Part shown: positions 1 to 50,984 of the stretch, in pieces
How the letters are laid out: every line of letters starts with the position of its first letter
Position numbering within the stretch: the first letter of the stretch is position 1
Notes under the pieces: model-generated
Seen by the model: only the letters and a program-made list of their open reading frames with translations
Told to the model about the DNA's origin: nothing
The model's database searches: none
Sequence record: NC_100129.1
Length of the DNA stretch: 50,984 nt
Direction: 5' to 3' (one strand)
Source: a phage
Program-made: the position numbers and the translations under genes

Positions 1-360
1 GTTTTTTGCGTTCGCAATACATTGAAAAACAGCGCGGAAACATGCCGCCCTGAAACGCGAACACGCGCGAACAAAATAAACAGCTTCTGTTTGCTGACGC
101 CACCAGGACGAGGCGAGAGGGCAACTACTTTCTATACACCCCGCCACACATGATTAATCACACACGCAATCAATCGAAAAACCTGGTAAACGCATATCAC
201 ACTAACCAATTTAACAGTTAAGCAACTTATTCCGATTATTCTTTGAGCGTGGAATAACTGGAATAATGCACCAGGCATGGAATAGCACTTTTTGTTAAAA
301 CCGAATCATTCTGATCGGGTACATTACACACATCGAAACAAACCGCTCAGGAGATAGCAA
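1..360. other. non-coding leader region upstream of early plus-strand genes
   Basis: No ORF; contains CGCGAAC repeats and first dyad motif copy. Confidence 0.55.
282..300 (+). promoter_or_regulatory. dyad motif copy (atAGCACTTTTTGTTAAAA)
   Basis: Exact copy of recurrent motif; TACATT 20 nt downstream; upstream of first early gene. Confidence 0.6.
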
Positions 361-633
361 ATGAACATCAGCAAAACCACTTTCAATTTCGCTAAGCGTC
401 ACGGTCTGGATCTGACTGTTGAGAACTTAGGAGATGTTCTGCAACTCTGCATTTGGGAAGCAGATAACGATTGCGAGTGGCTTTGCTCTTATCGTATCAA
501 CTACGATTGCTTGACCTGGCACGGCAATATCTATCTGCCGCAAGAGGTGAAAGAAGAATTGCCAGCGACTATCAACAACGAAGTTTTCTTGCGCCGGGTG
601 CTGAAATTTATCAGTGAGGAGATCAAGAAGTAA
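361..633 (+). CDS. hypothetical early protein (90 aa)
   Basis: ORF with GGAG RBS upstream; first gene after dyad motif at 282-300. Confidence 0.5.
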   Translation: MNISKTTFNFAKRHGLDLTVENLGDVLQLCIWEADNDCEWLCSYRINYDCLTWHGNIYLPQEVKEELPATINNEVFLRRVLKFISEEIKK

Positions 634-899
634 TGGCGGTGATTACCGAAAATGATTTAGATCTGGCTGAGGCATTTTGCAGGGCGGCCAGGGCTAACCT
701 GGATGTGACTACTAAATTTCTTCCGGTGCGCCCACTCTTTTCATGTGCGCCCGTGAACAAACCGACTCGCGTAATGATCGTGATTGAAGGTGATGGCCTG
801 TACGCTGAAAAGACGTTCCACATCAGCAACATTAAAGGCCGCGCTGATTTTATCAATGATGTTTGCTTATTGCAGGAGAAGAAAAAATGCTTGATGTGA
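633..899 (+). CDS. hypothetical protein (88 aa)
   Basis: ATG overlaps stop of upstream ORF (TAATG); overlaps next ORF. Confidence 0.4.
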   Translation: MAVITENDLDLAEAFCRAARANLDVTTKFLPVRPLFSCAPVNKPTRVMIVIEGDGLYAEKTFHISNIKGRADFINDVCLLQEKKKCLM

Positions 900-1099
900 T
901 CAAGAAAGCTCATGAAATGGGTATGGATGTTTCAATCTGCGACGCGTCCGCGCGTCACCCGTTAGCGCCGGAAAATATGGTTGTAGTCATTGTGCATAAT
1001 CACCGCTATGAGTGCCGTGCGATGTTTGATAAGCATGATAAAGAGGCGCAACGCTGTTTTATCAACGAAGTTTGCGATCTGTATGGGAGAATCAACTGA
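887..1099 (+). CDS. hypothetical protein (~70 aa)
   Basis: Internal ATG at 887 preceded by AGGAG RBS; start chosen over 863. Confidence 0.45.
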   Translation: MLDVIKKAHEMGMDVSICDASARHPLAPENMVVVIVHNHRYECRAMFDKHDKEAQRCFINEVCDLYGRIN

Positions 1100-1500
1100 T
1101 GGCTACCGTAACCTTGAAATTTGTTGGCGAATGCAAAAACTCCTGGCACTTCTCAAGCGATCGCGTTTACGAACTGGACAAGGACAAGGACGGCGACGCG
1201 TTCGTTTACGACAACAACATGCTTAAGCTGTATGTCGAGCTCCGCGTCGATGGCGATTTTGTCGGCGTAAATTTTGAGCATTACCGATTCCAGGTTGGAA
1301 GCTATGATCAGATGGGCGTGACGTATCGCGTATCGGTGCGATGCCGGAAGACTGGCAAGACCACGATTGCCTATATGGGTAACAGCGAGACGCTCGCGAA
1401 GAATAGCTACGAGGCGCTGGCGAACAAGCCTGATTTTGTGCGCGACTTCCGCATCATTCTGCAACGCCTTGAACCTGTCACCATGATGGAATCTGACTAA
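1099..1500 (+). CDS. hypothetical protein (133 aa)
   Basis: ATG overlapping upstream stop (TGATG), GGGAGA RBS. Confidence 0.5.
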   Translation: MATVTLKFVGECKNSWHFSSDRVYELDKDKDGDAFVYDNNMLKLYVELRVDGDFVGVNFEHYRFQVGSYDQMGVTYRVSVRCRKTGKTTIAYMGNSETLAKNSYEALANKPDFVRDFRIILQRLEPVTMMESD

Positions 1501-1502
1501 AC

Positions 1503-1520
1503 AGCACTTTTTGTTAAAAC
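1503..1520 (+). promoter_or_regulatory. dyad motif copy
   Basis: AGCACTTTTTGTTAAAAC after stop of upstream ORF; followed by GGTACATTACACCCATCGACAAC leader. Confidence 0.6.
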
Positions 1521-1577
1521 TCAATCCTCGTATTCCGGTACATTACACCCATCGACAACGAATATGAGGATTTGAAA

Positions 1578-1730
1578 ATGGTTACTCTGATTACCTGGGA
1601 ACACGAAAACAGCCAGCCGGAAGCGCGCGAATTTGAAACCGTAGCGGCATGTTATAACCTGGCGAAAAATGGCGGCTTCTACAAGGCGCAAATTGTTAAC
1701 GAATTTGGAGTTGTTGATTATGAGTTTTAA
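1578..1730 (+). CDS. small hypothetical protein (50 aa)
   Basis: Short ORF not in the ORF track, read manually; AGGA RBS, downstream of motif 1503-1520. Confidence 0.3.
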   Translation: MVTLITWEHENSQPEAREFETVAACYNLAKNGGFYKAQIVNEFGVVDYEF

Positions 1731-2001
1731 GTTTTATAGCTATACCGATACAGTGGATTTTGAGGGGATACAATTGCCCCTCCCGAACATATACCGCTAT
1801 ATCACTCGTGACGAACGCGGATTTATTGAAGCCTGGCGCGCGAAGCCAGTTCGGGATCTTGAATTTGGCGGCTTCCGCTCCCTTGAGGGTGAGTTGCCTA
1901 TGTGCTTCGGGCATCAAAGCGGTGAAAACCTTCCGGTTATTACGCGCAAGTATCGACGAGAAACACGAAATCTTATCTCTGTAACTGGAAAAGTTGTTTA
2001 A
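1720..2001 (+). CDS. hypothetical protein (93 aa)
   Basis: ORF; ATG overlaps previous small ORF; stop followed by dyad motif. Confidence 0.5.
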   Translation: MSFKFYSYTDTVDFEGIQLPLPNIYRYITRDERGFIEAWRAKPVRDLEFGGFRSLEGELPMCFGHQSGENLPVITRKYRRETRNLISVTGKVV

Positions 2002-2020
2002 TAGCACTTTTTGTTAAAAA
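2001..2020 (+). promoter_or_regulatory. dyad motif copy
   Basis: ATAGCACTTTTTGTTAAAAA; TATATTACACCCATCGACAAC follows. Confidence 0.6.
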
Positions 2021-2075
2021 CGATGTGCGCCTGAATGGTATATTACACCCATCGACAACAAGCGAGGATTTAAAG

Positions 2076-2273
2076 ATGGAAAATCAGGTTGATGTTAAAG
2101 TTGTTAAGCGCGACAAGTCTCACGAAAAAGGTTTGTTTAAGAAAGGTGCTGAAATCACCATTGACCTTGATGATATGGAGGCGTACCACTCAGGGCTAAC
2201 TTGGAACGTTCGCAAATGTGAAAACGGCCTGTTCAAGTTAAATGGCTTTGAAACATACATGGAGATCATCTAA
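2076..2273 (+). CDS. hypothetical protein (65 aa)
   Basis: Internal ATG with GAGGA RBS, downstream of motif 2001-2020. Confidence 0.5.
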   Translation: MENQVDVKVVKRDKSHEKGLFKKGAEITIDLDDMEAYHSGLTWNVRKCENGLFKLNGFETYMEII

Positions 2274-2485
2274 TGGCAAAGCAATTAAAACTTAAATGCG
2301 TAGAAACTTATAACTCAATTTGGAAATTCACGCGCGAAAAAGAATATCCACTAATGGGAAATCTCAAAGAAGATCCTCATGTAATTTCAGATAATGGTCT
2401 TCACCTTTATTTAATGGAATACAACGATGGATATATTGGTGCTGGTGTTCCAGGCCATAAATTTAAGATGAAAAATAAGAAATGA
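2273..2485 (+). CDS. hypothetical protein (70 aa)
   Basis: ORF, start overlaps upstream stop (TAATG). Confidence 0.5.
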   Translation: MAKQLKLKCVETYNSIWKFTREKEYPLMGNLKEDPHVISDNGLHLYLMEYNDGYIGAGVPGHKFKMKNKK

Positions 2486-2593
2486 GGCTGGTAATATTCC
2501 GCAACGCCTGGATGGTGGCTGTTGCAAATGACCATTACGGCGGCGACGGTAAACGCGCCGCTCGACACTCTTACTTTAACTGAGGAAAATATA

Positions 2594-2833
2594 ATGACTG
2601 CTAAATCAATCAAGGTTGAAAATATTCTTGCTGCTGTTAAGGCGCACCACCGCTTAATTGTTCGACTTGATAAAACAAGCGGAATCAGCCAATTAACCAT
2701 CACTGAGGGTAAAGGCGGTTACACTGTTGGCATTCATCCAGGCGGCAAGCTGCGAAAATTCAGCGAGGCCGGATTAAAAGAAATGCTGAATGAATACTCT
2801 TTTTACATTCAAAGTTGGAAGGATGCAAAATAA
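2594..2833 (+). CDS. hypothetical protein (~80 aa)
   Basis: Internal ATG with GAGGA RBS. Confidence 0.45.
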   Translation: MTAKSIKVENILAAVKAHHRLIVRLDKTSGISQLTITEGKGGYTVGIHPGGKLRKFSEAGLKEMLNEYSFYIQSWKDAK

Positions 2834-2878
2834 TGCTCCACGGGCGCTATAATGCGCCCACAAATACAGGAAACAACC

Positions 2879-2989
2879 ATGAATAAGTTTTTAGATATTA
2901 CTTTTGCGTGCGTTTCTGGAAGCATTGGATTGGCGTTAATCGCTGCTGGCGCTGCTTTGATTTACATTTCTTTTGAGGTGATTTCATAA
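2879..2989 (+). CDS. small membrane protein (36 aa, single TM)
   Basis: Manually read ORF MNKFLDITFACVSGSIGLALIAAGAALIYISFEVIS; AGGAAACA RBS; hydrophobic core. Confidence 0.35.
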   Translation: MNKFLDITFACVSGSIGLALIAAGAALIYISFEVIS

Positions 2990-3213
2990 TGAGTCAGGAC
3001 GGATTTTTTGAACGCCTTCAAATGGCAGAAGATGCCGGACTAAATAAAGAGGCGGCGCTTGAAGTTGCATATAAGATTAAGACTCTTGATGATGCGCTAG
3101 GTGATATGGATATGAATCTTGAATCAAGCGCAATATTTGCAGATCCCACTATGATTGTTAATGATTGTGGATGCGATTTCGATCCTAGCTGTCCTCGCTG
3201 TTTTCCGTTTTGA
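2989..3213 (+). CDS. hypothetical protein (74 aa)
   Basis: ORF, start overlaps upstream stop. Confidence 0.45.
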   Translation: MSQDGFFERLQMAEDAGLNKEAALEVAYKIKTLDDALGDMDMNLESSAIFADPTMIVNDCGCDFDPSCPRCFPF

Positions 3214-3223
3214 GGTAATGACG

Positions 3224-3928
3224 ATGTATAAAGGTTTAATATTCTCCCTATTTGATGGGTCTGGTAAAGCCGTTAAAGATTGGGCTGATAATGGCTATAA
3301 GTGCATTTGCTTTAATGCTGACGGTGGCGATCACGGTGATTACCAGTCAGTGCGCATAAAGCATGAGAATATCGAATACGTTAACGTCTGGATTGACGAT
3401 GCTTTTTATGTTAAGGCAATAAATAATGAGTGGGGCAATCCTGATTTTATTATGGCCTTCCCACCATGCACTGACCTTGCAAATAGCGGATCTCGCCATT
3501 GGGCTAAAAAACGCCTTGAGAATCCATCGTTCCAGGATGAGGCCGCCGACACTTGCAGAATCGCGGCTGATATAGCTGATTATTTCGGTGTTCCTTACAT
3601 GATCGAAAATCCGGTTGGCAAGTTGTCAACGTTATGGCGTAAGCCTGATTATACGTTCCATCCGTGCGATTACGCTGGCTATCTGCCGGAAGATGATAAA
3701 CATCCCGACTTCCCTGATATTATTCCGGCGCGTGATTGCTACTTTAAGAAAACATGCCTTTGGACTGGAAACGGCTTTATCGTTCCACAGAGAAAACTGG
3801 TATTGCCAACCGAGAAGGATAACCCAGGCTGGGCTAAAACTGGTGGCAAATCATCCAGAACAAAGATGATACGCTCCCTCACTCCGCGAGGATTTGCTCG
3901 CGCCGTATTTGAGGCAAACTCAAAATAG
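3224..3928 (+). CDS. compact C5-cytosine DNA methyltransferase-like protein (234 aa)
   Basis: Motifs in canonical order: FSLFDGSG (motif I), AFPPCTDLANSG (PC motif IV), MIENPVG (ENV motif VI); no room for a normal target-recognition domain; stop TAG is part of dyad motif. Confidence 0.55.
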   Translation: MYKGLIFSLFDGSGKAVKDWADNGYKCICFNADGGDHGDYQSVRIKHENIEYVNVWIDDAFYVKAINNEWGNPDFIMAFPPCTDLANSGSRHWAKKRLENPSFQDEAADTCRIAADIADYFGVPYMIENPVGKLSTLWRKPDYTFHPCDYAGYLPEDDKHPDFPDIIPARDCYFKKTCLWTGNGFIVPQRKLVLPTEKDNPGWAKTGGKSSRTKMIRSLTPRGFARAVFEANSK

Positions 3929-3944
3929 CACTTTTTGTTAAAAC
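3925..3944 (+). promoter_or_regulatory. dyad motif copy
   Basis: Overlaps stop TAG of methyltransferase-like gene; followed by hairpin GCCCGAC..GTCGGGC and CATAAT. Confidence 0.6.
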
Positions 3945-4000
3945 GCCCGACCTTGAGTCGGGCATAATGCGTTTCAACGAAAACAACTGGAGAAAATCAA

Positions 4001-4387
4001 ATGAAAGTTATCCGCAATTCCGACAACAAATTGATGAACGGTCGCTATAAAACTGTTTACACAAAAGTAGCTGGCAGCGACGACGTGATCGAGGTGGAGG
4101 AATTTCAGGTTAAGGCGCTGGCTAAGGGCGCGAAGTGGGAATCAGCCAACCAGGACGAATACCGCACTATCAAGGCAAAGACGATTCTATGTACGTTTGT
4201 TGATCACCGGATGGCAACCAAAAAAAGTTTTAAAGCTGGAAAGCGTTACCAGGTCGAACAGGGTCGCGTTCTTGGATCAGTTGCTGGTTACGTCTTCGAT
4301 GAGGACGGCGACCGATGGACGCTCTACCGCGAGGAGGTCGGATTCTCTGCTGGTTACTCTTATCTTTTTGAGGCCAAATATTCATGA
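4001..4387 (+). CDS. hypothetical protein (128 aa)
   Basis: ORF with GGAG RBS after motif 3925-3944. Confidence 0.5.
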   Translation: MKVIRNSDNKLMNGRYKTVYTKVAGSDDVIEVEEFQVKALAKGAKWESANQDEYRTIKAKTILCTFVDHRMATKKSFKAGKRYQVEQGRVLGSVAGYVFDEDGDRWTLYREEVGFSAGYSYLFEAKYS

Positions 4388-4605
4388 TCCGCAGTGAATA
4401 CCGATATAAAGTAACTCACGCCACAACTGCAACTTTCAAGCCTGGCGATATTGTCAGGCCAATAAAGAGAACTGCGGAAGGTTGGCTGATTGGGTATTCA
4501 TATCACAAGTCGCTTTACTTCACTTTTAAGGATGATGTAACCGGAGAATGCTACAGCGACCGCCAGCCGGATCGCCTACTGGTTGCAATCGAGCGGATCA
4601 AATAG
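4384..4605 (+). CDS. hypothetical protein (73 aa)
   Basis: ORF overlapping upstream stop; stop TAG inside dyad motif. Confidence 0.5.
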   Translation: MIRSEYRYKVTHATTATFKPGDIVRPIKRTAEGWLIGYSYHKSLYFTFKDDVTGECYSDRQPDRLLVAIERIK

Positions 4606-4620
4606 CACTTTTTGACAAAT
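4602..4620 (+). promoter_or_regulatory. dyad motif copy, variant (..TTTTTGACAAAT)
   Basis: ATAGCACTTTTTGACAAAT overlapping stop TAG; hairpin GGTGCGGT..ACCGCACC downstream. Confidence 0.5.
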
Positions 4621-4672
4621 AAGGGTAGTATTGGTGCGGTAACATACACCGCACCAAATAGGAGTCGATTTA

Positions 4673-6256
4673 ATGAATTTTTCATTTGAAACAAGTCAGT
4701 TATCACCGAAACAAATCATTGAAACCGCCGAATCTCAAGGTATTTCCCCTGTTCGTGTATCCATTCAGGCCAACGGATACCGCCAATCGTCAAGCTATTG
4801 GGGACAGGTGGAAGATATTAACGGCGGTAACGACCGCTACCCTGTCATTTCACTTGGGAATGATGTTGATGTAGTTGGTAAGCTGGCGCGCAATCTTGCG
4901 AGATCTGTTCAATTCCCTGAATCATCGGCCTACATGCACTTTATCGGATGTATTTCTGCCGCTATGCTTGGTCGATTCACAGTTGACTACCACGGAACCG
5001 ATCAGCCGACCGCGCTTTACGTTGTGACAAGCCAGCCTCCGTCGGCAGGTAAATCCGCGATTAACAGTCTGGCTATTGCGCCTATGGTTGCAGAAGTTGA
5101 GCGCATCAACGAGCAACGCAAGAAGGAACGGAAAAAGATACAGGCAAAACTTGCCGGACTACTAAAGGAGATGAAAAGCGAACGCTCCGGCGCAGATATG
5201 GAGATTCTATATCAAGAAAAAGAAGATCTGGAAGAAAAACTAAGCAAACTTTGCGATGTTGTTTTCCCTGTCTCCGACACCACACCAGAGGGATTAGCAA
5301 AGATAAATAACAGACAAGGAAACTTCGCGGTTATTTCTGATGAAGCAACCAGTATTAACAGTCTGCTTGGCCTGACTTACGCGAATAGCGAGCGCAAAAC
5401 TAACAGCGAACTTGTGTTAAAAGCATGGGATCACGGCCATGTTTCTATCGCCCGTTCTAATGCAGACAATAACATGAGTTTTTTTGCGCTTGGATGTATG
5501 AGTGTTATCGCCCAGGATGAAACTATTAATGGCATCATGGATGCAGGATCTCGTGGCATCGGTGTAAGCGAGCGTTTTCTACTGGTGCGCGAACAGCCGT
5601 TAATCGGTACGCGTGTATTTGTTGATGAGAATGGTGATTCAACTTACGAACCAGTAGACGGTGAATTGAAAGCGCAATACTTTCAGTTGGTGCATAACAT
5701 TATGAGCGAAATTAACGTTTCTCTGAAAGTTAGCCGTTCTGCAATGCGCGTGCTGAACATTGCACGCCAGGATATGGAACCGCATCTTGCCGACGGCGGA
5801 AAGTTTTCGCATACGATGCTACGCGGTGCGCTGGGTAAAATGGATAAGCAGGTGATCCGCATTGCTGCCGTTCTGCATGTGATACGCAATTGGTTTAATC
5901 CTGCTGGATACCCGCAAAAGTCTAGAGAGATTGACGTTGACACGATGCAAGAAGCCTTGCTGATGTTCCATGAATTGAGCAAAACGTATATCAGCGCGGC
6001 GAACGCGTCCGGCTATGCTGGTGATGATGCCGAGATGTCAAAACTGATTGAGTTAATCACCCGCCACGGTAAGGCAAATAAAGGCGTATTGAATGTCCGC
6101 GCTTTGTATGAGGCAGCACGCAAGGTAAAACCTTTCCTGGGGCAAGCTGGCGTGATGAAGCGCATAGAATCGCAACTTCTTCCGATGCTTGAGCAAAAAA
6201 ACTACGTTTGTGTTATTAATGGTGTTATTTTTGTGAATCCTGTGTTAATGGGGTAA
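4673..6256 (+). CDS. putative P-loop NTPase, replication-associated (527 aa)
   Basis: Deviant Walker A SQPPSAGKS and Walker B-like AVISDEA; large early gene; family assignment uncertain. Confidence 0.45.
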   Translation: MNFSFETSQLSPKQIIETAESQGISPVRVSIQANGYRQSSSYWGQVEDINGGNDRYPVISLGNDVDVVGKLARNLARSVQFPESSAYMHFIGCISAAMLGRFTVDYHGTDQPTALYVVTSQPPSAGKSAINSLAIAPMVAEVERINEQRKKERKKIQAKLAGLLKEMKSERSGADMEILYQEKEDLEEKLSKLCDVVFPVSDTTPEGLAKINNRQGNFAVISDEATSINSLLGLTYANSERKTNSELVLKAWDHGHVSIARSNADNNMSFFALGCMSVIAQDETINGIMDAGSRGIGVSERFLLVREQPLIGTRVFVDENGDSTYEPVDGELKAQYFQLVHNIMSEINVSLKVSRSAMRVLNIARQDMEPHLADGGKFSHTMLRGALGKMDKQVIRIAAVLHVIRNWFNPAGYPQKSREIDVDTMQEALLMFHELSKTYISAANASGYAGDDAEMSKLIELITRHGKANKGVLNVRALYEAARKVKPFLGQAGVMKRIESQLLPMLEQKNYVCVINGVIFVNPVLMG

Positions 6257-6651
6257 TGATGTTCATTCTGGATCTCTACAGATGGTGTGAGTCTTACGAC
6301 TGGTTTACTCGTCAGCACATTGCAAAATTTATCTATCAGCACAGAGAATGTGAACGCCTGGCGAAGCAGGCCGGATTCACCCCGCGCATGTTCGCTTCCA
6401 TGCTATCGAAAGAGTTTTGCGCAAGAATGATGGGCGCTGGTTATCTGGATGGCGTTGAAGGTAGATTTTGGTGCATTGACGGATCTGCCCGTAGGCCGTT
6501 CGGATTCGAATTTTACACCTTTGAGGGAATGCAAAATGAATGGATAAGGGATATGGCACGGATAGGAGAAATGAGTGATGATGAACTCTTTGGAGCAAAG
6601 TCTAATAGACAAGATATTGAAATTTTGCGCCGTAAATTCAATATCACATGA
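6256..6651 (+). CDS. hypothetical protein (131 aa)
   Basis: ORF, ATG overlaps upstream stop (TAATGATG). Confidence 0.5.
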   Translation: MMFILDLYRWCESYDWFTRQHIAKFIYQHRECERLAKQAGFTPRMFASMLSKEFCARMMGAGYLDGVEGRFWCIDGSARRPFGFEFYTFEGMQNEWIRDMARIGEMSDDELFGAKSNRQDIEILRRKFNIT

Positions 6652-6772
6652 GGATTTCATTCATGCGTTACTTACGCTGCTTTTATCGGATATGCGTGCC
6701 TTTGACACTTCCGAACACAATTTATGTGATGATGATGGTGTCTTGCTGGTTACGGTGAAGCGGATGGAATAG
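6575..6772 (+). CDS. hypothetical protein (start uncertain)
   Basis: ORF overlapping previous gene by 77 nt; stop TAG inside dyad motif 6769-6788. Confidence 0.3.
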   Translation: MMMNSLEQSLIDKILKFCAVNSISHEDFIHALLTLLLSDMRAFDTSEHNLCDDDGVLLVTVKRME

Positions 6773-6788
6773 CACTTTTTGTTAAAAC
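6769..6788 (+). promoter_or_regulatory. dyad motif copy
   Basis: Overlaps stop TAG; followed by hairpin, TATATT and TCATCGAAACGA leader. Confidence 0.6.
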
Positions 6789-6844
6789 GCCCGGCTTATA
6801 GTCGGGTATATTTGTTTCATCGAAACGAATATGAGGAAAACAAA

Positions 6845-7063
6845 ATGAGCAACAAATTTTTTACCGTGGCGCTGATTATCAAACATGAAAACGGCACTAC
6901 CACTGAGATCCCTACAAAATTCCCAGCCGACTCCTGGACTAACGAGCAAGCTGTCGGATATGTTGAGGAAATGGCTAAACGCGTAATGGCTGGTCATTAT
7001 GATATTGAATTTCAGGAAAACCAGAAGCTAACAAATCATTCACACGAATGGACTGATGCTTAA
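6845..7063 (+). CDS. hypothetical protein (72 aa)
   Basis: Internal ATG with GAGGAAAA RBS after motif; followed by bidirectional terminator. Confidence 0.5.
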   Translation: MSNKFFTVALIIKHENGTTTEIPTKFPADSWTNEQAVGYVEEMAKRVMAGHYDIEFQENQKLTNHSHEWTDA

Positions 7064-7067
7064 AAAT

Positions 7068-7092
7068 AAAGGAGGCTTTAAGCCTCCTTTTT
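7068..7092. terminator. bidirectional rho-independent terminator
   Basis: Hairpin GGAGGCTTTAAGCCTCC flanked by A-run and T-run between convergent genes. Confidence 0.75.
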
Positions 7093-7464
7093 CTTTGTCC
7101 AGAAGTAGATAGCAAGCATTACGGCGAATGTGGCAAAACATACGATTATCGGGTCGTACCATCTGCCGTTATCACCCTGCACAACCTGGATTTTTTCCGC
7201 ATTGATGGTATTGGCCTGAATGGTTGATGCCTTAACCGTCTTCTTGCTTGATGTATCCACCTTTTCGACCTTCGATTCTTTAAAGGTGTTTTCCTGCTTG
7301 CTGCTGGAGTCTTTTTTTGCGGTAATACCAACGGCCTGCTTCACGTTCTCCGCGCCAGCCTGGGCGCTAATATCTGGCTTACTTCCGGTCAGTATGTCAA
7401 CTGGACTTATAGCAGAACAGCCGGACAATAAAACCGCCAGTGCAATAGCTGTGATTCGTTTCAT
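7078..7464 (-). CDS. unimolecular spanin (lipoprotein with C-terminal TM anchor)
   Basis: N-terminal signal plus lipobox LLSGC and C-terminal TM IIVCFATFAVMLAIYFW in one 128-aa protein; directly downstream of endolysin; this architecture is the T1 gp11-type u-spanin. Confidence 0.75.
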   Translation of the reverse strand: MKRITAIALAVLLSGCSAISPVDILTGSKPDISAQAGAENVKQAVGITAKKDSSSKQENTFKESKVEKVDTSSKKTVKASTIQANTINAEKIQVVQGDNGRWYDPIIVCFATFAVMLAIYFWTKKKEA

Positions 7465-7952
7465 TACAGATCCCTCATGCAGTATTTAAACTCAACCGCG
7501 CGACGGTTGCGTAAACCTTTAGAGCGTTCTTTCTTTCCGGTTTTAGGATTCGTGAATTTATCCCACCGCCATAACTGCTGGCACGCTTCCGGAAATCTGC
7601 CCTGATTAATCAGTTTAAGCATTGTCGAATTGCGGAATGCACCCACACCAGCGTTAAAAGTGAAACTATACATCGCCGCTCTCATCGTGGCTGGGATTTC
7701 AACCTTCACGCGCTTGTCTACTTCATCCTTCGCCACCTTGATATGTTTTGCCAGTAGCGCATCGCATTCGCGCTTTGTGTAGGTCTTGCCGATAATCACA
7801 TCTTTTCCGGTGATTCCGGCGCATACCGTCCAGACTCCGGCAATATCTTTATATGGCGTGTATCTGATCCCTTCGATTTCCTCAAGAAGTGGAGAAGTAA
7901 GAGCAAGCGCAGCGCCGATGGCGACGGCGACGACGCTATTTCTTGCGCTCAT
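7464..7952 (-). CDS. endolysin, lysozyme-like with N-terminal signal-anchor (SAR-type, inferred)
   Basis: 162 aa; N-terminal weakly hydrophobic Ala/Gly-rich segment; [26 protein letters not shown] resembles the catalytic Glu region of phage lysozymes; lies between holin and spanin. Confidence 0.7.
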
Positions 7953-8188
7953 TATTTACCCCTAATTTCAATTGCTTTTTTAAAGTCACCACTATCAAGC
8001 GCCTTCTGGAAGGCTTTACTATCACGCCACCGCAGATAAGCGCCCCACACGCCGAAAATAGCCATCAATACGAAGCTGGCAATTGCAATTGCAGTTTGTC
8101 CGGTTACTGCTCCAGTGATTGATGCGCCACCCGTGCCTGACGTTGCAGCGTTCAAAAAATCTTTCATTTTTAGATCCTCTTTATTCAA
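7952..8188 (-). CDS. holin (single TM, pinholin-like)
   Basis: 78 aa, one TM ([20 protein letters not shown]), charged C-terminus, first gene of lysis cassette. Confidence 0.6.
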
Positions 8189-8225
8189 ATGTCAATAGTG
8201 ATGATTGCATTTTAAACATTGCGCT

Positions 8226-8268
8226 GAAAAAATAAATAAAAAAAGGAGGCTTGTAAATTAAGCCTCCT
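8226..8268 (-). terminator. rho-independent terminator (minus strand)
   Basis: Hairpin AGGAGGCTT..AAGCCTCCT followed on minus strand by a long T-run; between phosphoesterase and holin genes. Confidence 0.65.
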
Positions 8269-8290
8269 TATAAGTTAATGTTTTATATGG

Positions 8291-8461
8291 TTATTCTACT
8301 GGTGAAAAAGTCAGGTAATAGCCGTGTAATGGTGCGATTATTGCGCTGCCTTGCCCGTCGCGGATCTCATACATGCCGCCAGGAATTGCTACCGCCGTGT
8401 AAATCAGGCCGACGGTATAAGGCAATTGCTTAGATGTGTTTCTGGTGCAACGTACTTTCAT
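8291..8461 (-). CDS. small hypothetical protein (56 aa)
   Basis: Manually read ORF; ATG directly abuts stop of upstream gene (TAAATG). Confidence 0.3.
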   Translation of the reverse strand: MKVRCTRNTSKQLPYTVGLIYTAVAIPGGMYEIRDGQGSAIIAPLHGYYLTFSPVE

Positions 8462-9580
8462 TTATTTCTCTGCCATCTCAGGATAAAACATAAAGCGTCC
8501 GATTTCGCCGTGTTCTTTGTCGTAAATGATAACCGCAGCACGGCGACGGGAACGCCAACCGCCTCGCGCGGCGTATGCGTCTTTAGCTGCCATCGTGCTA
8601 TGTACTTCAACAATGCCGAGCGATGTTTCTGTTACAGTCTGATGATGAAAATGCCCTACGTGCGCATACATCGTTTTTGAGTTGCCGAAGTCCTCCCGCC
8701 AGTCTGCCGCGCACATCATTAGCAATGTTTCCGGCTTGCGTACGGTGTGACCGTGATGATATGCAAGGAAGGTTTTTCCGTACTGCGTATGGTGAACCAC
8801 TCGCGGCGATACATCAACGTAAACGCGAGGCTCTTTTTCATATGCCGCCGCCATAGCTGCACGTAACCAGATCATGCCGCTTTGGTCATGGTTTCCCTCA
8901 ATTATCTGGATCTCTACTTCTTTGTGTTTTTTGAGCATCAACTCAATGGCACGACGGACGGCGCGGATTGCCACGTAAACCAATTTTGCGTATCGGCTAT
9001 CTTGATCCAGGACGTGACCGCTTGCAGGCGTTACTGCTTCCAGGCCGTCACTATGAAGCATGTCACCCCCAATCAGTAGCACTGCTTTCTCGCTGAACGG
9101 TGCGCAGGCCACAGCATAATCGAAAAAGTCATTCATTACTTTCTCAGCCGTGGACGTATCCCAATTCTCGCCGCATTCGTGTTTGTGCGCCATAGCTCCC
9201 AGGTGCATATCAAAAACTGGGTAAAGGGCAAGGCTTTCTCTGTATTCGCTAGTTTCTTCTGGTGTCGGATCTACGCGAGGCAATTCTTCGGTAAAAGCGT
9301 CCATAGCTGCGCGCATCAACGCTTCCAGTTGCTCTTTGTCCTTACTGGTCTTTGTCCATTTGACGATCACGTTTCCGTCTTTGTCGGTCATGACCGATTC
9401 ACCGTGAACACCAAACCCAGGCGTTCCGATGGTGGATATTTTACCCTGCTTTGCCAGTCGTGCCGCGCGGCGCTCGACACTACGAACGTTAAGGCCGTAT
9501 TCCTCAGCAATCTGCCGATAGCTCTTACCCTTTAATCGCTCATGCGTGAATTGCTCGTCCGTTATCTTGCTTTGACTCAT
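8462..9580 (-). CDS. calcineurin-like metallophosphoesterase with N-terminal HTH domain
   Basis: N-terminal HTH (SYRQIAEEYGLNVRSVERR); phosphoesterase motifs DMH, GDMLHSDG, EGNHDQ, GHFHH. Confidence 0.65.
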   Translation of the reverse strand: MSQSKITDEQFTHERLKGKSYRQIAEEYGLNVRSVERRAARLAKQGKISTIGTPGFGVHGESVMTDKDGNVIVKWTKTSKDKEQLEALMRAAMDAFTEELPRVDPTPEETSEYRESLALYPVFDMHLGAMAHKHECGENWDTSTAEKVMNDFFDYAVACAPFSEKAVLLIGGDMLHSDGLEAVTPASGHVLDQDSRYAKLVYVAIRAVRRAIELMLKKHKEVEIQIIEGNHDQSGMIWLRAAMAAAYEKEPRVYVDVSPRVVHHTQYGKTFLAYHHGHTVRKPETLLMMCAADWREDFGNSKTMYAHVGHFHHQTVTETSLGIVEVHSTMAAKDAYAARGGWRSRRRAAVIIYDKEHGEIGRFMFYPEMAEK

Positions 9581-9679
9581 GATTTTTCTCCTATTGTCAC
9601 ATTACGATGCTATACATGATAGCGGTCGCAATGATAACGGGTAACGGTAGAACAAACAAGCGCCACATGATAACAATCC

Positions 9680-9943
9680 TCATTTATAATATTTGCGAGG
9701 CTCTCGAATTTTAGCCATTGCCTCTTTGAAATCAATTTTTGTTGGTATAGCTGGAACTCGCACCATCTTGCGCGGCCTTTCCTTGAGGAAAGTCATTTTC
9801 CCGCCGCCGATTACGCTGATGTCGGCAATATCAAAATATTGCGCGATTTTCTTTATGTCGTCAGCCATCCCCATTTCGTTTATATGTTGCCAGACTGCTT
9901 CACGCCCTTGTTCAACTTTCATGCTTATAATATGCCTCCGCAA
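9680..9943 (-). CDS. hypothetical protein (87 aa)
   Basis: ORF in co-directional cluster. Confidence 0.45.
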   Translation of the reverse strand: MRRHIISMKVEQGREAVWQHINEMGMADDIKKIAQYFDIADISVIGGGKMTFLKERPRKMVRVPAIPTKIDFKEAMAKIREPRKYYK

Positions 9944-10097
9944 ATTCTAATGGGTAGTGACCATATGCAACGCGAAGTAGAATCATTGCAGCGCCCCAAT
10001 CAAGCTGCATATTGTTTTTCGTTCCACCTTTTACCGCCTCGCGTGCTGTTTGTTGCGCCTGGTCAAATGCTTTCTTGCTATATACTACCATTTTCAT
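9912..10097 (-). CDS. hypothetical protein (61 aa)
   Basis: ORF with GAGGAAATGAAA RBS, downstream of dyad motif 10148-10167. Confidence 0.45.
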   Translation of the reverse strand: MKMVVYSKKAFDQAQQTAREAVKGGTKNNMQLDWGAAMILLRVAYGHYPLEFAEAYYKHES

Positions 10098-10147
10098 TTC
10101 CTCATGTTCGTTTCGATGAAATAATTATGCCCGACAAAATGCCGGGC

Positions 10148-10167
10148 GTTTTAACAAAAAGTGCTAT
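10148..10167 (-). promoter_or_regulatory. dyad motif copy (reverse orientation)
   Basis: Minus strand reads ATAGCACTTTTTGTTAAAAC, then hairpin, CATAAT, TCATCGAAACGA, RBS, ATG of 9912-10097 gene. Confidence 0.6.
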
Positions 10168-10424
10168 TAGTGGATCATTCCGTGCTGAAAATTCCACGAA
10201 TCGACAAATTCTTGCATGTCATTTCTGATCTGTTCATGCCATTTTTCAAGCGGGAGTTTTTTTGTCTCCTCAAAGCTCATATCCAATGCGCTTGAAAATT
10301 CCCACGGATCGCAATCAATCATCTTTTTCACGTTAGGGTTTTTATCAAGCGCATCGCAAACCATAGCGCGATAAAGCAACCATTCGCCACACTCATTTAA
10401 ATAAACGCTTCTTTCTTTTTGCAT
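10167..10424 (-). CDS. hypothetical protein (85 aa)
   Basis: ORF; stop adjacent to dyad motif. Confidence 0.5.
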   Translation of the reverse strand: MQKERSVYLNECGEWLLYRAMVCDALDKNPNVKKMIDCDPWEFSSALDMSFEETKKLPLEKWHEQIRNDMQEFVDSWNFQHGMIH

Positions 10425-10428
10425 GATA

Positions 10429-11130
10429 TTAACTCCGCTTTCTTGCCCGACGCTCTGCCACGGAAGGGCAAATGTCGCTGATTTTAACGTATCGCGTTTT
10501 CTGATGCTCGCCTTCTTTCAGTTCACGCATGATGAAAATAACGCTTCCTTTGTTGTTGCCCTGTACTGGTTTACCTGTAAGTGCGGAAGTAAACGCCAGG
10601 CGTCCGGTGCGTGAATATTCTGTTCCATCCTCTTTGTAAACTTCTCCAGTGATCCAGATTATTTCCGCCGCGTGCTGTTGCGCTTCATAAAACCATCCTG
10701 TTGATGTGTCGCATGGTAAAAGCATGTCGATCTGGTTGTTGTGCTCCATCTGCTCAATCGCTTTCTTAACGAATGGCGTGATGTTGCTGTATGGTGGATT
10801 AAGCCAGATGTGCTTATTGCTACCCCACCAACGCTTTAAGCAATTCGTTTCCTTGCTGTAGAATTTTTCGCATACAGCATTATCTTCGCTTGCTGCCGCG
10901 TCGATGTCATAATCACCATATTCGCTTTCCATCCATGCGACAAGCTCTGATGGCGTAGACCATAAATCGCGCACAACGTCCGGCGTATTGCTTCCGTTAT
11001 ATCGGTTGCCAGTCACTTTGAAATATTGATTTGACTTAACTGCCTGGTAATGGCCTCCGGTCGCTAGGGCATTACCTACAAACGTTTCTCGTTCGATTTG
11101 TTCAAAGCTGATTTCAATTTCTTTCTTCAC
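10429..11130 (-). CDS. dam: DNA N6-adenine methyltransferase (phage Dam family)
   Basis: Catalytic NPPY motif (WLNPPYSN); 233 aa typical of phage Dam-type orphan methylases. Confidence 0.8.
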   Translation of the reverse strand: MKKEIEISFEQIERETFVGNALATGGHYQAVKSNQYFKVTGNRYNGSNTPDVVRDLWSTPSELVAWMESEYGDYDIDAAASEDNAVCEKFYSKETNCLKRWWGSNKHIWLNPPYSNITPFVKKAIEQMEHNNQIDMLLPCDTSTGWFYEAQQHAAEIIWITGEVYKEDGTEYSRTGRLAFTSALTGKPVQGNNKGSVIFIMRELKEGEHQKTRYVKISDICPSVAERRARKRS

Positions 11131-11186
11131 GTTAATATCCTCGCGATTGCCTTGTTTATTTGATTATGGCGCAATCCATCGCGCCT

Positions 11187-11206
11187 GTTTTAACAAAAAG
11201 TGCTAT
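11187..11206 (-). promoter_or_regulatory. dyad motif copy (reverse orientation)
   Basis: Overlaps stop of VRR-NUC gene; upstream of dam. Confidence 0.6.
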
Positions 11207-11622
11207 TTCAGCATGTAATCAACTGCGATCATGAATTGCTTGTAACCGTAGGTGACGGCAGCGAAGCCGCCAAGCTCGCGCACGCGGCGCAAGAAGGCTT
11301 TTTGCTCTTTGCTGACTGGTGAAGCCTTTCCCTTGCCCGACTTGTTGACGCGCTTCATTTCAATTGCCGCGAACGGATAGCGGCCTTTCAATCCAATCAG
11401 GATGATGAAGTCACTCACACCCTTAACGAGTCCAGCTTGCTGATCCATCATTGCAGTGGCGATTCCCTTTTCGCCTTCGTTTTTCGTATGCCAGGCCAGC
11501 AATTCAGGATGAGCATAAGTTACCCATTGAAACGCACCTATTTGGTGAGATTCTTCTTTTAGTGTATCTGTTGGATCCCTTTCGTAAAACTCCAGATAGT
11601 CACCTTTATCAGTCATTGCCAT
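11203..11622 (-). CDS. VRR-NUC domain nuclease (PD-(D/E)XK)
   Basis: GVSDFIILIG...AAIEMKR and SKEQKAFLRRVRELGGFAAV match VRR-NUC signature; overlaps start of helicase gene as is common. Confidence 0.65.
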   Translation of the reverse strand: MAMTDKGDYLEFYERDPTDTLKEESHQIGAFQWVTYAHPELLAWHTKNEGEKGIATAMMDQQAGLVKGVSDFIILIGLKGRYPFAAIEMKRVNKSGKGKASPVSKEQKAFLRRVRELGGFAAVTYGYKQFMIAVDYMLK

Positions 11623-13648
11623 AATTAAACTCCTTCTTGTATATATTATCTTCGCCCTTGCTCGTCTTGCGGTGAGTTACCATCGACGGCGGCATGATGT
11701 GATTCGCATATTGCATGATTTTTCTTGCATTGCGATAGCTTGCCACCATGCCAGCAATACGGCGATCCTGTATATGCTTTAACGCGACTCTACGCCATTT
11801 ATCCCTGCAAATCTTGCTTTCTGATTCAGGGAAAAATATCTCTCTCGCCCTGAATGTGTCGATGCCGTCGGAAAGCTCATAATTGAAGATGATCCCTTTC
11901 TGATTTTTCGTCATGTCAACCGAGAAAGATTTTACCTGGAACCAGTCGTTTTTTGTGTAGTGCTTACCGCTTAACTTTTCGTTAGGGTCAATAAGCGACA
12001 CATCGCAATGCCTGCACACCCTGGCCGCAATATCATTCTTAGCACCACAGCCGTGATGGATCACCTTTCTGGTGCGCGGGTCTATCCGATCCTCACATAT
12101 CTTGTATTTGAAAAACCATTCGCATCTGTTTCCGTTTTCGTCTACGTGCATACAACGTCGAGCGTAATAGCTGTTTAACGTCTTGCATACAGGGCAAGGC
12201 TTCGGATCTTTTCCGTTTTTGAATCTCTTCTGATGCTGCGCCTGCTCCAGTATCGGATCGAAATAAAGCTCTCCTAACTCGTCCATCGTGCCGGAAAAGT
12301 CCAAAACAAGATGATCGTCTTTATGAAAGCCCTGCTCTTTGTGCCACTTTTTAAGCAGTCGCATACCGCGACCTAAAAGCTGAATCAACAAAGTTAGCGA
12401 TCCAATCTTACGCAGAATAACTGACGTATCCCAAAACGGCACGTTAACGCCAGTGGTTAGCGCCTGCACCTGGAAGATGTATTTTACTTTCCCCTCGTAT
12501 GCTTCTTTCAGCCATTCTTTACGCTGATTGTCGCCAGTCTTGCCAGTGATGATCCGGTAAGTCGTGCCAGGAGGCAACGCTGCCGCCGCCTCTTTACAAT
12601 GTCTTTCACCTGCACATGTCACCAATACGCCGTTACGGTTTTTACATATTTCGTGCACCTTCTCCATGATTCGCTTAGTCATAGTGGCTTCTTCATGGAT
12701 CTTCTGTTCCATTTTGCGAAGCGTTTTAGCGTCAAAATCTGCAACGCCGTCCTCGCTGGATGCCTCGAACTCTGACAGGTCATAACCGAGATCGCCAACG
12801 TCGCCAAAATTAGTTGGCACGACCGAACCGAATTTGATCAGGTAGTTGGTATCTATGTTCGTAACCTGTTCTCGCCAAAATCCTTTCTGTTTTTTATCTT
12901 CAACCAGGATTGGAACCACGCCGCGAAATTCCGATCCAGTCATGCCAAATATACGCAATTCGTGACCGTATTCCTTCCTGCAACGACGCATCATTTCCAT
13001 GATGATAACGGTGTACTGTGTCCGGCCTGTTCCTTCCATTGGCAAGCCATCTTCCCCAATCAGGAATTCATCACACTCATGGGCGTTCGTGATGTCGTAA
13101 TCTGGATTCTTTACTTTCTCGCCCTTTTTTGTCGTCATTTGAATTAGCGATTCGTCATTCTCTATCGCGTCGGCAAGGTCTTCCCAATCCACCTGATGAC
13201 ACTCGTCAATCCCGATAACGTGCGGCGCGTAGTCTCCAAGTGACTTAAACAGGCCGTTAACTACAGTTCCCTCAGAACCAACAACAATAGGAAAGTATGC
13301 GCTTTTGGTTTTCAGTCCAGCACAATAAATGGAATTTGGCACGCCGAGATTTGTGATCTCCTCTGAATCCTGATCCACAATTTCAGCCTGTCGCGCCAAT
13401 ACCATCATTTTCAAGCCCATTTTCCGGCATTGCGCCGCAACCATTGCAAACATCAATGTTTTGCCTGCTGATACTGACGCTTTAATAAAGAATGGATGCT
13501 GATAATTGCGCATACGCTTTGCGATCTCAGTGTATGCAACAACCTGGTAAGGATATGGCACAATATCGCCAACCGTGAAACGCTCCTGTATTTTTCGGAT
13601 CGTTTCTTCACCTAAAGCGGCTATCTGCTTTTCAATATTAGGAATCAT
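11609..13648 (-). CDS. superfamily 2 DNA helicase
   Basis: Walker A SAGKT, motif II IDECHQ (DEAH-like), C-terminal Cys cluster (CPVCK...C..C); 679 aa. Confidence 0.8.
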   Translation of the reverse strand: MIPNIEKQIAALGEETIRKIQERFTVGDIVPYPYQVVAYTEIAKRMRNYQHPFFIKASVSAGKTLMFAMVAAQCRKMGLKMMVLARQAEIVDQDSEEITNLGVPNSIYCAGLKTKSAYFPIVVGSEGTVVNGLFKSLGDYAPHVIGIDECHQVDWEDLADAIENDESLIQMTTKKGEKVKNPDYDITNAHECDEFLIGEDGLPMEGTGRTQYTVIIMEMMRRCRKEYGHELRIFGMTGSEFRGVVPILVEDKKQKGFWREQVTNIDTNYLIKFGSVVPTNFGDVGDLGYDLSEFEASSEDGVADFDAKTLRKMEQKIHEEATMTKRIMEKVHEICKNRNGVLVTCAGERHCKEAAAALPPGTTYRIITGKTGDNQRKEWLKEAYEGKVKYIFQVQALTTGVNVPFWDTSVILRKIGSLTLLIQLLGRGMRLLKKWHKEQGFHKDDHLVLDFSGTMDELGELYFDPILEQAQHQKRFKNGKDPKPCPVCKTLNSYYARRCMHVDENGNRCEWFFKYKICEDRIDPRTRKVIHHGCGAKNDIAARVCRHCDVSLIDPNEKLSGKHYTKNDWFQVKSFSVDMTKNQKGIIFNYELSDGIDTFRAREIFFPESESKICRDKWRRVALKHIQDRRIAGMVASYRNARKIMQYANHIMPPSMVTHRKTSKGEDNIYKKEFNYGND

Positions 13649-13703
13649 AACTGTCTCTTTTAATAAGCCATTAGGCGTGTATAATACACACGTTCAAAAG
13701 CTA

Positions 13704-13723
13704 TTTTTAACAAAAAGTGCTAT
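13704..13723 (-). promoter_or_regulatory. dyad motif copy (reverse orientation)
   Basis: In divergent region between helicase (minus) and HTH regulator (plus) genes. Confidence 0.55.
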
Positions 13724-13733
13724 GAGGTGCAAA

Positions 13734-14210
13734 ATGAAAGAAAAGCGAATCGCGGCCTATACTGGTGAGATTGACAAGCGAACATTGAACGGCAACAACG
13801 GAACGCGACGCGGCAAGGACAAGAAGCCACGCAAGCCGCGCACCGGATATTACATACTGAAAGAAGAAGTAAAAGCCGGACTGACCGCTCGCCTTGATAT
13901 TCTTCTGGAGTATTTCGGAGGTGTGGCAAATATGGCTCGTCGATTGGGAGTATCCCAGCAAACTGTAAATATGTGGCGCAAGCGCGGGATGATTTCAGCG
14001 ATGGGCGCACAACGCGTGCATAATGACTACAAATATAATGGCTGTAAAGGCTATCGCGCATCATTCTGTCGCCCGGATCTAAAATTCGACTCAAACGGTA
14101 AACCGCTTGTTACACGTTGCGAACGTCGTGAGATGTTGAGAGTGGTAACGATGCGCGATTATGAACCTGGCGGAATATTCTACAAAGAACCAAAAAGCAC
14201 AAATAGCTAA
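13734..14210 (+). CDS. HTH DNA-binding protein (Cro/YdaS-like), putative transcriptional regulator
   Basis: HTH GGVANMARRLGVSQQTVNMWRKRGMIS; basic N-terminal region. Confidence 0.6.
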   Translation: MKEKRIAAYTGEIDKRTLNGNNGTRRGKDKKPRKPRTGYYILKEEVKAGLTARLDILLEYFGGVANMARRLGVSQQTVNMWRKRGMISAMGAQRVHNDYKYNGCKGYRASFCRPDLKFDSNGKPLVTRCERREMLRVVTMRDYEPGGIFYKEPKSTNS

Positions 14211-14267
14211 AATTAATTGCCTGGCGTGGTTTATCATTGCCAGGCTTTTTCTTGTATGAGGTTTACA

Positions 14268-15179
14268 ATGCACTACGACAAAGACGAAGTTTTACCGCGT
14301 ATGCTGGGAATGTGGCAAACTGCATTAATGAAACTATGCAATGCGCCTCAATCTTTCTTTAATGGCAAGCATCAACCGTGCCTGTATTGTGGTGGCAAAG
14401 ACCGCGCTCGTTGGACTAACCAACTCGCAAAGAAAGGTGATGGCGGCAATATCTGCAACGTATGCGGTAACGATAGCGGGATCGGGTTGTTTATGCGATT
14501 GCGCGGGGAAAGCTATAGCGAAGCAATTAACACGCTGGGCGACTGGCTCAATCTCGTTCCGGTCGAAGTGGTGGCAAAGGCTAACAAGATAGCGTCGCGC
14601 TCGTCCGGCTACAATTTCGGGAAGCAGGCCAGCCATGAATGCTGTGAAAGAGTAATGGCAAAGACGCTTAAATTTGATCGCACTCCTTTAAGCGTATTTG
14701 AAGGAATCTACCCGCCTGATGATGGTCATTACGATTGCGGAGTTAAGGATGGGCGATACATTCACGCGCTTCCGTGCCGACTTGTTCACGAAGACGGCGT
14801 GGATGATGAGATGTGCAATATTCTCTTTATCACAGAGGAAGGCGATAAATCATTTCTGGCAAAGGATTACACGCGCGGATCGGTTGTTGTAACTGGTAGC
14901 ACAGATAAGACGATCTATTTGTGCACTGACTGGGTAAATGCTCAGCATGTGCACATTGCGACGGGGCAAGAAGTATGGACGTGCTACAATAACTACAATC
15001 TTGAGATGGTTGCCCACAGATACAAAGGAAATCGAAAGATGCGCGTCGTATGCCATAAAGATGATCGGGATGTAATAATCGCCGCCGATGAAAGAAACCT
15101 TGATGTTATGCTGCCGATTGGTGGAAACTTCAAAAATGGCATTGAGAAAAAACTTTACAAGCCTGAATCGCTTTTATAA
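14268..15179 (+). CDS. DNA primase with zinc-ribbon (P4-alpha-like Zn-binding domain)
   Basis: CLYCGGKDRARW...CNVCGNDSGIGLFM matches primase zinc-ribbon motif; GAGG RBS at start; terminator downstream. Confidence 0.65.
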   Translation: MHYDKDEVLPRMLGMWQTALMKLCNAPQSFFNGKHQPCLYCGGKDRARWTNQLAKKGDGGNICNVCGNDSGIGLFMRLRGESYSEAINTLGDWLNLVPVEVVAKANKIASRSSGYNFGKQASHECCERVMAKTLKFDRTPLSVFEGIYPPDDGHYDCGVKDGRYIHALPCRLVHEDGVDDEMCNILFITEEGDKSFLAKDYTRGSVVVTGSTDKTIYLCTDWVNAQHVHIATGQEVWTCYNNYNLEMVAHRYKGNRKMRVVCHKDDRDVIIAADERNLDVMLPIGGNFKNGIEKKLYKPESLL

Positions 15180-15219
15180 GATTAGCGAGAATCCATCGTT
15201 ATCACTTCCTTTATGCTTA

Positions 15220-15243
15220 CCCCGCTACGCGGGGTTTTTTTTT
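15220..15243 (+). terminator. rho-independent terminator after primase gene
   Basis: CCCCGCTACGCGGGG followed by TTTTTTTTT. Confidence 0.8.
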
Positions 15244-15274
15244 GCCTGCAAAACTGCTATTCTCAATGTTGTCA

Positions 15275-15291
15275 TTAGCAAAAAGTGCTAT
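15275..15291 (-). promoter_or_regulatory. dyad motif copy, variant (TTAGCAAAAAGTGCTAT)
   Basis: About 12 nt upstream of RBS of tail fibre gene, after primase terminator. Confidence 0.5.
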
Positions 15292-15308
15292 ACAGGAGAA
15301 AATTACAG

Positions 15309-17264
15309 ATGGCAATTTATCGCAAAGGTCAAGCGTCAATGGACGCTCAAGGCTATATAACTGGCTACGGGACGAACTGGCGTGAGCAGTTAACGCTGAT
15401 CCGTTCCGGCGCAACCATTATTTTTCTGACTCAGCCGCTACAGGCCGCAGTTATCACCGAAGTGGTCAACGATACTAGCATTCGAGCAATCACCACTGGT
15501 GGTGCTGTTGTTCCCCGTTCAGACTACATAATCTTGCTTCATGACTCGTTAACTGTTGATGGCCTGGCGCAAGACGTAGCGGAAACATTGCGCTACTACA
15601 TGGGGAAAGAGTCGGAGCTTGCTGGATTTATTGAGATCATCAAGGATTTTGATTGGGATAAGCTACAGAAGATCCAAGAAGACGTAAAGACAAATGCTGA
15701 CGCAGCAGCAGCAAGCCAGCAGGCAGCTAAAACCAGCGAGAATAACGCGAAGACAAGCGCAACAAATGCAGCGAATAGCAAGAAAGGCGCTGATACTGCA
15801 AAGGCTGCCGCTGAATCCGCGCGCGACGCTGCAAACACTGCAAAGACTGGCGCTGAAGCAGCAAAGTCTGGCGCTGAATCCGCGCGTGACGCTGCGAACA
15901 CCGCAAAGGCAGGCGCTGAAAGTGCGCGAGATAAAGCGGAGGAATACGCAAAGCAGGCCGCAGAACCTTACAAAGACTTATTGCAACCGTTGCCGGACGT
16001 GTGGATACCGTTTAATGATTCGCTTGATATGATTACGGGATTCTCGCCGTCATACAAAAAGATTGTCATAGGTGATGATGAGATCACAATGCCAGGCGAC
16101 AAGATTGTTAAATTTAAACGAGCATCAACCGCCACTTACATTAATAAGTCTGGCGTGCTTACTAATGCTGCTATTGATGAACCTAGATTTGAAAAGGATG
16201 GTCTTCTCATCGAGGGGCAAAGAACAAACCTTCTTATAAATAGCACCAATCCTTCAAAATGGAACAAGTCATCAAACATGGTATTAAACCAATCAGGAGT
16301 TGATGATTTCGGTTTTTCATTTGGCAAGTTTACATTGAAGCCAGAAATGGTAGGGCAAACATCGGCTATTAACATAGTTACAGTATCTGGTAATAAGGGT
16401 TTTGATGTTACTGGTGAAGAAAAAAGAGTAACAATCTCATGCAGAGTAAAGGGAGGTAAAGGAAACATAAGGTGCAGGCTTAGATTTGAAAATTATAATG
16501 ATAGTGGATATACCTTTTTGGGTGATGCTTATCTCGGACTTGAGGACTTGTCAATAGAAAAAACAGGCAGTGCTGCAAACAGGATAACAGCAAGAGCAGT
16601 AAGAGATGAATCAAGCAAATGGATATTTTTTGAGGCCACGATCACAGCATTAGAACAGGAAGGCATGATTGGTGCAATGGTGCAATATGCACCTGAAAAG
16701 GGGGCTGCAACCACTGCCGACGATTACATTTATATTGCAACTCCACAAGTTGAGGGAGGATCTTGTGCCTCTTCTTTCATAATTACAGAAGGAGATCCAG
16801 TAACACGGGCAAGCGATATGGTAAACATACAATCAATTAACAACCTTTCCATTAGACCTTTTACCGTATTATGTGAAGTTGGCATAAACTGGACTACTCC
16901 GCCAAATATTGCTCCTAGAATATTTGATGTTGGAGGCCATAAAAGTGATGAGAATTATTTGTCTTTAGGTTTTGTTTCAACTGGTAAATTGTCTGCAAAC
17001 GTTGGCATGACTCAGCCTCAAATTGCTGTGAGTGGCAATAAATTCATTGCAGGATTGAGAGCAAAATCAGATCTGTCTGTAAATGCTTTCTTTAATGGAA
17101 ACTATACAACCAATCCTAACGGTAAGGTTTTTGGTGTAACTGCAACATCTTTAAGATTTGGTGGACAAACAACTTCTGGATCAAGGCACTTGTTTGGTCA
17201 TGTAAGGAATTTCAGGATGTGGCATAAGGAGCTAACAGATCACCAAATGGGGGAAATTGTATAA
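15309..17264 (+). CDS. tail fibre protein with Ala-rich repeat shaft
   Basis: Long Ala/Ser/Lys-rich quasi-repeats typical of fibre shafts, contains a 63-bp tandem DNA repeat; AGGAG RBS. Confidence 0.7.
   Translation: MAIYRKGQASMDAQGYITGYGTNWREQLTLIRSGATIIFLTQPLQAAVITEVVNDTSIRAITTGGAVVPRSDYIILLHDSLTVDGLAQDVAETLRYYMGKESELAGFIEIIKDFDWDKLQKIQEDVKTNADAAAASQQAAKTSENNAKTSATNAANSKKGADTAKAAAESARDAANTAKTGAEAAKSGAESARDAANTAKAGAESARDKAEEYAKQAAEPYKDLLQPLPDVWIPFNDSLDMITGFSPSYKKIVIGDDEITMPGDKIVKFKRASTATYINKSGVLTNAAIDEPRFEKDGLLIEGQRTNLLINSTNPSKWNKSSNMVLNQSGVDDFGFSFGKFTLKPEMVGQTSAINIVTVSGNKGFDVTGEEKRVTISCRVKGGKGNIRCRLRFENYNDSGYTFLGDAYLGLEDLSIEKTGSAANRITARAVRDESSKWIFFEATITALEQEGMIGAMVQYAPEKGAATTADDYIYIATPQVEGGSCASSFIITEGDPVTRASDMVNIQSINNLSIRPFTVLCEVGINWTTPPNIAPRIFDVGGHKSDENYLSLGFVSTGKLSANVGMTQPQIAVSGNKFIAGLRAKSDLSVNAFFNGNYTTNPNGKVFGVTATSLRFGGQTTSGSRHLFGHVRNFRMWHKELTDHQMGEIV
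15810..15935 (+). repeat. tandem in-frame 63-bp repeat (2 copies) inside tail fibre gene
   Basis: GCTGAATCCGCGCG(C/T)GACGCTGC(A/G)AACAC.GCAAAG... at 15810 and again at 15873; encodes AESARDAANTAK.GAE twice. Confidence 0.8.
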
Positions 17265-17542
17265 TGCGCGATTTAACACTGAAATTTGTAGACAAGGCGG
17301 AGTTTTCCGCCTTTCTGGAAAGAATAGAATGGAACGAAAACGAAAACATTCAGGATGCAATCCTGCTCGATGTAATCGGCAATACTTACACAGTAATTGC
17401 ACGATCTGACGATGGCGAGGAGATTGCGCGAAAGAACGACGGCTATTTCGTCAATGTGCGAATCATTGATGATAAGTTTGATGCCGTAATTTTTAACGAC
17501 TACGTGGTTGAGTTAGATCAGCCGATTAGAGAATGGGCTTAA
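17264..17542 (+). CDS. hypothetical protein (92 aa), possible fibre-associated
   Basis: ORF translationally coupled (TAATG) to tail fibre gene. Confidence 0.45.
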   Translation: MRDLTLKFVDKAEFSAFLERIEWNENENIQDAILLDVIGNTYTVIARSDDGEEIARKNDGYFVNVRIIDDKFDAVIFNDYVVELDQPIREWA

Positions 17543-17554
17543 GGAGTTAGGAAA

Positions 17555-18250
17555 ATGGCTACAGTAACTGTTATACCTACTGATATAACGAAGCTGAAAA
17601 ATGATGTTTCTACGATAAAACAGGATGTTTCGACACTAAAGCAGGATGTCGCCGGAAAAGCATCAACTACTGATGTTGACAATAAGTTGAAACCGTATCT
17701 AAAACAAACTGATCTATCATCCGAGTTGAGTAGCGGAAGGTATAGTGGGAGTTTTTACCCCCTAACTGGTAACGATGCATTTTATTTATTTAATATTAAC
17801 ACAACCGCTCAATCAGCAAACTTATGGCTTGATCCAAATGCTGGAGTGTCGCAAGTTTTACGCTCCACTTCCTCTTCTCGTTATAAGAGCAGCGTAGAAT
17901 CGGTTATTGATGAATATGCGGATCTGATGCTTGAAATGCGTCCTGTGTTGTATCGGTCAACTTGTGAAAGCGACCGTAAAGATTGGGGATGGTACGGACT
18001 GATTGCAGAGGAAGTTGGAGAGGTTGCGCCGGAGTACGTTCACTGGCGACCGCTGCAAGAAGGAGAAGATCCTGCCATTGCTTCAAGTAATGGCATGGTG
18101 GCGGAAGGCGTTATGTATGACCGCCTCACTGTTCCACTGATTCACCACGTCAAGAATCTGAAAGCGGAAAATGAGGAGATGAGAAAAGAAATTGACGAGC
18201 TAAAAGCGGTTGTAGCGGCACTGGTAAACAAACAAACCACGTTAGACTAA
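17555..18250 (+). CDS. short fibre-like protein with C-terminal intramolecular chaperone (peptidase S74-like) domain
   Basis: N-terminal heptad-like repeats; C-terminal SSRYK...GLIAEEVGEVAPEYV...YDRLTVPLIHHVKNL matches the auto-cleaving chaperone domain of tail fibres and endosialidases. Confidence 0.65.
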   Translation: MATVTVIPTDITKLKNDVSTIKQDVSTLKQDVAGKASTTDVDNKLKPYLKQTDLSSELSSGRYSGSFYPLTGNDAFYLFNINTTAQSANLWLDPNAGVSQVLRSTSSSRYKSSVESVIDEYADLMLEMRPVLYRSTCESDRKDWGWYGLIAEEVGEVAPEYVHWRPLQEGEDPAIASSNGMVAEGVMYDRLTVPLIHHVKNLKAENEEMRKEIDELKAVVAALVNKQTTLD

Positions 18251-18280
18251 AAAAATGCCCCGCATATGCGGGGCTTTTGT
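18250..18280. terminator. bidirectional terminator between fibre genes and ssb
   Basis: GCCCCGCATATGCGGGGC flanked by A-run and T-run. Confidence 0.75.
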
Positions 18281-18282
18281 TA

Positions 18283-18759
18283 TCAGAATGGAATGTCGTC
18301 GTCAAAATTCATTGGCGGCTGATTGCTTTGCTGTGGTTGCTGGCGAGGATGCTGCTGTTGCGGTTGCCCCCATCCACCTTGATTCTGCTGTTGCTGCTGT
18401 CCTTCGGTGCGCTGGCTGAATACCAGTCGTGGTTGTTCCATCTGCAACGTTACGTAGTTGTTACCGTTATGCTCGCGCTGGTTGATGCGTAGAACTTCCG
18501 CAGAGATGGAAACGACTTTACCAACCTGCAACGCGTTATCATACCACTGACGCATTGCATCGCTTGATGCGAAGAACGTTGCGCTATAGTTTGAATATAT
18601 CCGTTCACCACTCTGTTTGTCTTTAATAGACTCCGACAATTCCACAATATACATCTTGTAAGCGCCGGAGTTGCTTTGTCCTTCTTTTGTGTATGGCTCT
18701 TTTCGGATCGTTCCTGTGACTACGTGCATTTTGTTTTCTCCTATGAAAATGGGGCGCAA
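18283..18759 (-). CDS. ssb: single-stranded DNA-binding protein
   Basis: Gln/Gly-rich linker and acidic C-terminal tail DDDIPF, the SSB hallmark. Confidence 0.85.
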   Translation of the reverse strand: MRPIFIGENKMHVVTGTIRKEPYTKEGQSNSGAYKMYIVELSESIKDKQSGERIYSNYSATFFASSDAMRQWYDNALQVGKVVSISAEVLRINQREHNGNNYVTLQMEQPRLVFSQRTEGQQQQQNQGGWGQPQQQHPRQQPQQSNQPPMNFDDDIPF

Positions 18760-18770
18760 GCGCCCCGTTT

Positions 18771-19424
18771 TTATTCAAAATCGGTGATGTTAGCCGATTG
18801 TACTTGCTCAGGTTTTGCGGTGTCAACGGAATCACTTGCCAGATTCTTTTTCGGTTGCGCTGGATTAAAACCACGAGCGCCGCAGATTTCGATTTCTGCT
18901 TTTCGTTTCTCGTAGTGTTCCTTAACGACCTGTTTACTTGCTGGATCGCTTGCGCTCCATGCTTTCTTGAATGTTTCCTGCAATTCAGGCACTGACTCGC
19001 ATTTATCAAGATCACGTTTCCAGTCGTTTGCAGACTTAACAGCGATTTGCGCATCATCGTCAGCCTGGCTTAAACCGAACGCTGCCGCCGCAGAATAGCG
19101 CCTACCGTATGTAAAAGCAGATCCTACACCTTGCGGATCATTCTTCACGATTGGGATGTCAAAGAAATATTTCACCCACTGACCTGATGTGTGCATTACT
19201 GTTGTTTCGACTCGCAGCGTGTTATTTTCGATGCGGCTGCCGTCCTGCATTAGCATTAGGTCGTTATCCATCAACGCTGGAGTTATTGCATCAAGTACAG
19301 CGTCAAGTGTGGCGTAACGGTTTTTCAGATGGCTGTTTTGTCGGTCTTTTTTAACCTTCACAAACATTGAACGCGCTTTGTGTAGCGCCGGAAGTACAAG
19401 ATCGAATTTCTCTGATAGCTGCAT
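18771..19424 (-). CDS. erf: Erf-family single-strand annealing protein
   Basis: N-terminal region with [17 protein letters not shown] typical of Erf; sits between exonuclease and SSB. Confidence 0.7.
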
Positions 19425-19500
19425 AATTAACCCCTTATTTGTTAACCTGCGCGGCGAATTATAACACCGCGCTAATCATTTGTTTAGCTATTTGTGCGGT

Positions 19501-20562
19501 TTAAATCAGATACTGCTTGAACTGTCGGCGCACAAATTCAGGCGTATCCAAGCAAACTTCCGGCTCACCGTTTGCATACGCAGGCCATACGTCATGATGC
19601 TGGCACATAGCAAACTGTTGGATCACGCTAACATACTGGACTCGGCCTATCTTCAATTGCTCGCTGTTCATGCGGAAAGCCAACGGCAAATAAGGCTCTT
19701 TCTTCTCCTGGGCTAACAGGCGCATAACTACAGGGCGCTTCTCGTCTGGATATGCCTTCCTGAATAAATCATGTTGCAGCGCCATTTTCAGATAATAGCC
19801 GTGGTTGTAAGCCAGTCGCATAAACTCCATCGGATTTGCGCTCATTGTGGTTTTGTAGTCAGTTATAACAACCGCTTCTGGATAGATAATATCGCGGCAA
19901 ATTGGCTGACCTTTTTCGTCATAACCATCAATTAGCGTGGCGGTGACGTTTTTCACTACGTCAACGTGATCACATCGAACTTTAACTTTTACGCCGTTGA
20001 TTTCGCCGAATAACGACAATTCACGCTGTGCCGTCGGGCTGTTCATGCAGGCGTTATGTTCCGGTATGGATTCCAGAACCTGGCGCATTGCCACGCAAGC
20101 ATCGTAATCTTTCGCGTCGATTAACTGTACGCCGTCGGCTCTGGCCTGGCTTTCTGCGATCATGTCGATTAACCACATGATGTTAAGGTCTTCGCCACAA
20201 TCAACCATCATTTTGATAAGGTCGGGGTAAGCCTTTCCGCTTGTCCCTTTCAGGCCAAAAGATTTCAGCTTTGCAGCCAATGCCGTTTGGCTTGTGATCA
20301 ACTCTTTGAAGTCTTCCGGCGCTGGCGCACGGCGGTAAGTTTTATCAAATAGCTCCTTGCTTTCGAAGTTGGTATGCGACTGCGTACCGAAAACGAGCGC
20401 CTTGCTCTTATCGTCGCGCGGCTTGAACTTCCACGCAGCAGGGCAAGTGCTGTAAATCTCTGCCAGACTTGAACCGCTAACATATTCAGCCGTCCATGCT
20501 TCTGGATCGTGATAAAGCTCGTTGCTCATTTCTGCGCTGGTGTAAGCCATAAATTTATTCAT
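19501..20562 (-). CDS. PD-(D/E)XK recombination exonuclease (RecE/YqaJ-like)
   Basis: VITDYKTT motif; first gene of exonuclease-Erf-SSB module. Confidence 0.65.
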   Translation of the reverse strand: MNKFMAYTSAEMSNELYHDPEAWTAEYVSGSSLAEIYSTCPAAWKFKPRDDKSKALVFGTQSHTNFESKELFDKTYRRAPAPEDFKELITSQTALAAKLKSFGLKGTSGKAYPDLIKMMVDCGEDLNIMWLIDMIAESQARADGVQLIDAKDYDACVAMRQVLESIPEHNACMNSPTAQRELSLFGEINGVKVKVRCDHVDVVKNVTATLIDGYDEKGQPICRDIIYPEAVVITDYKTTMSANPMEFMRLAYNHGYYLKMALQHDLFRKAYPDEKRPVVMRLLAQEKKEPYLPLAFRMNSEQLKIGRVQYVSVIQQFAMCQHHDVWPAYANGEPEVCLDTPEFVRRQFKQYLI

Positions 20563-21073
20563 GATTAGCCCTCATTGGTTGGTATGCCTTCATTTTAGCT
20601 ATTTGATGCGTTTAGTCAATAGGTGATTTGTTTTTTCTGTTTTCTAAACGCTTCTTTTGGGCTTAAGAACAAAATCTGATTATAAGTGATTGAATATCAG
20701 GTTGTTATTTTTCTGTTCTCGCGTTCGCGTATCTGCTCAGCTTTATACATACATATGCAATACCCAGTGAGCATCTGTAATTACATAAATCAATACACTC
20801 ACCAAACATGCTACACACCACAACCCAATGAAACACAGAGAACAAATAAAAACAAATATAGATACATAGATAAATAAACTCTTTATTTTTTATGTATATA
20901 GATGATTTTACTGTCTATTGTTTGTCCAATTTGTGTTTAAGTTTTGCGCTAAAATTAAGGAGGTGTGAATTTGATAACAAGCGAGAACAGAAAAAACAAA
21001 TAGCACTTTTTGCTAAACTCGATGTTCAAGATCTTGTATAGTTGGAAACAACAACAACTAAGGAGATACAAAG
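20563..21073. other. large non-coding divergent control region (candidate ori/regulatory)
   Basis: ~510 bp without credible ORF; G-poor A/C-rich top strand; GTTCGCG repeat and AT-rich palindromic element ACATAGATAAATAAACTCTTTATTTT. Confidence 0.6.
21000..21017 (+). promoter_or_regulatory. dyad motif copy, variant (ATAGCACTTTTTGCTAAA)
   Basis: Upstream of lipoprotein cassette; TATAGT ~25 nt downstream. Confidence 0.55.
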
Positions 21074-21343
21074 ATGAAAAAATTAATCGCAGTTATCGCC
21101 ACCGTAGCCGCTCTGACCGGATGCGCAGCGTCGCCTACTGGCAGCTTCAAAAAGATCGATTGCACGGCAAAATTTAACGTTAAAACATTCCCTGTTAACG
21201 GATTCCATGAAGTCAAAATTAATGCAGTACGCGAAAACAGATTCAGCCAAAAGCAATACAGGTTGAGCGTTGACAATAAAGAAGTTAAATTTATCAACCG
21301 CTGGCAAAATGAAAGTAAATTTATTGATTTGAGGTGTAATTAA
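21074..21343 (+). CDS. small outer-membrane lipoprotein, candidate Cor-like superinfection-exclusion protein
   Basis: Signal peptide plus lipobox LTGC; 89 aa; own upstream dyad motif; position next to J-like gene. Confidence 0.5.
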   Translation: MKKLIAVIATVAALTGCAASPTGSFKKIDCTAKFNVKTFPVNGFHEVKINAVRENRFSQKQYRLSVDNKEVKFINRWQNESKFIDLRCN

Positions 21344-21621
21344 TGGCGCAATATGGTTATGCAATATATGACGATCGAGGAAGGGAAGTTACAGGACTTT
21401 TAACGCCTGTTTTCTTTCTTGATAAATTCACTCAGCCATCAGGTAGCAAGACTTACCAAAACAGGCCGCCAGGTAAATCATTGAAAGCAATATATGTTGG
21501 CATGAATTCCTGGCGTGGTGGCGACCCTGGCGCACCAAACTTATCGGTAAGTGGCGACACCGTTACATGGAGTGGGCTTTCTGGATCTGATTCAAGATAT
21601 ATATATACTTTTTGGGGGTGA
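21343..21621 (+). CDS. hypothetical protein (92 aa), paralog-motif family
   Basis: Shares N-terminal motif YG-x-x-I-x-x-x-x-G with the next ORF; translationally coupled. Confidence 0.45.
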   Translation: MAQYGYAIYDDRGREVTGLLTPVFFLDKFTQPSGSKTYQNRPPGKSLKAIYVGMNSWRGGDPGAPNLSVSGDTVTWSGLSGSDSRYIYTFWG

Positions 21622-22238
21622 TGATGTACGGGATGAGCATAAAAAAATCAGACGGATCATTATGGTTAAGCCCAGATTTCACTCCGGTTAATCTAATTGA
21701 TCGGGCAGTTATATCTGCTAATACCGGAACAGTTTTTACTTCGTCAATTCCTATTGATAGGGTGTGTTTTTTCTTTGTTAGATTGACTGCTAAATCATAC
21801 ATATCATTTACGCAATTTAACAATGGAGGAAGACACGCAATAAGACTTGATAGATCTGATAATCAGGGGGATGTTATTGTTTATGCTTTTAGCAACATGG
21901 TTACGCCTCCTGGTAGTCACGGGATAGCATTTTATAATGCTAGTGGTGAAATGGTTTATCATGGAAAAATGAGGCCTTTGGATGCAAAACTTGTATCTGT
22001 AAGCGGGATCGCGTTTGATGTTAATTTGGGATACCCTTGCGCCATAATGCCATCACTGACAGCGTTAAACTCTGTTCCTAATCCGGCTTTAGGTGGATTC
22101 ATGATATTTGAATCTCAGGCTGCTGCGTATGGCAACGGTGTATATTCTTTCTCTAGGCAAGTTGCACAAACTCCTGGCCCAGTTGGTATTTACACCGCTT
22201 CATCTGTTTTGGTTATAAATACATCACACTATGATTAA
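21612..22238 (+). CDS. hypothetical protein (~205 aa), paralog-motif family
   Basis: Contains motif twice (YGMSIKKSDGS, HGIAFYNASGEMV); followed by bidirectional terminator. Confidence 0.5.
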   Translation: MGVMMYGMSIKKSDGSLWLSPDFTPVNLIDRAVISANTGTVFTSSIPIDRVCFFFVRLTAKSYISFTQFNNGGRHAIRLDRSDNQGDVIVYAFSNMVTPPGSHGIAFYNASGEMVYHGKMRPLDAKLVSVSGIAFDVNLGYPCAIMPSLTALNSVPNPALGGFMIFESQAAAYGNGVYSFSRQVAQTPGPVGIYTASSVLVINTSHYD

Positions 22239-22242
22239 AATT

Positions 22243-22266
22243 AAAGGGGGCTATGCCCCCTTTTTT
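22243..22266. terminator. bidirectional terminator between plus-strand cassette and J-like gene
   Basis: GGGGGCTATGCCCCC then TTTTTT; A-rich upstream. Confidence 0.8.
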
Positions 22267-25200
22267 ACCAGCTTCCGGTAATCCTTCCGACTTCAACCCT
22301 CAATACTCCGTTTGCATCTTTTACCTTCAATCCCTCATTGGTGAATTTAGTAGCTCCTTCTCCTGGCGTTGATCCGTAATTCTCAAAGATTCCGTTTTTA
22401 TCAAGCCTCCATCCTTGCTGGTTTTGAACAAAGTTGTTTGACTGAATAACATTACCAATCATCGCATTAGTGATTGATCCGTTCTTCACCAAAAGACTAT
22501 TAATGAAAACCTGATTATTCTCAACCACGAAAGGCAAAGTGAAAGTCCCTCCAGTAGAGCTAGTCATAATGGCGAACCTGTTAGCATCAAACAAAATTTG
22601 CGAGATAAGGCCGGATGAACCCTGCGAAAGCTGCATCACCATTCCTGCGCTGTACTTCTGCCCATTGTAAGTAAGACCCAATTTCATAGCGTACTTAGCG
22701 CCAACTGAATCAACGCTCGCCCAAGAATCCAACTTTTCAACCAATGCAGATTCAACGTCTCCAAATCGTGCTGTTAATGCCTGATCAGCTTGTACTCGTG
22801 CTTCCTCCTCGTTGGCGATAGCTTGTCTCACTTCGGAAATGCTGGCCTCAACGTCAACCTTGATTGCATCATTGAGATCATTAATCTCTTTGGTGAATTT
22901 TGCATCAAGCTGTTGTACCGCTTGCGCTCGCGCTTCTGACTCGTTAGTGATTGTCTGCCTTACATCGCTAATGCTTGCAGAAGTATCCTTGCGCACGCCG
23001 TCGATTTCTTTCGTGAATTTAGAATCAAGCTGCTGAATTTGAGTTGCTCGTGTCTCTGATTCAGTGGCGATTGCCTCCTGAACTGTCTTGATGCTTGATG
23101 TTATCTCGCCATCAATTGAAGCCCTCAATTCTTCGATTTGAGTTACTCGCGCCTCAGTCTCATTTGCGATCAACTGAACAGCATGACCATATTCAGCCTT
23201 TCGCTTTCCGTTCTGTACTCGCGTCCATTTCAAGTTAGCGTCAATCGCCAAAGCGTTCTGGATTATTGCCTGCGCCTGGTCTTTGATCTTGTTCGCGCTT
23301 TCGATGGCGTTCTCCTTGATTTCTTGCCCTGCTTCGCTATCAAAAATCTTATCAAGAATATCTCCTAAAACAGATTCAACATCATCTGATGCCATGCCAC
23401 GAACAAAATCAGTCCAGCTAGAAACGTTGCCGATTCTGTCAACGCTGCGGATTCTATACCAGACAACCTGACCCGCTGGTAGTGTACTGTGCCAGTATTC
23501 ATATTGCGGGTATGGGATCAGCGTTAACAGGCTTGAGTTTTCAACCGTTCCGTCTGGCGACTGGTGAAGCTCAATGTAGGCCGTGTCTCCGCTTCCTTCT
23601 GGCATGCCCCATTTAATACGAATGCCGAAAACTTCATTATCTGATGCGGTTAAGTTAACTGGCGCGCCTGGCTCGCCAACTTTACCAGTCAGGGAAGCTG
23701 TTGCAATCTTCGACCATGCTGATGTACTGCCGGAAGCTGAAACAGATCTGACCCTTACTTGATAGTTCCCTGAATAAATTCCTTCTACTTCCGTCTCTTT
23801 GTTCGCTGTGCGCGGCGTATTTAGCCAGTTGCCATCACCTTTTCGCCATTGCATTTCATACAGTGACGCATAAGGCACTTTATCCCACGACACAACCATC
23901 GTCTCAACGCTAACACCCTGGACAACACGGGAGTATGATGACACCTGAACATTTTCCGGTGCTTGCATGATGTCCGGCTGCACGATTGAGATCGGACGAT
24001 CATCAATGTTTACGCCATAATCAATTTCGTCGTATTTGTTAGGATCGTATTCAACCGCCGTAATCGAGTAGGTAAATTCTTCCTCAGTGTCACCCTTGCT
24101 GATTCCTGTTACAACGTACTGTTGCAACGCAAGGTCTGTTCGGTCGATTGCAAATACGGTGTCCGGTTTTACGTCGAATCCGAACCCTACGTTTAACTCA
24201 ATGGTTTTTCCGTCCGCGCTGACTTTTGAGATTGTGCGCTTAACTGGTTTTCCGTCCGGTCTGTTGATGATAATGAAATCACCTGGTCTAGCGTCAATCT
24301 TAAACGGAACGAATACCTGCAAGCCGGAAACTTCCATTACGCGCCCTGATAGGTTGAGCGTTAAGTTGCTGCTCAGGAAGTTATCAGAAATCGCGATAAC
24401 GTCACCGATAGATGGGATCATCCCTTCCAGCCCGGTGGCAAAGTTTACCGTTTGGCTGCGCAGGTTGGTTTTCAGTATCCAGCGTCCGCGTCGATTCGCT
24501 TCGCTTCGACGGGTACAACCAATCGCCGTGATACTTGTTGGATTGTAGCCAAAACGTAACGCCGCCTCAGTGTCAAATACGCCCTCAACGTCCTGTTGAT
24601 ACATGTTTTGCTCATCGTCAAACGTAACGTTGCATTGAGTGTACATGCTCTTTTCGCTGGCGCTCGTGTACTGAAAATCTCCATTAATTACGTTGTCGTT
24701 TGTAAAGATGTATGATGGCTCGCGCGGTTTATCCACCACTACAGACAAGCTCTCGCCATTCCAAAAAGTCATTCCTCGGAAGATTGAGCAAATGTCACGA
24801 ATAAGCTGATAAGCCTCAATCTGGCTTTGAATCACCATATCGCATAGGTAGCGCGGCTCTGTTCCTCCCTTGCCATCTGGAACCATCTGATCACAATACA
24901 CCCCAGCCTCGTATAGACTCCACTTGTCGATCTGTATTCCCAATTCTCGTTGATCAAGTCCATAACGCTGATTAGTAACCAAATCGTAAAGAACCCATGC
25001 CGGATTATTTGACCACGCTTTTTTAAATGTTCCGTCCCATGTTCCAGAATACCGACGAGATACAGGATCGTAATTGCTGGGAACCTGAATCAACTTCCAT
25101 TTCTTTTTAATTGAAATGTTAGGGATCTGGTTAGGGAACAGTTCACTGTCAAACTCGACGTAAACAAGCCCAGTCAGAGGGTAACGGAATTTTGCATCAA

Positions 25201-25843
25201 TTACCTCGGCGTAACTCTGTATGCGGATCAGGTCTGTAACCTTCGACGTTGTGCTGTCAGGCGTAACGCGGCGAACGCGAAGCAAAACACGCTCATTGAA
25301 TTTCGGCAAGTCAATGCGTCGGCTACGGTCGTATCCGGTGCGCGTCTTGCCGTTAATGGTGTCGATCATTACTTCTTTGTATGAATCACCATCAACCGCC
25401 ATATCAACTGCATATGTAACGGTAACGCCCACCAAGTCGCCGTTATCCTCCTGCTTAATACCCACTGGCATTAGCATTTTGATGCGTATTGCGGAAAGCG
25501 TCTTATTCGTTACCGACAAAACATATGGCGTATTTGTAGTCAAATCTCGATTGATGATCACCTCGTTTGACGTGTCAGTAAAACCCTGAATGTATTCCTG
25601 ATCCTGCGTTCCTGGCCTAAACTCTGCTTTAACGCCTGGGTAGTTTACAGTTCCGTCGTCAGCGATAACCGGAACATCATCAAGATACAGATCACGTAAT
25701 GAGAAATCCGCGTCACACTCACCATCGGATACGGCAAGCAGGATTTTAATTTTGTTTATTGAAATCAGGTTATCTTCAAGCTCTTTAGGCACGTAAGGTT
25801 TTTTCGACCCACCCTTACTGCCAGTTATAATATTTTTAGCCAT
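22265..25843 (-). CDS. central tail fibre / host specificity protein (lambda gpJ-like)
   Basis: 1192 aa; blocks recalled from lambda J (LQVPSNYNP..YSG.WDGTFK, CDQ.VPDG.GGTEPR); last gene of tail module. Confidence 0.9.
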   Translation of the reverse strand: MAKNIITGSKGGSKKPYVPKELEDNLISINKIKILLAVSDGECDADFSLRDLYLDDVPVIADDGTVNYPGVKAEFRPGTQDQEYIQGFTDTSNEVIINRDLTTNTPYVLSVTNKTLSAIRIKMLMPVGIKQEDNGDLVGVTVTYAVDMAVDGDSYKEVMIDTINGKTRTGYDRSRRIDLPKFNERVLLRVRRVTPDSTTSKVTDLIRIQSYAEVIDAKFRYPLTGLVYVEFDSELFPNQIPNISIKKKWKLIQVPSNYDPVSRRYSGTWDGTFKKAWSNNPAWVLYDLVTNQRYGLDQRELGIQIDKWSLYEAGVYCDQMVPDGKGGTEPRYLCDMVIQSQIEAYQLIRDICSIFRGMTFWNGESLSVVVDKPREPSYIFTNDNVINGDFQYTSASEKSMYTQCNVTFDDEQNMYQQDVEGVFDTEAALRFGYNPTSITAIGCTRRSEANRRGRWILKTNLRSQTVNFATGLEGMIPSIGDVIAISDNFLSSNLTLNLSGRVMEVSGLQVFVPFKIDARPGDFIIINRPDGKPVKRTISKVSADGKTIELNVGFGFDVKPDTVFAIDRTDLALQQYVVTGISKGDTEEEFTYSITAVEYDPNKYDEIDYGVNIDDRPISIVQPDIMQAPENVQVSSYSRVVQGVSVETMVVSWDKVPYASLYEMQWRKGDGNWLNTPRTANKETEVEGIYSGNYQVRVRSVSASGSTSAWSKIATASLTGKVGEPGAPVNLTASDNEVFGIRIKWGMPEGSGDTAYIELHQSPDGTVENSSLLTLIPYPQYEYWHSTLPAGQVVWYRIRSVDRIGNVSSWTDFVRGMASDDVESVLGDILDKIFDSEAGQEIKENAIESANKIKDQAQAIIQNALAIDANLKWTRVQNGKRKAEYGHAVQLIANETEARVTQIEELRASIDGEITSSIKTVQEAIATESETRATQIQQLDSKFTKEIDGVRKDTSASISDVRQTITNESEARAQAVQQLDAKFTKEINDLNDAIKVDVEASISEVRQAIANEEEARVQADQALTARFGDVESALVEKLDSWASVDSVGAKYAMKLGLTYNGQKYSAGMVMQLSQGSSGLISQILFDANRFAIMTSSTGGTFTLPFVVENNQVFINSLLVKNGSITNAMIGNVIQSNNFVQNQQGWRLDKNGIFENYGSTPGEGATKFTNEGLKVKDANGVLRVEVGRITGSW

Positions 25844-25889
25844 GTTTTTTTACCTTTTGTGCTATTTGCGTGTTTACATTATACGGACG

Positions 25890-25921
25890 AAAAAAAAGCC
25901 GCGCAACGCGCGACTCTTTTT
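25890..25921. terminator. terminator-like hairpin between I-like and J-like genes
   Basis: A-run, GC-rich imperfect hairpin (GCCGCGCAACGCGCG), T-run. Confidence 0.5.
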
Positions 25922-25923
25922 GT

Positions 25924-26523
25924 TTATGCTTTATCTTCCGCGTAGCTTCCAGCCGACCAGATCGCACCACCAACGGTGCGCAATCCGTAAGGTATTGGAA
26001 GTGGATAGCCAGCCGCAGAAGTGTTTACAGCCCCACCAAAGGCATATGACGGTTTGTTCTCTGTGGCTGTTGCCTGCATTTTTGCCCCTCCTGGTTGCGG
26101 TGATAGCATTTGCGTTACCCCTCCCAATGCCATAGCGCCACCCATAAGGAAAGCAGACGATGCAAACGAACTAGCCATCATTGCTGCTACGCCGCCAGTT
26201 GCAACCACTGCCACTGCCATGATGGTAACACCCAAGATGGATTGGAACAGGCCGCCTGACTTAGACCCCGTGGGAATTGGGATTATCCTGATCTCTTTCG
26301 CGCATTGCCAGGTGCGATCGTCATGCTGGCTAATCTCTTTGCCGTCAACAATAACAGCGTAACGCATACGCGATCCCACCTCGCTTTGCATGTAATCCTT
26401 GAATCCTTCAATCTGTGAAGAAAGGGCGCGGATTGCTTCGGGGTATGAGTCAACGGCTAATTTGTGAAATACACCAAAACGACGGCCTAACGACCCCGAT
26501 AATTTAATTGTTTTCAATGTCAT
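25924..26523 (-). CDS. tail assembly protein (lambda gpI-like)
   Basis: AIRAL, GSKSGGLFQSILG and Gly/Ala-rich hydrophobic C-terminal half as in lambda I; position between K and J. Confidence 0.75.
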   Translation of the reverse strand: MTLKTIKLSGSLGRRFGVFHKLAVDSYPEAIRALSSQIEGFKDYMQSEVGSRMRYAVIVDGKEISQHDDRTWQCAKEIRIIPIPTGSKSGGLFQSILGVTIMAVAVVATGGVAAMMASSFASSAFLMGGAMALGGVTQMLSPQPGGAKMQATATENKPSYAFGGAVNTSAAGYPLPIPYGLRTVGGAIWSAGSYAEDKA

Positions 26524-27235
26524 ATTTTAGATCCTTATGCCTACATACCATTACCGCATGTTCCTGATACCAGCCGGAATACAGATCAATTTTTGATAGC
26601 TTACCAAAAGCGTGATGCAATAGCTGGTTGTTGCCTAAGTAGATTCCGGCGTGATTCCAGACTGGCGATGATAGCTGAAAAATCACCATATCGCCTGCCT
26701 TCGGATCCTGATTGGTTGGTATGAACCCCTCTTTCAGATAGTTTTCCTCATAGAGATTCTCGCCGTATTCAGGCTTCCACCATTCGTAAGGTTTTCGGAA
26801 GTCGTTCAGTTCTACGCCATTCTCTTTGTGCCAGGCCATAACAAGCCCCCAGCAATCATAAGAACCAAGCGACCAGGGGCGACCAGTCAGTGGGCGTGTT
26901 TCCGGTTCTATTATTCGCATATCGCCTTCCGGCCAGGAAACGATAACCCATGATACGCCTGTTTCGTCACACATACATGTGTCGTGCGCACTGGGGATTG
27001 TACTTGCCCCATCTCCAGTGTGTGAATGCACAATAGCAATAAGCTCGCCACTGTCGCACGCTTCGACGTATTCCATCGTATCCATTTCAAAGTGATTTTC
27101 TGGATCATCATGAACATTTGTTATGCGGTGATATTTCTGTACCCGCGATTTTTGAGTGATAACCCCGCACGCCTCGCGCGGGTATTCGTCTTTAACGTGC
27201 TGCATTATTTCAAGTTTAATCTTTGCACTAATCAT
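26504..27235 (-). CDS. tail assembly protein (lambda gpK-like; JAB/MPN plus NlpC/P60 domains)
   Basis: JAB motif EACGVI...HSHTGDGASTIPSAHD and C-terminal Cys/His peptidase-like region; position. Confidence 0.75.
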   Translation of the reverse strand: MISAKIKLEIMQHVKDEYPREACGVITQKSRVQKYHRITNVHDDPENHFEMDTMEYVEACDSGELIAIVHSHTGDGASTIPSAHDTCMCDETGVSWVIVSWPEGDMRIIEPETRPLTGRPWSLGSYDCWGLVMAWHKENGVELNDFRKPYEWWKPEYGENLYEENYLKEGFIPTNQDPKAGDMVIFQLSSPVWNHAGIYLGNNQLLHHAFGKLSKIDLYSGWYQEHAVMVCRHKDLKYDIENN

Positions 27236-27993
27236 TATTGATTTCTCCTTAACAGGCTTGCCACTGGTGCGCCGCCAAAATCAAGCTCGTTTTCCGCGCC
27301 AAATCGAAGTTTGCACGCGTTCACCGTTCCTGCGCAAAAGTCTTGCGATGGATCAGTTACCGGATTGTTGTCTTTGTCGAACATTCGCGATCCGTTATAG
27401 CTGCAACCTTTACCGCTGCGATACCAGTTACGCTGCGCCCAATAGCAGACGCTTTGTGTCACTCGCGGCGGGATCATGATTCCGTCCATATCGTATGGAG
27501 ATGTAAGGTCAAACTTTGCCAGAGTTCGGTTAAACTGACTCGGACGCTCAATGTAATAAACCATTCGCCGGAAAGCACCATCTTTGATGTTCCCATCCTC
27601 GCCCAGCAATTCAGCCGGAATAACGTATATGGTAACTTTCGCCTGCATCATGCCGTTGTAATTTCGGATCATTGCGCTAACCTGGCTATCAAGGTTGGAC
27701 AAGATTAATTGCGGCTTGTCTGCCTTTCCGTTACTGGTAAAGTTAATTCCGGTGATTCCAAACGGTCGCGCCCCGTATTGCTCACCACGAAAAGTAATTT
27801 CTTTCGGTGGCAATATTCCTGTTTGCTGCGCCTGTAATAATTCTTCCGGCGTGTAGCGGATATTCTCGCCGTGTAAGCGGTAAACGCGAGCGCCAAACTT
27901 CGTTCCGTCAATCTCAATAAGCGTGATGATTTCTCCTGGATACAGGCTTTGTAAGCAGTTATGTAGATCTTGTCTTCCGGTTGTTTCAGCCAT
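27235..27993 (-). CDS. minor tail tip protein (lambda gpL-like)
   Basis: C-terminal Cys cluster (CYWAQRNWYRSGKGCSYNG...CAGTVNACKLRFG...DFGG) as in lambda L; start set at ATG with AGGAGG RBS. Confidence 0.75.
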   Translation of the reverse strand: MAETTGRQDLHNCLQSLYPGEIITLIEIDGTKFGARVYRLHGENIRYTPEELLQAQQTGILPPKEITFRGEQYGARPFGITGINFTSNGKADKPQLILSNLDSQVSAMIRNYNGMMQAKVTIYVIPAELLGEDGNIKDGAFRRMVYYIERPSQFNRTLAKFDLTSPYDMDGIMIPPRVTQSVCYWAQRNWYRSGKGCSYNGSRMFDKDNNPVTDPSQDFCAGTVNACKLRFGAENELDFGGAPVASLLRRNQ

Positions 27994-28021
27994 AATAAGT
28001 CCTCCTGTTTGCTGCATTGTA

Positions 28022-28052
28022 ACACCAATAAAAAGGCCGCACAAAAGCGGCC
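28022..28052 (-). terminator. terminator/attenuator between M-like and L-like genes
   Basis: GGCCGCACAAAAGCGGCC with T-run on minus strand. Confidence 0.6.
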
Positions 28053-28058
28053 TGTGTT

Positions 28059-28409
28059 TTATCCCATTGATGTAAATTGCTCCGTGAAAGTAGCTTTGAC
28101 TTCCTGAACGGTTGCAGAAATCGGAGTTGCGCCAACGCTGCCTCCCTGCACCCTGAATAACCCCAATTGACCGTCCGGCATTTCCCAAACAAACGGTTTT
28201 AATCTGTGATTATGCAGAAAGTTCAGCACCTCCCTGTAATCACGTCCGGCGTACACGATGGTAAACTCTCGCCGCACCGTGTTAAATCCGCCGGATGCTA
28301 CTTGCGTGTATCCGTTACCAAAAACGACCTCCCTGTCGTTGTTGGATGTGGTCATTGCTCCGCCGCCTCCTTGCGTTTGCGTGCACCATTTGAATCTTTC
28401 CAGCTTCAT
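28059..28409 (-). CDS. minor tail protein (lambda gpM-like)
   Basis: 116 aa immediately downstream of tape measure gene, size and position of gpM. Confidence 0.6.
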   Translation of the reverse strand: MKLERFKWCTQTQGGGGAMTTSNNDREVVFGNGYTQVASGGFNTVRREFTIVYAGRDYREVLNFLHNHRLKPFVWEMPDGQLGLFRVQGGSVGATPISATVQEVKATFTEQFTSMG

Positions 28410-28411
28410 GA

Positions 28412-31342
28412 TTAGCCTCGCTTGCTCATAACAAATTCGTAAACTTCGCCGCCCTGCGTACAGGAACGTTTAATCATATCGGTGAAAATCATCTTAACGC
28501 CAGTTTCTATACCTTTCGGATCGCTACCGTTGTTAATATCAACGCTAATACCGCCGATATTGAATTGCGCCGCGCCAGCATTGATGCCACCGCCGCTATA
28601 GCTGGAACCACCAACCACGCCGCCGTTAGCATAACCGCGCATCAACTTGTAAAGGTTGCCGACTCCGATCCGCTTCGTTGCCTCCTTCGTCATGACAAAT
28701 TCACCCTTGTGAACCACTCCAGCCGCTTCATATTTCCCGCCGTCGCCAGTGTAACCGCCATCAGAGAAGCCGCGAGGACGGAATGACGGAACGGGGAATG
28801 ACTGACCAGATCCGCCGCCAGTTTTAGGACTTCCGCTAACCCATCCCATCGCTGCCTGAATTGCGTAGGCAATACTCAACTGCGTAATGATGTTCATAAT
28901 CATTTTGATGATTGAAGATGCGAAGTCTTTAAAACTGCTTTTTCCTGTGCTCAATAGCTCCACAAACTGATCGCTGATTCCGTTTAATGCGTTGGTCATT
29001 ACGTTACCAAATTGACCGCCCAAATCCATAGCCGAATCAATCCAGTTTTTCGTAGAGCGTTCAATCCCTGCGATTGAGTTCATGCTCAACTCATCTTGCA
29101 TTGCGTAGACTTCGTTGATCTTATCAATCATCTCGGCGAGTCTTGCATCAGTAAGCTGACCGCCTTTTGCCAGCCAGTCAGTGACGATGCGTTGCCGTTC
29201 AAGCTCCCTTTGCGTCTCTCGGTCGCTCATGCCTTTTTGCTGTAGCTCAAGCGATTGAAGCGTTTCCTTTTGACGATGCAAGAATTTAATTGATGTATCC
29301 TGCAACTGGATCTGGTCGCCAAGTATAGCCCGCTGCTCTGCCAGCGAAAGGATCTTATCCTTGTTGGCAATAATGCTTTTTTCTTCGTCAGTAAGCTGGC
29401 GTTTCTGTGATGCTTCCTGCAAGACCTGGATTTTTGCTTGCTCAGTCCATAACGCCCGGCGCTGCTGGCTGATTGATGCAATGACAGTTTCGTGCTCCTT
29501 CAATACTCGCAATTGAGTCTCCAGTGCAACAATGTCTCGCTGATACTGATCCTCAATCCTGTCTCCAGCCGACACTTTGACCTTTTGAGAACGTGCTTTG
29601 TCACGCTTCGCCAGTTCTTCGGCCTCTTTCCTGATTGCTTCGCGCGTCTTCTCTGAATACTGCTGCTCTGTCGCCGCGCGTTCACGCATCATTTCAATGT
29701 AACCCATCTCGCCCTTTCTGACTCGCGCGTCGCGTTCTTCGATGGACTTCGCCAGTTCTTCGTTTTCCTTCTTGCTCTTGTCGATGATTTCCTGCTGCTG
29801 CTTGATAAATTCATCGCCAACACCGCTAAGTCCTGGGATGTTCTGCATCGCTTTAGTGGCAGAAATAACAAACTCACCGATCAGAATATCACCCTGATTA
29901 AGCAAGTAGCGAACCTGCTCAACCGTTGCCGCCACAACGTCAGTGATCAGGTTAAGCGCACCAATTGTGTGATCGCCTACCCATCCCCAGGCGTCAGAAG
30001 CCCACTTGCGCACGTCGTCCCACATCTTTTCTAACGGCGTTGCCGAATCGGCAAGGTTGGCAAGGCGTTGCTCCATTACATCGGCGAATAGCTCGGTCGC
30101 CCGTGTTACTGCCGCAGTTTTGCCGCTGGTTTTTTCAAGGTCGGCGATATAGGTTAGCTGTCCTTGTTTCAGGAAGTTAAATTCTTCGTTTAGCTTAGCC
30201 AGACCTTTGACCGGATCATCAGCAATCTTGTTAAAGTATTCCGTAATCTTTCCGCTTGATTCGCCCGTTACCGCTGACCATTGCGCAGTCGTTTTGGTGA
30301 TTGCCCTGATTTGGGTAATCGTAAACTTACCGGATCTTGCAAGCTCGGTTGCAATGTTGCGGATACTTCCAATCGTTGCATTCGTGCTACTGTTGATGTC
30401 CTGCGCCATCTTTTCGAATTGCGCCGCGTTAGTTCCGGCATAACCTCCAGTCAGGACTAACGCCTCATGCAAGTTTCGTTGCGAAGAGTAGGAATCATAA
30501 CCCGCTTTCACCAAAGCACCCAGGGAAACAACAAGCGCACCAACGCCAACATTTACCGGATTAAGGTACGACAACAACGCTTTGAACGTGTTAGAGATTC
30601 CACCGAATGAATCCTTAATCTGCCCGCCCTGCTGGATTGCAACCAACCATACAGGCATACCAGAAGCAAGCGAAGTGACAACATCAGTGATCTGCGCCGG
30701 AAGCATTCTCATAGCCTGCCGATATTGTCCCATTGAGATGCCTAATTTTTGGGCTTGCTTATCCTGCGCTTTCATCTGCGAGATAAATGGCGCTGCCTCA
30801 GCACTTACCCCTAGTTGTGCGGCGCGAATCTCCAGCAATTCCTCTCTGGTTTTCCCTGCTGCCTCAGCTTGCTGTTGCAATGCAGAGATGAATTTACGCG
30901 CCTCAGCCTCTGCACGGGCTTTCTGTTTCGCTTCCTCTGCCGCTGCTCGGCCTTCTTCGGTTAATGCTTTCTTTGTGGCGATCAGCTTATTCTGCTGCGT
31001 TTCCAAGATAGCGCCAAGCTCAAAGAAAGTATCATCAGGCACTACGCCTTTTTTCCAAAGGGAATCAAGCTGTGATGCCGCTTGTCGCAACTTATCCATT
31101 TTTGCCGCTGTCGGATCAATGGAGTCCTGAATTTTTCTAAACTCCGCTCGCTGCCTGCGCAATTCCTCGGCAAGCTGTTTAGCCTGCTGTCGTGCGATTG
31201 CCTCAGTATCAACGAATCCCTCGACGCTGCTCTTTGCGTCGTCGTTGGCCTTCTTGAACTGCTGCAATGATTTAACAGCATTCGTGACCTGCGACACGTC
31301 AACGCCAAGTGTTAAGCCTGCGTATTTATCAGCCATGTTCAT
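28412..31342 (-). CDS. tail tape measure protein
   Basis: 976 aa, long coiled-coil-rich, Gly-rich C-terminus, downstream of G/G-T chaperone. Confidence 0.85.
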   Translation of the reverse strand: MNMADKYAGLTLGVDVSQVTNAVKSLQQFKKANDDAKSSVEGFVDTEAIARQQAKQLAEELRRQRAEFRKIQDSIDPTAAKMDKLRQAASQLDSLWKKGVVPDDTFFELGAILETQQNKLIATKKALTEEGRAAAEEAKQKARAEAEARKFISALQQQAEAAGKTREELLEIRAAQLGVSAEAAPFISQMKAQDKQAQKLGISMGQYRQAMRMLPAQITDVVTSLASGMPVWLVAIQQGGQIKDSFGGISNTFKALLSYLNPVNVGVGALVVSLGALVKAGYDSYSSQRNLHEALVLTGGYAGTNAAQFEKMAQDINSSTNATIGSIRNIATELARSGKFTITQIRAITKTTAQWSAVTGESSGKITEYFNKIADDPVKGLAKLNEEFNFLKQGQLTYIADLEKTSGKTAAVTRATELFADVMEQRLANLADSATPLEKMWDDVRKWASDAWGWVGDHTIGALNLITDVVAATVEQVRYLLNQGDILIGEFVISATKAMQNIPGLSGVGDEFIKQQQEIIDKSKKENEELAKSIEERDARVRKGEMGYIEMMRERAATEQQYSEKTREAIRKEAEELAKRDKARSQKVKVSAGDRIEDQYQRDIVALETQLRVLKEHETVIASISQQRRALWTEQAKIQVLQEASQKRQLTDEEKSIIANKDKILSLAEQRAILGDQIQLQDTSIKFLHRQKETLQSLELQQKGMSDRETQRELERQRIVTDWLAKGGQLTDARLAEMIDKINEVYAMQDELSMNSIAGIERSTKNWIDSAMDLGGQFGNVMTNALNGISDQFVELLSTGKSSFKDFASSIIKMIMNIITQLSIAYAIQAAMGWVSGSPKTGGGSGQSFPVPSFRPRGFSDGGYTGDGGKYEAAGVVHKGEFVMTKEATKRIGVGNLYKLMRGYANGGVVGGSSYSGGGINAGAAQFNIGGISVDINNGSDPKGIETGVKMIFTDMIKRSCTQGGEVYEFVMSKRG

Positions 31343-31355
31343 TTACTCCAGATAT

Positions 31356-31378
31356 TAAAAAAGCGCCCGTAGGCGCTT
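31356..31378 (-). terminator. terminator/attenuator between G-T and tape measure genes
   Basis: AGCGCCCGTAGGCGCT followed by T-run on minus strand. Confidence 0.6.
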
Positions 31379-31384
31379 TGATTG

Positions 31385-32010
31385 CTATTTTTGGTGCATC
31401 ATTTCTAATGCTTTTTGTTCCATGATTCGCAAATCGTTTAAGGCCATTTCTTCATCTTCTATTTTATAGATTCTGAACAACATCGGCAAAACATTATAGT
31501 CAAATCCGTAAGCACCAGATCCGGCGCTTCTCCACTGCGTTTGCATTGCACAAAAAACATCCCATGACTGCATCATGCTTTCATCGAAAATAACCTCCGG
31601 CGGCTCCTCGCCTTCGTAGTCGGCGCGTGTTAATCCGACCGCTTCAAGCTCTGCGTCTGTCGGTGGCTTCTGGTAAAACAGGTAAACCGCGCGCCTTAAC
31701 CCTTTACGCGCTGACCAGCCAGAGCGCCTAAGTAGGATTGAACGAGCGCCAACGCTGACCCAGGGTAATAATCGACTAACAGTTTTGCGTTTTCGTGGTT
31801 AAATTCTTCTTCAAGATCCCAACCCGTCGCAATGTTCATGATAAAGTCAGAATCTTTGATCCCCTCTTTCCGGTAAAGCTCCTGTACTTCCGTCGCTTTC
31901 TTGTGCTTCACGGTGAAAATGATTTTCTGTTCGCTACCGTCAGGCATAACGAAGTTTACTGGTAGCTTGAAGTCCGGCAGTGGGCCAAGTGTTAATTTCA
32001 TCTTTGCCAT
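31385..32010 (-). CDS. tail assembly chaperone G-T fusion via -1 programmed frameshift
   Basis: -1 frame is open from heptamer A_AAG_GGT (31699-31705) through the 31385-31576 ORF; verified by manual translation. Confidence 0.6.
31696..32010 (-). CDS. tail assembly chaperone (gpG-like)
   Basis: 104 aa between major tail and tape measure; ends at slippery site AAAGGGT. Confidence 0.7.
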   Translation of the reverse strand: MAKMKLTLGPLPDFKLPVNFVMPDGSEQKIIFTVKHKKATEVQELYRKEGIKDSDFIMNIATGWDLEEEFNHENAKLLVDYYPGSALALVQSYLGALAGQRVKG

Positions 32011-32026
32011 TTTAATTTCTCCTTAA

Positions 32027-32046
32027 ATAGCATTTTTTGTTAAAAG
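32027..32046 (+). promoter_or_regulatory. dyad motif copy, variant (ATAGCATTTTTTGTTAAAAG)
   Basis: Between major tail gene terminator and chaperone G start; ~12 nt from G RBS on the minus strand. Confidence 0.5.
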
Positions 32047-32079
32047 TCTGAATGACTTGTTTGATAGATTCTACAGTAA

Positions 32080-32106
32080 CGAAAAAAGGGGCGCAACGCC
32101 CCCTTG
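32080..32106 (-). terminator. terminator after major tail protein gene
   Basis: AAGGGGCGCAACGCCCCTT followed by TTTTTT on minus strand. Confidence 0.75.
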
Positions 32107-32109
32107 TAA

Positions 32110-32772
32110 TTACTGAACATCGGAAGGAAGGAAGGTGAATCGACCTTTCAGAGAAACGGAAAGGGAAACTGTTTCCATTTCGTTGACGGTCGTCTGCGGG
32201 ATCTCGTTAAACGAAAGAACACCAGCCCAGCAACGCATTTCTTTCGCCTTTGGAACGAACATTCGCAACGCCGTAACCTCACCTCCTTCATCAGCTTTTC
32301 GAAGCAATGGATAAATTGGATTATCGAACTCATGCGCGAAAGTGTAGGTAAGAGATACCGCGCTTTTATATGTTGGTAGCTGCTGCTCCTGGTCGTCAGA
32401 TAAACACTGATAAGTGTAATATTGCTGTTCGCCGCCGTCCTGTGACAGATCCTGAACGCATGGAATTTCAACCCATGAATTGATTTTCGCAAACGATGCA
32501 GTACCACCGGAAGGGAAGATATTCTGATCTGTAGTATCAATACCCTCAAGCGTTACGCTAGTTTCTTCGCCATTCTGCTTGACGCGAAGAACGCGATCAA
32601 CCATCTTACCCCATGAGGAAGTAGTGATAATTACATAATCACCTTTCTTAAACTCAGTGCCGCCTGATGCAACTGTAAATACAGGATCTGCTGCGTTAGA
32701 AATAGCCGTTGCTTGCACATCAGTAGCTCGATTGCTTTCAATAAAAATTTGAGAACCGTTAGGAAGGTGCAT
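32110..32772 (-). CDS. major tail protein
   Basis: 220 aa directly upstream of G/G-T; strong terminator hairpin after the gene. Confidence 0.65.
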   Translation of the reverse strand: MHLPNGSQIFIESNRATDVQATAISNAADPVFTVASGGTEFKKGDYVIITTSSWGKMVDRVLRVKQNGEETSVTLEGIDTTDQNIFPSGGTASFAKINSWVEIPCVQDLSQDGGEQQYYTYQCLSDDQEQQLPTYKSAVSLTYTFAHEFDNPIYPLLRKADEGGEVTALRMFVPKAKEMRCWAGVLSFNEIPQTTVNEMETVSLSVSLKGRFTFLPSDVQ

Positions 32773-32778
32773 AGTAAA

Positions 32779-33177
32779 TTACTCCTTTGTTTCAATTCGA
32801 ACATAGAACCTGATCGGAATCAACCAACCAGTTTCACTTTTTTGTAGCTTATGGACTTTCGCCCCTTCGCTAATATAGCCAGTTTCTAAGATTTTACCAT
32901 CATAGAAAAAACTGGCAATCTCTTTAGCAAGTTTTCTACCTTTGTCAGATCCAGCGCCTGGAGGAATAATAACGCCAATCTGAACCATCCCAATATAAGA
33001 AACACATCTACGGTCAATTGAGAAAAACTCCTTGTCAACTTCTGTATAATCGAACCGCAACCACATAGAACCATCGGCAGGCGGTACAAACTCGACGTTT
33101 TCATAAGCGATTTTAAATCTGCTTTCAAATTCACCAGCAAGCGCCTTGCGCGCTGCCAACATCAATTCATAGTCCAT
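32779..33177 (-). CDS. tail terminator-like protein (by position)
   Basis: 132 aa immediately upstream of major tail gene. Confidence 0.45.
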   Translation of the reverse strand: MDYELMLAARKALAGEFESRFKIAYENVEFVPPADGSMWLRFDYTEVDKEFFSIDRRCVSYIGMVQIGVIIPPGAGSDKGRKLAKEIASFFYDGKILETGYISEGAKVHKLQKSETGWLIPIRFYVRIETKE

Positions 33178-33607
33178 TTTTTTTCCTCGACTCTTTGATT
33201 GCTTCTGCTATATACGTTCTTAACTTCGCTGCAACAATTCCCAGCACACCCGCTGGCGCTTGCTTTGAATGCCCGTACTCTAGGGCGTTAGCATAAATCA
33301 ACATATTGGAAAAATAAATCGACCTTACCGCGCCGCCGCCACGCATGATGGCAAAGATTGCCCGCTTGCCTTCCGCAATAGTCTTATCTCCGTGCTTATC
33401 ATATTGATTCAGTGCGTACAGTGGCGGGGAATTTGCTGTCACCTGCCAGTTTCCCCGATAGCGCCCCGTATCAACTGGCGAGCGTCTTACCAGATCTGTG
33501 TGTACCTTAACGGCGAACAATTCTATGCAATCCTCAAGACCATCATTTACGGCGTTAATCCAGCGGTCAATGTCGCCGTGAAATTCCTTGATCTTGTAGT
33601 TAGCCAT
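33167..33607 (-). CDS. tail completion protein (by position)
   Basis: ATG overlaps upstream stop (ATGGCTAA); position in head-tail joining cluster. Confidence 0.45.
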   Translation of the reverse strand: MANYKIKEFHGDIDRWINAVNDGLEDCIELFAVKVHTDLVRRSPVDTGRYRGNWQVTANSPPLYALNQYDKHGDKTIAEGKRAIFAIMRGGGAVRSIYFSNMLIYANALEYGHSKQAPAGVLGIVAAKLRTYIAEAIKESRKKNGL

Positions 33608-33980
33608 GTACCGCAACCCTCCTAAGTATTGGCCTGTAGGCGACCGTGATGTTTGTCTGTCTGACTGGTCGCGCTTCAACTACTATATAACGCTCACCAT
33701 CAACATCAATGTGATACCCGTTCTTAATTTCTACGGAATTAGTGAAAACTCCCAGCTTGTCGGTTACGCGGATTGTTTCGCCGTCCACCTCACGCGTTCG
33801 AGGCGACCGGATCAGACCTTTAATCATTACGCTTACTTCCGGCTTCTCTACCTCCTCGCCTCCCACAATATCTACGCTACCCTGTTGCGTGATACACTTA
33901 AACTCACCAGCGCCATCGCTGAAAAAGTTAATTCCAGCCGTAGCCAATCGTGCGATCTCATTGTAGTTCATCGGCAACAC
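33600..33980 (-). CDS. head-tail joining protein (by position)
   Basis: 126 aa; overlapping co-directional neighbours. Confidence 0.45.
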
Positions 33981-34450
33981 CTCCGGCGCAATCCAGTTAC
34001 CAGGCCAAATCCGCCACCATGCTTACGGTTTAGCGCCTCGTACATTTTTCCCCACGGTGTCTGGCGGATCATCTTTCCGCTTGCGTCATTAGTCACGCGG
34101 TCAAACGTCTGACTAAATTCTCCAGTCAGGGAAAACGACGAAATACGGCGTGAGTAACTCTCCACGCTCTCACCTTCCTGTTTCATAGCTCCGTCCAACG
34201 TCATAAGGTGCAAGGTGTAAAGCGCAACCGCTTTCGGGTATGAGTTTTTAAACCTCTTTTTGCAAACAAACTCTTTAGAAAGCTCAATCCATGCCACAAT
34301 TAAATCGGGATCAACTTGTTGCATTGGCGGCGCTAACTTCACGATTTGCTGCATGATTTCAGCGTCTGTGTAAAATTCATCTACCATTTTGTTTTCTCCA
34401 GATGTGACAAAGGGCGCATAAGCGCCCCAATTATTAATATTCGCCGCCAT
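33968..34450 (-). CDS. head-tail connector/adaptor protein (by position)
   Basis: 160 aa in head-tail joining cluster. Confidence 0.45.
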
Positions 34451-34700
34451 CCTCTAGCTCTTTGCGGCTCTTGCCCTCGGTAGGATCTTTTTTGCGCTTC
34501 TTCTCCGCTTTCTCCTTGATTTGCTCGTTAATTTCTGAATTGTCTTTAACTTCCACATCTCCGCGAGCGATCAGGTATTCAATTGCGGAATCATTAATGC
34601 GTTCGGATTCAATTTCAATTTCATCACCAGGATGATAACGCTTACCGTTCATAATAATCATGCAAACGCCAGTTACTTTAAGTTTTAAAGTTTTGCTCAT
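34434..34700 (-). CDS. hypothetical structural protein (88 aa)
   Basis: ATG with GGAG RBS just after terminator hairpin following capsid gene. Confidence 0.4.
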
Positions 34701-34711
34701 TTTGTGTGCTC

Positions 34712-34746
34712 CGTAAATAAAAAAAGGGGAACCATTAAGGCTCCCC
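34712..34746 (-). terminator. terminator after major capsid gene
   Basis: GGGGAACC..GGCTCCCC hairpin followed by T-run on minus strand. Confidence 0.65.
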
Positions 34747-34757
34747 ATGTTATCTAA

Positions 34758-35732
34758 TTACGCATCCTTTTTCAAGCCAGTAATTAGAACCATCGTAAAC
34801 GGACGGTAAATTGTAAGGCCAGTGCACTTTGAAGTACAAGGAACTTTAAAATGCAGATCTTTCGGCTGTGCAGGCAGCATATTGAATGCCTCCGGGATCT
34901 CAATGCTCATGTTCATTGGATCTTTTTCGTAAACCAGGCAGCCTTTAGTGCCTTTGCCGTCAATATCCTCAAGCTCTGCAATGGAGTCGATGGTGATACC
35001 GTCGTTTTGCTTCTGGAAGTATTCCAAATAGCTTTCAGTGGTATTTTCCATTCGAACCGTAAGGACTTTACGCATAGACGGCGGAATCAGGATGTTAGTC
35101 GCGCGATGCTGACCTTTGGTTACTTCCTCGATCGTTTCGATTGCAGTCTCCAGTTCATCGCTTGCAACTTCTGGAAACTTGGTGTTTCCGTCGTTACTCA
35201 GCCATCCTTTTGACGTGATTTTAGTCAGGTTTGGATGATCGAAAACGGAAACGATCTTATGAGGCTTGGAACCTTTGAAAACCAGGAAGTTAATAAGCTG
35301 ATCATGTGCATTCTGCGCTGCGTTAGCCTTGCGAGTAGAAAGGCTTTTACCAGTTCGCTGACCTGCTTTGATTTCGTCAATTGAGATCAGGAAAGCGTTA
35401 CCCATGCGGAACACTTTGCCAAACTCAGAAGTCATAAGAGCGTCAACGGTCGGCAGGTCGTCGGTGTAGTCTGCAATAATTTTCGCGTAACCAACTTTAT
35501 CAAAAGTCTGATACTCGAAAGTTTTGTCGGTGTCGCTCAGTTCATTGGTGACAGGGAAGACGCGAAGCGCAGAACCCGCTGGATACTCTTTTTCGTAAGC
35601 AGTGGATCGGATTTTGTGCAACTCCTGAGCAGTCCAAATACCCATGTCGGAAGCATCACCCTTAACACCTTGCAATTGCAGGTGATTAGACACAATGGAA
35701 GCGTCTAGCTCATCATATTTTTTCTTTGTCAT
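34758..35732 (-). CDS. major capsid protein
   Basis: 324 aa; AGGAG RBS; flanked by terminator hairpins; position after scaffold/decoration genes. Confidence 0.7.
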   Translation of the reverse strand: MTKKKYDELDASIVSNHLQLQGVKGDASDMGIWTAQELHKIRSTAYEKEYPAGSALRVFPVTNELSDTDKTFEYQTFDKVGYAKIIADYTDDLPTVDALMTSEFGKVFRMGNAFLISIDEIKAGQRTGKSLSTRKANAAQNAHDQLINFLVFKGSKPHKIVSVFDHPNLTKITSKGWLSNDGNTKFPEVASDELETAIETIEEVTKGQHRATNILIPPSMRKVLTVRMENTTESYLEYFQKQNDGITIDSIAELEDIDGKGTKGCLVYEKDPMNMSIEIPEAFNMLPAQPKDLHFKVPCTSKCTGLTIYRPFTMVLITGLKKDA

Positions 35733-35744
35733 GATTTTTTCTCC

Positions 35745-35775
35745 TATAAAAAAGGCTGTTAACAAGTAACAGCCT
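35745..35775 (-). terminator. terminator/attenuator upstream of major capsid gene
   Basis: AGGCTGTTA..TAACAGCCT hairpin followed by TTTTTT on minus strand. Confidence 0.65.
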
Positions 35776-35779
35776 CATG

Positions 35780-35799
35780 ATAGCACTTTTTGTTAAAGG
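35780..35799 (+). promoter_or_regulatory. dyad motif copy
   Basis: Between decoration-like gene and terminator/major capsid gene. Confidence 0.5.
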
Positions 35800-35823
35800 T
35801 GCAAATCTATTTTGTGGTATTCA

Positions 35824-36606
35824 TTAAGTGCCTACTGTTTTACTGAACACTATGTCAAACTGATCAGCAACTCCAGAACCGTCGTTTGCAGTCCAGTTAA
35901 CATTAACATGTCCGCCTACTCCAGTAGGAACTACAAGGCCAGTGCGACTAACGCTTGCAACCTTTGGATCTTGCTCGTTTGTAATCGTCCACTTCCCCGT
36001 TTTGTCGTCAGCCCATGTTGGAACAACGGTTACTTTTAGCTGAACGTTGTCAATTGTTTCTGTTCCCTCTACGTAACCATTTTCGGCCTCAATGATCGCA
36101 CCAGTAAGAAGGTATTTTCTATGATGAAGCGGCGTTATTCTGACTCCGACTATGTTCATTGTTTCATCAAACTTGTAAAAGTCACCAGTAAAAATCCAGC
36201 CATCGACGATTTCATCCCCATCACTACTTGCTACAAAACCATCATTGTTAACATAAACAAGATCGCCATGTTCAGGCGCAGACTCAATCGTTTGAGTTAA
36301 GCACCATACAACCCCTCTTGTTAAAATGTTGATAGAATCTCCTTCCTTATAGTCAGAGTATCCGTCTTCCTCGTTAACCGTTGTCGTGATATTGCTCCTT
36401 ATAGCAACACCAGCAACCACAGCATCACCCTCTTTGTGATCAACAAATATGTTGTAACCTTCAACTCTTTCTTTAAAGAAAACAACCTTTCCAGCGATGA
36501 TGGATTCAGAACCGCAAACTCCAGTGCCATCAATATTGTAGCGAGTAGAATCAACTAGGCATCCAGGACAGGAAAGCCCCATAACAGATGAGTAATCTTT
36601 AGCCAT
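35824..36606 (-). CDS. capsid decoration-like protein, long paralog
   Basis: N-terminus MAK...YNIDGTGV... paralogous to 36768-37169 gene; AGGAG RBS; terminator upstream. Confidence 0.5.
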   Translation of the reverse strand: MAKDYSSVMGLSCPGCLVDSTRYNIDGTGVCGSESIIAGKVVFFKERVEGYNIFVDHKEGDAVVAGVAIRSNITTTVNEEDGYSDYKEGDSINILTRGVVWCLTQTIESAPEHGDLVYVNNDGFVASSDGDEIVDGWIFTGDFYKFDETMNIVGVRITPLHHRKYLLTGAIIEAENGYVEGTETIDNVQLKVTVVPTWADDKTGKWTITNEQDPKVASVSRTGLVVPTGVGGHVNVNWTANDGSGVADQFDIVFSKTVGT

Positions 36607-36621
36607 CTCATTTCTCCTTAC

Positions 36622-36652
36622 ATAATAAAAAAAGGCGCTCAAGCGAGCGCCT
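36622..36652 (-). terminator. terminator between decoration-like paralogs
   Basis: GGCGCTC..GAGCGCC hairpin followed by TTTTTTT on minus strand. Confidence 0.7.
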
Positions 36653-36767
36653 TAATTTTAGCTTGGGAAGACTTGAACTTCAAACAAAGTCAACAAATCG
36701 CTACCAGTACCAAAAGTGGTTTTATCTCCAGTGTAGATCCAGTTCGTATTGATTGCACCAGCACTTT

Positions 36768-37169
36768 TCACACCTTGCCAGTGTTTTCATCAATTTTCAC
36801 AGGCTCGCGATATTGTGGAGTTTTTGATTTATCAGAATCATCGCCAACCATCCAGACTCTGCCCTCGGTCATAACGTTGATTCCGCCGCCAGCCTCATAA
36901 ACCATTCGCCCATTATCAGCCGTGGTTTGAAAGTGCGAGCGGATGCCAACGCCATAAGGAACATCACCACCACCAGAAATAGCGTCGATCAGCTTATTAC
37001 CCATTGAGTCAACGCCTTTTAGCTTAACAGCCACGCCAACCAGGATTGGGATGCCGTCTTCTTTATCAAGAACGCAAGCGCCGTCAATGTTATAAGCGGA
37101 AGTGTCAGACACCTGACCAGGAAGTGCGCGCGCCATTACGTCAAAGTAACTTGCTCCAATTTTAGCCAT
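36768..37169 (-). CDS. capsid decoration-like protein, short paralog (possibly truncated by frame break)
   Basis: MAK...YNIDGACV...GVGIRS motifs shared with neighbour; a 42-codon -1-frame extension downstream resembles the paralog C-terminus. Confidence 0.5.
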   Translation of the reverse strand: MAKIGASYFDVMARALPGQVSDTSAYNIDGACVLDKEDGIPILVGVAVKLKGVDSMGNKLIDAISGGGDVPYGVGIRSHFQTTADNGRMVYEAGGGINVMTEGRVWMVGDDSDKSKTPQYREPVKIDENTGKV

Positions 37170-37185
37170 TTTATTTCTCCTTTGA

Positions 37186-38298
37186 TTATTTCAGTTTAGC
37201 AAAGCGAGCGTTTGGATTAAGAGGCTTGTCTTCGTCTTCCTTATTGGAACAGAAAGAGTCACCCTTAACTGCTTGTCGCTGAGCTGCCATTTTATCAGAA
37301 GTCTTCGCAATATCGAAAGCGGTTTCGATGTAAGCGTCAGCCTTGTCTGATACGTCCGCACCAGTAACCTCTTTGATGTAAGCAACCTTGATTGCTTTCG
37401 CATCCAGACCGTCGCACTTGATGCCAATCTCTGTAGCATCAGCAACAAGCGCGGCGTGCGCTTCTGCGTCAGCTTTGGCCTGCTTCACAGCTTCTTCAAT
37501 CTTAGCCGGAATGCCATCAACCTTAGCCTGCAATGCGTCGCGCTCCGCCTCCAGTGATGCGGCCTTGTCTTTCTCGGCTTTAGCGTCAGCTTTCAGGTTG
37601 TCAATGTGCGCTGCAACTTCTTTCGGTACATCAAATTCTACAGCGCCATCAAGCTTAATTTTAACGTTCATTTTTTCATCCTCTTTGTTTGAAATATCCT
37701 CGTCACTATACGGAAAATCTTGCTCACTATCAAGGTTTAGTTTAGCGACTCCGGCACGACCACGGAAAACTAGCGCGATATGATTAACTCGGATGTTCGT
37801 CTGAATTGCATCGAACTTAACCCAATCAGGAGAATCAGGTTTCCAATCTTCTTTCATATCTTCTTCAAAGAAATATTCACCTGTCTGATTATTGCCCCAG
37901 CCTGGCTTGTCAATATCAACGGACGTGTAACCTACAGATATTTCAGCCGTGGCTCGTTTCTTCGCGCTATCGATCGCACGTTTAGAGTAAATGCTTAACG
38001 GCACTTCTACCCCAATCCCGTTTGGAACGCCAGCGCCAGCACAGGAACCAACAACCACTTTTTCCGCGTTCTCAGGCGTGACGGTAACATGCCCGATAGT
38101 GATCGGCTTGCCTGCGAACGTCTCCAGGGAGTCGGCCTTGAATACCTCTGAAGCTGGGCGAAATTCACGTCGAACGCCGAAAGGAGTTTGGTACTCCTGC
38201 AAACCGATACGCGCCACAATTGGGCGATCCACTAAAAACCCGTTATCGTCAAAGTGCGCTTTGACGCGCACACTATCAAACCTTTGTTTTGCCTTCAT
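37186..38298 (-). CDS. putative prohead protease/scaffolding protein
   Basis: Globular N-terminal half plus Ala/Lys/Glu-rich coiled-coil C-terminal half; between minor head protein and capsid genes. Confidence 0.45.
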   Translation of the reverse strand: MKAKQRFDSVRVKAHFDDNGFLVDRPIVARIGLQEYQTPFGVRREFRPASEVFKADSLETFAGKPITIGHVTVTPENAEKVVVGSCAGAGVPNGIGVEVPLSIYSKRAIDSAKKRATAEISVGYTSVDIDKPGWGNNQTGEYFFEEDMKEDWKPDSPDWVKFDAIQTNIRVNHIALVFRGRAGVAKLNLDSEQDFPYSDEDISNKEDEKMNVKIKLDGAVEFDVPKEVAAHIDNLKADAKAEKDKAASLEAERDALQAKVDGIPAKIEEAVKQAKADAEAHAALVADATEIGIKCDGLDAKAIKVAYIKEVTGADVSDKADAYIETAFDIAKTSDKMAAQRQAVKGDSFCSNKEDEDKPLNPNARFAKLK

Positions 38299-38312
38299 TA
38301 ATTAGCCTCCTG

Positions 38313-39059
38313 TTAATCCCATTTTGGAATAGCCCAACAACGACAACCAAATTCCTCGCCAGGGAAAACATGGTTTTCACTCAGCATAATCAGTTTACCT
38401 TCCCATTGGACGTGTTTCAATCGCTCGCGCTCGTCTAACATCCCGTGCCAGTAATAGGCCGACACTCCGGCATCATAAAGGCGCTGGCGCATCAGGCGAC
38501 TATTCCACGCGCCCACCATATTTTCCGCTCTGGTCTTTCCCCATGAGCTATAGACGGCGAATCGCTTCTCAGCCAGTTCATTAACCTGTTGGTCACTGCT
38601 GCCGCGAAAATTGGCGTTACGGATATTTGTTGACCAGTCAGACACGATGTTGGTAAACAGTTTTCTCAGTGATGATTCAGTAAGCCCAAGCCATTGACCG
38701 TATAGCGTCCTATACCATTCTTCTTGTGCGTTCGCCCCGACCGCGACCAGAACAATGACAGCTACGTTATCTTTGCCGCCAGTAGCGCGCGCGATGTTAA
38801 TAAACTGCTGCGCATTGAATTTGTAGATCGCCAGTGCGATAGCCGGAAGGCTTGAAACGATGGCGCTGATTAAGTCGGTAGACAGATTGTTGATCTCATC
38901 CTCTGCCGCGTTAATCTCTGCGTCGCTTGCGTCAAATTTCATTGCCTTTGTCCGGCGGCGCATCAGCACAACCAGATCTCGAATCGCCTCCTGAATTGAG
39001 CGGCTTAATTGCCGCTCGCTGGCTTCAGGAAAGCGCCATTGTTTAACGGCGCGTTTCAT
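38313..39059 (-). CDS. minor head morphogenesis protein (Mu F / SPP1 gp7-like)
   Basis: C-terminal HVFPGEEFGCRCW motif typical of this family; immediately downstream of portal. Confidence 0.65.
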   Translation of the reverse strand: MKRAVKQWRFPEASERQLSRSIQEAIRDLVVLMRRRTKAMKFDASDAEINAAEDEINNLSTDLISAIVSSLPAIALAIYKFNAQQFINIARATGGKDNVAVIVLVAVGANAQEEWYRTLYGQWLGLTESSLRKLFTNIVSDWSTNIRNANFRGSSDQQVNELAEKRFAVYSSWGKTRAENMVGAWNSRLMRQRLYDAGVSAYYWHGMLDERERLKHVQWEGKLIMLSENHVFPGEEFGCRCWAIPKWD

Positions 39060-39061
39060 GA

Positions 39062-40345
39062 TTATTCTCCCTCAGTGCCTGGCTCCGGCTCCACTGGCTC
39101 CGGCTCCGGCAATTTGATGTTGTTGGTGTCTTTCAGTTTAACTTTCGGCGCGATAGCTCGCAATGTGTCGCGTGCTTCGTCTGCGTCAATAAATTGGCCT
39201 TCGATAGCTGCTTTCAGAGAAGTAATATTTTTGTTAAGGATTTCAGCCTCGTCCTTATCGCTCGGCACGCTCAACGGCGCAAAGTCGATGCTCCACTCGT
39301 TTTCAGTGATCAGGAACGGCAGGAGAAATTCCAGGATTGGCTTGTAGTCCTCAATGCGTTTTCGTTCGATCAGTTTGTAGAACGTTTCAAGCGCGGTGTT
39401 TTGACTGGCGCTCACGCCGCCGACGTTTTTATTTTTCAGAATGATTTCATGGATACCTGACAGGGAAACAATACGATCAAGTTTCTTCTCCAGGAAGGCA
39501 TCCACGCCTGAAATGTCAGAATTAAGAACGTCGTATTCTTCATCTTCCGCGTCAATCCCGATTGCACGGCCTACACCGCTTTCATCGTCAACCTGCGCTA
39601 GTCGCAAGCGTGCCGCCTGTTCACCTTCGTTGTCGTCGCACAGGTCAGCCAGTCCGCGTGCTTTCCATACCGCCTGTTGTTTGCGGCGTAGTAGCTGTGT
39701 CGCCAGTTCTTCACAATAGTTGTAATCAACGATGGCCTCAATCAGCCGCTTATTGAGAATTGACTCGCCCCATCCATCGTTACGTCGTCTCTGCGCGTTA
39801 GGAATACGTTCACCGTCGATAACACAAATTCGTGTGTAGTGTACTTGATATTCCGGCATATCATCGCCAGGTTGGATGGTGTAAAGCACTGGCTCACCGT
39901 AGCGGACGTTTCGTGGATTTGTTTCACGTTTTTCTACTCGGATCTGGAAGCGGTCATATACGCGGATGTCTTCAAGCATTGCGCCTTCGCTGACGGCTGA
40001 CTTTAACGCTCTCCCGTCGTTGACTATTGCCACAATTGCAGCGCCACCGAACAATCGCGACCAGCACAGGGCATCAATGATTTTTGCATTAAGGCGCTTC
40101 TCATCCCAAATAGAGCGGAAAGCGGCCTCATCTTCTATGCCATCAATATTAAACCCAGGCGTCACCATCTCTTCCGGCACAACGTCGATGATTCTTTTTG
40201 CCATGCCATCAACGGCGTAAAAGTCGGCAAGCGTTCGCTGTTCCAGTCCTTGCATGTAAAATGGCTGCTCGACTCGTTGGTTTTGGCTTCGCTTGAAAAT
40301 ATCGTTGTACCCGTCGTACTTTATGGTTTTATTTTTCTCACTCAT
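39062..40345 (-). CDS. portal protein
   Basis: 427 aa between terminase large subunit and head morphogenesis gene; acidic C-terminus. Confidence 0.75.
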   Translation of the reverse strand: MSEKNKTIKYDGYNDIFKRSQNQRVEQPFYMQGLEQRTLADFYAVDGMAKRIIDVVPEEMVTPGFNIDGIEDEAAFRSIWDEKRLNAKIIDALCWSRLFGGAAIVAIVNDGRALKSAVSEGAMLEDIRVYDRFQIRVEKRETNPRNVRYGEPVLYTIQPGDDMPEYQVHYTRICVIDGERIPNAQRRRNDGWGESILNKRLIEAIVDYNYCEELATQLLRRKQQAVWKARGLADLCDDNEGEQAARLRLAQVDDESGVGRAIGIDAEDEEYDVLNSDISGVDAFLEKKLDRIVSLSGIHEIILKNKNVGGVSASQNTALETFYKLIERKRIEDYKPILEFLLPFLITENEWSIDFAPLSVPSDKDEAEILNKNITSLKAAIEGQFIDADEARDTLRAIAPKVKLKDTNNIKLPEPEPVEPEPGTEGE

Positions 40346-40357
40346 GATTATTCTCCT

Positions 40358-40386
40358 AATAAAAAAGGCTGGAAAAATCCAGCCTT
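40358..40386 (-). terminator. terminator/attenuator between terminase and portal genes
   Basis: AGGCTGGAAAAATCCAGCCT hairpin plus T-run on minus strand. Confidence 0.65.
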
Positions 40387-40399
40387 GATTATACTTTCT

Positions 40400-40417
40400 T
40401 TTAGCAATTCGTGCTAT
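40400..40417 (-). promoter_or_regulatory. dyad motif copy, palindromic variant (ATAGCACGAATTGCTAAA)
   Basis: Overlaps stop TAG of terminase large subunit; followed on minus strand by TATAAT, terminator hairpin and portal RBS. Confidence 0.55.
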
Positions 40418-41982
40418 TTATTGCGTAGACCTGCCAGTTTTTTCATGCGAGCAACCGGATCATCTGCCATATTCATTTCAAGGTTAACGGCATCAACCAG
40501 TGTGTCGACAATATCATCATGTGGATGGCTATCATCGAAAGTAAAAGCCGCCACCTCTGACAGTATCTCATCCAGCATGGGATGTGATTCAGGTAATGCC
40601 ACACGTCCAGCCTTCATTACTGGCGCTGCGTCCATAGCTCGCGTTACCTTGTCCTTGTCGCGCTGCACCGGATTGATGGCAATTGGCAGCTTTTTAGCCG
40701 CACTCTGTATCAGGCCAGTTCCCGATGATTTGTCTTCTACGTGTATGCGGCGCAACGTTCCGCACTCCTTGTTTCGCTTCCAGCATTGATTAACGAACGC
40801 TACAAAATTTGTTTCCAGTTCCGGCGCTTCCCACTTTCCGCGAACGCCATCAATGAAGTAAACGCGGTTTTTATACATCCCCCAATAGCAGATCACAGAA
40901 TAGTCGTTAAGTTCTCCTGTTTTCTGAGCGGTATCAACGGTAATGAATGTGTATTCAAAGCGATCTGGCTTCTGAACGGTTGCTCTGTCCCCGCCGCCGT
41001 AATATTGGAACCACTCCACCTTAAACACGTTTCCACCAAGCGCGATAGGATGCTGCTGGTACTGGCTTGCGAACGTGTAAGGATCTGCATTCCGCAGGGC
41101 AAGCAATTCCTCCGCGCTTTCCTTTGCAGGCCAGAAGGAGTAATGCGCCACGCCATCAATATACACGGGCTTGCTGCTTAACACGTCGCGGTCAAACTCA
41201 GGTTTCAACCAGTCAGGCAACGTTTCCCGATAATCCTCGGTAACGAGCGCCGGAATGCTCACGACCTTAAACTTGATGCCGCCCATACCGCCATTCGTCA
41301 TAAACCAAGTCGAATCATTGACGTGTAGCCGCTGCTGAACCATTACAATCGGCGTGGTGTCTTTCATTCGACGTGATCGCACGGTGTTTTTCAGGCGCAT
41401 GTGTCCGGCTTCGCGCTTAACCTTTGATAACTGGTCGTCTGGTTTATCTGGATCATCAAGAACCAGCATACCAGTAAAGCCATCATCCATGTAGCCGCCG
41501 CGCAAGCCAGTTACCTGTCCACCAATAGAGCGGGAATTAACCTGCAATTTAACTTTCCCTTTCTCCGTGACTATCAGGTCTTTTGCGCTGGCCTTAGCCA
41601 GTTTGCCAGGCCATAGTTCCTGCCATTCCGGCGATCCAATAATCTCCTTAATCCTGTTGCTATTCTGCTGCACAAGTCCGTCACTAAACGAAAGATTCAG
41701 ATTTCGCACCTTCTTGCTTTTTAGTGACGCATAAGGTGACATATGGATCGAAAATATCTCGGTTTTACCACTGCCAGGGGTTATATTGAAAATCACGTTT
41801 TGTGATTCGCCTTTGATGATTTTCTCTACTTCGCTGCACAGGTAGCTGAAATGCCAGTTACCTAAAAACTTTTGCCCCTGGAGTAGCTGGAACCAGATTC
41901 GAATCATCTTTTCGAATGAATGCTCGCTCATTTCCTTAATGGCGCGTTTCTGCGCCGCTGTTAAATCTTCCCAAATAAGCAT
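40414..41982 (-). CDS. terminase large subunit
   Basis: Walker A TPGSGKTE, ATPase then nuclease domain with conserved acidic residues; 522 aa. Confidence 0.85.
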   Translation of the reverse strand: MLIWEDLTAAQKRAIKEMSEHSFEKMIRIWFQLLQGQKFLGNWHFSYLCSEVEKIIKGESQNVIFNITPGSGKTEIFSIHMSPYASLKSKKVRNLNLSFSDGLVQQNSNRIKEIIGSPEWQELWPGKLAKASAKDLIVTEKGKVKLQVNSRSIGGQVTGLRGGYMDDGFTGMLVLDDPDKPDDQLSKVKREAGHMRLKNTVRSRRMKDTTPIVMVQQRLHVNDSTWFMTNGGMGGIKFKVVSIPALVTEDYRETLPDWLKPEFDRDVLSSKPVYIDGVAHYSFWPAKESAEELLALRNADPYTFASQYQQHPIALGGNVFKVEWFQYYGGGDRATVQKPDRFEYTFITVDTAQKTGELNDYSVICYWGMYKNRVYFIDGVRGKWEAPELETNFVAFVNQCWKRNKECGTLRRIHVEDKSSGTGLIQSAAKKLPIAINPVQRDKDKVTRAMDAAPVMKAGRVALPESHPMLDEILSEVAAFTFDDSHPHDDIVDTLVDAVNLEMNMADDPVARMKKLAGLRNK

Positions 41983-41994
41983 AAAACACCACCA

Positions 41995-42515
41995 TTAGAT
42001 ATTATCCAGAATATCGCGTACAGCCTCGCGCACTTCCTCAGCCGTCACGGATTCGATGCTGGAATCAGCCGTGGCCTCAACGTTGATGCTTGCTGGCTTG
42101 TCTATTCCGATCTCTTTGCCGATTAAGCCAGGGTTGATCATGTTGTGTGCGGCAAGTTGGAATTTTTGCTCAAATACAACGGAATCAATAAACGCCATAA
42201 CATCACTGTAACCTGGGAGTTTTCGCAGTCTCTGGATGTTGCTGTCAGAGATACCGGAAAACAAAGAAAATCCGGTCAGCGTAAACACTCGCGGCTTATG
42301 CACTTTGCTTTCATACACATCGCCCTGGAAAGATGCCGTTTCTGCCGCCTGGATGTGGTTTTGTTCTGCCCAGGTGAAGTAACGCACAGCCAGATCGAAA
42401 ATCTGTTCCGGTGTGTATCGGCTGCTGGCCTGCACGGTGACAATATCTCCGTATTTCTTGTTATATAGTTCCTTGAAGTTTTGAACCTTCACTACTGGCT
42501 CAGGATTGCGTGCCA
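41995..42515 (-). CDS. terminase small subunit
   Basis: 173 aa directly upstream of large subunit; AGGAGAAATG RBS at chosen start. Confidence 0.55.
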
Positions 42516-42565
42516 TAATCATTTCTCCTTTTTGATAACAGGGCATCATTATAGCAAATGACAGG

Positions 42566-42603
42566 CAATAAAAAACCCGCCATAAAGGCGGGCTGTTTTT
42601 CGT
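42566..42603. terminator. bidirectional terminator upstream of terminase small subunit gene
   Basis: CCCGCCATAAAGGCGGG flanked by A-run and T-run. Confidence 0.7.
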
Positions 42604-42845
42604 CACTCAAGCAATTTGTATTCCACTTTTCCGTCCATTGCTTTGATGTGCTTGTGAATTTCCTGTCCGATCCGCAGGTATCGACCGCGAACATGCCATT
42701 TCTCATCCTTGCTTGAGTAAATGGCAAACGCCGCCTTGCCTTTACGTGCAAGATGAGCTATTGCGACTGACGTCAGGCATCCCCATGCAAATGCGCCAGC
42801 AATAAAGGTGAGGATATAACTTAAAACAAATAGTAACGTACTCAT
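42603..42845 (-). CDS. small membrane protein (80 aa)
   Basis: N-terminal TM (LLFVLSYILTFIAGAFAWGCL); terminator after gene. Confidence 0.45.
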   Translation of the reverse strand: MSTLLFVLSYILTFIAGAFAWGCLTSVAIAHLARKGKAAFAIYSSKDEKWHVRGRYLRIGQEIHKHIKAMDGKVEYKLLE

Positions 42846-42991
42846 GACATTTCCTTTACAAAGTTAATGGAAAATTGATGTGTTTCAGGATTCGCCCCTG
42901 AAAGGCGTTTTGCAAGGTTAACGGCGTGCTCTGCATTAAAGGCCGCAACCTCACATTCAAAATCTTGTTTGCAAGAGGAGCAATTACGCCC
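42842..42991 (-). CDS. small Cys-rich protein (49 aa)
   Basis: Internal ATG overlapping upstream stop; CSSC...C motif. Confidence 0.35.
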   Translation of the reverse strand, partial: GRNCSSCKQDFECEVAAFNAEHAVNLAKRLSGANPETHQFSINFVKEMS

Positions 42992-43217
42992 CATCCGTCG
43001 AATCGTTAGTTTCACCTTGTAAATCACTGGCGATAACCTCACGCTTAATGCAAGTAATATTATGAATCGGGTAGGCAACATCACCGATAGAAATACACGT
43101 ATCATCACCATTAAGCTGATTTTCTGTGACTTCTACCGTAAAGCATTTATCAAAGCTACCGTAGAAAGGATGAATGACCTCATCGCGAAAGGCAATTGTA
43201 AGTTTGAACTTTTGCAT
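42984..43217 (-). CDS. hypothetical protein (77 aa)
   Basis: ORF with RBS. Confidence 0.45.
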   Translation of the reverse strand: MQKFKLTIAFRDEVIHPFYGSFDKCFTVEVTENQLNGDDTCISIGDVAYPIHNITCIKREVIASDLQGETNDSTDGA

Positions 43218-43362
43218 TTTATTTGCTCCGTAAAAAAGGCGCTACGTCTTACAGTGTCCCAGCATAGCGCCGTTGTTTGTGACTATCGCGTCACGCGTTC
43301 GGCAGCAAGGCCGCTCTTACGTTTACGGGATTGATGCTATCCAATCATGACAACGTTGTCAA

Positions 43363-43593
43363 TCATTCGCGGTCGAAAGCATTACCCCACCGCCCGCGCA
43401 AGTAACCGCACAGCCAGATAAATTGCGTGATCGTCAACATTGGCGCGATTGGTTGGTAGTGCTCTGCAATGATGCTCTTCATTACTTCATCAACATACTT
43501 CCCGCGCTTTTCTACATCCGCTTTCATCGCCTCGCCGCACTTTTTAGCCTGGCGTTTAGCTGCGTTGAATTGCGCCTCATTCATGCCGAACAT
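43363..43593 (-). CDS. hypothetical protein (~76 aa)
   Basis: Start set at MFGMNEAQ, which overlaps stop of upstream small ORF (TGATG). Confidence 0.4.
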   Translation of the reverse strand: MFGMNEAQFNAAKRQAKKCGEAMKADVEKRGKYVDEVMKSIIAEHYQPIAPMLTITQFIWLCGYLRGRWGNAFDRE

Positions 43594-43721
43594 CAGTATC
43601 CTCTCCCCTTCCATTCTTCCGCAAGTTTGAAATAGTTCATAGCTTCTTCTACATCTCCGCGCTCCAGTGCTTCCTCCTGCTTCTCTTTGCACCACTGCGA
43701 AGGCTGCTTGTACTCACCCAT
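43593..43721 (-). CDS. small hypothetical protein (42 aa)
   Basis: Manually read ORF MGEYKQPSQWCKEKQEEALERGDVEEAMNYFKLAEEWKGRGY with AAGGTGA RBS. Confidence 0.3.
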   Translation of the reverse strand: MGEYKQPSQWCKEKQEEALERGDVEEAMNYFKLAEEWKGRGY

Positions 43722-43777
43722 AAAATCACCTTACTTAAAAAATAGCTCGTTAGAATGCTATTGAGGCGCTCTAATAG

Positions 43778-44122
43778 CTATTCGCTTTCGTTAAATTTTC
43801 CATCAAGGATATTGCGGAGATTGTTTAGCGTCTTAACCTTCCAGCAATCCCATTCCGACGAACCAGGCTCAAGGTTTCTTGCGAATCCTGGCGCGTCAGT
43901 GCTCAACTCGTCGATAATGCAAGACACTTCATCAACGATAAGCTCCTTTATGTACTCTCGCTCGGCAAGATCGTCATTAATATTTTCCACCGACTCAAAA
44001 GCATGAATGACACCGCCTAAAACCTGTTGCTGCGCCTTTGCCTTGTCAAAATCATCATGAATGAAACGATGCTCTTTTTTGTTCTCGTTTGTTCCGATTT
44101 TGTAGTAGTGAATGTAAATCAT
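43778..44122 (-). CDS. hypothetical protein (114 aa)
   Basis: ORF in co-directional early cluster. Confidence 0.5.
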   Translation of the reverse strand: MIYIHYYKIGTNENKKEHRFIHDDFDKAKAQQQVLGGVIHAFESVENINDDLAEREYIKELIVDEVSCIIDELSTDAPGFARNLEPGSSEWDCWKVKTLNNLRNILDGKFNESE

Positions 44123-44427
44123 TTGTATTTCTCCGATACATGATTTGCAACTGATTGAACGTAATCAGCAAATGCCGACTCCATGCTTTCATTCTTTCGC
44201 TTCCAGTCCTCAATCTGCTGATCTCGGTAGCCATTCTCACCAAACCATGCTGCTGTTTCTGCCTGATCAGAACCAGCGGGAACAAATGCGTGTTCAAGCT
44301 GGTTAAAAACTTCACGCGCTACAGCCTCAGGAATTTTAACCGTTGCCTGAATACCGTTATCATCTCGCCAACCAAAGGCCGCTAACATAATTCGCGCTTG
44401 CTCTTCTGAAAGGTTGATCGTAATCAT
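44119..44427 (-). CDS. hypothetical protein (102 aa)
   Basis: ORF, overlapping start/stop with neighbours. Confidence 0.5.
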   Translation of the reverse strand: MITINLSEEQARIMLAAFGWRDDNGIQATVKIPEAVAREVFNQLEHAFVPAGSDQAETAAWFGENGYRDQQIEDWKRKNESMESAFADYVQSVANHVSEKYK

Positions 44428-44672
44428 TCGATAATCTCCGCTTCTTCTTTTGTCAAACTAAACCAATCTGTTTCCTTCACCTCGCCAAATTCGCCGCTAC
44501 TGTTAACTCCAGCCATAGCCCACATCTCACCGTCTTTATAAAGCTCTACAACCATTTCCTTTCCGTTTTCGAATCCAGACCACTCGCGCAATGTAGGTGA
44601 ATCTGGATCTGGACGATAGTCAACGTTGATTAACTTAACTCGAACATGGCCTACAAAACTTTTATCTTTCAT
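44424..44672 (-). CDS. hypothetical protein (82 aa)
   Basis: ORF downstream of dyad motif and hairpin. Confidence 0.5.
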   Translation of the reverse strand: MKDKSFVGHVRVKLINVDYRPDPDSPTLREWSGFENGKEMVVELYKDGEMWAMAGVNSSGEFGEVKETDWFSLTKEEAEIIE

Positions 44673-44723
44673 TTAATCTCTCCCGTCGTCGATGCGCACA
44701 TAATACAAAACCAGCCGAAGCTG

Positions 44724-44743
44724 GTTTTAACAAAAAGTGCTAT
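44724..44743 (-). promoter_or_regulatory. dyad motif copy (reverse orientation)
   Basis: Exact copy; followed on minus strand by hairpin CCAGCTTCGGCTGG and T-run. Confidence 0.6.
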
Positions 44744-45028
44744 TTATAACGCATATTCGATTTCCCATCGTGCGAACTCATCAAAATCATGTTGCGTCAG
44801 TGGGCGATCTTGAGTTGCGGCCTCTTCCATCATTTCGGTTAGAGTTTCGTTCATGAACGGGAAAGGATGCTCCAGGTCGTAGCATCCAGCCAGGCATCGT
44901 GCAAAATGTCGAACTGATTTATACTCTCCGCGATTGATAGTGTAAGGTGAATTTTTAGAATCATCCCAGCCTCGACGGCGAATTTCTCTTTCAAAGCCAT
45001 TGATAAGCATTTTTCGCATAGTTGCCAT
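44744..45028 (-). CDS. hypothetical protein (94 aa)
   Basis: ORF; stop abuts dyad motif. Confidence 0.5.
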   Translation of the reverse strand: MATMRKMLINGFEREIRRRGWDDSKNSPYTINRGEYKSVRHFARCLAGCYDLEHPFPFMNETLTEMMEEAATQDRPLTQHDFDEFARWEIEYAL

Positions 45029-45072
45029 TTTCTTTCTCCTATAGAAAACGCCACCTTGCGGCGGCGCGTGTT

Positions 45073-45273
45073 TTACTTTTTCTTTCCGGTCAGCACATAA
45101 CGCTTTCCGTTTTCGAATCCGTCACAATAGCCAGCATAACCGCCAGCCATGAAGATAATCAACCCGCCGATTGACTCAACAATGCCGCTATAATTATAAG
45201 CAAGGTAGCAACCAGCGATAAGGGCAATAAAAGTGATAATTGCTATCTTCATTCGTGATCCTATACATCGCAC
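45073..45273 (-). CDS. small membrane protein (66 aa, two TM)
   Basis: Two hydrophobic segments (IAIITFIALIAGCYLAY; LIIFMAGGYAGY). Confidence 0.45.
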   Translation of the reverse strand: MRCIGSRMKIAIITFIALIAGCYLAYNYSGIVESIGGLIIFMAGGYAGYCDGFENGKRYVLTGKKK

Positions 45274-45512
45274 TTATTAACAACAAGCAAACGAAGGCGT
45301 GATTTGCGGAATCGGTGCGCTGTTTTCGCATACATTGCCGCCGAACTGTATCGGGCAAACTCCATAGCGAACAGGCCGAATGAATCCTCTGTCAGATATT
45401 CCCAGCGACCGCGCCAGGTGCTACGACGTTGCAGGTAGTAAACTTTGCATTCAGTGCAACATACGATCCTGTATTCTGGACGAATAAGCCGCTTTAGTGC
45501 ATTGACAACCAT
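45261..45512 (-). CDS. hypothetical protein (83 aa)
   Basis: ORF, Cys pairs (CCTEC). Confidence 0.4.
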   Translation of the reverse strand: MVVNALKRLIRPEYRIVCCTECKVYYLQRRSTWRGRWEYLTEDSFGLFAMEFARYSSAAMYAKTAHRFRKSRLRLLVVNKCDV

Positions 45513-45611
45513 AATCCAAACCTCAAACAGTGAAAAATTAACAGAACGAATAGTATCACAGCCATCGCCTTATGAAAATCAAATGGCGGCTTTGGATTAG
45601 TCGAATCGACG

Positions 45612-46013
45612 TTATTTGCCAGCATTGCGCGCTATCCCCTGGTAGGTTTTGTAAAAATCATCTCCAGGATTCTTGAACTTACAGGCGTTGCGAGCAAGTC
45701 GGCGCATACGTCGCGAATCGTATCGTGCGTTCTGGAATGGTGTTTTCATGGTCTTTATGTGACAGCCGCGATGATTACGGATTCGCTTAAGGTCTGCGAT
45801 GATTCCGGTGCTGGACTTGATCACGTAATTGTCGAATCCCAGGCTATCGGTGATGATGTAGCCGAATTTAATGCGTGGGCGCTTGTAGTTCTCCAGTCTG
45901 CCGATGTAACGGGATTGGGCGGTTACAATCTCACCACGACGAAGGCCGCATTTTTCGTCTGCCCAGGTTACGCGAAATTTTGTTCCGGTGCGGATATTGC
46001 TTAGCTCTAACAT
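45612..46013 (-). CDS. hypothetical protein (133 aa)
   Basis: ORF downstream of variant dyad motif and TATAAT. Confidence 0.5.
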   Translation of the reverse strand: MLELSNIRTGTKFRVTWADEKCGLRRGEIVTAQSRYIGRLENYKRPRIKFGYIITDSLGFDNYVIKSSTGIIADLKRIRNHRGCHIKTMKTPFQNARYDSRRMRRLARNACKFKNPGDDFYKTYQGIARNAGK

Positions 46014-46070
46014 TGTTGATTCCTATGTTTACTGAACGGGGTAAATTATAGCGGAGCATTGCGCCCCGCG

Positions 46071-46088
46071 TTTAGCAATTCGTGCTAT
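46071..46088 (-). promoter_or_regulatory. dyad motif copy, palindromic variant
   Basis: ATAGCACGAATTGCTAAA overlapping stop TAG of kinase gene; TATAAT 22 nt downstream on minus strand. Confidence 0.55.
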
Positions 46089-46675
46089 TTGATTTTTGTG
46101 AAATGCCACTGCACGGTTTCTATGATTTCCTCCACCGTCTTTTCTGGCTCGCCATCGTGCAACGTGAAATCGTAATGCTTGAGGCGGTGATGATAGTCGC
46201 CCATGTCGATATAGTTTCGCGAGTCGCCATCGAACGTGTACCCCTCGCGATGCAGTCGGCAAATGTGCACTTTGTGACCTGCTTTAATCAGTGGCTTGAT
46301 TTCTTCTGGAAAGCCGCCGTCTGTTACGATAATTGCAAGGTCGCGGTACATTTCGTGAATCTGCTCAACCATTCTCCAGCCGAAATACTGTTCCCCAAAT
46401 GCTGGCTTCATTACCTCCTCGCTAATCCAGATCATGAACTGACGCGGTGATTTGCCCTGCAATATCACTTGAGGCTTTTCTTTCTGTTCCCGGTCGTTGT
46501 ACAAGTCCATAAATTCATCGTATCTGTACACACCAAGCATGGAGAACGCAATATCGAACATTGGCTGTTTGAATGATGCCTTAACTGCTGGGTATTGGTG
46601 TCCGGTAAGGTATGCCGCAATGGTGTCCTTTCCCACTCCAGGTGGCCCATTCAGGATAATGATGTCTCTTTTCAT
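46085..46675 (-). CDS. deoxynucleoside monophosphate kinase-like P-loop kinase (T4 gene 1-like)
   Basis: P-loop NGPPGVGKDT followed by YPAVKASFKQPMFDIA, resembling T4 dNMP kinase N-terminus as recalled. Confidence 0.6.
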   Translation of the reverse strand: MKRDIIILNGPPGVGKDTIAAYLTGHQYPAVKASFKQPMFDIAFSMLGVYRYDEFMDLYNDREQKEKPQVILQGKSPRQFMIWISEEVMKPAFGEQYFGWRMVEQIHEMYRDLAIIVTDGGFPEEIKPLIKAGHKVHICRLHREGYTFDGDSRNYIDMGDYHHRLKHYDFTLHDGEPEKTVEEIIETVQWHFTKIK

Positions 46676-46941
46676 TTTCTGCTCTCCACAAAAGTAATAG
46701 TCTCAACAAGTTTTGGATTAATCATGTCGCTTCGTCTAGGCTCTATGCTTGAGTCTTTATGCAAGCATCGGCCTTGCATAGCAATTTTATCTGCAAACTT
46801 TTTGCGCACACAGTCGAAGCCGTATTCATCCAGCTCTACGTTGTAGGCGACGTCTTCGCCATCAATGGACTCAATAGCGAATAGTGAATCCCTCATGTCG
46901 ATTCTGTCTATGGCCTGGAATATTTCAATTTTGCGTGTCAT
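46672..46941 (-). CDS. hypothetical protein (89 aa)
   Basis: ORF, translationally coupled to kinase gene. Confidence 0.45.
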   Translation of the reverse strand: MTRKIEIFQAIDRIDMRDSLFAIESIDGEDVAYNVELDEYGFDCVRKKFADKIAMQGRCLHKDSSIEPRRSDMINPKLVETITFVESRK

Positions 46942-47027
46942 TTCTTCGTCTCCTCGTCTGCTGTAACAACATGATGCTTTCCTCTTTCGTTGTTGATGGG
47001 CTTACTATAAAGCAAGCCCGATGGAAT

Positions 47028-47047
47028 GCTTTAACAAAAAGTGCTAT
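47028..47047 (-). promoter_or_regulatory. dyad motif copy (reverse orientation)
   Basis: Overlaps stop TAG of small ORF 47044-47205; hairpin GGGCTTGC..TAAGCCC follows. Confidence 0.55.
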
Positions 47048-47205
47048 TTACGAACGCATAACGCTGTTACATCCTTCCCACTATCTGACATGTGGAGAAC
47101 AACTTGCTTTCGCGCTTCCAGGCATCTTGATTCGCCGTGGAACTCCTGCGACTCAATAGCTGCGGAGTTGTAACTTGTGACAAAGATTAAAAGCAACCAA
47201 GTCAT
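47044..47205 (-). CDS. small secreted/membrane protein (53 aa)
   Basis: Manually read ORF MTWLLLIFVTSYNSAA...; ATG overlaps upstream stop (ATGA); its stop TAG lies inside dyad motif 47028-47047. Confidence 0.35.
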   Translation of the reverse strand: MTWLLLIFVTSYNSAAIESQEFHGESRCLEARKQVVLHMSDSGKDVTALCVRK

Positions 47206-47741
47206 TTTAAACACTCCAAGCCGTGAGATTGCAGGTGAGCGTGTGGCTTGTCGTATTCCGTGACCTGATAGGTTGTGATCCCCAGGCTGCGGAAGTGCTT
47301 AACCACGTTCGGCGAATCGTCAAAGGCGCAAACAATGTTGCCCAATCCAATAGCGCGCAAGGCTTCTTCTTTAATAACCGTATCCTTTCGGTTGTCCTCC
47401 TGGCGGCGCATGATGATTTCGTCAAACTTCACGCCGTTCTCATTCAACCATTTGCATGTTTCATAGCGCACTTCGTCGCTGCGTCCGGTCAGGATAATGA
47501 CGGCGAATCCTGATACCCATAAACCGTTAATAACAGCAATCGTGCTCTTAATCGGTGAATCTCCGGCGGCTGCCCTGTTAAATTCGCTCCACGATTCCGT
47601 AAGGTGCAAGTTTTCGGTTGGCAGCAAGTGCAAACGATGCGATCCGTCCGATAGCGTGCCATCCAGATCAACGATAACAATAGGCTTGCTGGTCATTAAT
47701 TCGTATTTCTTGCCCCATAGTTCGAAAGTGTATTTTTTCAT
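47202..47741 (-). CDS. HAD-superfamily phosphatase (nucleotidase / polynucleotide 3-phosphatase-like)
   Basis: HAD motif I IVIVDLDGTL, motif II-like ILTGR, C-terminal Asp pair (AFDDSPN). Confidence 0.6.
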   Translation of the reverse strand: MKKYTFELWGKKYELMTSKPIVIVDLDGTLSDGSHRLHLLPTENLHLTESWSEFNRAAAGDSPIKSTIAVINGLWVSGFAVIILTGRSDEVRYETCKWLNENGVKFDEIIMRRQEDNRKDTVIKEEALRAIGLGNIVCAFDDSPNVVKHFRSLGITTYQVTEYDKPHAHLQSHGLECLK

Positions 47742-47751
47742 ATATTAATCC

Positions 47752-47934
47752 TTAAAATGTTTTATGGATGTATTCAGCAGTAGCCACAAGCAAAATGATC
47801 CATCCTGGAATACTGAAGCAGGTCATAACGAATGAATTATCATAGCTCAGTCTGAATTTATGCCTCGCACAGTGGATAAGCCACGCAAAAAGAAACACAA
47901 TCCAGCCGAGAACAAGCCGAGTAAAATCATCCAT
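47752..47934 (-). CDS. small membrane protein (60 aa)
   Basis: Two hydrophobic segments. Confidence 0.4.
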   Translation of the reverse strand: MDDFTRLVLGWIVFLFAWLIHCARHKFRLSYDNSFVMTCFSIPGWIILLVATAEYIHKTF

Positions 47935-48167
47935 TATTGCACTTCCTCAAATTCCGCGTCTGTAACCTGCTCGAACTCTGCAACTAAGTTTTCAAACGCA
48001 ACGATCTCAGTTCCATTCTCGCCGTTAAGGTAAAACTTGTATCCGTTGTTGCAGTGAACATGATAAGAGTGACCATCTCTTGTGTCCTTTTTGCCCTGAT
48101 ACACCTTTCCAGGCGTGAAGAATGGTCGATTGCTCTTAACGCAAAGAAAATGCTGTTCAATAATCAT
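47934..48167 (-). CDS. hypothetical protein (77 aa)
   Basis: ORF with GGAGATAAAAAATG RBS after variant dyad motif. Confidence 0.5.
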   Translation of the reverse strand: MIIEQHFLCVKSNRPFFTPGKVYQGKKDTRDGHSYHVHCNNGYKFYLNGENGTEIVAFENLVAEFEQVTDAEFEEVQ

Positions 48168-48219
48168 TTTTTATCTCCTTCGTTGAAAGTGAGGCCATTA
48201 TACCTGGCCCCACATTTGA

Positions 48220-48239
48220 GTTTTAACAATTCGTGCTAT
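48220..48239 (-). promoter_or_regulatory. dyad motif copy, variant (ATAGCACGAATTGTTAAAAC)
   Basis: Overlaps stop TAG; hairpin with TATAAT in loop (GGCCAGGTATAATGGCC) downstream on minus strand. Confidence 0.55.
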
Positions 48240-48454
48240 TTCTCAACACACACAGTTTCATCATACCAACCCACCATTACGACCTTTCCGACAAGGTATG
48301 TGCCATAAACTTTTTTTCCTGTCGTGTGGCACTCAAGCTGTGATGACTTGTATATATAATACCCACAAACGCTGAAAAGTATGATAAATACAGTGAATAT
48401 AGAATATGCCATTATCTTGAATATTGATTCGGCGCTCATACTTTCACCTTCCAC
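48236..48454 (-). CDS. small membrane protein (72 aa)
   Basis: Central TM (IMAYSIFTVFIILFSVCGYYIY); stop TAG inside variant motif. Confidence 0.45.
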   Translation of the reverse strand: MEGESMSAESIFKIMAYSIFTVFIILFSVCGYYIYKSSQLECHTTGKKVYGTYLVGKVVMVGWYDETVCVEK

Positions 48455-49329
48455 TTAACCATCGTTCCGCGCTTGATGCTGATCTCACCTGCAACCGTCC
48501 GGTTTTTTGCGCCGCCGTAGTGAAGCAGAAGGATAACAACATCATCATGAATCTCAATCGTCTTTGGTGTAGCCGTTAATTCATACCATGTACCATCATC
48601 AAGCTGGACTCCTTTTAGCGTGGCTGCAACTGGCATATCTTCAATTGCGCCCTGCGTTACGATTTCTTGATAGGCAAAGTCGCTCTTGTCAATACGCCAG
48701 CCTCCAGGCGCTTTCATTTCGGCAGCCGCTTTGTGGATCTCCTCGCCAATGATTTGATGAATTGACGTCTTCCCGCCGCCGAATGGTGTTTCTCCAAATA
48801 AGTGTTTTGTAATATCTTCCACGTAGTACACCTTATCTTTTTCGTTGTGTGGATTGTATCTATTGTGACCATCAACAAAGAAATCAACTTTCAACTCTGA
48901 TTTCTGACCATCGCTATAAACGCCATTGTCGCGCGATGTGAAGCGAATCGTTGAATTACCAACCGTGTAGAACGTGATCGGGTACTTGATATTGTCCACA
49001 CTTAAGCACCACAGCTTTTTGTAGTCGCATGTTTTCATCTCGACCATCTGAATCTCTGCGCGTTCCGGTGAGCGCACTGGCAACACCTGGCCTTTATATG
49101 GCTTGTAGTGGAAGCTGGTATATCCTGGCATTGCATAGCCATAGTCTTTAAGGGAGTTGTAGTGCGTATTGTGTGCATCAATAAAGTGTTCAATCTCAAT
49201 TGTTGATGGGCTTAGTTTGTCGCTATTCATATCAACCTTATGGCATGTTTTTTCATCGGTAAAAATGTAATGACCAATGCCGCGAGATTCGAATGTGATC
49301 GGGAATTTAATGTCAGCAAGTTTTAACAT
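48436..49329 (-). CDS. hypothetical protein with internal tandem duplication (297 aa)
   Basis: Two ~95-aa N-terminal repeats (KFPITFESRGIGHYIFT / KYPITFYTVGNSTIRFT) plus Gly-rich C-terminal domain; function unknown. Confidence 0.55.
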   Translation of the reverse strand: MLKLADIKFPITFESRGIGHYIFTDEKTCHKVDMNSDKLSPSTIEIEHFIDAHNTHYNSLKDYGYAMPGYTSFHYKPYKGQVLPVRSPERAEIQMVEMKTCDYKKLWCLSVDNIKYPITFYTVGNSTIRFTSRDNGVYSDGQKSELKVDFFVDGHNRYNPHNEKDKVYYVEDITKHLFGETPFGGGKTSIHQIIGEEIHKAAAEMKAPGGWRIDKSDFAYQEIVTQGAIEDMPVAATLKGVQLDDGTWYELTATPKTIEIHDDVVILLLHYGGAKNRTVAGEISIKRGTMVKWKVKV

Positions 49330-49406
49330 GGTATTTCTCCTGATTGGTTTTGTGGGCGACGCCGTGCCGCCCTATGTGATTTATTATGCCTGGTTATCGT
49401 TTTCGA

Positions 49407-49426
49407 GTTTTAACAAAAAGTGCTAT
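49407..49426 (-). promoter_or_regulatory. dyad motif copy (reverse orientation)
   Basis: Exact copy; CATAAT 22 nt downstream on minus strand. Confidence 0.6.
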
Positions 49427-49612
49427 TTAGAATTTTACCTCTTCCACAAGCTCAACCATTTTGTAACCAAGACGATAAGAGTCACCAAACAACAAGATCC
49501 CCACAAATTCATCGTGGCTTATTGACTCTTTGTCAACCGTTCTAAGCTCGCCGTTGTGAATCACAGTATCGCCGATCTTGATTTCTGATTTATGGACTAA
49601 TTTCGTTTTCAT
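49427..49612 (-). CDS. hypothetical protein (61 aa)
   Basis: ORF in early cluster. Confidence 0.45.
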   Translation of the reverse strand: MKTKLVHKSEIKIGDTVIHNGELRTVDKESISHDEFVGILLFGDSYRLGYKMVELVEEVKF

Positions 49613-49627
49613 CTATTCACCTGCTAA

Positions 49628-49828
49628 TCAAAAGAAAGCTACATAGTTTGCAATGCCTTTGGCGTCGTCGTTTGGCATTGCTTTTACAGCCAGGTCATAA
49701 CCCGCCTCTACCTTCTGCTTTGCTGTTTCTTCGTTGTAGCCCCAGATAACCAGGATTTTAACTACGTTTTCTTTGTTCAGGACTTTAAGGTCTTTTGTGA
49801 TGCGACGTGCCATTTTTTGTTTCCTCAA
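49628..49828 (-). CDS. hypothetical protein (66 aa)
   Basis: ORF with GAGGAAACAAAAAATG RBS after dyad motif. Confidence 0.5.
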   Translation of the reverse strand: MRKQKMARRITKDLKVLNKENVVKILVIWGYNEETAKQKVEAGYDLAVKAMPNDDAKGIANYVAFF

Positions 49829-49870
49829 TCTCGTTTCGATGAGGCTATTATGCCAGGTTTTGCACCTGGC

Positions 49871-49890
49871 GTTTTAACAAAAAGTGCTAT
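49871..49890 (-). promoter_or_regulatory. dyad motif copy (reverse orientation)
   Basis: Overlaps stop TAG of lipoprotein gene; hairpin, CATAAT, CCTCATCGAAACGAG leader, RBS follow. Confidence 0.6.
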
Positions 49891-50150
49891 TTCACGCTTG
49901 TTGTGTTCTGGTAGTGACTAACCGACTTACCTTCGTTAGTTGACCAGTTTGCGCTACCCTGGCAGTTGGTAAAGTACACGTATCGGCTATCGCTGAACCT
50001 GTACACATCGCAACCATCGACTGTAAATAGTTTTCTGACGTTGTAAGTATCGGCAGGGTTAGCCATTTGTGCATCGACGTAAGCACCATCACCATTACAT
50101 CCGGTCAGGAATGCTGTTGCCATAAAAACCGCCATTAATGCCTTATTCAT
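49887..50150 (-). CDS. small lipoprotein (87 aa)
   Basis: Signal peptide plus lipobox FLTGC; GAGGAG RBS; start overlaps upstream stop region. Confidence 0.5.
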   Translation of the reverse strand: MNKALMAVFMATAFLTGCNGDGAYVDAQMANPADTYNVRKLFTVDGCDVYRFSDSRYVYFTNCQGSANWSTNEGKSVSHYQNTTSVK

Positions 50151-50151
50151 T

Positions 50152-50613
50152 TCATTTCTCCTCGTTAACAAGATTGCGGATCATTTCCTGGTAGCGGCTT
50201 ATTCCTTCGCAAGCTCCAGCCAGTTTATCGCCTTGCATATCGGTAACGTTCGGCATTGATGCAAGAATGCGCGCGGCGAATTTTTCCACCGCCTTTGCCT
50301 GGACTGCTGGCAAGTCCTCGCTCGTTATCACCTTGCGCTTAACGTCGCGATTCAGCGTTAGCACATACTCTTTATTGTCGTCAGTTTCCTCAGTCCTGAT
50401 TCGCACCGCGCCAACCGCTTTAACTTCCGGCACTCGGTTGATGATAGTGCGGCTGTATGCCTGGTTTTTGGTGATCTTGTAGTAATCGTCACCGCTTAGG
50501 CTTGATGCCAGGTCGGTAAGCGAGATCCTAAACTCTGAAAACTCACCACTTGCCAGGCGGCGGCCAATTTCCCGCAGCCATTCGCAATAGTCCTTAGATG
50601 TCTTTTGATTCAT
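50152..50613 (-). CDS. hypothetical protein (153 aa), first gene of long minus-strand unit
   Basis: ORF with AGGAGG RBS adjacent to the large non-coding control region. Confidence 0.5.
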   Translation of the reverse strand: MNQKTSKDYCEWLREIGRRLASGEFSEFRISLTDLASSLSGDDYYKITKNQAYSRTIINRVPEVKAVGAVRIRTEETDDNKEYVLTLNRDVKRKVITSEDLPAVQAKAVEKFAARILASMPNVTDMQGDKLAGACEGISRYQEMIRNLVNEEK

Positions 50614-50984
50614 GGTTAGCCTCCTGTTGACCAGTTGCCGCCCATTATAAGTGCCTTTTAATTAGTGTCAATGTTTATTTTGTCCGTATAACGTTCGCGT
50701 CCTGTTCGCGTTGCCGACGTTTTGAGATAATCGCTACATAACCACATGATTTGCAATAAGTTTTTGCCGCTTGTTTTCTTTCTGTTCGCGCTGTTAGCGT
50801 AATATCGCAATAAAAGTATATATACATACTCATTCCACCAGGCGCGCAACTATCCATATATATACCAACAAAGCGACACCGCAACCATCACATACCACAC
50901 TAACAACGCTAACAAGAAATAACACATAAATATATACATAAATAAATATTCTTTATTTTCAATGTATTATAAGGGATTTATTTT
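50614..50984. other. large non-coding control region at window end (continues at 1-360 if circular/permuted)
   Basis: Three GTTCGCG repeats (50693, 50704, 50784); inverted copies at 56-62 and 66-72; A/C-rich tract and second copy of AT-rich element near 50935. Confidence 0.6.

Follow-up and report, generated by a model that had tools for sequence, protein, structure and literature searches.

A compact Dcm-like orphan cytosine-C5 methyltransferase predicted in a Warwickvirus coliphage

Can a protein of 234 residues methylate cytosines in DNA, and if so at which site? The question is raised by a gene in the phage sequence NC_100129.1, whose whole 50,984-nucleotide stretch is called the window here. 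A preliminary description made from the sequence had recognized C5-methyltransferase motifs in the product and judged it too short for a typical target-recognition domain. It left two options, an anti-restriction methylase with unusual specificity or a repurposed fold with a non-methylating role.

The gene and its surroundings

The window derives from a virulent, T1-like coliphage of the genus Warwickvirus (Drexlerviridae). A megablast search with the gene returned 107 phage records, nearly all of them T1-like coliphages. The closest record is WaterSpirit (Drexlerviridae; Tempevirinae; Warwickvirus), with 99.4% nucleotide and 100% protein identity. Relatives already carry the annotations ‘Dcm’, ‘dcm: DNA-cytosine methylase’, ‘putative C-5 cytosine DNA methylase’ or ‘Dcm-like C5 cytosine methyltransferase’.

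The dcm-like gene, a putative compact orphan DNA cytosine-C5 methyltransferase gene, occupies positions 3224–3928 on the + strand, from an ATG at 3224 to a TAG at 3926–3928. A Shine-Dalgarno sequence, GAGG, can be read at 3212–3215 (+ strand), 8 nt upstream of the ATG, and the 74-aa open reading frame upstream has its stop at 3213. The Hanrivervirus phage KarlJaspers has an identical GAGGTAATGA context at the Shine-Dalgarno sequence of its own dcm-like gene. The mechanical list of reading frames also offers a TTG start at 3155, which would give a protein of 257 aa, and a similarly long form is annotated in some GenBank relatives such as WaterSpirit (768 bp). This longer reading is less likely than the 234-aa form, since it overlaps the preceding gene (3155–3223 in the window). 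The shorter form is favoured by the Shine-Dalgarno–ATG arrangement at 3212–3226, by the N-termini of the family, which the alignment places at ATG 3224, and by a published mutation. Phages that escaped the retron Ec86 were mutated at a single position, 9 bp before the dcm start codon (bioRxiv 10.1101/2023.08.16.553469). We infer that this position falls within the GAGG both in KarlJaspers and in the window, which supports ATG 3224 as the true start.

Just 18 nt past the stop codon lies a perfect 7-bp GC-rich hairpin, GCCCGAC-CTTGA-GTCGGGC (3946–3964, + strand). It has no T-run, was not called by a terminator scan of positions 1–7200, and may be an RNA-stabilising or processing element. The gene is part of a co-directional + strand block of small open reading frames that runs from 361 to 7063 and ends at another hairpin (7068–7090). 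The latter is a 10-bp palindrome with T-runs on both strands (AAAGGAGGCTTTAAGCCTCCTTT) and looks like a bidirectional terminator. It marks the junction between the + strand dcm block and the lysis genes on the − strand, which encode a spanin (7078–7464), an endolysin (7464–7952) and a holin (7952–8188). The promoter and terminator scan of 1–7200 gave no enrichment over shuffled sequences and is silent on early transcription.

The neighbours of the dcm-like gene encode small proteins of unknown function and a 527-aa Drexlerviridae helicase downstream (4673–6256; PHROG 2373), which is annotated as DUF3987 in phage AAS23. No nuclease or vsr-like gene is found among these neighbours, and the methyltransferase is thus an orphan. 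As described before, a separate Dam-type N6-adenine methyltransferase is encoded at 10429–11130 on the − strand. This protein of 233 aa contains an NPPY motif, matches PF05869 (E = 8.2e-62; 208 bits against a cutoff of 28.1) and is 93% identical to the ‘Dam-like N6-adenine methyltransferase’ of KarlJaspers.

Motifs and predicted fold

Motifs I, IV and VI are present in the order reported in the preliminary description. Motif I, F10-D-G12-S13-G14, has the FxGxG form of a SAM-binding loop and aligns with FAGIGG in E. coli Dcm and SLFDG in DNMT3B; G12, S13 and G14 are invariant among close relatives, while the wider family is looser, with the consensus LFDxTG. Motif IV is the Pro-Cys of P80-P81-C82 and contains the predicted catalytic Cys82 (codon 3467–3469, + strand), which is invariant in 50 out of 50 diverse relatives. 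Motif VI, E128-N129-P130, is aligned with ENV of E. coli Dcm. Across the same 50 members, down to 33% identity, E128 is invariant, and conservation reaches 90% or more at N129, P130, K175, R217, T220, P221 and G223. The probable equivalent of motif VIII is K175-K176, with lysines instead of the arginines of RxR; its position was assigned by a published superposition on DNMT3A, and the two lysines were mutated there only within a quadruple mutant (bioRxiv 10.1101/2023.08.16.553469). Motif IX reads R217-S-L-T-P-R-G-FARAV, compared with RRLTPRECARL in E. coli Dcm, and an invariant N232 stands near the C-terminus.

The segment between motifs VIII and IX spans only about 40 residues (177–216), and the distance from E128 to motif IX is 89 aa, versus about 175 aa in E. 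coli Dcm. The target-recognition domain of classical type II C5-methyltransferases comprises about 80–100 residues. There is therefore no room for such a domain, in agreement with the earlier judgement on length. Alignments and the structural model leave residues ~184–216 (3773–3871, + strand) as the only stretch that could house a target-recognition element. It begins with a variable loop (~189–206), which differs by subfamily (NPGW type versus GYSxQ type), followed by a conserved GGKSxRTKxI. An insertion at residues 147–174 is conserved as well.

Domain libraries scarcely recognize the protein. Neither the Pfam scan nor the NCBIfam scan matched the window protein, and PF00145 was absent even at E ≤ 10. 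When 50 relatives were compared with PF00145, five gave sub-threshold matches, the best at E = 0.0039. The match of the window protein to the PADLOC type II methyltransferase model was marginal (E = 0.008). Among Pfam, NCBIfam and PHROG, the only library match was phrog_757, ‘DNA methyltransferase’ (E = 2.1e-85, residues 2–233). The profile comparison proposed in the preliminary description thus came out divided, negative with PF00145 and NCBIfam and positive with PHROG 757. Matching the HMM from end to end, measuring about 230 aa and being encoded upstream of a DUF3987-type helicase, the protein belongs to the PHROG 757 / Drexlerviridae ‘Dcm-like’ group.

When the PDB was searched by sequence with the single protein and with a 25-sequence profile, DNMT3B and M.HaeIII matched over motifs I–IV but fell short of significance (E 0.05–0.4), and these matches were lost with a more diverse 50-sequence profile. 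Such weak matches mean that sequence alone cannot place the family and that a structural comparison is needed. An AlphaFold2 model built on 25 homologs (mean pLDDT 88.3, pTM 0.87) has the alternating strand–helix pattern of a class I Rossmann-like methyltransferase, with C5-methyltransferase topology. Residues ~184–216 are modelled as a loop and two short helices (pLDDT 76–85). In a Foldseek search against the PDB, the best 50 matches were all DNMT3A/B/C catalytic domains (best E = 1.9e-6). The predicted structure settles the question of the fold, which is that of a C5-methyltransferase. The earlier picture of a minimal cytosine-methyltransferase fold beside a Dam in a virulent phage therefore stands.

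A widespread compact family with characterized orthologs

The compact form is the rule in this family. At E ≤ 1e-3, 3367 proteins match in a 90%-clustered database; among the 120 matches listed, nearly all are 225–262 aa long and none has a Pfam domain. A profile search of a 50%-clustered library returned 2090 representatives, 939 of them at E ≤ 1e-10, and thousands of relatives are 210–260 aa long. By tblastn, a homolog was found in 1500 of 50,697 phage records, with genomes of 40–165 kb; these are mainly phages of Escherichia and Klebsiella, together with phages of Salmonella, Vibrio, Arthrobacter and others. Since the short length is kept family-wide, it is a conserved trait and not a truncation.

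The position upstream of the helicase is kept in Warwickvirus, Hanrivervirus and Sauletekiovirus. Phage T1 (NC_005833) has a Dam and gave no tblastn match for the compact Dcm. In LeonhardEuler, a close T1 relative, a 56%-identical copy lies at 39707–40411, at the promoter-proximal end of a leftward operon and not beside the helicase. Taken together, T1 and LeonhardEuler indicate that the compact dcm gene has been gained, lost or moved within Drexlerviridae. A 61%-identical copy also occurs in a lambdoid prophage (NinG, RusA, Q antiterminator) on the E. coli contig JBRAPV010000005.1 (4494–6747). It is located two genes downstream of a PF05869 Dam, so the pairing of Dam and compact Dcm recurs in temperate phages.

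The feature is an already known and annotated phage Dcm, and both the activity of an ortholog and its role as trigger of the retron Ec86/Eco1 have been published. The link to that work runs through KarlJaspers (BASEL Bas06, MZ501090), whose bas06_0055, ‘Dcm-like C5 cytosine methyltransferase’ (711 bp), is 87% identical to the window protein over the full length and has C82, E128, K175 and K176 at identical positions. The flanks are the same in both phages, with a 225-bp open reading frame upstream and two of 387 bp and 222 bp followed by the 1584-bp helicase gene downstream. The two proteins differ mainly in the loop spanning residues 186–197, where two residues are deleted and several others substituted. 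The phages belong to different genera, Warwickvirus for the window and Hanrivervirus for KarlJaspers, within the common subfamily Tempevirinae of Drexlerviridae. Phage K42 is 95.4% identical to KarlJaspers at the genome level (bioRxiv 10.1101/2023.08.16.553469), and the likeness of the window protein to K42 Dcm is gauged only through KarlJaspers.

[quoted passage not shown] According to that study (bioRxiv 10.1101/2023.08.16.553469), expression of K42 Dcm was toxic only in cells with Ec86, and 34 of the 35 Ec86-sensitive phages sequenced encode a Dcm. LC-MS with a 5mC standard detected high 5mC in the msDNA with wild-type Dcm and not with the C82A/E128A/K175A/K176A mutant. Changing CCTGG in the msDNA to AATGG, ACTGG or CATGG abolished defence. 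For K42 Dcm, the authors assumed CCWGG specificity because E. coli Dcm has it. The msDNA from Dcm-positive MG1655 with an empty vector had low 5mC, and the level was high only with the phage enzyme (bioRxiv 10.1101/2023.08.16.553469), which hints that host and phage enzymes differ on that hairpin.

A more distant ortholog is gp52 of Pantoea phage vB_PagS_AAS23 (61% identity, 235 aa), which is likewise encoded upstream of a DUF3987 helicase, in a phage of another host and genus. It had no BLAST domain match and a 99.7% HHpred match to a C5-methyltransferase (PMC8004638). The DNA of AAS23 was reported to be Dam- and Dcm-methylated on the basis of a restriction panel including EcoRII and MboI, with a contribution of host enzymes not excluded (PMC8004638). 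Apart from that paper, nothing specific on the methylomes of T1-like coliphages or on their digestion by EcoRII came up in the literature searched, which also contained neither a methylome nor an in vitro specificity or an experimental structure of any family member. Against a protective role, the BASEL study could not simply relate the resistance of Drexlerviridae phages to restriction to the methyltransferase genes that they carry.

Comparison with known enzymes shows how far the likeness extends. E. coli Dcm (CCWGG, 472 aa, vsr-linked) has motifs I, IV, VI and IX in the same order and probably shares target site and chemistry with the window protein, whereas the latter is half as long and lacks a recognition domain, the N-terminal extension and a vsr partner. 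BLASTP between the two gave E = 5.7, and hhalign aligned 125 columns with motifs I, IV and VI in register at a probability of 2.6%. We considered orthology to the host Dcm and rejected it, because there is no significant similarity, no counterpart of the recognition domain and no vsr. ‘Dcm-like’ is thus a functional label only. The catalytic domains of DNMT3A and DNMT3B are the nearest structures, but they are only 13–19% identical to the window protein. DNMT3 enzymes target CpG and possess regulatory domains, and DNMT3A/B act as oligomers. M.HhaI and M.HaeIII represent PF00145; the window protein reaches none of the Pfam or NCBIfam thresholds and has no partner endonuclease. It also differs from classical type II enzymes in motif IV (PCT not PCQ), motif VI (ENP not ENV) and motif VIII (KK not RxR).

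Target site and role in infection

We compared observed with expected palindrome counts in the window, using a maximal-order Markov model and third-order simulations. Of the 64 possible 6-bp palindromes, 21 are absent and 31 have an observed/expected ratio (O/E) below 0.3. GAATTC occurs twice against 15.5 expected and GATATC not at all against 12.7; the EcoRI and EcoRV resistance of Warwickvirus and Hanrivervirus phages may simply reflect this near-absence of sites. The 5-bp palindromes GGWCC (0 observed, 24.6 expected), GGSCC (4 and 20.6; GGNCC overall 4 and 45) and CCSGG (8 and 25.4) are depleted too. CCWGG is the only one of these four that is spared, with 132 sites against 138 expected (O/E 0.96). 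GATC (O/E 0.85), CCGG and GCGC (both 0.99) are not avoided either. KarlJaspers has a similar pattern (CCWGG 1.03, GATC 1.00, CCSGG 0.17), whereas LeonhardEuler and T1 have no comparable avoidance of palindromes. T1, which lacks the gene, retains CCWGG too (O/E 0.82); it was considered as a control for CCWGG avoidance and set aside as uninformative, because it avoids few palindromes of any kind. A phage has no need to shed sites that it is able to methylate on its own, so the retention of CCWGG and GATC fits self-protection by phage Dcm and Dam. Host Dcm and Dam could contribute, and the sparing of CCWGG could even be due to host Dcm instead of the phage enzyme.

Together, our results argue that the window protein, which belongs to a large, phage-borne family of minimal enzymes, is very probably an active orphan C5-cytosine methyltransferase that uses SAM, with CCWGG as its most likely target, protection from EcoRII-type restriction as its role and triggering of Ec86 as a side effect. 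Its activity and site are extrapolated from orthologs at most 87% identical to it, and a selective benefit through restriction protection is likewise inferred. For the site, three indirect lines point to CCWGG and disfavour the unusual specificity suggested before: the likeness to E. coli Dcm combined with the msDNA mutants, the digests of AAS23 DNA, and the site statistics.

We then propose a mechanistic model for this enzyme. Judging from the fold and the conserved residues, Cys82 would attack C6 of the flipped-out cytosine, Glu128 would protonate N3, and Lys175 and Lys176 would stand in for the motif VIII arginines while SAM donates its methyl group to C5. Methylation of CCWGG would protect replicating phage DNA in advance from EcoRII-type restriction, and the phage Dam would protect GATC in parallel. 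In retron-carrying hosts, the enzyme would also methylate CCTGG in the stem-loop of the Ec86/Eco1 msDNA, and this would switch on the abortive-infection defence of Ec86.

One competing explanation keeps the activity and changes the site. An active enzyme might recognize a target that is not simply CCWGG, being shorter, relaxed or structure-dependent (hairpin or single-stranded DNA, such as the msDNA), perhaps as a DNMT3-like dimer. The roughly 40 residues between motifs VIII and IX, the lack of similarity to the recognition domain of E. coli Dcm and the small recognition domains of DNMT3A/B, the closest structures, would all suit such a target, as would the divergence of loop ~189–206 between subfamilies. 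The low 5mC of msDNA in Dcm-positive MG1655 would also be odd if both enzymes hit CCTGG equally. Nevertheless, mutating either C of the msDNA CCTGG ended defence, CCWGG alone is spared among the four C/G-rich 5-bp palindromes, and the DNA of AAS23 was reported to be Dcm-methylated with EcoRII in the panel (PMC8004638). The msDNA changes could instead have disturbed contacts with the effector. A relaxed enzyme faces a further difficulty: its many RmC sites should give McrBC sensitivity in E. coli K-12, yet relatives were isolated on MG1655. On balance, we regard a target other than CCWGG as unlikely.

More radical explanations deny the methylation of DNA cytosine altogether. The looser motif I of the wider family (LFDxTG in place of a strict FxGxG), the lysines in motif VIII and the failure of Pfam to recognize the protein might suggest a repurposed fold that binds DNA or SAM without transfer, transfers another group (carboxymethyl from Cx-SAM) or acts on RNA like Dnmt2. 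This reading, raised in the preliminary description, is contradicted by the genuine 5mC that LC-MS detected with the K42 ortholog, which depends on catalytic residues conserved in the window protein. The catalytic Cys and Glu are invariant family-wide, and a scan of the eight neighbouring open reading frames revealed neither a Cx-SAM synthase (CmoA-like) nor any further modification gene. A repurposed fold is thus largely refuted and very improbable. That the gene is a decayed or truncated, functionless remnant of a full-length methyltransferase can hardly be entertained at all. The protein does have only about 70% of the length of the smallest classical type II C5-methyltransferases, such as M.HhaI (327 aa). 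Against this, the compact length is kept in all those 3367 matches, 2090 clusters at 50% identity and 1500 phage records, the motifs are invariant, the end-to-end model is confident and an ortholog is functional, which refutes decay.

Returning to the active orphan methyltransferase, it is tempting to speculate, although we consider it rather doubtful, that the enzymes of this family, invisible to Pfam and structurally nearest to eukaryotic DNMT3, are smaller than any other self-sufficient and sequence-specific C5-cytosine DNA methyltransferase known. Such an enzyme would read a 5-bp (or non-CCWGG) site through about 40 residues and the insertion at 147–174, and it might dimerise as DNMT3 does or favour hairpins or single-stranded DNA.

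Even with no Pfam or NCBIfam match, it is safe to annotate the gene as a Dcm-like orphan C5-cytosine methyltransferase. With its predicted activity, the enzyme would form part of an anti-restriction strategy together with Dam and an extreme avoidance of restriction sites. It would also be a liability, since this activity is sensed by the retron Ec86/Eco1; K42 Dcm is the case studied, and by orthology the window protein is expected to trigger Ec86 as well. For phage therapy and host range, the presence of the gene would thus predict sensitivity to hosts carrying Ec86, such as the E. coli B/BL21 lineage.

Follow-up and report, generated by a model that had tools for sequence, protein, structure and literature searches.

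The window, which is the complete 50,984-nucleotide stretch of record NC_100129.1, is to judge from its sequence essentially the whole genome of a Warwickvirus-like phage (Drexlerviridae; Tempevirinae/Warwickvirus). Three abutting genes on its minus strand span positions 7078-8167 and encode, in this order, a holin (7952..8167), an endolysin (7464..7952) and a spanin (7078..7464), the last gene of the cassette. TAATG overlaps form the gene junctions at both 7952 and 7464, which suggests translational coupling at the two sites. The original prediction of a lysis cassette of three open reading frames at these positions stands, with a correction to the start of the holin gene, and each of the three proteins is matched by a profile. 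Gene identities, orthology, sequence signals and the synteny of the cassette are direct observations.

Four published phages are almost identical to the one analyzed here. WaterSpirit (OR896833), MatMar (OR896829), BabyEgg (PP925846) and BEBK14 (MN158214) share 99.2-99.5% nucleotide identity with it over the cassette region of ~2 kb and ~97-98% identity over ~95% of each genome half. The first three are annotated with holin, endolysin and Rz-like spanin, BEBK14 with lysin and holin. Compared with WaterSpirit, the spanin differs by two amino acids and the endolysin by one, while an extra G in a G-run leaves WaterSpirit with a holin of 70 aa and without the TAATG overlap.

The spanin gene (7078..7464, minus strand) encodes a protein of 128 aa that matches PHROG 1804 ("Rz-like spanin") over its full length and far beyond chance (E=1.2e-45). 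Homologs are present in 1168 phage records. With T1 gp11, the prototype of the T1-type unimolecular spanins (u-spanins), the protein shares 47% identity over 122 of its 128 residues (E=3e-36) and is thus above the T1 gp11 family threshold of 40% identity over 40% of the length (PMC6139136). Pattern matching identified the lipobox LSGC, identical to that of T1 gp11, with Cys16 and with Ser17 at the +2 position. Close to the C-terminus lies a transmembrane domain (TMD) at P105-T123, comprising 19 uncharged residues with a Kyte-Doolittle value of 2.04 and an insertion-cost sum of +0.4 (here and below a simple sum of per-residue membrane-insertion costs), followed by a KKKEA tail. Between Cys16 and the TMD, 88 polar residues without any Cys form the periplasmic domain, which could span ~29 nm only if largely extended. 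A single-sequence AlphaFold (AF2) model is confident only in the C-terminal helix 105-127 (pLDDT 71-87 by 10-residue blocks). It also contains a short helix at 35-44, and the remaining periplasmic domain, with pLDDT <50, is uninformative on the β-rich fold reported for the family.

The lipoprotein signal and C-terminal transmembrane helix predicted at the outset for this protein are conserved. L[STG]GC followed by Ser or Ala at +2, a basic tail behind a C-terminal TMD, and a periplasmic domain free of Cys are common to all eight distinct homologs compared (six taxa), and the signals are kept in Tunavirinae, Tempevirinae, Braunvirinae, Rogunavirinae, Webervirus and two Autographiviridae genera. 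The TMD and periplasmic sequences have diverged from T1 gp11. T1 gene 11 complements a lambda RzRz1 defect, i.e. it disrupts the outer membrane (PMC6139136), and by analogy with this characterized homolog the protein encoded here would function as a spanin. Together, homology and signals make the unimolecular spanin of T1 type a solid assignment. Internal-start products of T1 gene 11 reportedly down-regulate gp11, and murein is said to act as a negative regulator, in a J Virol study of 2018 on gp11 localization.

A lipoprotein encoded beside lysis genes could also be a Cor-like superinfection-exclusion protein or another lipoprotein instead of a spanin, and PHROG 1119 (Cor) does match the 128-aa protein. 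That match is weak (E=1.1e-4) and covers the signal-peptide end only (residues 1-56), however, whereas the spanin profile matches the full length and is ~40 orders of magnitude stronger. Orthology to the experimentally tested T1 gp11 and the C-terminal TMD conserved in homologs likewise argue for the spanin, and a better, separate Cor candidate is encoded at 21074-21343. We give a Cor-like or other non-spanin identity of this protein hardly any credence.

The u-spanin had further been predicted to replace the usual two-component spanin, and in agreement we found no o-spanin or i-spanin candidate elsewhere in the window. Scanning the whole window for lipoboxes returned as other lipoproteins only the Cor-like protein at 21074-21343 and phrog_6360 at 49887-50150, both far from the cassette; the filter was strict, dropping even the u-spanin because of R3, and hence conservative. 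No embedded alternative-frame lipoprotein was found in the spanin gene. A 61-aa alternative-frame ORF at 7146-7331 was considered as an o-spanin and rejected, having no lipobox and no conservation in homologs.

The middle gene (7464..7952, minus strand) encodes a GH24 lysozyme of 162 aa, an ortholog of T1 gp12 with 66% identity, that matches the Pfam family Phage_lysozyme (PF00959) with E=1.5e-37. In the protein data bank it is matched best by phage 21 R21 (3HDE, E=3.9e-42), then by RrrD (4ZPU, 3.5e-41) and 3HDF (1.7e-40). Identity to DLP12 RrrD is 50% over the catalytic domain, and the catalytic triad E-x8-D-x5-T is intact as E27/D36/T42. At the N-terminus, R4 is followed by an uncharged stretch, N5-L23, that is rich in Ala, Gly and Val (47% G+A+S+T) and includes the SAR-type segment S6-L23. 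Summed over 19 residues, the insertion cost of the SAR segment is marginal (+4.0), compared to +0.4 for the spanin TMD and -0.5 for the holin TMD.

An Ala/Gly-rich, weakly hydrophobic segment compatible with a SAR domain had been proposed from hydrophobicity only. The segment has this character, and support beyond hydrophobicity comes from the alignment to R21 (3HDE), which begins at lysozyme residue 7 and thus covers the SAR segment. R21 is a SAR endolysin, and its released SAR segment joins the active fold. By analogy with this characterized homolog the lysozyme is probably a SAR endolysin of the R21 type, a reading better supported than by hydrophobicity alone. Cys residues occur only at positions 44, 63, 124 and 158, each facing a Cys of R21. 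Because the SAR segment has no Cys, a disulphide switch as in P1 Lyz is not expected.

The same N-terminus has features of a cleavable Sec signal peptide, which would make the lysozyme a soluble secreted enzyme restrained by other means: an n-region with R4, an 18-residue hydrophobic core, and small residues (A15-L16-A17 and T19-S20) that might look like a signal peptidase I site. Yet the homology to R21 runs over this very segment, and its 47% of Ala/Gly/Ser/Thr and its marginal hydrophobicity are kept in all lysozyme homologs. Glu27 lies just four residues past the hydrophobic stretch, and hardly any N-terminal structure would survive cleavage, in contrast to R21 with its incorporated SAR segment. 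A free periplasmic muramidase would, moreover, lyse the host early. A cleaved signal peptide is thus very improbable, and we retain the SAR endolysin.

The first gene of the cassette (7952..8167, minus strand) encodes the holin, a putative pinholin and ortholog of T1 gp13 (61% identity), which is matched by the holin profile PHROG 2877 (E=4.7e-34). It had been predicted as a protein of 78 aa starting at TTG 8188. We place the gene at 7952-8167 with 71 aa, because Shine-Dalgarno position, profile start and ortholog lengths all point to ATG 8167. This codon is preceded 7 nt upstream by the Shine-Dalgarno sequence AAGAGGA; positions 1-71 of the 71 in PHROG 2877 align with residues 8-78 of the long form; and a length of 71 aa is found in four of five Drexlerviridae orthologs (near-identical relatives left out), the holin of Mishu having 74 aa. 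The start at TTG 8188 is a mechanical ORF extension with no Shine-Dalgarno sequence upstream and with that of ATG 8167 inside it.

An uncharged stretch of 42 residues, F4-L45, occupies much of the holin. Hydrophobicity of TMD grade is reached in one segment only, at residues ~25-45 (insertion-cost sum -0.5, range -0.9 to 0), and the first half, which is conserved and rich in Gly, Ala, Ser and Thr, sums to ~+7. TGQT alone joins the two putative membrane segments, with no charged or polar loop, and the C-terminal tail is basic and highly conserved. A GG-x4-G-x3-G motif is kept in the compared holins of Tunavirinae, Tempevirinae, Braunvirinae and Webervirus but is absent in Rogue1. The "single-TM" description in the original prediction is contestable: one segment is strongly hydrophobic, but the first half is as weak as an S21-type first transmembrane segment, that of EssD summing to +6.5 to +7.3. 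In the S21 pinholin, a close relative of EssD, the first transmembrane segment inserts and later exits the membrane. Published TMD counts for this type of holin also differ: the T1 RefSeq note on gp13 (NC_005833) reads "contains single transmembrane domain", while two TMDs were assigned to the T1-type holin elsewhere (PMC11447400). No alignment of the holin with EssD was obtained by BLASTP at E<=100, and no Pfam holin family matched, only DUF3262 below threshold. Without sequence similarity to S21 or EssD, this holin falls outside the S21 family, and "pinholin" would denote a functional analogy at most.

The holin may not be a pinholin but represent a class of its own with a single TMD (N-out, C-in), opening large or different lesions, with the SAR endolysin answering any depolarization. 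The single segment of TMD grade, the loop-free TGQT junction, the dissimilarity to EssD and the T1 RefSeq note would all fit such a protein, and so would the pairing of u-spanins with canonical as well as SAR endolysins, a SAR endolysin not strictly requiring a pinholin (PMC6139136). Against this, the weak N-terminal half resembles the first segment of EssD, the 42 uncharged residues are long enough for a hairpin, and the conserved glycine motif, Rogue1 excepted, fits a membrane-embedded packing helix. Published annotation, too, calls the holins of T1 and TLS class II pinholins (PMC11447400, PMC6139136). We consider a separate class with large or different lesions rather unlikely. A related but bolder idea, that PHROG 2877 holins constitute a new topological or mechanistic class in which a firm TMD follows the glycine-zipper-like GG-x4-G-x3-G without a loop, we regard as speculative and rather doubtful.

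Our preferred reading is that the holin acts as a pinholin, by analogy and in agreement with the literature on T1-like phages. Its gene adjoins that of the SAR-type lysozyme via the overlapping TAATG junction. T1-type cassettes are read, as a prediction, as having a pinholin (PMC6139136, PMC11447400, PMC13164509); in nearly all cassettes of the T1gp11 family a pinholin accompanies a SAR endolysin (PMC6139136), and the same combination is given for TLS and T1 (PMC11447400) and for KanT1 (PMC13164509). In these three papers we found no experimental report of nanometer-scale holes made by T1 gp13-type holins, and both small holes and a two-TMD topology would be predictions for the holin here.

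Terminator-like hairpins flank the cassette. Downstream, a bidirectional intrinsic-terminator-like hairpin (7068..7090; 10-bp stem with 5 G-C pairs) overlaps the last spanin codons; the spanin gene and a plus-strand gene that ends at 7063 converge on it. An equivalent hairpin overlaps the 3' end of gene 11 in T1, where it is annotated and was found again here, as well as in SU57 and Rogue1. Upstream, a hairpin followed by a T-run (8243..8269, minus strand) lies ~75 nt from the holin start and sets the cassette apart from the genes for the exonuclease and DUF7244. T1 has a hairpin at the same position, between ST14 and ST13, with a different sequence. Consensus scans for a cassette promoter gave four promoter-like matches compared to 3.2 expected by chance, none of them convincing; the best, TTGACA-18-AAAAAT, overlaps the start codon and was rejected as implausible.

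Just upstream of the holin, at 8291..8461 on the minus strand, lies a gene that was missed in the original prediction. It encodes a protein of 56 aa with a DUF7244 domain (SH3 clan; PF23896, E=5.6e-28, 97 bits compared to a cut-off of 27) and 49% identity to T1 ST14. NCBIfam offered no meaningful name for this protein, the spanin or the holin. A proposal from 2026 regards DUF7244 as an auxiliary "shell" component in the lysis modules of Drexlerviridae (PMC13164509). The gene lies upstream of the terminator here and its product has no export signal. We treat it as neighboring context with a putative role in lysis; that DUF7244 is a fourth lysis factor seems, as a separate proposal, rather unlikely.

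A close counterpart of the cassette is that of T1 (NC_005833, 42878-43982), in which genes 13, 12 and 11 correspond, in unchanged order, to the three genes here and likewise abut or overlap. The encoded proteins have 71, 162 and 133 aa in T1 and 71, 162 and 128 aa here, the spanin being 5 aa shorter. In both phages the cassette is preceded by the DUF7244 gene and a terminator-like hairpin and is followed by a helicase operon that converges on it. T1 belongs to the Tunavirinae and the phage studied here to Tempevirinae/Warwickvirus. In T1, but not here, a gene for an HNH endonuclease lies between those for the exonuclease and DUF7244.

Phage 21 and DLP12 share the endolysin but not the remainder of the module. 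Their endolysins R21 and RrrD are true homologs that have the E-D-T triad in common with the lysozyme and, like it, a SAR segment rich in Gly/Ala and free of Cys; the linker from this segment to the catalytic Glu is shorter here by 6 residues. Their holins S21 and EssD also have 71 aa and a similar succession of a weakly and then a strongly hydrophobic segment, but are unrelated in sequence and contain a charged loop between the TMDs that is absent here. Their spanins are two-component and embedded (RzpD/RzoD), in contrast to the u-spanin. In the Autographiviridae genera Drulisvirus and Phimunavirus, on the other hand, it is the u-spanin that is shared: it belongs to the same family (33-47% identity) and has the lipobox, AQxGAENxK and the C-terminal TMD, whereas the gene order is spanin-holin-endolysin and both the holins and the endolysins, the latter longer (~200 aa), are different.

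Overall, the locus very probably serves a T1-like coliphage as its late lysis cassette and follows the pinholin / SAR-endolysin / unimolecular-spanin route. Before lysis, the holin would build up harmlessly in the inner membrane, while Sec would export the lysozyme and the weakly hydrophobic SAR segment would hold the enzyme inactive on the periplasmic face. The spanin precursor would be exported and lipidated at Cys16, its C-terminal helix staying in the inner membrane and its N-terminus being sorted to the outer membrane because the +2 residue is Ser; tethered at both membranes, one chain would then thread the peptidoglycan mesh. At a set time the holin would trigger and the membrane would be depolarized. 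The SAR segment would leave the bilayer, and the lysozyme would refold into its active form, as R21 does, and degrade the murein. Loss of the murein would free the spanin to cluster and collapse, which would fuse or disrupt the inner and outer membranes and release the virions.

The cassette is already known: it is a standard T1-type module, real but ordinary, and annotated in near-identical published genomes. Beyond correct annotation its importance is small, one useful outcome being the corrected holin start at ATG 8167 that yields the protein of 71 aa. Also useful is that for the Drexlerviridae as a whole the label "pinholin" is a prediction, carried by a holin family that has no sequence link to the characterized S21 pinholin. 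With three genes in ~1.1 kb and a one-chain spanin, such cassettes are handy for engineered lysis, as is already appreciated.

Three consecutive open reading frames lie on the minus strand within 7078-8188, as seen in the ORF listing of the window. They encode a holin (7952-8167, 71 aa), a lysozyme (7464-7952, 162 aa) and a lipoprotein with a C-terminal transmembrane domain (TMD), the unimolecular spanin or u-spanin (7078-7464, 128 aa), with a TAATG overlap at both gene junctions. This confirms the original prediction of a compact lysis cassette and supports its interpretation, with two amendments that both concern the holin. A bidirectional terminator-like hairpin with a 10-bp stem (7068-7090, both strands) overlaps the last codons of the u-spanin gene. 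The genes converging on it, 6845-7063 (+) and 6256-6651 (+), follow a DNA helicase gene (4673-6256), and the only PHROGs they hit, phrog_27210 and phrog_2794, are of unknown function. A second hairpin, followed by a T-run (8269-8243, minus strand), precedes the start codon of the holin gene by ~75 nt. The arrangement is that of phage T1 (NC_005833), where the abutting genes ST13, ST12 and ST11 encode proteins of 71 aa (holin), 162 aa (endolysin) and 133 aa ('Rz-like spanin'), a terminator is annotated over the ST11 3' end and a helicase operon converges beyond it. The same holin-endolysin-spanin set is present here, at 61% (holin), 66% (lysozyme) and 47% (u-spanin) identity, a clear case of orthology with synteny retained. 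Gene identity, sequence signals and synteny of the cassette are directly observed.

The holin had been predicted to be 78 aa long, a length that stems from a mechanical ORF listing starting at TTG 8188. The minus-strand sequence at the holin start reads TTGAATAAAGAGGATCTAAAAATG and contains a Shine-Dalgarno motif, AAGAGGA, 7 nt 5' of ATG 8167 and within the supposed extension. Positions 1-71 of 71 of the PHROG 2877 holin profile align with residues 8-78 of the long form, and among five Drexlerviridae orthologues other than the near-identical relatives four are 71 aa long, the exception being Mishu with 74 aa. These three lines of evidence rule out TTG 8188 and place the start at ATG 8167, correcting the holin to 71 aa.

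The 2-kb cassette region shares 99.2% nucleotide identity with Escherichia phages WaterSpirit, MatMar and BabyEgg, and 99.5% with BEBK14 over the shared 71%. Each half of the window is ~97-98% identical to these genomes over ~95% of its length; the window as a whole essentially amounts to a complete genome of a T1-like phage. In WaterSpirit (Drexlerviridae; Tempevirinae; Warwickvirus) the three genes are annotated as holin, endolysin and Rz-like spanin. The cassette is already annotated in near-identical public genomes. WaterSpirit differs near the end of the holin gene, where a run of G is one base longer (WaterSpirit ~4253-4260, versus 7952-7960 in the window); its holin is 70 aa long and no longer overlaps the endolysin gene through TAATG, whereas the window holin retains the family-typical ...IRGK end. 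The extra G reflects either a homopolymer error in sequencing or a genuine polymorphism. The cassette also occurs at 84-86% nucleotide identity in ~20 unannotated GenBank records named 'Campylobacter phage A1xx' (MG065663-MG065687, stated host C. jejuni), one of which, A113, encodes a u-spanin 62% identical to that of the window. Since these records look like Drexlerviridae coliphage genomes, their host label is questionable.

Immediately upstream of the holin, the original prediction missed a gene for a 56-aa DUF7244 (SH3-clan) protein (8291-8461, minus strand; Pfam E=5.6e-28, 97 bits versus a cut-off of 27) with 49% identity to T1 ST14. This family has been described as a standalone SH3-fold protein sited between the exonuclease and pinholin genes, present in 188 of 522 Drexlerviridae, chiefly Tunavirinae, Braunvirinae and Rogunavirinae, and an auxiliary part in lysis has been proposed for it (PMC13164509, 2026). 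The genome that carries it here is of Tempevirinae type. The stop codon of the exonuclease gene is directly followed by the DUF7244 ATG (8461/8462), the hairpin at 8269-8243 separates it from the holin gene, as at the equivalent position in the same layout in T1, and no signal peptide or other export signal was seen in the 56-aa sequence. This suggests a cytoplasmic protein whose gene is part of the transcription unit upstream, which would fit awkwardly with a cell-wall-binding role beside a pinholin.

The lysozyme matches Pfam Phage_lysozyme (E=1.5e-37) and carries an intact catalytic triad, E27-x8-D36-x5-T42. Its nearest matches among solved structures are 3HDE (E=3.9e-42), labeled only 'Lysozyme', which we take to be R21, the signal-anchor-release (SAR) endolysin of phage 21; 4ZPU (E=3.5e-41), RrrD of prophage DLP12, with 50% identity over the catalytic domain; and 3HDF (E=1.7e-40), a 140-residue form without the N-terminus. 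The alignments with 3HDE and 4ZPU run from residue 7 onwards, a position that falls within the hydrophobic N-terminal segment. This segment follows R4 as an uncharged stretch, N5-L23 (hydrophobic core S6-L23), and consists of 47% Gly/Ala/Ser/Thr. On an insertion-cost scale, a simple sum of approximate per-residue values, it scores +4.0 over 19 residues, where the TMDs of spanin and holin score +0.4 and -0.5, and is thus marginal for stable membrane insertion, the hallmark of SAR domains. Homology and hydrophobicity together back the predicted SAR compatibility, and by analogy with R21 the segment would function as one. All four cysteines (44, 63, 124 and 158) lie outside the segment, each opposite an R21 cysteine in the 3HDE alignment. 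As the SAR segment has no cysteine, the enzyme probably resembles R21, which becomes active on refolding, rather than P1 Lyz, for which disulphide isomerisation is the switch.

The holin matches PHROG 2877 (E=4.7e-34), while a Pfam search yielded nothing beyond a sub-threshold DUF3262 match. It contains a single uncharged stretch of 42 residues (F4-L45) followed by a basic tail that shows strong conservation across the Drexlerviridae holins in the comparison. TMD-grade hydrophobicity is limited to the second half of the stretch (~25-45). The first half scores ~+7, matching the first transmembrane segment (+6.5 to +7.3) of EssD, the S21-type homologue of DLP12 used as pinholin comparison. In S21 this first segment is a SAR-like TMD, which makes a two-TMD, pinholin-like topology plausible and the predicted single-TMD topology uncertain. 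A GG-x4-G-x3-G pattern, kept in most holins compared but not in Rogue1, fits a packed membrane helix. Against simple S21-type membership count the complete lack of similarity to EssD in pairwise comparison, the lack of a charged loop between the two halves, and disagreeing published calls: the RefSeq note on T1 gives a single TMD, PMC11447400 gives two and the label 'class II pinholin'. Two further papers (PMC6139136, PMC13164509) likewise describe the T1-type holin as a pinholin, on prediction. The predicted pinholin is thus quite probably a reasonable functional analogy rather than a family member; hole size, like the transcription start of the cassette, can only be inferred.

The u-spanin matches PHROG 1804 (Rz-like spanin, E=1.2e-45); a Cor profile (E=1.1e-4) covers its signal-peptide end only. 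As predicted, it combines a lipoprotein signal (lipobox LSGC as in T1 gp11, Cys16, Ser at +2) with an uncharged segment near the C-terminus (P105-T123, Kyte-Doolittle 2.04) and a KKKEA tail, separated by a polar, Lys/Ser/Ala-rich periplasmic stretch of 88 residues without cysteine. Lipobox, +2 Ser/Ala, an AQxGAENxK motif, TMD position and basic tail are conserved in eight distinct homologues from Tunavirinae, Tempevirinae, Braunvirinae, Rogunavirinae, Webervirus and two Autographiviridae genera (the nearly identical WaterSpirit was additionally included), although the TMD sequence itself varies. Homologues were found by tblastn in 1168 phage records. No conserved alternative-frame ORF with a lipobox is embedded in the gene, and the window encodes only two other lipoproteins, both with lipobox LTGC. 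The 89-aa protein at 21074-21343 (+) hits phrog_1119, the profile of the superinfection-exclusion protein Cor (E=1e-7), and is not a spanin; the predicted 87-aa lipoprotein at 49887-50150 (-), with Asn at +2, matches only the unknown-function families phrog_6360 and phrog_902. The window thus encodes no two-component spanin, in line with the claim that a unimolecular one replaces it. The T1 orthologue, gp11, represents the largest u-spanin family (28 members in 2018), and its gene complements a lambda RzRz1 lysis defect (PMC6139136), so by analogy the window protein would act likewise. In an AlphaFold model built from the single sequence, confidence is limited to the C-terminal helix 105-127; for the family, a beta-rich periplasmic structure is reported (PMC6139136). 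The calculated periplasmic reach is ~29 nm at 0.33 nm/residue but only ~13 nm if helical, so the periplasmic part would have to be largely extended to bridge the envelope.

The standard three-step pathway is the best-supported account of lysis. The holin would trigger and depolarise the inner membrane, upon which the SAR lysozyme would be released and activated to remove the murein. Until then the u-spanin would thread the murein, lipid-anchored in the outer membrane and held by its TMD in the inner one; once freed, it would bring both membranes together. The Autographiviridae phages Gaspode (Phimunavirus) and ZX11 (Drulisvirus) have u-spanins of the same family, yet their gene order is spanin-holin-endolysin, with other holins and longer endolysins, suggesting that the spanin gene passes from one lysis cassette to another on its own.

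Follow-up and report, generated by a model that had tools for sequence, protein, structure and literature searches.

What does a phage protein do that carries a metallophosphoesterase (MPE) behind an N-terminal helix-turn-helix (HTH), and is it linked to the small protein encoded directly after it? Both questions are raised by a locus in a 50,984-nt stretch of phage DNA (NC_100129.1; hereafter the window, meaning the whole stretch at its full length). The ORF listing places two genes within positions 8291-9580, both on the minus strand, a point that an earlier sequence-only reading of this DNA had not stated. The larger gene (8462..9580) encodes a protein of 372 aa and is preceded by a Shine-Dalgarno sequence, AGGAG, at 9588..9592, i.e. 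9-13 nt before its start; the smaller gene (8291..8461) encodes a protein of 56 aa.

The window phage is a member of the Drexlerviridae (T1-like phages). At the nucleotide level, the region shares 97.7% identity with Escherichia phage MatMar (Drexlerviridae, Tempevirinae, Warwickvirus), in which the large gene is CDS0043; its product is 99.2% identical to a protein of phage BabyEgg and is orthologous to T1 gp16. GenBank labels the two MatMar genes 'DNA repair exonuclease' and 'hypothetical protein', and the T1 orthologue carries the same exonuclease annotation. The 372-aa protein matched PHROG 704 ('DNA repair exonuclease') over its full length (E 4.4e-148, residues 4-370 on positions 2-389/390), and relatives were found in 2,063 of 50,697 phage records (~4%). 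The small ORF matched Pfam DUF7244, a family of the SH3 clan, with 97 bits against a cut-off of 27. Given these matches, both ORFs are real genes and not chance ones. The large gene is already annotated as an ordinary core gene of T1-like coliphages and is, hence, not novel. It is near-universal in these phages, which plague laboratories and serve in phage therapy, and it comes from a phage protein family that is among the larger ones for which our literature searches found no paper characterising any member or testing its function experimentally.

The sequence-only reading had described the pairing of an HTH with a phosphoesterase as unusual; it is, instead, the normal domain arrangement in a large phage family. 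At 50% identity and E ≤ 1e-3, this family comprises 4,633 cluster representatives, mostly of ~370-420 aa, and a region of 105-218 residues precedes the catalytic core in all 101 aligned diverged relatives (32-55% identity to the query). Relatives occur in the Drexlerviridae, Guernseyvirinae, Dhillonvirus, Jedunavirus, Casjensviridae, N4-like roseophages and Vibrio phages. A genome scan added 65 loci in diverse, mainly proteobacterial, species, and the integrase and other phage genes nearby suggest that most of these loci are prophages.

We examined the catalytic core (residues ~114-365; 8486..9241, minus strand) for the calcineurin-like motifs that had been claimed, and all of them are present: FD124-M-H126, G172-D-M-L-H-S-D-G179, G229-N-H-D232 and G309-H-F-H-H313. 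Together with H276, they provide the five metal-binding motifs of the metallophosphoesterase superfamily (DxH, GDxx(D/H), GNH(D/E), H, GxH), here as D124xH126, G172D173xxH176, G229N230H231D232, H276 and G309H310xH312. Residues D124, H126, D173, N230, H231, H276, G309 and H312 are invariant in the 101 diverged relatives, and at least 90% of them share G172, G229, D232 and H310; D124, H126, D173, N230, H231, H276 and H312 are likewise invariant in 25 closer homologues. A Pfam search of the 372-aa protein for Metallophos and HTH families detected both domains, each below its curated cut-off. Specifically, Metallophos (PF00149) reached 13.2 bits where the cut-off is 21.5 (E 0.12), and this family was matched at E < 0.01 by 23 of the 101 relatives. 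Since all Pfam matches of the protein itself are below the curated cut-offs, the domain identity rests on the relatives, the invariant motifs and the structure model. The AlphaFold2 (AF2) model has a mean pLDDT of 76.8, with most of the core above 90, and contains the two-sheet beta-sandwich MPE fold; a conserved loop (residues 179-194) is modelled at low confidence.

Which type of metallophosphoesterase is this? The best structural matches of the model are enzymes of the nuclease type, Mre11, SbcD and the small subunit of DNA polymerase D (PolD DP1), and not Ser/Thr phosphatases. A profile of the enzyme domain alone retrieved nine sequences from the PDB, all of them nucleases (Mre11/SbcD and a Pseudomonas 'Nuclease MPE'), at weak E-values of 0.06-1.1, and aligned its DxHxG and GDLLH(S) motifs with those of Mre11. 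The catalytic signature of Mre11, a GDLFH-like motif II and a GNHD motif III, was found in the 372-aa protein. In contrast, neither the PPP-type Ser/Thr phosphatase signature (GDxHG / GDxVDRG / GNHE) nor the PPP fold was found. The sequence-only reading had named a match to a well-known phage Ser/Thr phosphatase as the case that would oppose it, and the protein does not resemble such an enzyme (PPP; lambda NinI). NinI is also a phage-encoded metallophosphoesterase, and some database records name the family after it. As judged from sequence and model, the 372-aa protein is a binuclear metallophosphoesterase with an intact catalytic site, structurally of the Mre11/SbcD/PolD-DP1 type.

The small phosphodiesterases MJ0936 (13.6) and LpxH (12.4) followed close behind in the structural comparison, and the sole protein-phosphatase chains among the 60 matches listed, PP5 and a calcineurin fusion, reached 8.2-8.6. 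In a different reading, the enzyme is not a DNA nuclease but a phosphoesterase of small molecules or proteins, either a phosphodiesterase acting on cyclic (oligo)nucleotides or a phosphatase. Such an enzyme could serve host takeover or destroy defence signalling molecules, and the HTH would then act in regulation or localisation. We consider this reading unlikely. A PADLOC search gave no match and hence no relationship to a defence system, and the structural neighbours among viral proteins were all uncharacterised.

The closest known nucleases are Mre11 and SbcD (T. maritima Mre11, 3qg5; S. aureus SbcD, 7dog; T4 gp47 and T5 D13), to which sequence similarity is marginal (E 0.06-1). Unlike these, the phage protein has an N-terminal HTH of its own and lacks a C-terminal capping domain, as it stops at residue 372, a few residues past the last core strand of the model (358-365). 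Moreover, the annotations of MatMar, T1 and Bas11 list no Rad50/SbcC-type gene. Two of the window ORFs of more than 500 aa were scanned against Pfam and proved to be helicases; the remaining ones match, by position in annotated relatives, the genes for tail fibre, tail tip, tape measure and terminase. With neither a capping domain nor an annotated Rad50/SbcC gene, we predict from sequence and model that the enzyme is Mre11-class in its mode of action but not a member of the strict Mre11 family.

The Pseudomonas 'Nuclease MPE' (PdeM; 6nvo) is a ligase-associated, stand-alone, Mn2+-dependent DNA nuclease that does not need Rad50, and it gave weak profile and NCBIfam matches to the 372-aa protein around the GNHD motif. 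It differs in its size (~215 aa), the lack of an HTH and its genomic setting, and the similarity is at motif level only (E ~0.2). Resemblance to PolD DP1 (5ihe) and the eukaryotic polymerase B-subunits raises the further idea of a DP1-like proofreading or accessory subunit of a DNA polymerase. However, the 372-aa protein has no OB domain, its N-terminus is unrelated to that of DP1, and no DP2 or other polymerase partner was found; since the T1, MatMar and Bas11 annotations include no gene for a DNA polymerase, we regard this role as highly improbable. The A1 protein of phage T5, which functions in host-DNA degradation and second-step transfer, is also of the MPE type and has ESNHDxxxSxWL where our family has EGNHDxxxxxWL. 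Homology to A1 was rejected, because hhalign returned a probability of 22% over 20 columns, the two belong to different PHROGs (1745 versus 704), and they differ in size and genome position.

The claim of an N-terminal HTH was upheld. In the AF2 model, three helices span residues 8-16, 21-28 and 32-44 (pLDDT ~80-86), which places the domain at residues ~8-44 (9449..9559, minus strand). The best Pfam match of this region was Sigma70_r4_2 (PF08281; E 6.6e-5, 22.9 bits against a cut-off of 25.7), next to several other HTH families. Four close homologues (P0023, P0026, P0031 and P0078) carry precomputed PF08281 matches; the 101 diverged relatives matched HTH_1, HTH_8, Sigma70_r4_2 and GerE with E-values down to 1.5e-9; and the family profile aligned with the HTHs of GerE (1fse, E 0.02) and RhlR. 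From these profiles and the model, the N-terminus is predicted to be a three-helix HTH of the sigma-70 region 4/LuxR-GerE type. The GenBank annotation of KP36 gp63 already notes an HTH. Similarity to the HTH of the phage's own small terminase was looked for and rejected. Between HTH and core, a linker (residues ~55-100; 9281..9418, minus strand) is predicted to form a beta-hairpin (60-77) followed by a helix (82-97). The model is of low confidence here (pLDDT ~42-63), and the linker residues G69 and W75 are conserved in at least 90% of the 101 diverged relatives. Overall, the interpretation given in the sequence-only reading is supported in part.

In lambdoid phages, late regulators such as Q sit directly upstream of the lysis cassette, which is also the place of the 372-aa gene. 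Combined with an HTH that resembles those of sigma-70 region 4, LuxR and LysR-type regulators, and with one E. coli homologue auto-annotated as an Rrf2 regulator, this location could point to a transcription regulator whose output is the HTH (e.g. on lysis or late genes) and whose phosphoesterase acts as sensor or modulator. A 'dyad motif' near the gene had been suggested as a binding site. We rejected this candidate: the sole structure found was a terminator-like hairpin followed by a T-run, with no repeated dyad and no evident operator near the gene. In the family, the gene often lies away from lysis genes, and every catalytic residue is invariant across the family, which implies selection on catalysis. 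We therefore judge a primarily regulatory protein to be improbable.

Gene context was then compared across the family. In the window, the 372-aa gene is the last large gene of a minus-strand operon with genes for a helicase, a VRR-NUC nuclease and a Dam methylase, and small ORFs. Pfam identified the ResIII/Helicase_C (SNF2-type) helicase and the VRR-NUC protein upstream, and the Dam assignment is taken from the MatMar and T1 annotations. From this operon position, the gene may serve phage replication and recombination, or host-DNA breakdown. Elsewhere, neighbourhoods vary widely, and no conserved partner gene was found among the phage and prophage loci compared. The homologues in E. coli prophages and the lambdoid phage mEp010 (66-68% identity) are part of the early replication region, where the genes for an HTH_36 protein and DnaB flank them and NinB lies downstream; a common MPE-helicase module of T1-like and lambdoid phages was rejected, as the window helicase (DUF3987) is unrelated to the prophage DnaB. 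In Jedunavirus FZ14, the MPE gene ends a primase-helicase operon ahead of the terminase; in DSS3phi2 it stands beside thymidylate synthase and dCMP deaminase genes, and in RDJL Phi 2 beside ribonucleotide reductase. In the Guernseyvirinae it occupies a small opposite-strand island inside the tail genes, adjoining a superinfection-immunity gene in S142. The shared theme of these contexts is DNA and nucleotide metabolism, often at the boundary between early genes and the lysis or packaging genes.

A rival reading is a nuclease that works late, trimming or debranching concatemers for the terminase, or clearing unpackaged and host DNA prior to lysis. Several gene orders agree with it: holin-endolysin-x-MPE-TerS-TerL in the Dhillonvirus Envy, an MPE gene directly after the Rz1-like (spanin) gene in RcMaeve, and, among ~37 prophage loci of diverse Proteobacteria, endolysin or holin families within the three upstream ORFs in ~12 and terminase large subunits within the three downstream ORFs in ~6, as read from crude gene calls. 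Likewise, an exonuclease-holin-endolysin-spanin module is found in 508 of 522 Drexlerviridae (PMC13164509), so that adjacency to the lysis cassette is stable in this family. However, the window gene ends a DNA-metabolism operon and is parted from the lysis genes by the terminator-like hairpin, the lambdoid prophages hold it in their early replication region, and its HTH is unlike that of the phage's own small terminase. We consider action at the lysis or packaging stage to be quite unlikely.

Collectively, and at about an even chance of being right, we favour a metal-dependent DNA nuclease that is tethered by its HTH, works independently of Rad50 and acts in phage DNA metabolism. The analysis shows the two genes, their architecture, the intact active-site residues, the fold class, the gene order, the stop/start junction and the hairpin; what we infer from this is that the substrate is DNA, that the protein is a nuclease, what the HTH does, that translation is really coupled, and that the two proteins are linked in any way. 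The HTH would hold the enzyme on DNA, where a Mn2+/Mg2+ centre would cleave the phosphodiester backbone at ends, hairpins or branches. No Rad50/SbcC ATPase partner would be needed, and the enzyme would serve phage replication and recombination or the breakdown of host DNA. If true, a self-targeting, Rad50-free, Mre11-like nuclease would represent a compact new type of DNA-end or branch-processing enzyme.

Host-DNA breakdown deserves separate consideration. Degradation of the host chromosome in T1-type infection has been known since 1981, and according to the 2024 TLS paper the gene for it had still not been identified (PMC11447400). The 372-aa gene is a reasonable candidate for this unassigned activity. 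A more specific proposal, in which the HTH-phosphoesterase is the T1-type host-chromosome-degrading enzyme and the coupled DUF7244 protein acts as its cofactor, not as an accessory of lysis, strikes us as decidedly unlikely, because many relatives reside in temperate phages and because T1 has other nucleases; T1-like phages also encode RecE-like, VRR-NUC and HNH nucleases, according to the T1 annotation. The many relatives in prophages argue against host-DNA destruction as a family-wide role.

How, then, is the small gene connected to the large one? As claimed, the stop codon of the large ORF abuts the start of the small ORF without a gap (TAAATG at 8459..8464 on the minus strand; the plus strand reads catTTA). 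No GGAG, GAGG or AGGA precedes the ATG of the small ORF, and given the lack of a Shine-Dalgarno motif, its translation plausibly depends on ribosomes that finish the large gene (termination-reinitiation). DUF7244 would then be translated by ribosomes terminating on the nuclease gene, and the two genes may be truly coupled in translation. Abutting or overlapping junctions are routine in the window: the holin and endolysin genes share bases at 7952, and the endolysin and spanin genes at 7464.

The junction was then compared with that of other phages. The gap-free TAAATG junction recurs in MatMar, and K50_evo31 (a Klebsiella phage) and Bas11 show a 1-nt overlap, TAATG; an abutting or overlapping arrangement is thus seen in Tempevirinae (window, MatMar and Bas11) and in K50_evo31. 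It does not extend to 12210I, where a gap of 84 nt separates the exonuclease and DUF7244 genes, to T1, where an annotated terminator and an HNH gene lie between them, to JMPW2, which has a terminator-like hairpin and an HNH gene at this place, or to KP36, which lacks the SH3 gene and has polynucleotide kinase and dNMP kinase genes instead. In view of the gap, the HNH insertions and the gene absence, the abutting junction is lineage-specific. We also asked whether DUF7244 is a conserved partner of the enzyme beyond the Drexlerviridae and rejected this: none of the small ORFs beside the MPE gene of Envy, RcMaeve, S142 or Vibrio 91E30-1 is related to DUF7244; they correspond to Rz1-like LysC, Imm, DUF7768 or no match.

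A 2026 paper described DUF7244 in 188 of 522 Drexlerviridae, in each case located between the exonuclease and holin genes, and proposed a role as lysis accessory by analogy with SH3b cell-wall-binding domains (PMC13164509). The 56-aa protein is a member of this family and has the same position. Its model is a five-strand SH3-like barrel (pLDDT 94), the fold of which is about as close to protein-binding SH3 and KOW domains as it is to cell-wall SH3b domains; on reading the sequences, neither a signal peptide nor a transmembrane segment was evident. A lysis role is not specifically supported by a fold with these three kinds of match and no visible export signal. In the window, the DUF7244 gene is joined stop-to-start to the exonuclease gene and parted from the holin gene by the terminator-like hairpin (8235..8269, minus strand; stem AAGGAGGCTT/AAGCCTCCTT, 7-nt loop, followed by a T-run), which lies before the lysis cassette. 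A promoter-like TTGACA site near 8195 follows this hairpin and precedes the holin gene. Five lineages (the window, K50_evo31, 12210I, JMPW2 and Bas11) have a hairpin with a T-run directly downstream of the SH3 gene and ahead of the holin gene, and the hairpin sequences are unrelated. This placement makes the DUF7244 gene look like the tail of the exonuclease transcription unit and not the head of the lysis unit. Large gene and DUF7244 would form one transcription unit ending at the hairpin before the holin promoter, and the gene order calls into question the recent placing of the SH3-like gene in the lysis module.

Identity of DUF7244 with Bas11 Gp54, the trigger of CapRel, was considered and rejected, since Bas11 has both at different loci. 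The DUF7244 matches are all stand-alone proteins of ~55-60 aa, with no fusion protein among them, and the named records are almost all from enterobacterial T1-like phages.

Homologues of the phosphoesterase are also found in temperate lambdoid phages (mEp010 and E. coli prophages), where they are 66-68% identical to the window protein. In these loci (L008-L010), the gene (positions 7001-8131) lies in the replication region, with an HTH_36 protein on one side and DnaB on the other. T1-like phages are usually regarded as virulent. The occurrence of such homologues in temperate lambdoid phages implies a fairly recent exchange between the two groups. In the Guernseyvirinae (S142 and Bas73), the gene lies in a small island inside the tail-gene cluster, on the strand opposite to the tail genes (L003, 3759-5131; L084, 2977-4858), and in S142 it adjoins an Imm_superinfect gene. 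Such a position is typical for accessory or competition genes.

Directly downstream of the phosphoesterase gene, free-standing HNH endonuclease genes were found in four unrelated lineages, i.e. T1/JMPW2, Jerseyvirus S142, lambdoid mEp010 and Vibrio phage 91E30-1 (L007, 42028-42510; L078, 3707-4189; L003, 5128-5598; L008, 8070-8660; L006, 5010-5519). This recurrence suggests that the conserved phosphoesterase gene is a recurrent landing site for homing endonucleases.

Within the 372-aa protein, motif II is followed by a family-specific segment, VTPxSGHxLDxDxRxxK (residues 179-199; nt about 8984-9046), in which T184 is invariant and D192, D194 and R196 are at least 90% conserved. The segment has no assignable counterpart among known metallophosphoesterase nucleases, and the structure model is of low confidence at residues 179-194. 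It may constitute a substrate-binding loop.

The holin-endolysin-spanin cassette is flanked on either side by terminator-like hairpins (7068-7090 and 8243-8269) with a common stem, AGGAGGC...GCCTCCT, which matched twice in the window versus zero matches expected from shuffled sequence; the hairpin at 7068-7090 scored as a terminator on the + strand and on the - strand. This pair is probably the 'dyad motif' referred to in the sequence-only reading.

Elsewhere in the window, tblastn detected a homologue of Bas11 Gp54 at 2076-2270 on the + strand (53% identity, E = 3e-20). Gp54, which triggers the CapRelSJ46 defence toxin, is a small SH3-like beta-barrel protein (PMC11578894).

Finally, 16 GenBank records titled 'Campylobacter phage' (MG0656xx) show ∼80% nucleotide identity to the region from this T1-like coliphage, and the window protein shares 80% identity with P0047, a protein assigned to 'Streptococcus phage MBBL140'. 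All of these entries look like T1-like contaminants or phages with mis-assigned hosts.

Follow-up and report, generated by a model that had tools for sequence, protein, structure and literature searches.

A three-gene lateral tail-fibre operon of a Warwickvirus, with a short third protein that carries an S74 intramolecular chaperone domain

S74-type fibre chaperones are already known, as is the position of the fibre locus in T1-like phages. The T5 fibre protein pb1 is cleaved between Thr1263 and Ser1264, and its dyad is formed by Ser1264 and Lys1269 (PMC4690869). In the T5-like phage IrisVonRoten (Bas32), the fibre protein Gp22 has a galectin-like domain, and an AlphaFold-Multimer prediction attaches Gp24 to this proximal fibre (Humolli et al. 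2025, PMC11990801). DT57C and DT571/2 have a branched lateral fibre with two protein components, LtfA and LtfB (PMC4728585, PMC10713586). Throughout the Drexlerviridae, the lateral fibre locus sits between primase/helicase and recombination genes, and the large fibre gene has a conserved 5′ end (PMC8594841, S1C Fig). What is new here is the definition of a cassette with three parts: a proximal fibre whose C-terminal domains are lectin-like, a partner of 92 aa, and a distal protein that is exchangeable and marked by a 15-residue N-terminal motif.

A lateral tail-fibre operon in Jahat_MG145

The window, that is, the whole stretch of 50,984 nucleotides analysed here (NC_100129.1), comes from Escherichia phage Jahat_MG145, a Warwickvirus of the Drexlerviridae. 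Positions 15309-18250 on the plus strand are a single three-gene operon for the lateral tail fibre of this T1-like coliphage (Table 1). The operon is flanked by the primase on one side and by recombination genes on the other, and it ends 4,015 bp from the J-like gene. The initial annotation had recognised tail fibre genes about 4 kb from the J-like gene, on the opposite strand and downstream of the primase; all of this is present, and the genes are those of a lateral tail fibre. The locus had also been called detached from the tail module, which is true as a position but is no anomaly. The window agrees with the Drexlerviridae pattern both in location and in the conservation of the large fibre gene's 5′ end, and the primase-fibre-recombination layout is shared with at least 47 records. 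The odd-looking placement is the known norm of the family. A sigma-70 promoter scan of the operon region gave nothing above chance.

Table 1. Coordinates of the features of the fibre operon and its surroundings
Feature	Position	Strand	Details
Primase	14217-15179		directly 5′ of the fibre operon; Zn_Ribbon_Prim match
Terminator-like hairpin and T-run, upstream operon boundary	15219..15235	+	primase/fibre operon gap; 7-bp stem, 6 GC pairs, T8 tail
Gene 1, proximal lateral tail fibre protein, 651 aa	15309..17264	+	phrog_1419 tail protein, 3e-219; PeterMerian 'lateral tail fiber protein'; ribosome-binding site
N-terminal virion-anchor domain, aa 1-120	15309..15668	+	conserved across Drexlerviridae
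Ala-rich alpha-helical coiled-coil shaft, aa 121-225	15669..15983	+	
Imperfect in-frame 63-bp (21-aa) tandem repeat	15780..15921	+	TRF: 2.3 copies, 83% matches
Junction block PLPDVWIPFNDSL...GLLIEGQRTN, aa 227-306	15987..16226	+	mean top-residue frequency 0.77-0.90
GTA head-spike-fibre-like domain, aa 300-501	16206..16811	+	NF048003, 65.8 bits, cut-off 36
LamG/ConA-like lectin domain, aa 511-646	16839..17246	+	Laminin_G_3, 17.5 bits, below cut-off
Gene 2, 92-aa conserved companion protein	17264..17542	+	phrog_1361
Gene 3, 231-aa minimal distal fibre subunit with C-terminal S74 intramolecular chaperone	17555..18250	+	AAGGAG 8 nt upstream of ATG
N-terminal motif MATVTVIPTDIT, proposed docking peptide	17555..17590	+	M-x-T-x-T-x-IP-x-DIT-x-LK with next residues
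Heptad coiled coil, aa 11-58	17585..17728	+	hydrophobic residues 11, 14, 18, 21, 25, 28, 32
21-bp (one heptad) tandem repeat	17603..17649	+	2.2 copies
Short beta-rich tip, aa 59-105	17729..17869	+	
C5 run	17758..17762	+	C6 (frameshifted) in orkinos, JLBYU19, AV105
S74 intramolecular chaperone domain, aa 106-231	17870..18247	+	14.3 kDa; long terminal helix
Predicted catalytic dyad, Ser106 (17870-17872) and Lys111 (17885-17887)	17870..17887	+	homologue alignment, T5 pb1
Bidirectional terminator hairpin, downstream operon boundary	18257..18274	.	common to the convergent SSB gene
J-like gene	22265-25843	-	Phage_Tail_Tip, FNIII-A_GpJ, Phage-tail_3 matches

Gene 1 starts with the ATG at 15309, which has an AGGAG 10 nt upstream; an alternative GTG start at 15285 has no ribosome-binding site. 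Its anchor domain was matched in 896 phage records, every one under tail-fibre genes, and is 82-100% identical to that of relatives, in agreement with the conservation reported for the Drexlerviridae (PMC8594841). Among the phage lineages compared, the best-conserved part of gene 1 is the junction block. The GTA head-spike-fibre-like domain is mosaic and variable between relatives, and residues ~550-640 have just 15-24% identity to nine relatives. The weak Laminin_G_3 match recurs in the T5-like homologues of gene 1. Gene 1 encodes the proximal fibre, with the Drexlerviridae-wide anchor, an Ala-rich, presumably trimeric coiled coil, and two variable domains of glycan-binding type (GTA-spike-fibre-like and LamG-like), which most likely carry host specificity.

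The shaft had been reported to contain a 63-bp perfect-frame tandem duplication at 15810-15935, a possible site of length variation. The repeat is real and in frame, consisting of 21-aa units of three heptads. However, it is imperfect: 46 of 63 positions are identical at 15810-15935, and 54 of 63 in the best register (start 15796), with units 83-86% identical. Length variation at this site is ruled out, as the number of units is equal in 10/10 relatives.

The start codon of gene 2 overlaps the stop codon of gene 1 (TAATG). The 92-aa protein, which has a small alpha/beta fold, was found in 173 phage records, each time directly 3′ of a fibre gene. It may be a small conserved partner of the fibre, either an adaptor or an assembly factor. 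Neither the 92-aa nor the 231-aa protein has sequence or fold similarity to the known Tfa, gp38 or Mu U families.

The S74 domain and the short N-terminal part of the third protein

The initial annotation described the 231-aa protein as mostly a chaperone domain of the peptidase S74 type. This domain is genuine. The motifs SSSRYK and GLIAEEVGEVAPEYV are present. In an HMM search against Pfam PF13884, the protein scored 21.7 bits (E 2.5e-4), 0.3 bits short of the cut-off of 22. Its orthologues in KarlJaspers (22.4 bits) and PhiR55_1 (26.8 bits) are both above the cut-off, and homologues from the cassettes described below score 47-59 bits. A PDB search with the single sequence gave coiled-coil noise only, and a family profile was needed. 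The profile matched DT57C LtfA (8hqz_d, 6e-7), the MyRF ICA domain (7dc3, 7e-7), and S16 gp37 (6f45, 4.5e-5), and in all three alignments STSSxRYK lies over the catalytic motif; T5 pb1 was absent among the PDB matches of this search. In the AF2 monomer model, residues 106-228 have a pLDDT of 64-93, with a helix at 192-224, while residues 44-105 are below 50 and uninformative. The best Foldseek match to the model is 7dc3 (prob 1.0, TM 0.6 on target); 3gud and 3gw6 are weak, non-significant matches (E 0.3-0.9). The S74 assignment holds: the near-cut-off Pfam score is backed by the profile search, the fold search, and the orthologues over the cut-off.

A mixed alpha/beta body followed by a long helix lies at the extreme C-terminus of the protein, as in the S74 fold. 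In the matches of the representative search that reach the query end, a median of 4 residues of the matched protein remain C-terminal to the aligned part. Ser106 and Lys111 lie five residues apart at the domain start; among 26 homologues, Lys111 is invariant and Ser106 is conserved in at least 90%. Cleavage is predicted between Thr105 and Ser106.

Exactly 105 residues precede Ser106, matching the earlier estimate of about 105, and the suspicion that the mature product would be unusually short for a fibre was borne out. Of the 150 best-matching representatives of 50%-identity clusters, 145 span the cleavage site and were used to compare lengths. Their predicted mature parts have a median length of 382 aa, and only nine are at most 110 aa long, so that the 105-aa form belongs to the shortest ~6%. 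It leaves hardly any space for a receptor-binding domain. The conserved element that longer fibres have ahead of the chaperone makes up the last ~30 residues of the tip (matches start at query residues 70-82). The copy number of the 21-bp repeat varies between relatives, resulting in proteins of 224, 231, or 245 aa, and insertions or deletions in the coiled coil come in whole heptads. The mature part is conserved rather than variable, with 87-99% identity among relatives, which is unlike a typical receptor-binding tip. The dN/dS values of gene 3 are 0.11-0.41 overall and 0.15-0.38 in the mature part. Gene 3 is a real gene, judging from its own AAGGAG, the terminator-bounded operon, the purifying selection, and the whole-heptad indels.

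The reading frame of gene 3 is intact in the window and in about 40 relatives. It is frameshifted in 6 of 47 related records. At least five independent frameshift alleles exist, and the C6 allele of the C5 run occurs on two different sequence backgrounds. Gene 3 is absent from Jouyvirus cassettes. Since frameshifts and such cassettes exist, gene 3 is dispensable for plaque formation.

A cassette in other phage groups and the role of its third gene

Judging from gene order and homology, the three genes are one conserved mobile cassette present in several unrelated phage groups. It recurs in Hanrivervirus, lambdoid prophages, Nonagvirus, Dhillonvirus, and T5-like phages (IrisVonRoten Gp22-24). 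The order of the fibre gene, the ~90-aa gene, and the dock-bearing gene is kept in the lambdoid PhiR55_1, an E. coli prophage, a 60-kb contig, and T5-like contigs, and also in IrisVonRoten Gp22-24, JenP2, KarlBarth, and L6jm. The window has the proximal fibre, the ~92-aa protein, and the distal protein in this order, each with its own homologue. Identity to IrisVonRoten is 52% for gene 1 and 48% for gene 2; for gene 3, it is 52% over the N-terminal 33 aa and 26% over the chaperone domain.

The N-terminal motif M-x-T-x-T-x-IP-x-DIT-x-LK was found in 94 phage records, and gene-3 proteins from 98 up to 576 aa long retain it. Among the records listed in both the motif search and the search with the 92-aa ORF, the motif gene always starts 10-15 nt after the stop codon of that ORF. 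Gene 3 of the window has the motif and a start within this distance. In proteins of 326, 348, and 574-576 aa in the same position, the motif and the S74 domain are separated by large receptor-binding domains. The KarlBarth protein keeps the motif, while its C-terminus is not S74 (Phage_tail_C_2). Thus, the conserved element is the N-terminus and not the chaperone. Within the cassette, the 231-aa protein represents the third gene in its minimal form.

What does such a short protein do? I favour, with a probability of roughly 0.6, a very short self-cleaving fibre end-piece that is docked by its N-terminus and sheds its chaperone. Gene 3 would then encode the minimal form of the exchangeable distal subunit. 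The S74 domain (aa 106-231) would trimerise and fold the short coiled coil and the tip in cis. Self-cleavage by Ser106 and Lys111, between Thr105 and Ser106, would come next and set the 14.3-kDa chaperone free. The mature piece of 11.3 kDa would stay on the virion, where its conserved N-terminal peptide would bind the gene 1 product at the distal end and/or the gene 2 product. Searching the literature for Warwickvirus virion proteomics or a Drexlerviridae S74 protein, I found nothing on the 231-aa protein; a preprint on contingency loci names Warwickvirus only for its high simple-repeat density and does not mention gene 3.

It is rather unlikely that the protein is instead a trans-acting chaperone or a transient cap for the main fibre, lacking from the finished virion. 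Gene 3 lies downstream of the fibre gene, where tfa sits in lambda, and its small product shows no obvious receptor-binding domain. The orthologues of PeterMerian and KarlJaspers are labelled 'putative lateral tail fiber chaperone' in the BASEL annotation, DT57C LtfA is reportedly unstable without LtfB (PMC4728585), and, according to a passage in PMC11990801, chaperone 'caps' of the fibre tip have been proposed for Alteromonas phages. However, the S74 domains characterised to date act on their own polypeptide (T5 pb1, PMC4690869). A trans-acting role also fits poorly with the same-position proteins that have large receptor-binding domains inserted before S74, with the KarlBarth cassette, with the purifying selection on the N-terminal 105 aa, and with the intact gene 1 of isolates that carry a frameshift in gene 3. 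Labels such as 'chaperone of endosialidase' and 'lateral tail fiber chaperone' probably misname a structural subunit of the distal fibre.

In principle, other tail proteins could serve as attachment sites for trimeric coiled-coil stubs that carry chaperone domains, and the 231-aa protein might be an independent short fibre at a tail site other than the gene-1 fibre or the 92-aa protein. This seems improbable, as phages with differing tail tips (T1-like, lambdoid, T5-like, Nonagvirus, and Dhillonvirus) carry the same motif, and the sole components that they have in common are the C-terminal part of gene 1 and the 92-aa protein. It is similarly doubtful that the minimal distal subunit, rather than binding any receptor, caps the proximal fibre at its end as a piece devoid of a receptor-binding domain, switched on and off through the slippage-prone C5 run and the heptad repeat. 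If this were true, populations would be mixed, with and without the cap, and the lectin domains would be masked or exposed, a bet-hedging in the style of contingency loci.

That gene 3 is a decaying, now functionless C-terminal remnant of an older long fibre, left after cassette exchange, is very improbable. In its favour, the full length of the protein is matched by the final ~220 positions of a fibre family with 1385 positions (phrog_3299, 1e-81), the frameshift alleles are independent, and some cassettes lack the gene. The widely intact frame, the strong ribosome-binding site, the low dN/dS, the abundance of short forms among the prophages of E. coli (two clusters, with 2,928 and 650 sequences as members), and an N-terminus that is a bona fide conserved protein start common to full-size distal fibres all speak against decay.

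The cassette, spanning T1-like, lambdoid, T5-like, Nonagvirus, and Dhillonvirus phages, offers a simple handle for locus annotation and for swaps of distal modules in host range engineering. The 231-aa form is a naturally minimal S74 client and could serve as a convenient model of S74 folding and cutting.

Comparison with known fibre systems

In lambdoid relatives, the cassette occupies the same genomic slot as Stf/Tfa of lambda (J-lom-stf-...). The side tail fibre module of lambda is dispensable, like that of the window. In laboratory lambda (PaPa), the side tail fibre tends to be lost by frameshift, which is a further likeness to the cassette. Unlike lambda, the cassette has no Tfa homologue and has the 92-aa protein and the S74-terminated protein instead.

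The chaperone domain of endosialidase K1F (3GW6) and the MyRF ICA domain (7DC3) belong to the same S74 family (MEROPS/Pfam). These domains fold long triple-beta-helix or tailspike regions, whereas the client in the window is a short coiled coil with a tip of ~47 aa. T5 pb1 (PDB 4UW7/4UW8; PMC4690869) has a C-terminal S74 chaperone with a Ser/Lys dyad five residues apart, as in the window protein, and both chaperones end in a coiled-coil helix. Its cleavage after a Thr has a predicted counterpart at Thr105|Ser106, and the L-shaped fibre of T5, like the fibre of the window, is dispensable on rough laboratory hosts. However, pb1 is a single chain of 1396 aa that includes the anchor, while the anchor in the window is on a separate protein; the receptor-binding tip of pb1 is bullet-shaped and ~290 aa long, as against about 47 aa before the cleavage site here.

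Among PDB sequences, DT57C LtfA (8hqz_d) matches the family of the 231-aa protein best. In DT57C, too, the fibre is made of two proteins, and a short conserved segment at the N-terminus holds the second subunit, which ends in S74. Its docking sequence is different (phiEco32 gp15-like), no 92-aa gene has been described, and both subunits are long and bind O-antigen, while the distal protein of the window is short.

IrisVonRoten Gp22-Gp23-Gp24 resembles the window in gene order and in gene-by-gene homology (PMC11990801). Gp22 has a lectin-like C-terminal part, as does gene 1, with a T5-type N-terminal anchor in place of the T1-type anchor of the window. Gp24 shares the N-terminal motif and the C-terminal S74 domain with the window protein. 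Gp24 is a T-shaped protein of 574 aa with two predicted receptor-binding domains, while the 231-aa protein of the window has essentially none.

Layout of the lateral fibre locus

The region shares 87-97% DNA identity with Warwickvirus phages such as MatMar, tunus, tonn, swan01, and PeterMerian (Drexlerviridae, Tempevirinae). The initial annotation regarded the fibre genes as detached from the tail module. They do lie 4 kb from the J-like gene and on the opposite strand, but this layout is not peculiar; the same arrangement was found in at least 47 phage records, and in Drexlerviridae the lateral tail-fibre locus keeps a conserved, syntenic place between the genes for primase/helicase and those for recombination (Maffei et al., PMC8594841). 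This is the standard lateral-fibre locus of the family.

Features of the lateral fibre locus and its surroundings
Feature	Position	Strand	Remarks
Primase (Zn_Ribbon_Prim)	14217-15179	+	
Terminator-like hairpin	15219-15235	+	between primase and fibre gene
651-aa fibre gene (gene 1)	15309-17264	+	ATG start, AGGAG 10 nt upstream
ORFs over the Ala-rich repeat	15596-16032		other frames or opposite strand; rejected as genes
63-bp repeat (TRF)	15780-15921		2.3 copies
Low-G+C stretch	16001-18000		
Variable C-terminal domains of gene 1	16206-17246		
92-aa gene (gene 2)	17264-17542	+	start overlaps the fibre stop as TAATG
231-aa gene (gene 3)	17555-18250	+	AAGGAG 8 nt upstream
21-bp tandem repeat	17603-17649		in gene 3
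C5 run	17758-17762		in gene 3
Bidirectional terminator	18257-18274		common to the operon and the convergent SSB gene
Three small genes	21074-22238		opposite strand to the J-like gene
J-like gene	22265-25843	-	

Of the three small genes adjoining the J-like gene, one codes for a Cor-like superinfection-exclusion lipoprotein (phrog_1119), one for a 92-aa 'outer membrane protein' (phrog_557), and one for a 208-aa 'membrane associated protein' (phrog_425); together they constitute a receptor-binding/exclusion locus as described for small siphoviruses. Separately, some GenBank entries labelled as Campylobacter, Listeria, or Streptococcus phage closely match T1-/T5-like coliphage sequence (e.g. MG065636, MG065692, OR847733, OR786094) and are probably mislabelled or contaminant assemblies.

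The three-gene cassette and its N-terminal motif

It was found that the order of fibre, ~90-aa gene, and small protein with an S74 self-cleaving chaperone domain recurs in several unrelated contexts: in the lambdoid PhiR55_1, where it follows J-lom, in an E. coli prophage beside DinI and integrase genes, in a 60-kb phage contig, at the ltf position of T5-like contigs (pb9-pb3-pb4-LtfC-...), as Gp22-24 of the T5-like phage IrisVonRoten, and in Nonagvirus JenP2, Dhillonvirus KarlBarth, and the T5-like L6jm. Identities to PhiR55_1 and IrisVonRoten are 42% and 52% for the fibre and 32% and 48% for the 92-aa protein. The 231-aa protein is 56% identical to that of PhiR55_1, and to that of IrisVonRoten 52% over the N-terminal 33 aa and 26% over the chaperone domain. 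The three genes move together as one unit. The 92-aa family extends beyond the cassette (173 records): in Jouyvirus and rV5-like phages it occurs beside fibres that have no gene 3.

Other neighbours were also noted. A ~97-aa hydrophobic protein (at 3792-4085 of the related record L021 and 6688-6981 of L008) comes after the cassette in lambdoid relatives and directly after the 92-aa gene in Jouyvirus, where no S74 gene is present. In ev017 and 2G7a, a sitABCD iron/manganese transporter cargo comes next.

Every gene-3 protein opens with M-x-T-x-T-x-IP-x-DIT-x-LK, whatever comes after, and cassette membership is recognisable by this motif. It is present in 94 phage records, and the motif gene begins 10-15 nt past the stop codon of the 92-aa gene in every record listed in both searches. 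The proteins measure 224-245 aa (Warwickvirus), 227, 268, 326, 348, or 574-576 aa; in KarlBarth, the motif lies on a piece of 98 aa, after which comes a Phage_tail_C_2 protein that has no S74 domain. In the 231-aa protein, the motif is followed by a canonical heptad coiled coil (hydrophobic residues 11, 14, 18, 21, 25, 28, and 32), a ~47-aa tip whose last ~30 residues are a conserved pre-chaperone element, and the chaperone. IrisVonRoten Gp24 is predicted by AlphaFold-Multimer to attach to Gp22, the proximal fibre, which has a galectin-like domain (Humolli et al., PMC11990801). On this evidence, the 231-aa protein is best read as the minimal version of the exchangeable distal subunit of a widely shared fibre cassette, a placement that the present analysis adds.

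The proximal fibre trimer would attach via a T1-type anchor and display lectin-type domains, and the 92-aa protein may be an adaptor or assembly factor. The distal subunit would trimerise on its S74 domain, cut between Thr105 and Ser106, shed the chaperone, and stay docked on the virion by its N-terminal peptide. Of this scheme, the analysis shows the domain identity, the dyad, the homology of the cassettes, the linkage of the motif, and selection; cleavage, trimerisation, docking, and presence in the virion are inferred. The main alternative, a trans-acting chaperone or cap, is less likely, because the N-terminus rather than the S74 domain is the conserved element across cassettes, and because large receptor-binding domains are found in the homologues that occupy this position.

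The S74 domain of the 231-aa protein

The initial annotation proved largely correct in what it observed and partly so in its interpretation. It assigned most of the 231-aa protein to an S74 domain, which GenBank already labels (100% identity to 'chaperone of endosialidase' of Escherichia phage Jahat_MG145). The PF13884 score is 21.7 bits (residues 106-162), 0.3 below the gathering threshold, and four further lines support membership. Bit scores are 22.4 and 26.8 for orthologues and 47-59 for cassette homologues. A profile built from 26 homologues matches DT57C LtfA (8hqz_d, 6e-7), the MyRF ICA domain (7dc3, 7e-7), and S16 gp37 (6f45, 4.5e-5), with alignments that begin at the STSSxRYK motif and run through to the C-terminal helix. 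Over residues 106-228 the AF2 model has reasonable confidence, and Foldseek matches it best to 7dc3 (prob 1.0), followed by weak, non-significant matches to 3gud and 3gw6 (E 0.3-0.9). Lastly, of the Ser-Lys dyad, Lys111 is invariant and Ser106 nearly so among homologues. The Ser-to-Lys spacing and the preceding Thr are the same as in T5 pb1 (Thr1263/Ser1264 and Lys1269; PMC4690869).

The predicted products are 11.3 kDa (aa 2-105) and 14.3 kDa (aa 106-231), and the predicted mature part is unusually short, as had been claimed. When 1.84 billion cluster representatives were searched exhaustively, 3,004 relatives emerged; where a match extends to the query end, the matched protein continues for a median of 4 further residues. 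Of the best 150 relatives, 145 span the cleavage site; among these, the median length of the predicted mature part is 382 aa, and in only 9 is it at or below 110 aa. Short S74 forms are plentiful in E. coli prophages (two clusters, with 2,928 and 650 members).

Variation and selection

The N-terminal 120 aa of the fibre were found in 896 phage records, every time under tail-fibre genes. The 63-bp duplication proposed earlier as perfect exists in imperfect form (83% matches by TRF); the units as first delimited agree at 46 of 63 bases, and at 54 of 63 in the best register. It codes for 21-aa units, or three heptads of Ala-rich coiled coil. Its suggested role in length variation did not hold, as the unit number is identical in 10 of 10 relatives, whose fibre length differences fall in the C-terminal domains. 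The additional ORFs over this repeat (101, 112, and 74 aa) are by-products of GC-rich repetitive codons.

After the anchor and coiled coil, a block (aa 227-306) is kept across all lineages compared, followed by a GTA head-spike-fibre-like domain (NCBIfam NF048003, 65.8 bits, aa 300-501) and a weak LamG/ConA-like match (aa 511-646). The C-terminal domains are a recombination mosaic, 91-97% identical to tonn over part and 30-42% to PeterMerian there, and residues ~550-640 share only 15-24% identity with all nine relatives. In contrast, the 92-aa and 231-aa proteins remain 88-96% identical. Thus, it is gene 1 and not the S74 protein that carries the host-specific variation. The G+C content of the low-G+C stretch is 0.39-0.41, versus ~0.46-0.48 in the flanks; the drop falls on the variable fibre domains, the 92-aa gene, and the beginning of the small gene, which fits an imported cassette and suggests horizontal import.

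All three genes have dN/dS values of 0.11-0.41, and the mature 105 residues of the 231-aa protein give 0.15-0.38. Copy number varies not in the 63-bp repeat of the fibre but in the 21-bp repeat (one heptad) inside the small protein's coiled coil, so that the protein measures 224, 231, or 245 aa among relatives, in whole-heptad steps. According to a 2025 preprint, Warwickvirus has the highest simple-repeat density among the BASEL genera. Four independent events have frameshifted the gene-3 orthologues of 6 among 47 related records: +C in the C5 run (orkinos, JLBYU19, AV105), +CC (JLBYU10), and a -1 shift each in ityhuna and brachmannus. The C6 allele sits on two different sequence backgrounds, and public assemblies contain truncated products from one or more additional events. 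The phages with a frameshifted gene 3 have an intact gene 1. The low dN/dS, the whole-heptad variants, and the frameshifts together indicate that gene 3 is selected in nature yet dispensable for plaque formation. The side fibre gene stf of lambda behaves in the same way. So does the lateral fibre gene ltf of T5 (PMC4690869, PMC4728585).

Follow-up and report, generated by a model that had tools for sequence, protein, structure and literature searches.

The non-coding region between positions 20563 and 21073 of the window (the whole 50,984-nt stretch of phage DNA analyzed here, record NC_100129.1) contains an element, 20702–20998, that has a paralogue in the other large non-coding region of the genome, and the two copies (A and B) are best explained, from their sequence, as paralogous copies of a cis-acting, origin-like element. 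More specifically, we give an even chance to the proposal that 20702–20998 is one of two origin-like elements per genome of the type used by self-loading helicases such as SaPI Rep and P4 alpha, a proposal built on sequence anatomy, protein modelling and analogy. Copy A may then be a second origin or, by analogy with P4, a helper site like crr.

The window is the genome of a T1-like coliphage (Drexlerviridae, Tempevirinae, Warwickvirus). Region A (20563–21073) shares 99.8% identity with phage BEBK14 and 99.2% with MatMar, the DUF3987 helicase protein is identical to a protein of phage Jahat_MG145, and the gene order is that of T1 in reverse. Its two ends join into a single non-coding region, so the window is apparently a complete genome in circularly permuted form. 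The description of region A as a divergent non-coding region in an earlier sequence-only reading was confirmed: it is bounded by the ATG of the exonuclease VIII gene on the minus strand and by a lipoprotein gene on the plus strand, and contains no ORF conserved in relatives. ORFs of 30–63 aa occur in 20563–21073, with neither position nor frame kept in relatives, among which region A varies by indels whose lengths are not divisible by three. On these grounds of position and frame, a coding role for the 63-aa and 49-aa ORFs and for the small ORFs annotated in MatMar was rejected, as was one for a 10-codon ORF with a strong ribosome-binding site (20957–21003), which is lineage-specific and unconserved in relatives. 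Four distant loci related through the neighbor gene DUF7174 were also returned and were left out of the comparison. From left to right, region A and its borders are laid out as follows.

19501–20562, minus strand: exonuclease VIII gene (Pfam DUF3799/PDDEXK)
20592–20619, minus strand: P_exo, sigma-70 early promoter of exonuclease VIII (promoter scan, 10/12 matches)
20626–20644, plus strand: outer-left repeat ATTTGTTTTTTCTGTTTTC, adjoining the P_exo −35 on its upstream side
20702–20729, plus strand: left repeat cluster TTGTTATTTTTCTGTTCTCGCGTTCGCG, the left end of the element common to region B, aligning to 50772–50802
20756–20866, plus strand: A/C-rich, G-poor tract, second most extreme 111-nt window of the genome, no conserved ORF
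20830–20859, plus strand: inner-left repeat cluster GAAACACAGAGAACAAATAAAAACAAATAT in AACA orientation, abutting the AT core
20843–20902, no strand assigned: AT-rich core with near-palindrome, candidate DNA unwinding element (duplex energy, skew inversion)
20910–20940, plus strand: inner-right flank, T/G-rich, with TGTT-orientation repeats (CTATTGTTTGTCC, TTTGTGTTTAAG)
20973–21001, plus strand: outer-right repeat cluster GATAACAAGCGAGAACAGAAAAAACAAAT, an inverted copy of the left clusters
21000–21042, plus strand: predicted marbox-type promoter for the lipoprotein gene (consensus match)
21060–21076, plus strand: Shine-Dalgarno sequence AAGGAG and ATG of the lipoprotein gene (direct sequence reading; kept in relatives)
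from 21074, plus strand: lipoprotein gene, an 89-aa ORF with lipobox (MKKLIAVIATVAALTGC)

P_exo consists of a −35 TTGACT (20619–20614), a 16-nt spacer and a −10 TAAAAT (20597–20592); its −35 block is invariant in 11 relatives, the equivalent site in T1 reads TTGACT-16-TATAAT, and its counterpart in phage TLS is promoter P51. The block TTTGTTTTTTCTGTT within the outer-left repeat is also invariant in 11 relatives. On the opposite side, the marbox-type promoter is composed of the box ATAGCACTTTTTGCTAAAC (21000–21018), an 18-nt spacer and a −10 TATAGT (21037–21042), with the box and GTGTATAGTT both invariant in 11 relatives. Since both flanking genes have conserved proximal promoters of their own, the central 300 nt are not needed as a simple promoter. 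Between the two promoters, 20626–20644 and 20983–21001 form a 19-nt inverted repeat (95% complementary), 20708–20722 and 20981–20995 form a 15-nt perfect inverted repeat, and the inner-left cluster is a direct repeat of 20986–21002. The internal direct repeats of region A pair 20832–20858 with 20986–21002 and AATTAAGGAG with AACTAAGGAG. The GTTCGCG repeat that had been singled out in region A is present as one exact copy (20723) beside GTTCTCG (20713), but the genome-wide count of this heptamer is at chance level (11 vs 8.8 expected); six of the 11 copies lie in the two non-coding regions, five of these in region B.

The G-poor, A/C-rich tract previously noticed at 20770–20880 (A58 C25 G8 T20) is real and among the two most extreme 111-nt windows genome-wide. 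The two most G-poor plus-strand windows of this length start at 50853 (5 G) and 20783 (6 G), compared with a mean of 23.9 (sd 4.7), and the two richest in A+C start at 50835 (85/111) and 20758 (83/111), compared with a mean of 54.9 (sd 6.3); the other extreme tract thus occupies 50835–50963. Among relatives, the tract differs in sequence and length in its left half, and the block AAACAYAGATAACAAGAAAAAACAAATAT is its best conserved stretch. The AT-rich near-palindrome was also found as described, with 18-nt arms (20856–20873 and 20886–20903) that are 78% complementary. By nearest-neighbor duplex energy, AT core A is the second least stable 60-bp stretch of the genome (−59.7 kcal/mol per 60 bp; genome mean −82.7, sd 5.2), the least stable being the copy in region B, which starts at 50926. 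Both AT cores reach about −59.6 kcal/mol, the third least stable stretch only −66.0 kcal/mol, and the AT cores are the two least stable stretches in five genomes (the window, T1, SECphi27, brachmannus and A121), at approximately 4.4 sd and well separated from the third. Both the G/C and the A/T skew switch sign at the AT core. The cumulative GC skew of the whole window mostly tracks gene orientation and is therefore not independent evidence.

The short repeats also change orientation at the AT core. The left flanks of Tempevirinae elements contain three to five AACA and no TGTT (A+C 0.75–0.82) and the right flanks one to three TGTT and zero to two AACA (A+C 0.32–0.48), a switch that is confounded with the composition skew and involves a degenerate repeat unit spaced by 8–11 bp; the pattern is weaker in T1 than in the Tempevirinae elements. 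The motif YTGTTH is about threefold enriched relative to dinucleotide-preserving shuffles in both regions of four Tempevirinae genomes, these repeats having variable 3′ ends and irregular 8–11 bp spacing, unlike crisp iterons. The T1 motif differs (TGTTACA/TGTAACA, with six of six genomic copies inside regions A and B), so that the repeats are lineage-specific. No periodicity was found in the helical phasing of AA or AAA in the region, and AACA and ACA gave only a weak signal at 9–11 nt (z ~3). Direct repeats of the host regulators ArcA, OmpR, PhoP, TorR and CpxR were considered and none was adopted, given the irregular 8–11 bp spacing and varying 3′ halves. Neither copy in the window contains a DnaA box (TTWTNCACA), and each has one GATC and no GATC cluster. 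As to the nucleoid-protein site suggested earlier, the IHF consensus WATCAANNNNTTR occurs exactly at the homologous core position in 7 of 13 elements from relatives, and with one mismatch in both copies of the window (AATAAAGAGTTTA and TTTCAATGTATTA).

The similar element pointed out earlier near 50935–50970 was confirmed by alignment and is far longer than had been noticed: 20702–20998 aligns over ~297 nt with 50771–50984 plus 1–82, giving 68% identity in a local alignment, with a score of 51 compared with 12.3 ± 1.4 (maximum 18) in 200 shuffles. The alignment stops at 20998, the right end of the common element. The features of region B are as follows.

50644–50671, minus strand: P_L(B), a perfect consensus sigma-70 promoter (TTGACA-16-TATAAT) of a long leftward operon (scan, 12/12 matches)
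50771–50984, plus strand: left part of element B, with repeat cluster, A/C-rich tract and AT core (local alignment)
1–82, plus strand: right part of element B, across the window ends, with five AACA-orientation repeats including CGCGAAC twice

The right end of the window falls 14 nt to the right of the element B palindrome. P_L(B) has its counterpart in TLS promoter P01, and copy B is located at the head of the operon encoding the DUF3987 helicase. Elements A and B are both retained in T1 and throughout Tempevirinae, and a Klebsiella Webervirus also has an element of the region B type. The sequence-only reading had named lack of conservation in relatives and of a skew inflection as grounds for abandoning its proposal; the elements are conserved in relatives and the skew inverts at the core.

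Three proteins encoded in the window could act on these elements.

4673–6256, plus strand: DUF3987 protein, candidate initiator, whose model shows an MCM-like AAA+ helicase plus a C-terminal winged helix
13734–14210, plus strand: Cro/YdaS-like helix-turn-helix protein, alternative candidate repeat binder (Pfam YdaS_toxin and P22_Cro, below curated cut-offs)
14217–15179, plus strand: primase, homologous to the P4 alpha primase domain (Pfam Zn_Ribbon_Prim)

Residues 13–263 of P4 alpha matched the primase with an E value of 2e-9 (tblastn), and the Cro/YdaS-like protein gave weak matches to a Cro structure (E 0.002–0.005). The same helicase together with a Zn-ribbon primase occurs in three further lineages, L022 (53% identity), L023 (64%) and L024 (36%), and in all three the least stable 60 bp of the locus fall in the non-coding divergent stretch that precedes the helicase operon. 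L022 is a phage with a different gene order, in which the core of the 21.6-kb locus falls in a 1-kb divergent gap and is surrounded by TGTT(T)CGCC copies, with six of the nine locus copies of the 7-mer TTCGCCC found there. L023 is a Klebsiella Webervirus, in which the repeats around the core are TGTTTGGTAA and GAAACAC. In L024, GGGGAAGG repeats flank the core, which is also bordered by GGGTTA and, inverted on the opposite side, by TAACCC. The element is at most 0.8 kb upstream of the helicase in L022 and L024. As these three lineages repeat the same plan, the architecture moves with the helicase–primase pair, but each time with a different repeat sequence. Within the helicase, divergence is more rapid at the winged-helix end than in the ATPase core (e.g. 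42% vs 71% identity). A travelling architecture and a fast-evolving winged helix are the expected look of an origin–initiator pair, although this is still a correlation, and the association between winged helix and repeat covers few lineages, between which the Cro-like protein also changes. In L022 the G-poor arm has the opposite polarity with respect to the core, so that the strand asymmetry has no uniform mechanistic reading, and the idea of the helicase tracking the G-poor strand was dropped for the same reason.

Under the origin proposal, the DUF3987 helicase would recognize the TGTT-type repeats via its C-terminal winged helix, self-load between the oppositely oriented repeats on either side of the AT-rich core (20843–20902) and melt this least stable duplex, after which the P4-alpha-like primase would prime synthesis. 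The G-poor, A/C-rich tract would form the left arm of this arrangement, and the outer inverted repeats (20626–20644, 20702–20729 and 20973–21001), just upstream of the divergent promoters, may couple the element to transcription. The absence of DnaA boxes and GATC clusters fits a phage-encoded initiator, and a DnaA-dependent or lambda-type origin finds no support in the same observation; the TLS authors likewise found no lambda-type iterons. The suggestion of a replication origin or unwinding element made from the sequence alone has thus gained indirect support from the least stable duplex in five genomes, the opposed repeats, the MCM-like helicase and the recurrence in three lineages. Some findings count against it: the helicase gene is adjacent to neither copy, with copy B located 4.3 kb upstream and copy A 14.4 kb away, downstream of the helicase stop codon, and the elements sit in divergent promoter regions, where operators and AT-rich upstream DNA could mimic the picture.

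The main rival reading is that region A is a transcription control region only, which we consider unlikely. The TGTT-type repeats would be operators or activator sites timing the divergent early promoters, the regulator being a phage protein (e.g. the Cro/YdaS-like protein at 13734–14210) or a host one, and the AT core and A-rich tracts would be UP-like, bent or H-NS/IHF-bound DNA, or a further promoter. Copies A and B are indeed both located between divergent promoters, the outer repeats directly precede both the P_exo −35 and the marbox promoter, two GTTCGCG repeats in region B precede the −35 of the consensus promoter by ~20–40 bp, and TLS has just three sigma-70 promoters, one of which drives the helix-turn-helix protein. 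Another promoter, weak and leftward (ATAACA-18-TATAAT, 20708–20679), overlaps the left cluster, but its TATAAT (20684–20679) is unconserved in relatives. Inspection and scanning revealed no conserved sigma-70 promoter in the AT core on either strand, and a sigma-70 promoter in the core or at the TATACATA border was rejected as candidate for want of a consistent −35/−10 geometry across copies. Furthermore, operators alone leave unexplained why these are the two least stable segments in five genomes and why the architecture follows an MCM-like helicase into non-syntenic phages. The origin and transcription-control functions are compatible and can coexist, origins often being located within promoter regions.

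Other explanations are considerably less probable. Rho utilization (rut) sites are C-rich and G-poor in composition, and the tract, C-rich and G-poor over ~110 nt, is rut-like in this respect, so that a non-coding RNA or leader, such as a Rho-loading site or a protein-sequestering RNA, could be envisaged; we regard it as very unlikely. Compared with shuffles, the 311-nt element has a folding z of −3.5, but the opposite strand, at −3.0, folds about equally well, pointing to DNA-level dyad symmetry rather than to a strand-specific RNA. No conserved promoter feeds the tract, its left half varies in sequence and length between relatives, and no Rfam 15 family reached its gathering score, the sole match with E up to 1 being a chance AT-rich one (22 bits vs a threshold of 100). 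T1-like phages package from pac as a processive headful series. We attach very little credence to region A being a pac recognition or cleavage site, although its paralogue is in the region holding the T1 genome end, and the AT core of copy B coincides with or adjoins the cut ends of the window and of at least one related record (BEC3); assembly breaks at extremely AT-rich DNA are a common artefact. The left end of T1 (record position 1) maps ~213 bp beyond the region B core, at approximately window position 200, in a segment that is outside the common element and has no counterpart in region A, leaving the earlier idea of a packaging site in region A unsupported. Headful packaging from a pac site is reported in the TLS paper. 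It is just as improbable that region A is a decaying functionless duplicate, a relic of region B or of a promoter-leader unit: the internal direct repeats suggest past tandem duplication and the 10-codon ORF with its strong ribosome-binding site (20957–21003) is unconserved, but both copies have been retained from T1 to Tempevirinae with their extreme composition and instability despite ~30% divergence, and a relic would not be expected to keep its second rank in instability in each genome.

The promoter at 21000–21042 carries one copy of the Drexlerviridae 21-nt repeat aaATAGCACnnnTTGnTAAAA, whose function in T1-like phages was listed as an open question in the TLS paper. This repeat fits the marbox of E. 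coli, to which MarA, SoxS and Rob bind. For the classical marbox consensus, which we take to be AYnGCACnnWnnRYYAAAY, the window contains three exact matches and 18 more with one mismatch, compared with 0.0 and 0.8 in shuffles. The ChIP-derived consensus gcannwwntgnnaaa (PMC12052159) has 16–20 exact matches in each of five complete or near-complete Drexlerviridae genomes, T1 included, where ~0.5 is expected, and 13 in a 21.6-kb Klebsiella Webervirus locus, with no match in L022, L024 or P4. Of the 24 repeat copies in the window, 21 point the same way as the genes they precede, and a −10-like hexamer (TATAAT, CATAAT, TACATT, TATAGT and similar) follows the box after 18–19 nt, which centers the box near −40 in forward class II geometry. 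The box at 21000–21018 is an exact match to both consensus forms in forward orientation, and its center near −40, counted from a start inferred from the −10 hexamer, falls within the class II marbox range (−36 to −55); this copy is predicted to drive the lipoprotein gene. The phage box is therefore like E. coli class II MarA/SoxS/Rob promoters in both consensus forms, orientation, center and −10 distance, and unlike E. coli marbox promoters in that the boxes occur in a virulent phage, 16–20 per genome, as the main promoter type. The presence of marbox copies alongside three consensus sigma-70 promoters suggests a two-tier program with a few early promoters read by the host polymerase and a large set of marbox promoters. 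Candidate readers of the marbox are the host regulators Rob, MarA and SoxS or a phage protein; no MarA/SoxS homologue encoded in the window was detected by tblastn or phmmer, and no paper tying MarA, SoxS or Rob to T1-like phages was found in the literature.

T1 belongs to the seven classic T phages and is notorious as a contaminant in laboratories. In recent T1-like genome papers no origin could be found, and our literature survey likewise found neither an origin of T1-like phages nor transcript maps. The present analysis names two 300-bp candidate origins and a candidate initiator, as well as a candidate host factor family for ~20 phage promoters. If the origin proposal is true, a replication strategy so far associated chiefly with satellites and islands would also operate in a widespread virulent coliphage, through an MCM-like self-loading helicase that has its own origin, and engineers of BASEL-type Drexlerviridae would gain defined cis elements to keep or exploit. 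If the promoters need Rob, MarA or SoxS, phage yield would be tied to the host stress state and to antibiotic-resistance regulators. The combined proposal, that Drexlerviridae have both paired paralogous origins fired by an MCM-like helicase and 16–20 marbox promoters dependent on Rob/MarA/SoxS or a phage mimic, is put forward tentatively, as somewhat doubtful in its entirety. Were it true, both wirings would be previously unrecognized, most phage transcription units would depend on stress regulators, and phage gene expression would be coupled to bile salts and to oxidative or antibiotic stress in the gut.

Among known replication systems, SaPI Rep is both initiator and helicase, acting through a C-terminal winged helix, at an origin made of short iterons with at least two per side of an AT-rich center in opposite directions (PMC9371898). 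The phage resembles the SaPI Rep systems (the MCM-like Rep of SaPIbov1 and SaPI2, and also SCCmec Cch) in the modelled MCM-clade AAA+ helicase with C-terminal winged helix, the opposed short repeats (degenerate in this phage) around an AT-rich center, a separate or fused primase and the lack of DnaA boxes, but the SaPI-type location of the origin beside the initiator gene is not found in this phage. P4 has two separate cis sites, ori and crr, which are bound by the alpha protein and share CTGTTCACC repeats (as read from the annotated P4 record), 9–11 bp apart and in both orientations. P4 and the phage have in common a CTGTTC core in the repeats, A-rich tracts such as AAAAACAAACAG and homologous primase domains. 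A weight matrix derived from the P4 iterons did not single out regions A and B, and identity of the phage repeats with P4 iterons was rejected on this result, the CTGTTC core alone being shared. P4 alpha combines primase, helicase and C-terminal winged helix, functions found on separate proteins in the phage, in which no sequence similarity to the P4 helicase and DNA-binding domain was detected; P4 ori is also not the least stable P4 segment, unlike the AT cores of the phage. SPP1 of Bacillus differs in its initiator family, G38P working with a DnaB-type helicase and loader. It is a pac-type siphovirus with two distant origins, oriL and oriR, which have the same initiator-binding repeats beside AT-rich DNA.

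Comparison with the consensus for the binding site of the Escherichia coli regulators MarA, SoxS and Rob (the marbox) showed that the 21-nt repeat of T1-like phages is an exact match to it, with a -10-like hexamer lying 18-19 nt 3' of the repeat, i.e. in class II geometry. Exact copies numbered 16-20 per Drexlerviridae genome against ~0.5 expected, while none occurred in two phages outside this family (L022 and L024) or in the satellite phage P4. A literature search found no published link between the MarA/SoxS/Rob marbox and this repeat. The copies are spread over the whole window; examples are as follows, together with marbox-like copies opposed to the surrounding genes and hairpins found in promoter spacers.

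282-300, 1501, 2001, 3925 and 6769, + strand: 21-nt repeat, marbox match
21000-21018, + strand: 21-nt repeat within the non-coding stretch, marbox match
10167, 11206, 13723, 19500, 40417 and 44743, - strand: 21-nt repeat, marbox match
46088, 47047, 48239, 49426 and 49890, - strand: 21-nt repeat, marbox match
32027-32045 and 35780-35798, + strand, and 15291..15273, - strand: gene-opposed marbox-like copies (n=3)
3945-3963, 6789-6807 and 10129-10147, among others: marbox to -10 spacers, hairpin-bearing

Two of the three gene-opposed copies flank the region of the major capsid gene; all three could promote antisense transcription or have a different role. In many marbox promoters a GC-rich hairpin is present between the marbox and the -10. 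When the complementary strand is read, a T-rich run (GTTTTAACAAAAAG) comes after each hairpin, and the two together would thus resemble an intrinsic terminator for antisense transcription. A sequence like the 21-nt repeat (reverse complement GGATAGCACGGATTGCTAAAA) was also seen at 9660-9680 of L022, a more distant phage whose genome organisation differs from that of T1; it lies upstream of the helicase operon, points away from it and is not an exact marbox match. Separately, a tandem 63-nt repeat (84% identity; 15780-15905, + strand), encoding an alanine- and lysine-rich repeat, was observed within a 659-aa tail-fibre-like ORF.

The 50984/1 junction cuts the window inside the element of region B, its second copy, 14 nt right of the AT-rich palindrome, and at least one related record (BEC3) likewise ends at this AT core. 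These ends may be assembly breaks in extremely AT-rich DNA rather than a physical end. Region B further contains a GC-richer segment (~85-280) lacking a counterpart in region A, the copy in the non-coding stretch, and holding a block (GCAAGAGG...TTTCnCTATCnCCC) conserved between the window and region B of L018, L019, L020 and T1. Since T1 coordinates place the physical genome end near window position 200, this segment would be the better pac candidate.

Strong sigma-70 promoters were few in the window and included the following.

50644-50671, - strand: perfect sigma-70 consensus promoter (12/12), heading the leftward operon of 28 kb
20592-20619, - strand: P_exo, strong sigma-70 promoter of exonuclease VIII

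This scarcity agrees with the three sigma-70 promoters reported for the T1-like phage TLS.

Follow-up and report, generated by a model that had tools for sequence, protein, structure and literature searches.

What is the role of three small genes that lie together between the recombination and tail genes of a phage, the first encoding a lipoprotein and the other two proteins with a shared sequence motif? We addressed this question in a stretch of phage DNA of 50,984 nucleotides (sequence record NC_100129.1; hereafter, the window), for which it had originally been suggested that the trio could form a superinfection-exclusion or receptor-modulation module, by analogy with the Cor lipoprotein that blocks the FhuA receptor.

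An operon convergent with the J-like tail fibre gene

The three plus-strand open reading frames were confirmed with the predicted coordinates and lengths, namely g1 (21074-21343, 89 aa), encoding a lipoprotein with the lipobox LTGC; g2 (21343-21621, 92 aa), encoding a small beta-sandwich protein of phrog_557; and g3 (21624-22238, 204 aa), the BtuB-type allele of an all-beta protein of phrog_425. Translation of g3 could also begin at 21621 (ATG, in frame) or at 21612 (TTG). As read from the sequence, the gene junctions overlap (TAATG at g1/g2 and TGATG at g2/g3), and these stop/start overlaps therefore make g1-g2-g3 one coupled operon, preceded by the sequence AAGGAG as the ribosome-binding site of g1 (21060-21065, plus strand).

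On one side, the cassette is convergent with a J-like central tail fibre gene (22265-25843, minus strand; 1192 aa), whose product ends in a C-terminal Phage_Tail_Tip domain. Folding placed a bidirectional intrinsic-terminator hairpin, common to the cassette and the J gene, at 22243-22263 on both strands, that is, between the two stop codons; its GC-rich stem of 9 bp has a folding energy of ~-15 kcal/mol on each strand and is bordered by T-runs on either side. Both the convergent arrangement and the shared terminator thus stand as originally described. On the recombination side lies the exonuclease VIII gene (19501-20562, minus strand), divergent from the cassette and separated from it by a 510-bp spacer. 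The small ORFs that others have annotated in this spacer were weighed and judged unsupported, and an Rfam search of 20400-22400 gave no match. The trio had been described as inserted between the recombination and tail modules; the position is right, with exonuclease VIII and J as flanking genes, but the cassette is not an insertion: it is the conserved, hypervariable locus that all relatives carry downstream of gpJ.

Upstream of g1, the plus strand holds a perfect dyad TAGCA-N5-TGCTA (TAGCACTTTTTGCTA, 21001-21015) that recurs genome-wide. With one mismatch at most, 19 copies were found in the window against 1.5 expected, most of them preceding both a -10-like hexamer and the start of a gene, so that the dyad-motif element predicted for the cassette near position 21000 is indeed one of a series. 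The T1 genome carries 7 exact copies. A -10-like hexamer TATAGT (21037-21042, plus strand) follows 21 nt downstream of the dyad, a spacing that recurs at other copies (usually about 22 nt); since a simple sigma-70 scan called no plus-strand promoter at the cassette, this hexamer is one that we infer. Nothing relevant to the dyad sequence was found in the literature. We take the recurring motif to be a regulatory or promoter-associated one.

The window phage almost certainly uses BtuB

The window belongs to a Warwickvirus-type phage of the Drexlerviridae. Over a 1.7-kb region, its DNA is 99.9% identical to that of phage BEBK14 and 97.8% to that of MatMar (Drexlerviridae, Tempevirinae, Warwickvirus), and the same arrangement occurs in about 65 further records. 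The cassette lies directly downstream of gpJ with the recombination module beyond it, which is the position of the locus for the receptor-binding protein (RBP) and superinfection exclusion (SE) in Drexlerviridae. This hypervariable locus has been termed the 'bona fide RBP locus', its alleles matching the terminal receptor (Maffei et al. 2021, PMC8594841). Furthermore, g3 exceeds 30% identity at full coverage to the RBPs of BtuB phages, reaching 96% to that of JK16 and 63% to that of KarlJaspers.

In a preprint that screened 255 coliphages genome-wide by RB-TnSeq (10.64898/2026.04.02.716166), btuB dependence was reported for MatMar (CPL00168), JK16, FritzSarasin (Bas04) and KarlJaspers (Bas06). 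The MatMar RBP is listed there as CDS_0022, which in GenBank numbering is the 204-aa gene adjoining J; this assignment was made by comparative genomics and AlphaFold3 (ipTM 0.74 for the RBP with BtuB), not by binding assays (10.64898/2026.04.02.716166). Because these near-identical phages need btuB, BtuB, the vitamin B12 transporter of E. coli, is the receptor to be expected here as well. Going by sequence relationship, the receptor of the window phage is almost certainly BtuB and not FhuA, the originally proposed candidate, which yields to the MatMar identity and the btuB screens.

g3 is most likely the terminal receptor-binding protein

The g3 product matched phrog_425 over its full length (residues 1-204, E 7.7e-50), a family that also takes in T1 gp31 (9e-68) and phi24B gp54 (4e-81) and to which N15 gp23 belongs. 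Neither a Pfam scan at E <= 1 nor an NCBIfam scan gave a match to g3, and PDB sequence searches with g1, g2, g3 and the g3 profile returned nothing relevant. Structure prediction, which had been suggested for the two motif proteins, rendered g3 as an all-beta protein (AlphaFold2, 18 homologues; pLDDT 89.9, pTM 0.84) that is uncertain in its first 20 residues only, and g2 as a monomer with moderate confidence only. The g3 model shares its fold with the LptD-binding RBP that has been solved (DUF6453 type; PDB 9rpt). By Pfam score, neither g2 nor g3 belongs to DUF6453 (PF20051), which Rtp44 itself hits at 1.4e-113. At the profile level, HHalign aligned g3 residues 78-123 with Rtp44 residues 186-233 (47 columns, E 2.4e-4) in the register that the protein lengths predict. 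As far as the literature shows, a fold common to g3 and the solved LptD-binding RBP, as the model predicts it, is new, these families having previously been called unrelated or devoid of structural relatives.

Conservation within the g3 family is seen at the N-terminus, between the modules and in the C-terminal tail; the variable stretch is residues 121-192. A conserved N-terminus and a variable stretch of this kind are what would be expected of a docking end and a receptor-contacting end. In a Foldseek comparison with viral models, phage proteins of ~95 aa matched a stretch of ~95 residues within g3 (probability 1.0), which suggests that small partners resembling, in their models, a single g3 module are common among phages.

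Work on homologues points the same way. The g3 homologue gp54 of phi24B was detected in the virion proteome at low estimated abundance, extra density was seen at the needle tip, and BamA is bound there, in the authors' proposal, by a heterodimer of gp54 and gp55 (PMC12309495; bioRxiv 10.64898/2026.04.10.717836). AF2-Multimer caps the J trimer with a 'hand-like' protein of the g3 family, and a low membrane affinity was calculated for the family (Matusiak et al.); neither g2 nor g3 has a signal peptide or a hydrophobic or membrane segment. We conclude that g3, a soluble protein, is most likely the terminal RBP, of the BtuB type. Membership in phrog_425 and phrog_557, the modelled RBP fold of g3 and the presence of gp54 in virions thus place g2 and g3 in structural (virion) families, the very outcome of profile searches that the original prediction had named as counting against its exclusion reading of the pair.

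A hairpin motif recurs in g2 and g3

The YG...G motif reported to be shared by g2 and g3 and to recur inside g3 is real in all three copies. One opens g2 (YGYAIYDDRGREV; 21352-21390, plus strand; residues 4-16) as an N-terminal hairpin of low pLDDT in the monomer model; a second opens g3 (YGMSIKKSDGSLW; 21627-21665, plus strand; residues 2-14), where it lies within the most conserved stretch of the family and reaches pLDDT 64-69; and the third, internal hairpin (HGIAFYNASGEMV; 21918-21956, plus strand; g3 residues 99-111) opens the second g3 module. Counterparts of the motif stand at the start of T1 gp32, of the two modules of T1 gp31, of the two phi24B proteins and of every third of Rtp44, and the J proteins of the window phage, T1, RTP and L007 end in a similar hairpin, as does the phi24B needle protein.

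The two proteins had also been called paralogous. This is borne out in part. A profile comparison of the g2 N-terminus with the internal g3 copy gave an E-value of about 6e-4. Over the whole proteins, paralogy is far less evident: BLASTP of g2 against g3 was not significant (E 1.7), and HHalign aligned g2 in register with the N-terminal half of g3 over 40 columns (E 0.029). In a 140-sequence set, a few members of the g3 family matched the g2 profile over their first ~55 residues (E 1e-3 to 1e-5). On these alignments, common ancestry of the g2 and g3 modules is plausible. An ancient triplication was also considered and set aside: module-wise HHalign comparisons of g2, the g3 halves and the Rtp44 thirds were mostly in register but too weak as proof.

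g2 as the putative first chain of a two-chain protein

The g2 product matched phrog_557 over its full length (residues 3-92, E 1.6e-20), together with T1 gp32 (2e-31) and a phi24B ORF of 92 aa (2e-35) that is annotated too short, as 75 aa; N15 gp22 is of the same family. Scans of Pfam (E <= 1) and NCBIfam gave no match to g2. In T1, phi24B, KarlJaspers and the window, g2 lies beside g3 in each case, and its sequence changes less from allele to allele than does the variable part of g3.

A HMMER search of 1.8 billion representative sequences with the g3 profile retrieved 142 proteins, among them a group of 307-325 aa in which the g3-like part begins at residue ~95-110 (E down to 5e-15). When the g2 profile was run on the 140-sequence set, which had been picked without reference to g2, it matched residues 1-83 of these fused proteins (P0176, 5e-8; P0163, 4e-7; P0147, 9e-6), and phrog_557 followed by phrog_425 was found with PHROGs in all five fused proteins tested. 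One fusion is encoded directly after a J gene, and next comes a convergent gene for a lipoprotein that matches the Cor PHROG phrog_1119 (1.5e-8). The lengths also fit, with 92 + 204 = 296 aa for the separate proteins and 309-325 aa for the single-chain ones. As far as the literature shows, the fusion of the g2 and g3 families is a new observation. Since the ~315-aa fused proteins are not DUF6453 by Pfam, the link to the LptD-type family is one of fold and a short profile match; HHalign found no significant similarity between g2 and the first module of Rtp44 (E 0.059). As seen in the complex of the Oekolampad RBP with its receptor, the part nearest the tail is poorly ordered and the contacts are made by C-terminal residues (bioRxiv 10.1101/2025.07.07.663478).

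Because both proteins occur fused, in the order g2-g3, in ~315-aa proteins of the same locus, we read g2 and g3 as a two-chain RBP, with g2 probably as its detached first, tail-proximal chain. Alternatively, g3 alone could be the RBP docked on the J trimer, with g2 serving as a non-virion, Tfa-like assembly chaperone of g3 or of the J tip. This would fit the phi24B virion proteome, in which gp54 was found and the g2 homologue gp55 was not (PMC12309495; bioRxiv 10.64898/2026.04.10.717836), the preference of others' AF2-Multimer models for a 'hand-like' monomer capping J and the mediocre confidence of the g2 monomer. However, proteomics easily misses small, low-copy proteins, stable fusions in the g2-g3 order exist with no sign of a cleavage module, and the LptD-type single-chain RBPs, equal in total length, keep their N-terminal module when mature, which makes a chaperone unlikely. 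A good deal less probable still is that g2 is a second recognition element, trimeric and Ig-like in the manner of the lambda J C-terminal receptor-binding domain, that joins g3 in binding BtuB or some secondary structure on the cell surface: the combined models of Matusiak et al. favoured capping by the large protein, g2 varies less among alleles than the variable part of g3, and the fusions point to a single g2 module for each g3 and not to a trimer.

g1 is probably an exclusion factor beside the tail-tip genes

The lipoprotein is as predicted, with a signal peptide MKKLIAVIATVAALTG|C, the lipobox LTGC and, in the mature protein, an alanine at +2 that predicts sorting to the outer membrane. 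Two more cysteines, at residues 30 and 88, align with those of T1 Cor and of the L007 lipoprotein, the first shortly behind the lipid-bearing cysteine and the second close to the C-terminus, so that g1 presents itself as a small outer-membrane lipoprotein at a J/RBP locus with the cysteine pattern of Cor. With its signal peptide, g1 matched the Cor PHROG phrog_1119 at E 1e-7, a match that was gone once the signal peptide was removed, and against the NCBIfam Cor model NF047972 it scored 18.6 bits (E 0.0014), short of the cut-off of 31 bits. On both counts, g1 is not a demonstrable member of the Cor family. Candidacy as a spanin or lysis lipoprotein was rejected as well, the matches being at the level of the signal peptide only and the genomic context wrong.

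As mature g1 has no Cor match and 18.6 bits lie below 31, it is position and analogy that speak for an exclusion role. The gene occupies the place of the SE lipoprotein Rtp45 in phage RTP, where the lipoprotein is likewise followed by the RBP and both are convergent with J, and g1 is co-inherited with BtuB-type g2/g3 in 91 phage records; others have remarked that Cor-like genes accompany BtuB-type phages. Rtp45 is a solved, structurally proven SE factor that acts on LptD (bioRxiv 10.1101/2025.07.07.663478), and Llp on FhuA is a proven case of exclusion. By analogy, g1 is probably a superinfection-exclusion factor acting on BtuB.

Of the exclusion or receptor-modulation module originally envisaged, the lipoprotein part is therefore retained, as the SE factor expected beside tail-tip genes, and the g2/g3 part is not, the two proteins being of RBP/virion families and lacking signal peptides and transmembrane segments. 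That the entire cassette is such a module, with g2 and g3 as membrane-associated helpers of the lipoprotein in masking or altering the receptor, is scarcely credible: co-transcription with g1 in the window and the KanT1 paper (2026), which found no structural matches for the T1 homologues and assumed a Sie-related role, are outweighed by the absence of hydrophobic segments and the low calculated membrane affinity, by the RBP fold of g3 and the occurrence of its homologue gp54 in virions, by co-transcription of the T1 pair and the L007 fusion with J and not with cor, by locus alleles that track receptor use, and by labels that go back to old similarity notes and not to experiments.

Proposed working of the cassette

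Taken together, the cassette is very probably the BtuB-type allele of a receptor-specificity locus that follows gpJ in Drexlerviridae and in small siphophages related to them, in which g3 and g2 form a two-chain RBP and g1 is the exclusion factor. A single transcript, started at the upstream element of the cassette and running towards J, would cover all three genes. The g2 and g3 proteins would assemble into a heterodimer, presumably with 1:1 stoichiometry, equivalent to the single-chain RBPs of ~315 aa and docked in the order J-g2-g3, with the C-terminal Phage_Tail_Tip domain of J as the presumed docking site. The variable C-terminal module of g3 would then contact the extracellular face of BtuB, the surface involved being a predicted one. 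On its part, g1 would be exported, receive its lipid anchor and reach the outer membrane, in whose inner leaflet it would sit, and might bind BtuB from the periplasmic side, thereby blocking both incoming phages that use the same receptor and the adsorption of progeny to cell debris. We liken this putative activity, and its target, to the action of Llp on FhuA and of Rtp45 on LptD.

Such a locus sets the outer-membrane receptor, and with it host range, the resistance mutations that arise and the mutual exclusion of phages in cocktails. Reading the cassette as a BtuB-type RBP with its exclusion factor, as opposed to a FhuA/Cor moron, also changes the experiments to be done. The g2/g3 fusions and the link of g3 to a solved fold are a small but useful addition for annotation and for receptor re-engineering.

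Comparison with known systems

One parallel is T5 pb5/Llp, which resembles the proposed system in having a straight fibre tipped by a monomeric RBP and a periplasm-facing outer-membrane lipoprotein that inactivates the same TonB-dependent transporter; it differs in genomic location, and neither sequence nor detected fold relates the window proteins to pb5. In phi24B, a homologous pair of 92 + 205 aa, with g3 45% identical, is encoded right after a protein with a C-terminal Phage_Tail_Tip domain, as in J. By contrast, phi24B is a podovirus with BamA as its probable receptor, its pair is co-directional with the fibre gene, and no lipoprotein gene adjoins it (lom follows).

The LptD-type locus of Rtp45-Rtp44 and Oekolampad (Dunbar et al., bioRxiv 10.1101/2025.07.07.663478; PDB 9rpt) has as RBP a single chain of 309-311 aa (DUF6453, phrog_1265), whereas that of the window is split into 92 + 204 aa; its receptor and its SE lipoprotein are unrelated in sequence to those of the window phage. 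A recent preprint speaks of the tail-tip RBPs for different receptors as 'unrelated families'. We tentatively suggest, with somewhat less than even confidence, that the FhuA-type (T1 gp32+gp31), BtuB-type, phi24B-type (gp55+gp54, probably for BamA) and LptD-type (DUF6453) RBPs form one superfamily of three beta modules of ~100 aa, each opened by an h-x-h-x-[DN]-x-x-G hairpin that also closes J, encoded either as a single chain or by a gene split after module 1, and with hairpins that would chain J, g2 and g3 together. If the hairpins dock in this manner, their low confidence in the monomer models would be explained. Were the superfamily real, module 1 and the hairpins would be a portable adaptor, and specificity could be re-engineered by swapping the last module only.

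In the same place of the genome, between J and the recombination genes, lies the FhuA-type locus of T1, N15, HK022 and phi80 (gp32-gp31-cor; gp22-gp23-cor in N15), which shares phrog_557 and phrog_425, the module-initial motif and a small lipoprotein. The receptor there is the TonB-dependent FhuA, the lipoprotein is a bona fide Cor, and g3 is 26% identical to T1 gp31 over 99 aa only. The orientation differs too: the T1 pair runs in the direction of J, with cor alone on the other strand, whereas in the window all three genes are convergent with J.

The BtuB-type locus of the Drexlerviridae MatMar, JK16, Bas04 and Bas06 has the same genes in the same order and orientation at the same place downstream of gpJ. 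The cassette is accordingly an ordinary, already published BtuB-type receptor-recognition and exclusion locus of a T1-like phage, and the window is a further isolate carrying the MatMar-type allele, with nothing of substance to set it apart.

A recurrent dyad and the cassette-proximal spacer

A 15-nt dyad, TAGCACTTTTTG(T/C)TA, occurs 19 times in the window against 1.5 occurrences expected, with copies at 283, 2002, 3926, 6770, 21001, 32028 and 35781 in plus orientation, at 10152, 11191, 13708, 15276, 44728, 47032, 49411 and 49875 in reverse orientation, and as variants at 40402, 46073 and 48224. AAAAC and a GC hairpin follow most copies; a −10-like (C)ATAAT comes ~22 nt downstream, ahead of a ribosome-binding site and ATG. 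Those at 15276 and 32028 lie in opposite orientation shortly 5' of late-gene ribosome-binding sites, past terminators. Over-long spacing rules out that TTGTTA within the dyad serves as a normal −35 element; the dyad rather resembles a site at which a phage regulator would act, either an operator or an activator site. The T1 genome holds seven exact copies, and a literature search retrieved no description of the dyad.

In the 510-bp spacer that separates the cassette from the exonuclease gene (20563-21073), inverted copies of ATTTGTTTTTTCTGTT(T/C)TC lie at 20626-20644, at 20708-20722 and, in reverse complement, at 20983-21001, where the element abuts the dyad. The full 19-mer has no further copy in the rest of the window. 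The equivalent spacer is annotated as 'repeat_region' in the haarsle record; three small ORFs annotated there by the record of MatMar, a near-identical relative, were unsupported.

Terminal hairpins and the start of phi24B gp55

The last ~20 residues of the J-like central tail fibre and needle proteins form a terminal hairpin outside the Pfam Phage_Tail_Tip domain. Its type is that of the motif opening g2 and each module of g3, the two chains read as a receptor-binding protein. This hairpin is encoded at 22265-22340 on the minus strand of the window (LKVKDANGVLRVEVG), at ~4930-5001 of the record with a g2-g3 fusion beside J (L007; AAWYNASGQVVCSMG), at ~28490-28561 of T1 (L003) and, in the needle protein, at ~5630-5702 of phi24B (L005); it is possibly a docking or strand-exchange element.

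The g2 homologue of phi24B, vb_24B_41 (gp55; HM208303), was deposited as a 75-aa protein. A TTG start 51 nt upstream yields a 92-aa version (5717-5995) with the conserved YGFAIYN motif at its N-terminus and a full-length phrog_557 match, so the deposited start is probably wrong, which may bear on the proteomic search in which gp55 went undetected.

Distant homologues and host factors beyond BtuB

Large phages (~90-100 kb) from other genera encode remote relatives of g3, at 26-28% identity, and of the g1 lipoprotein, at about 29%: Cronobacter phage vB_CsaP_009 (LC519601/NC_048664), Proteus phages 3H10_20 and Privateer, and Salmonella phage SSU5. In vB_CsaP_009 some 32 kb separate the two genes. 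The g1/g3 module thus extends beyond small siphophages, and linkage of its two genes is not obligatory.

In the RB-TnSeq tables of a preprint (bioRxiv 10.64898/2026.04.02.716166), three BtuB-type phages of Warwickvirus and Hanrivervirus, Bas04, Bas06 and CPL00160, selected sdaC and dcrB mutants besides btuB; for MatMar, the passages covered gave btuB alone. SdaC and DcrB are inner-membrane/periplasmic factors with an established role for phage C1/C6 and colicin V. Selection of their mutants points to a DNA-entry requirement after adsorption, which nothing in the g1-g2-g3 cassette explains.
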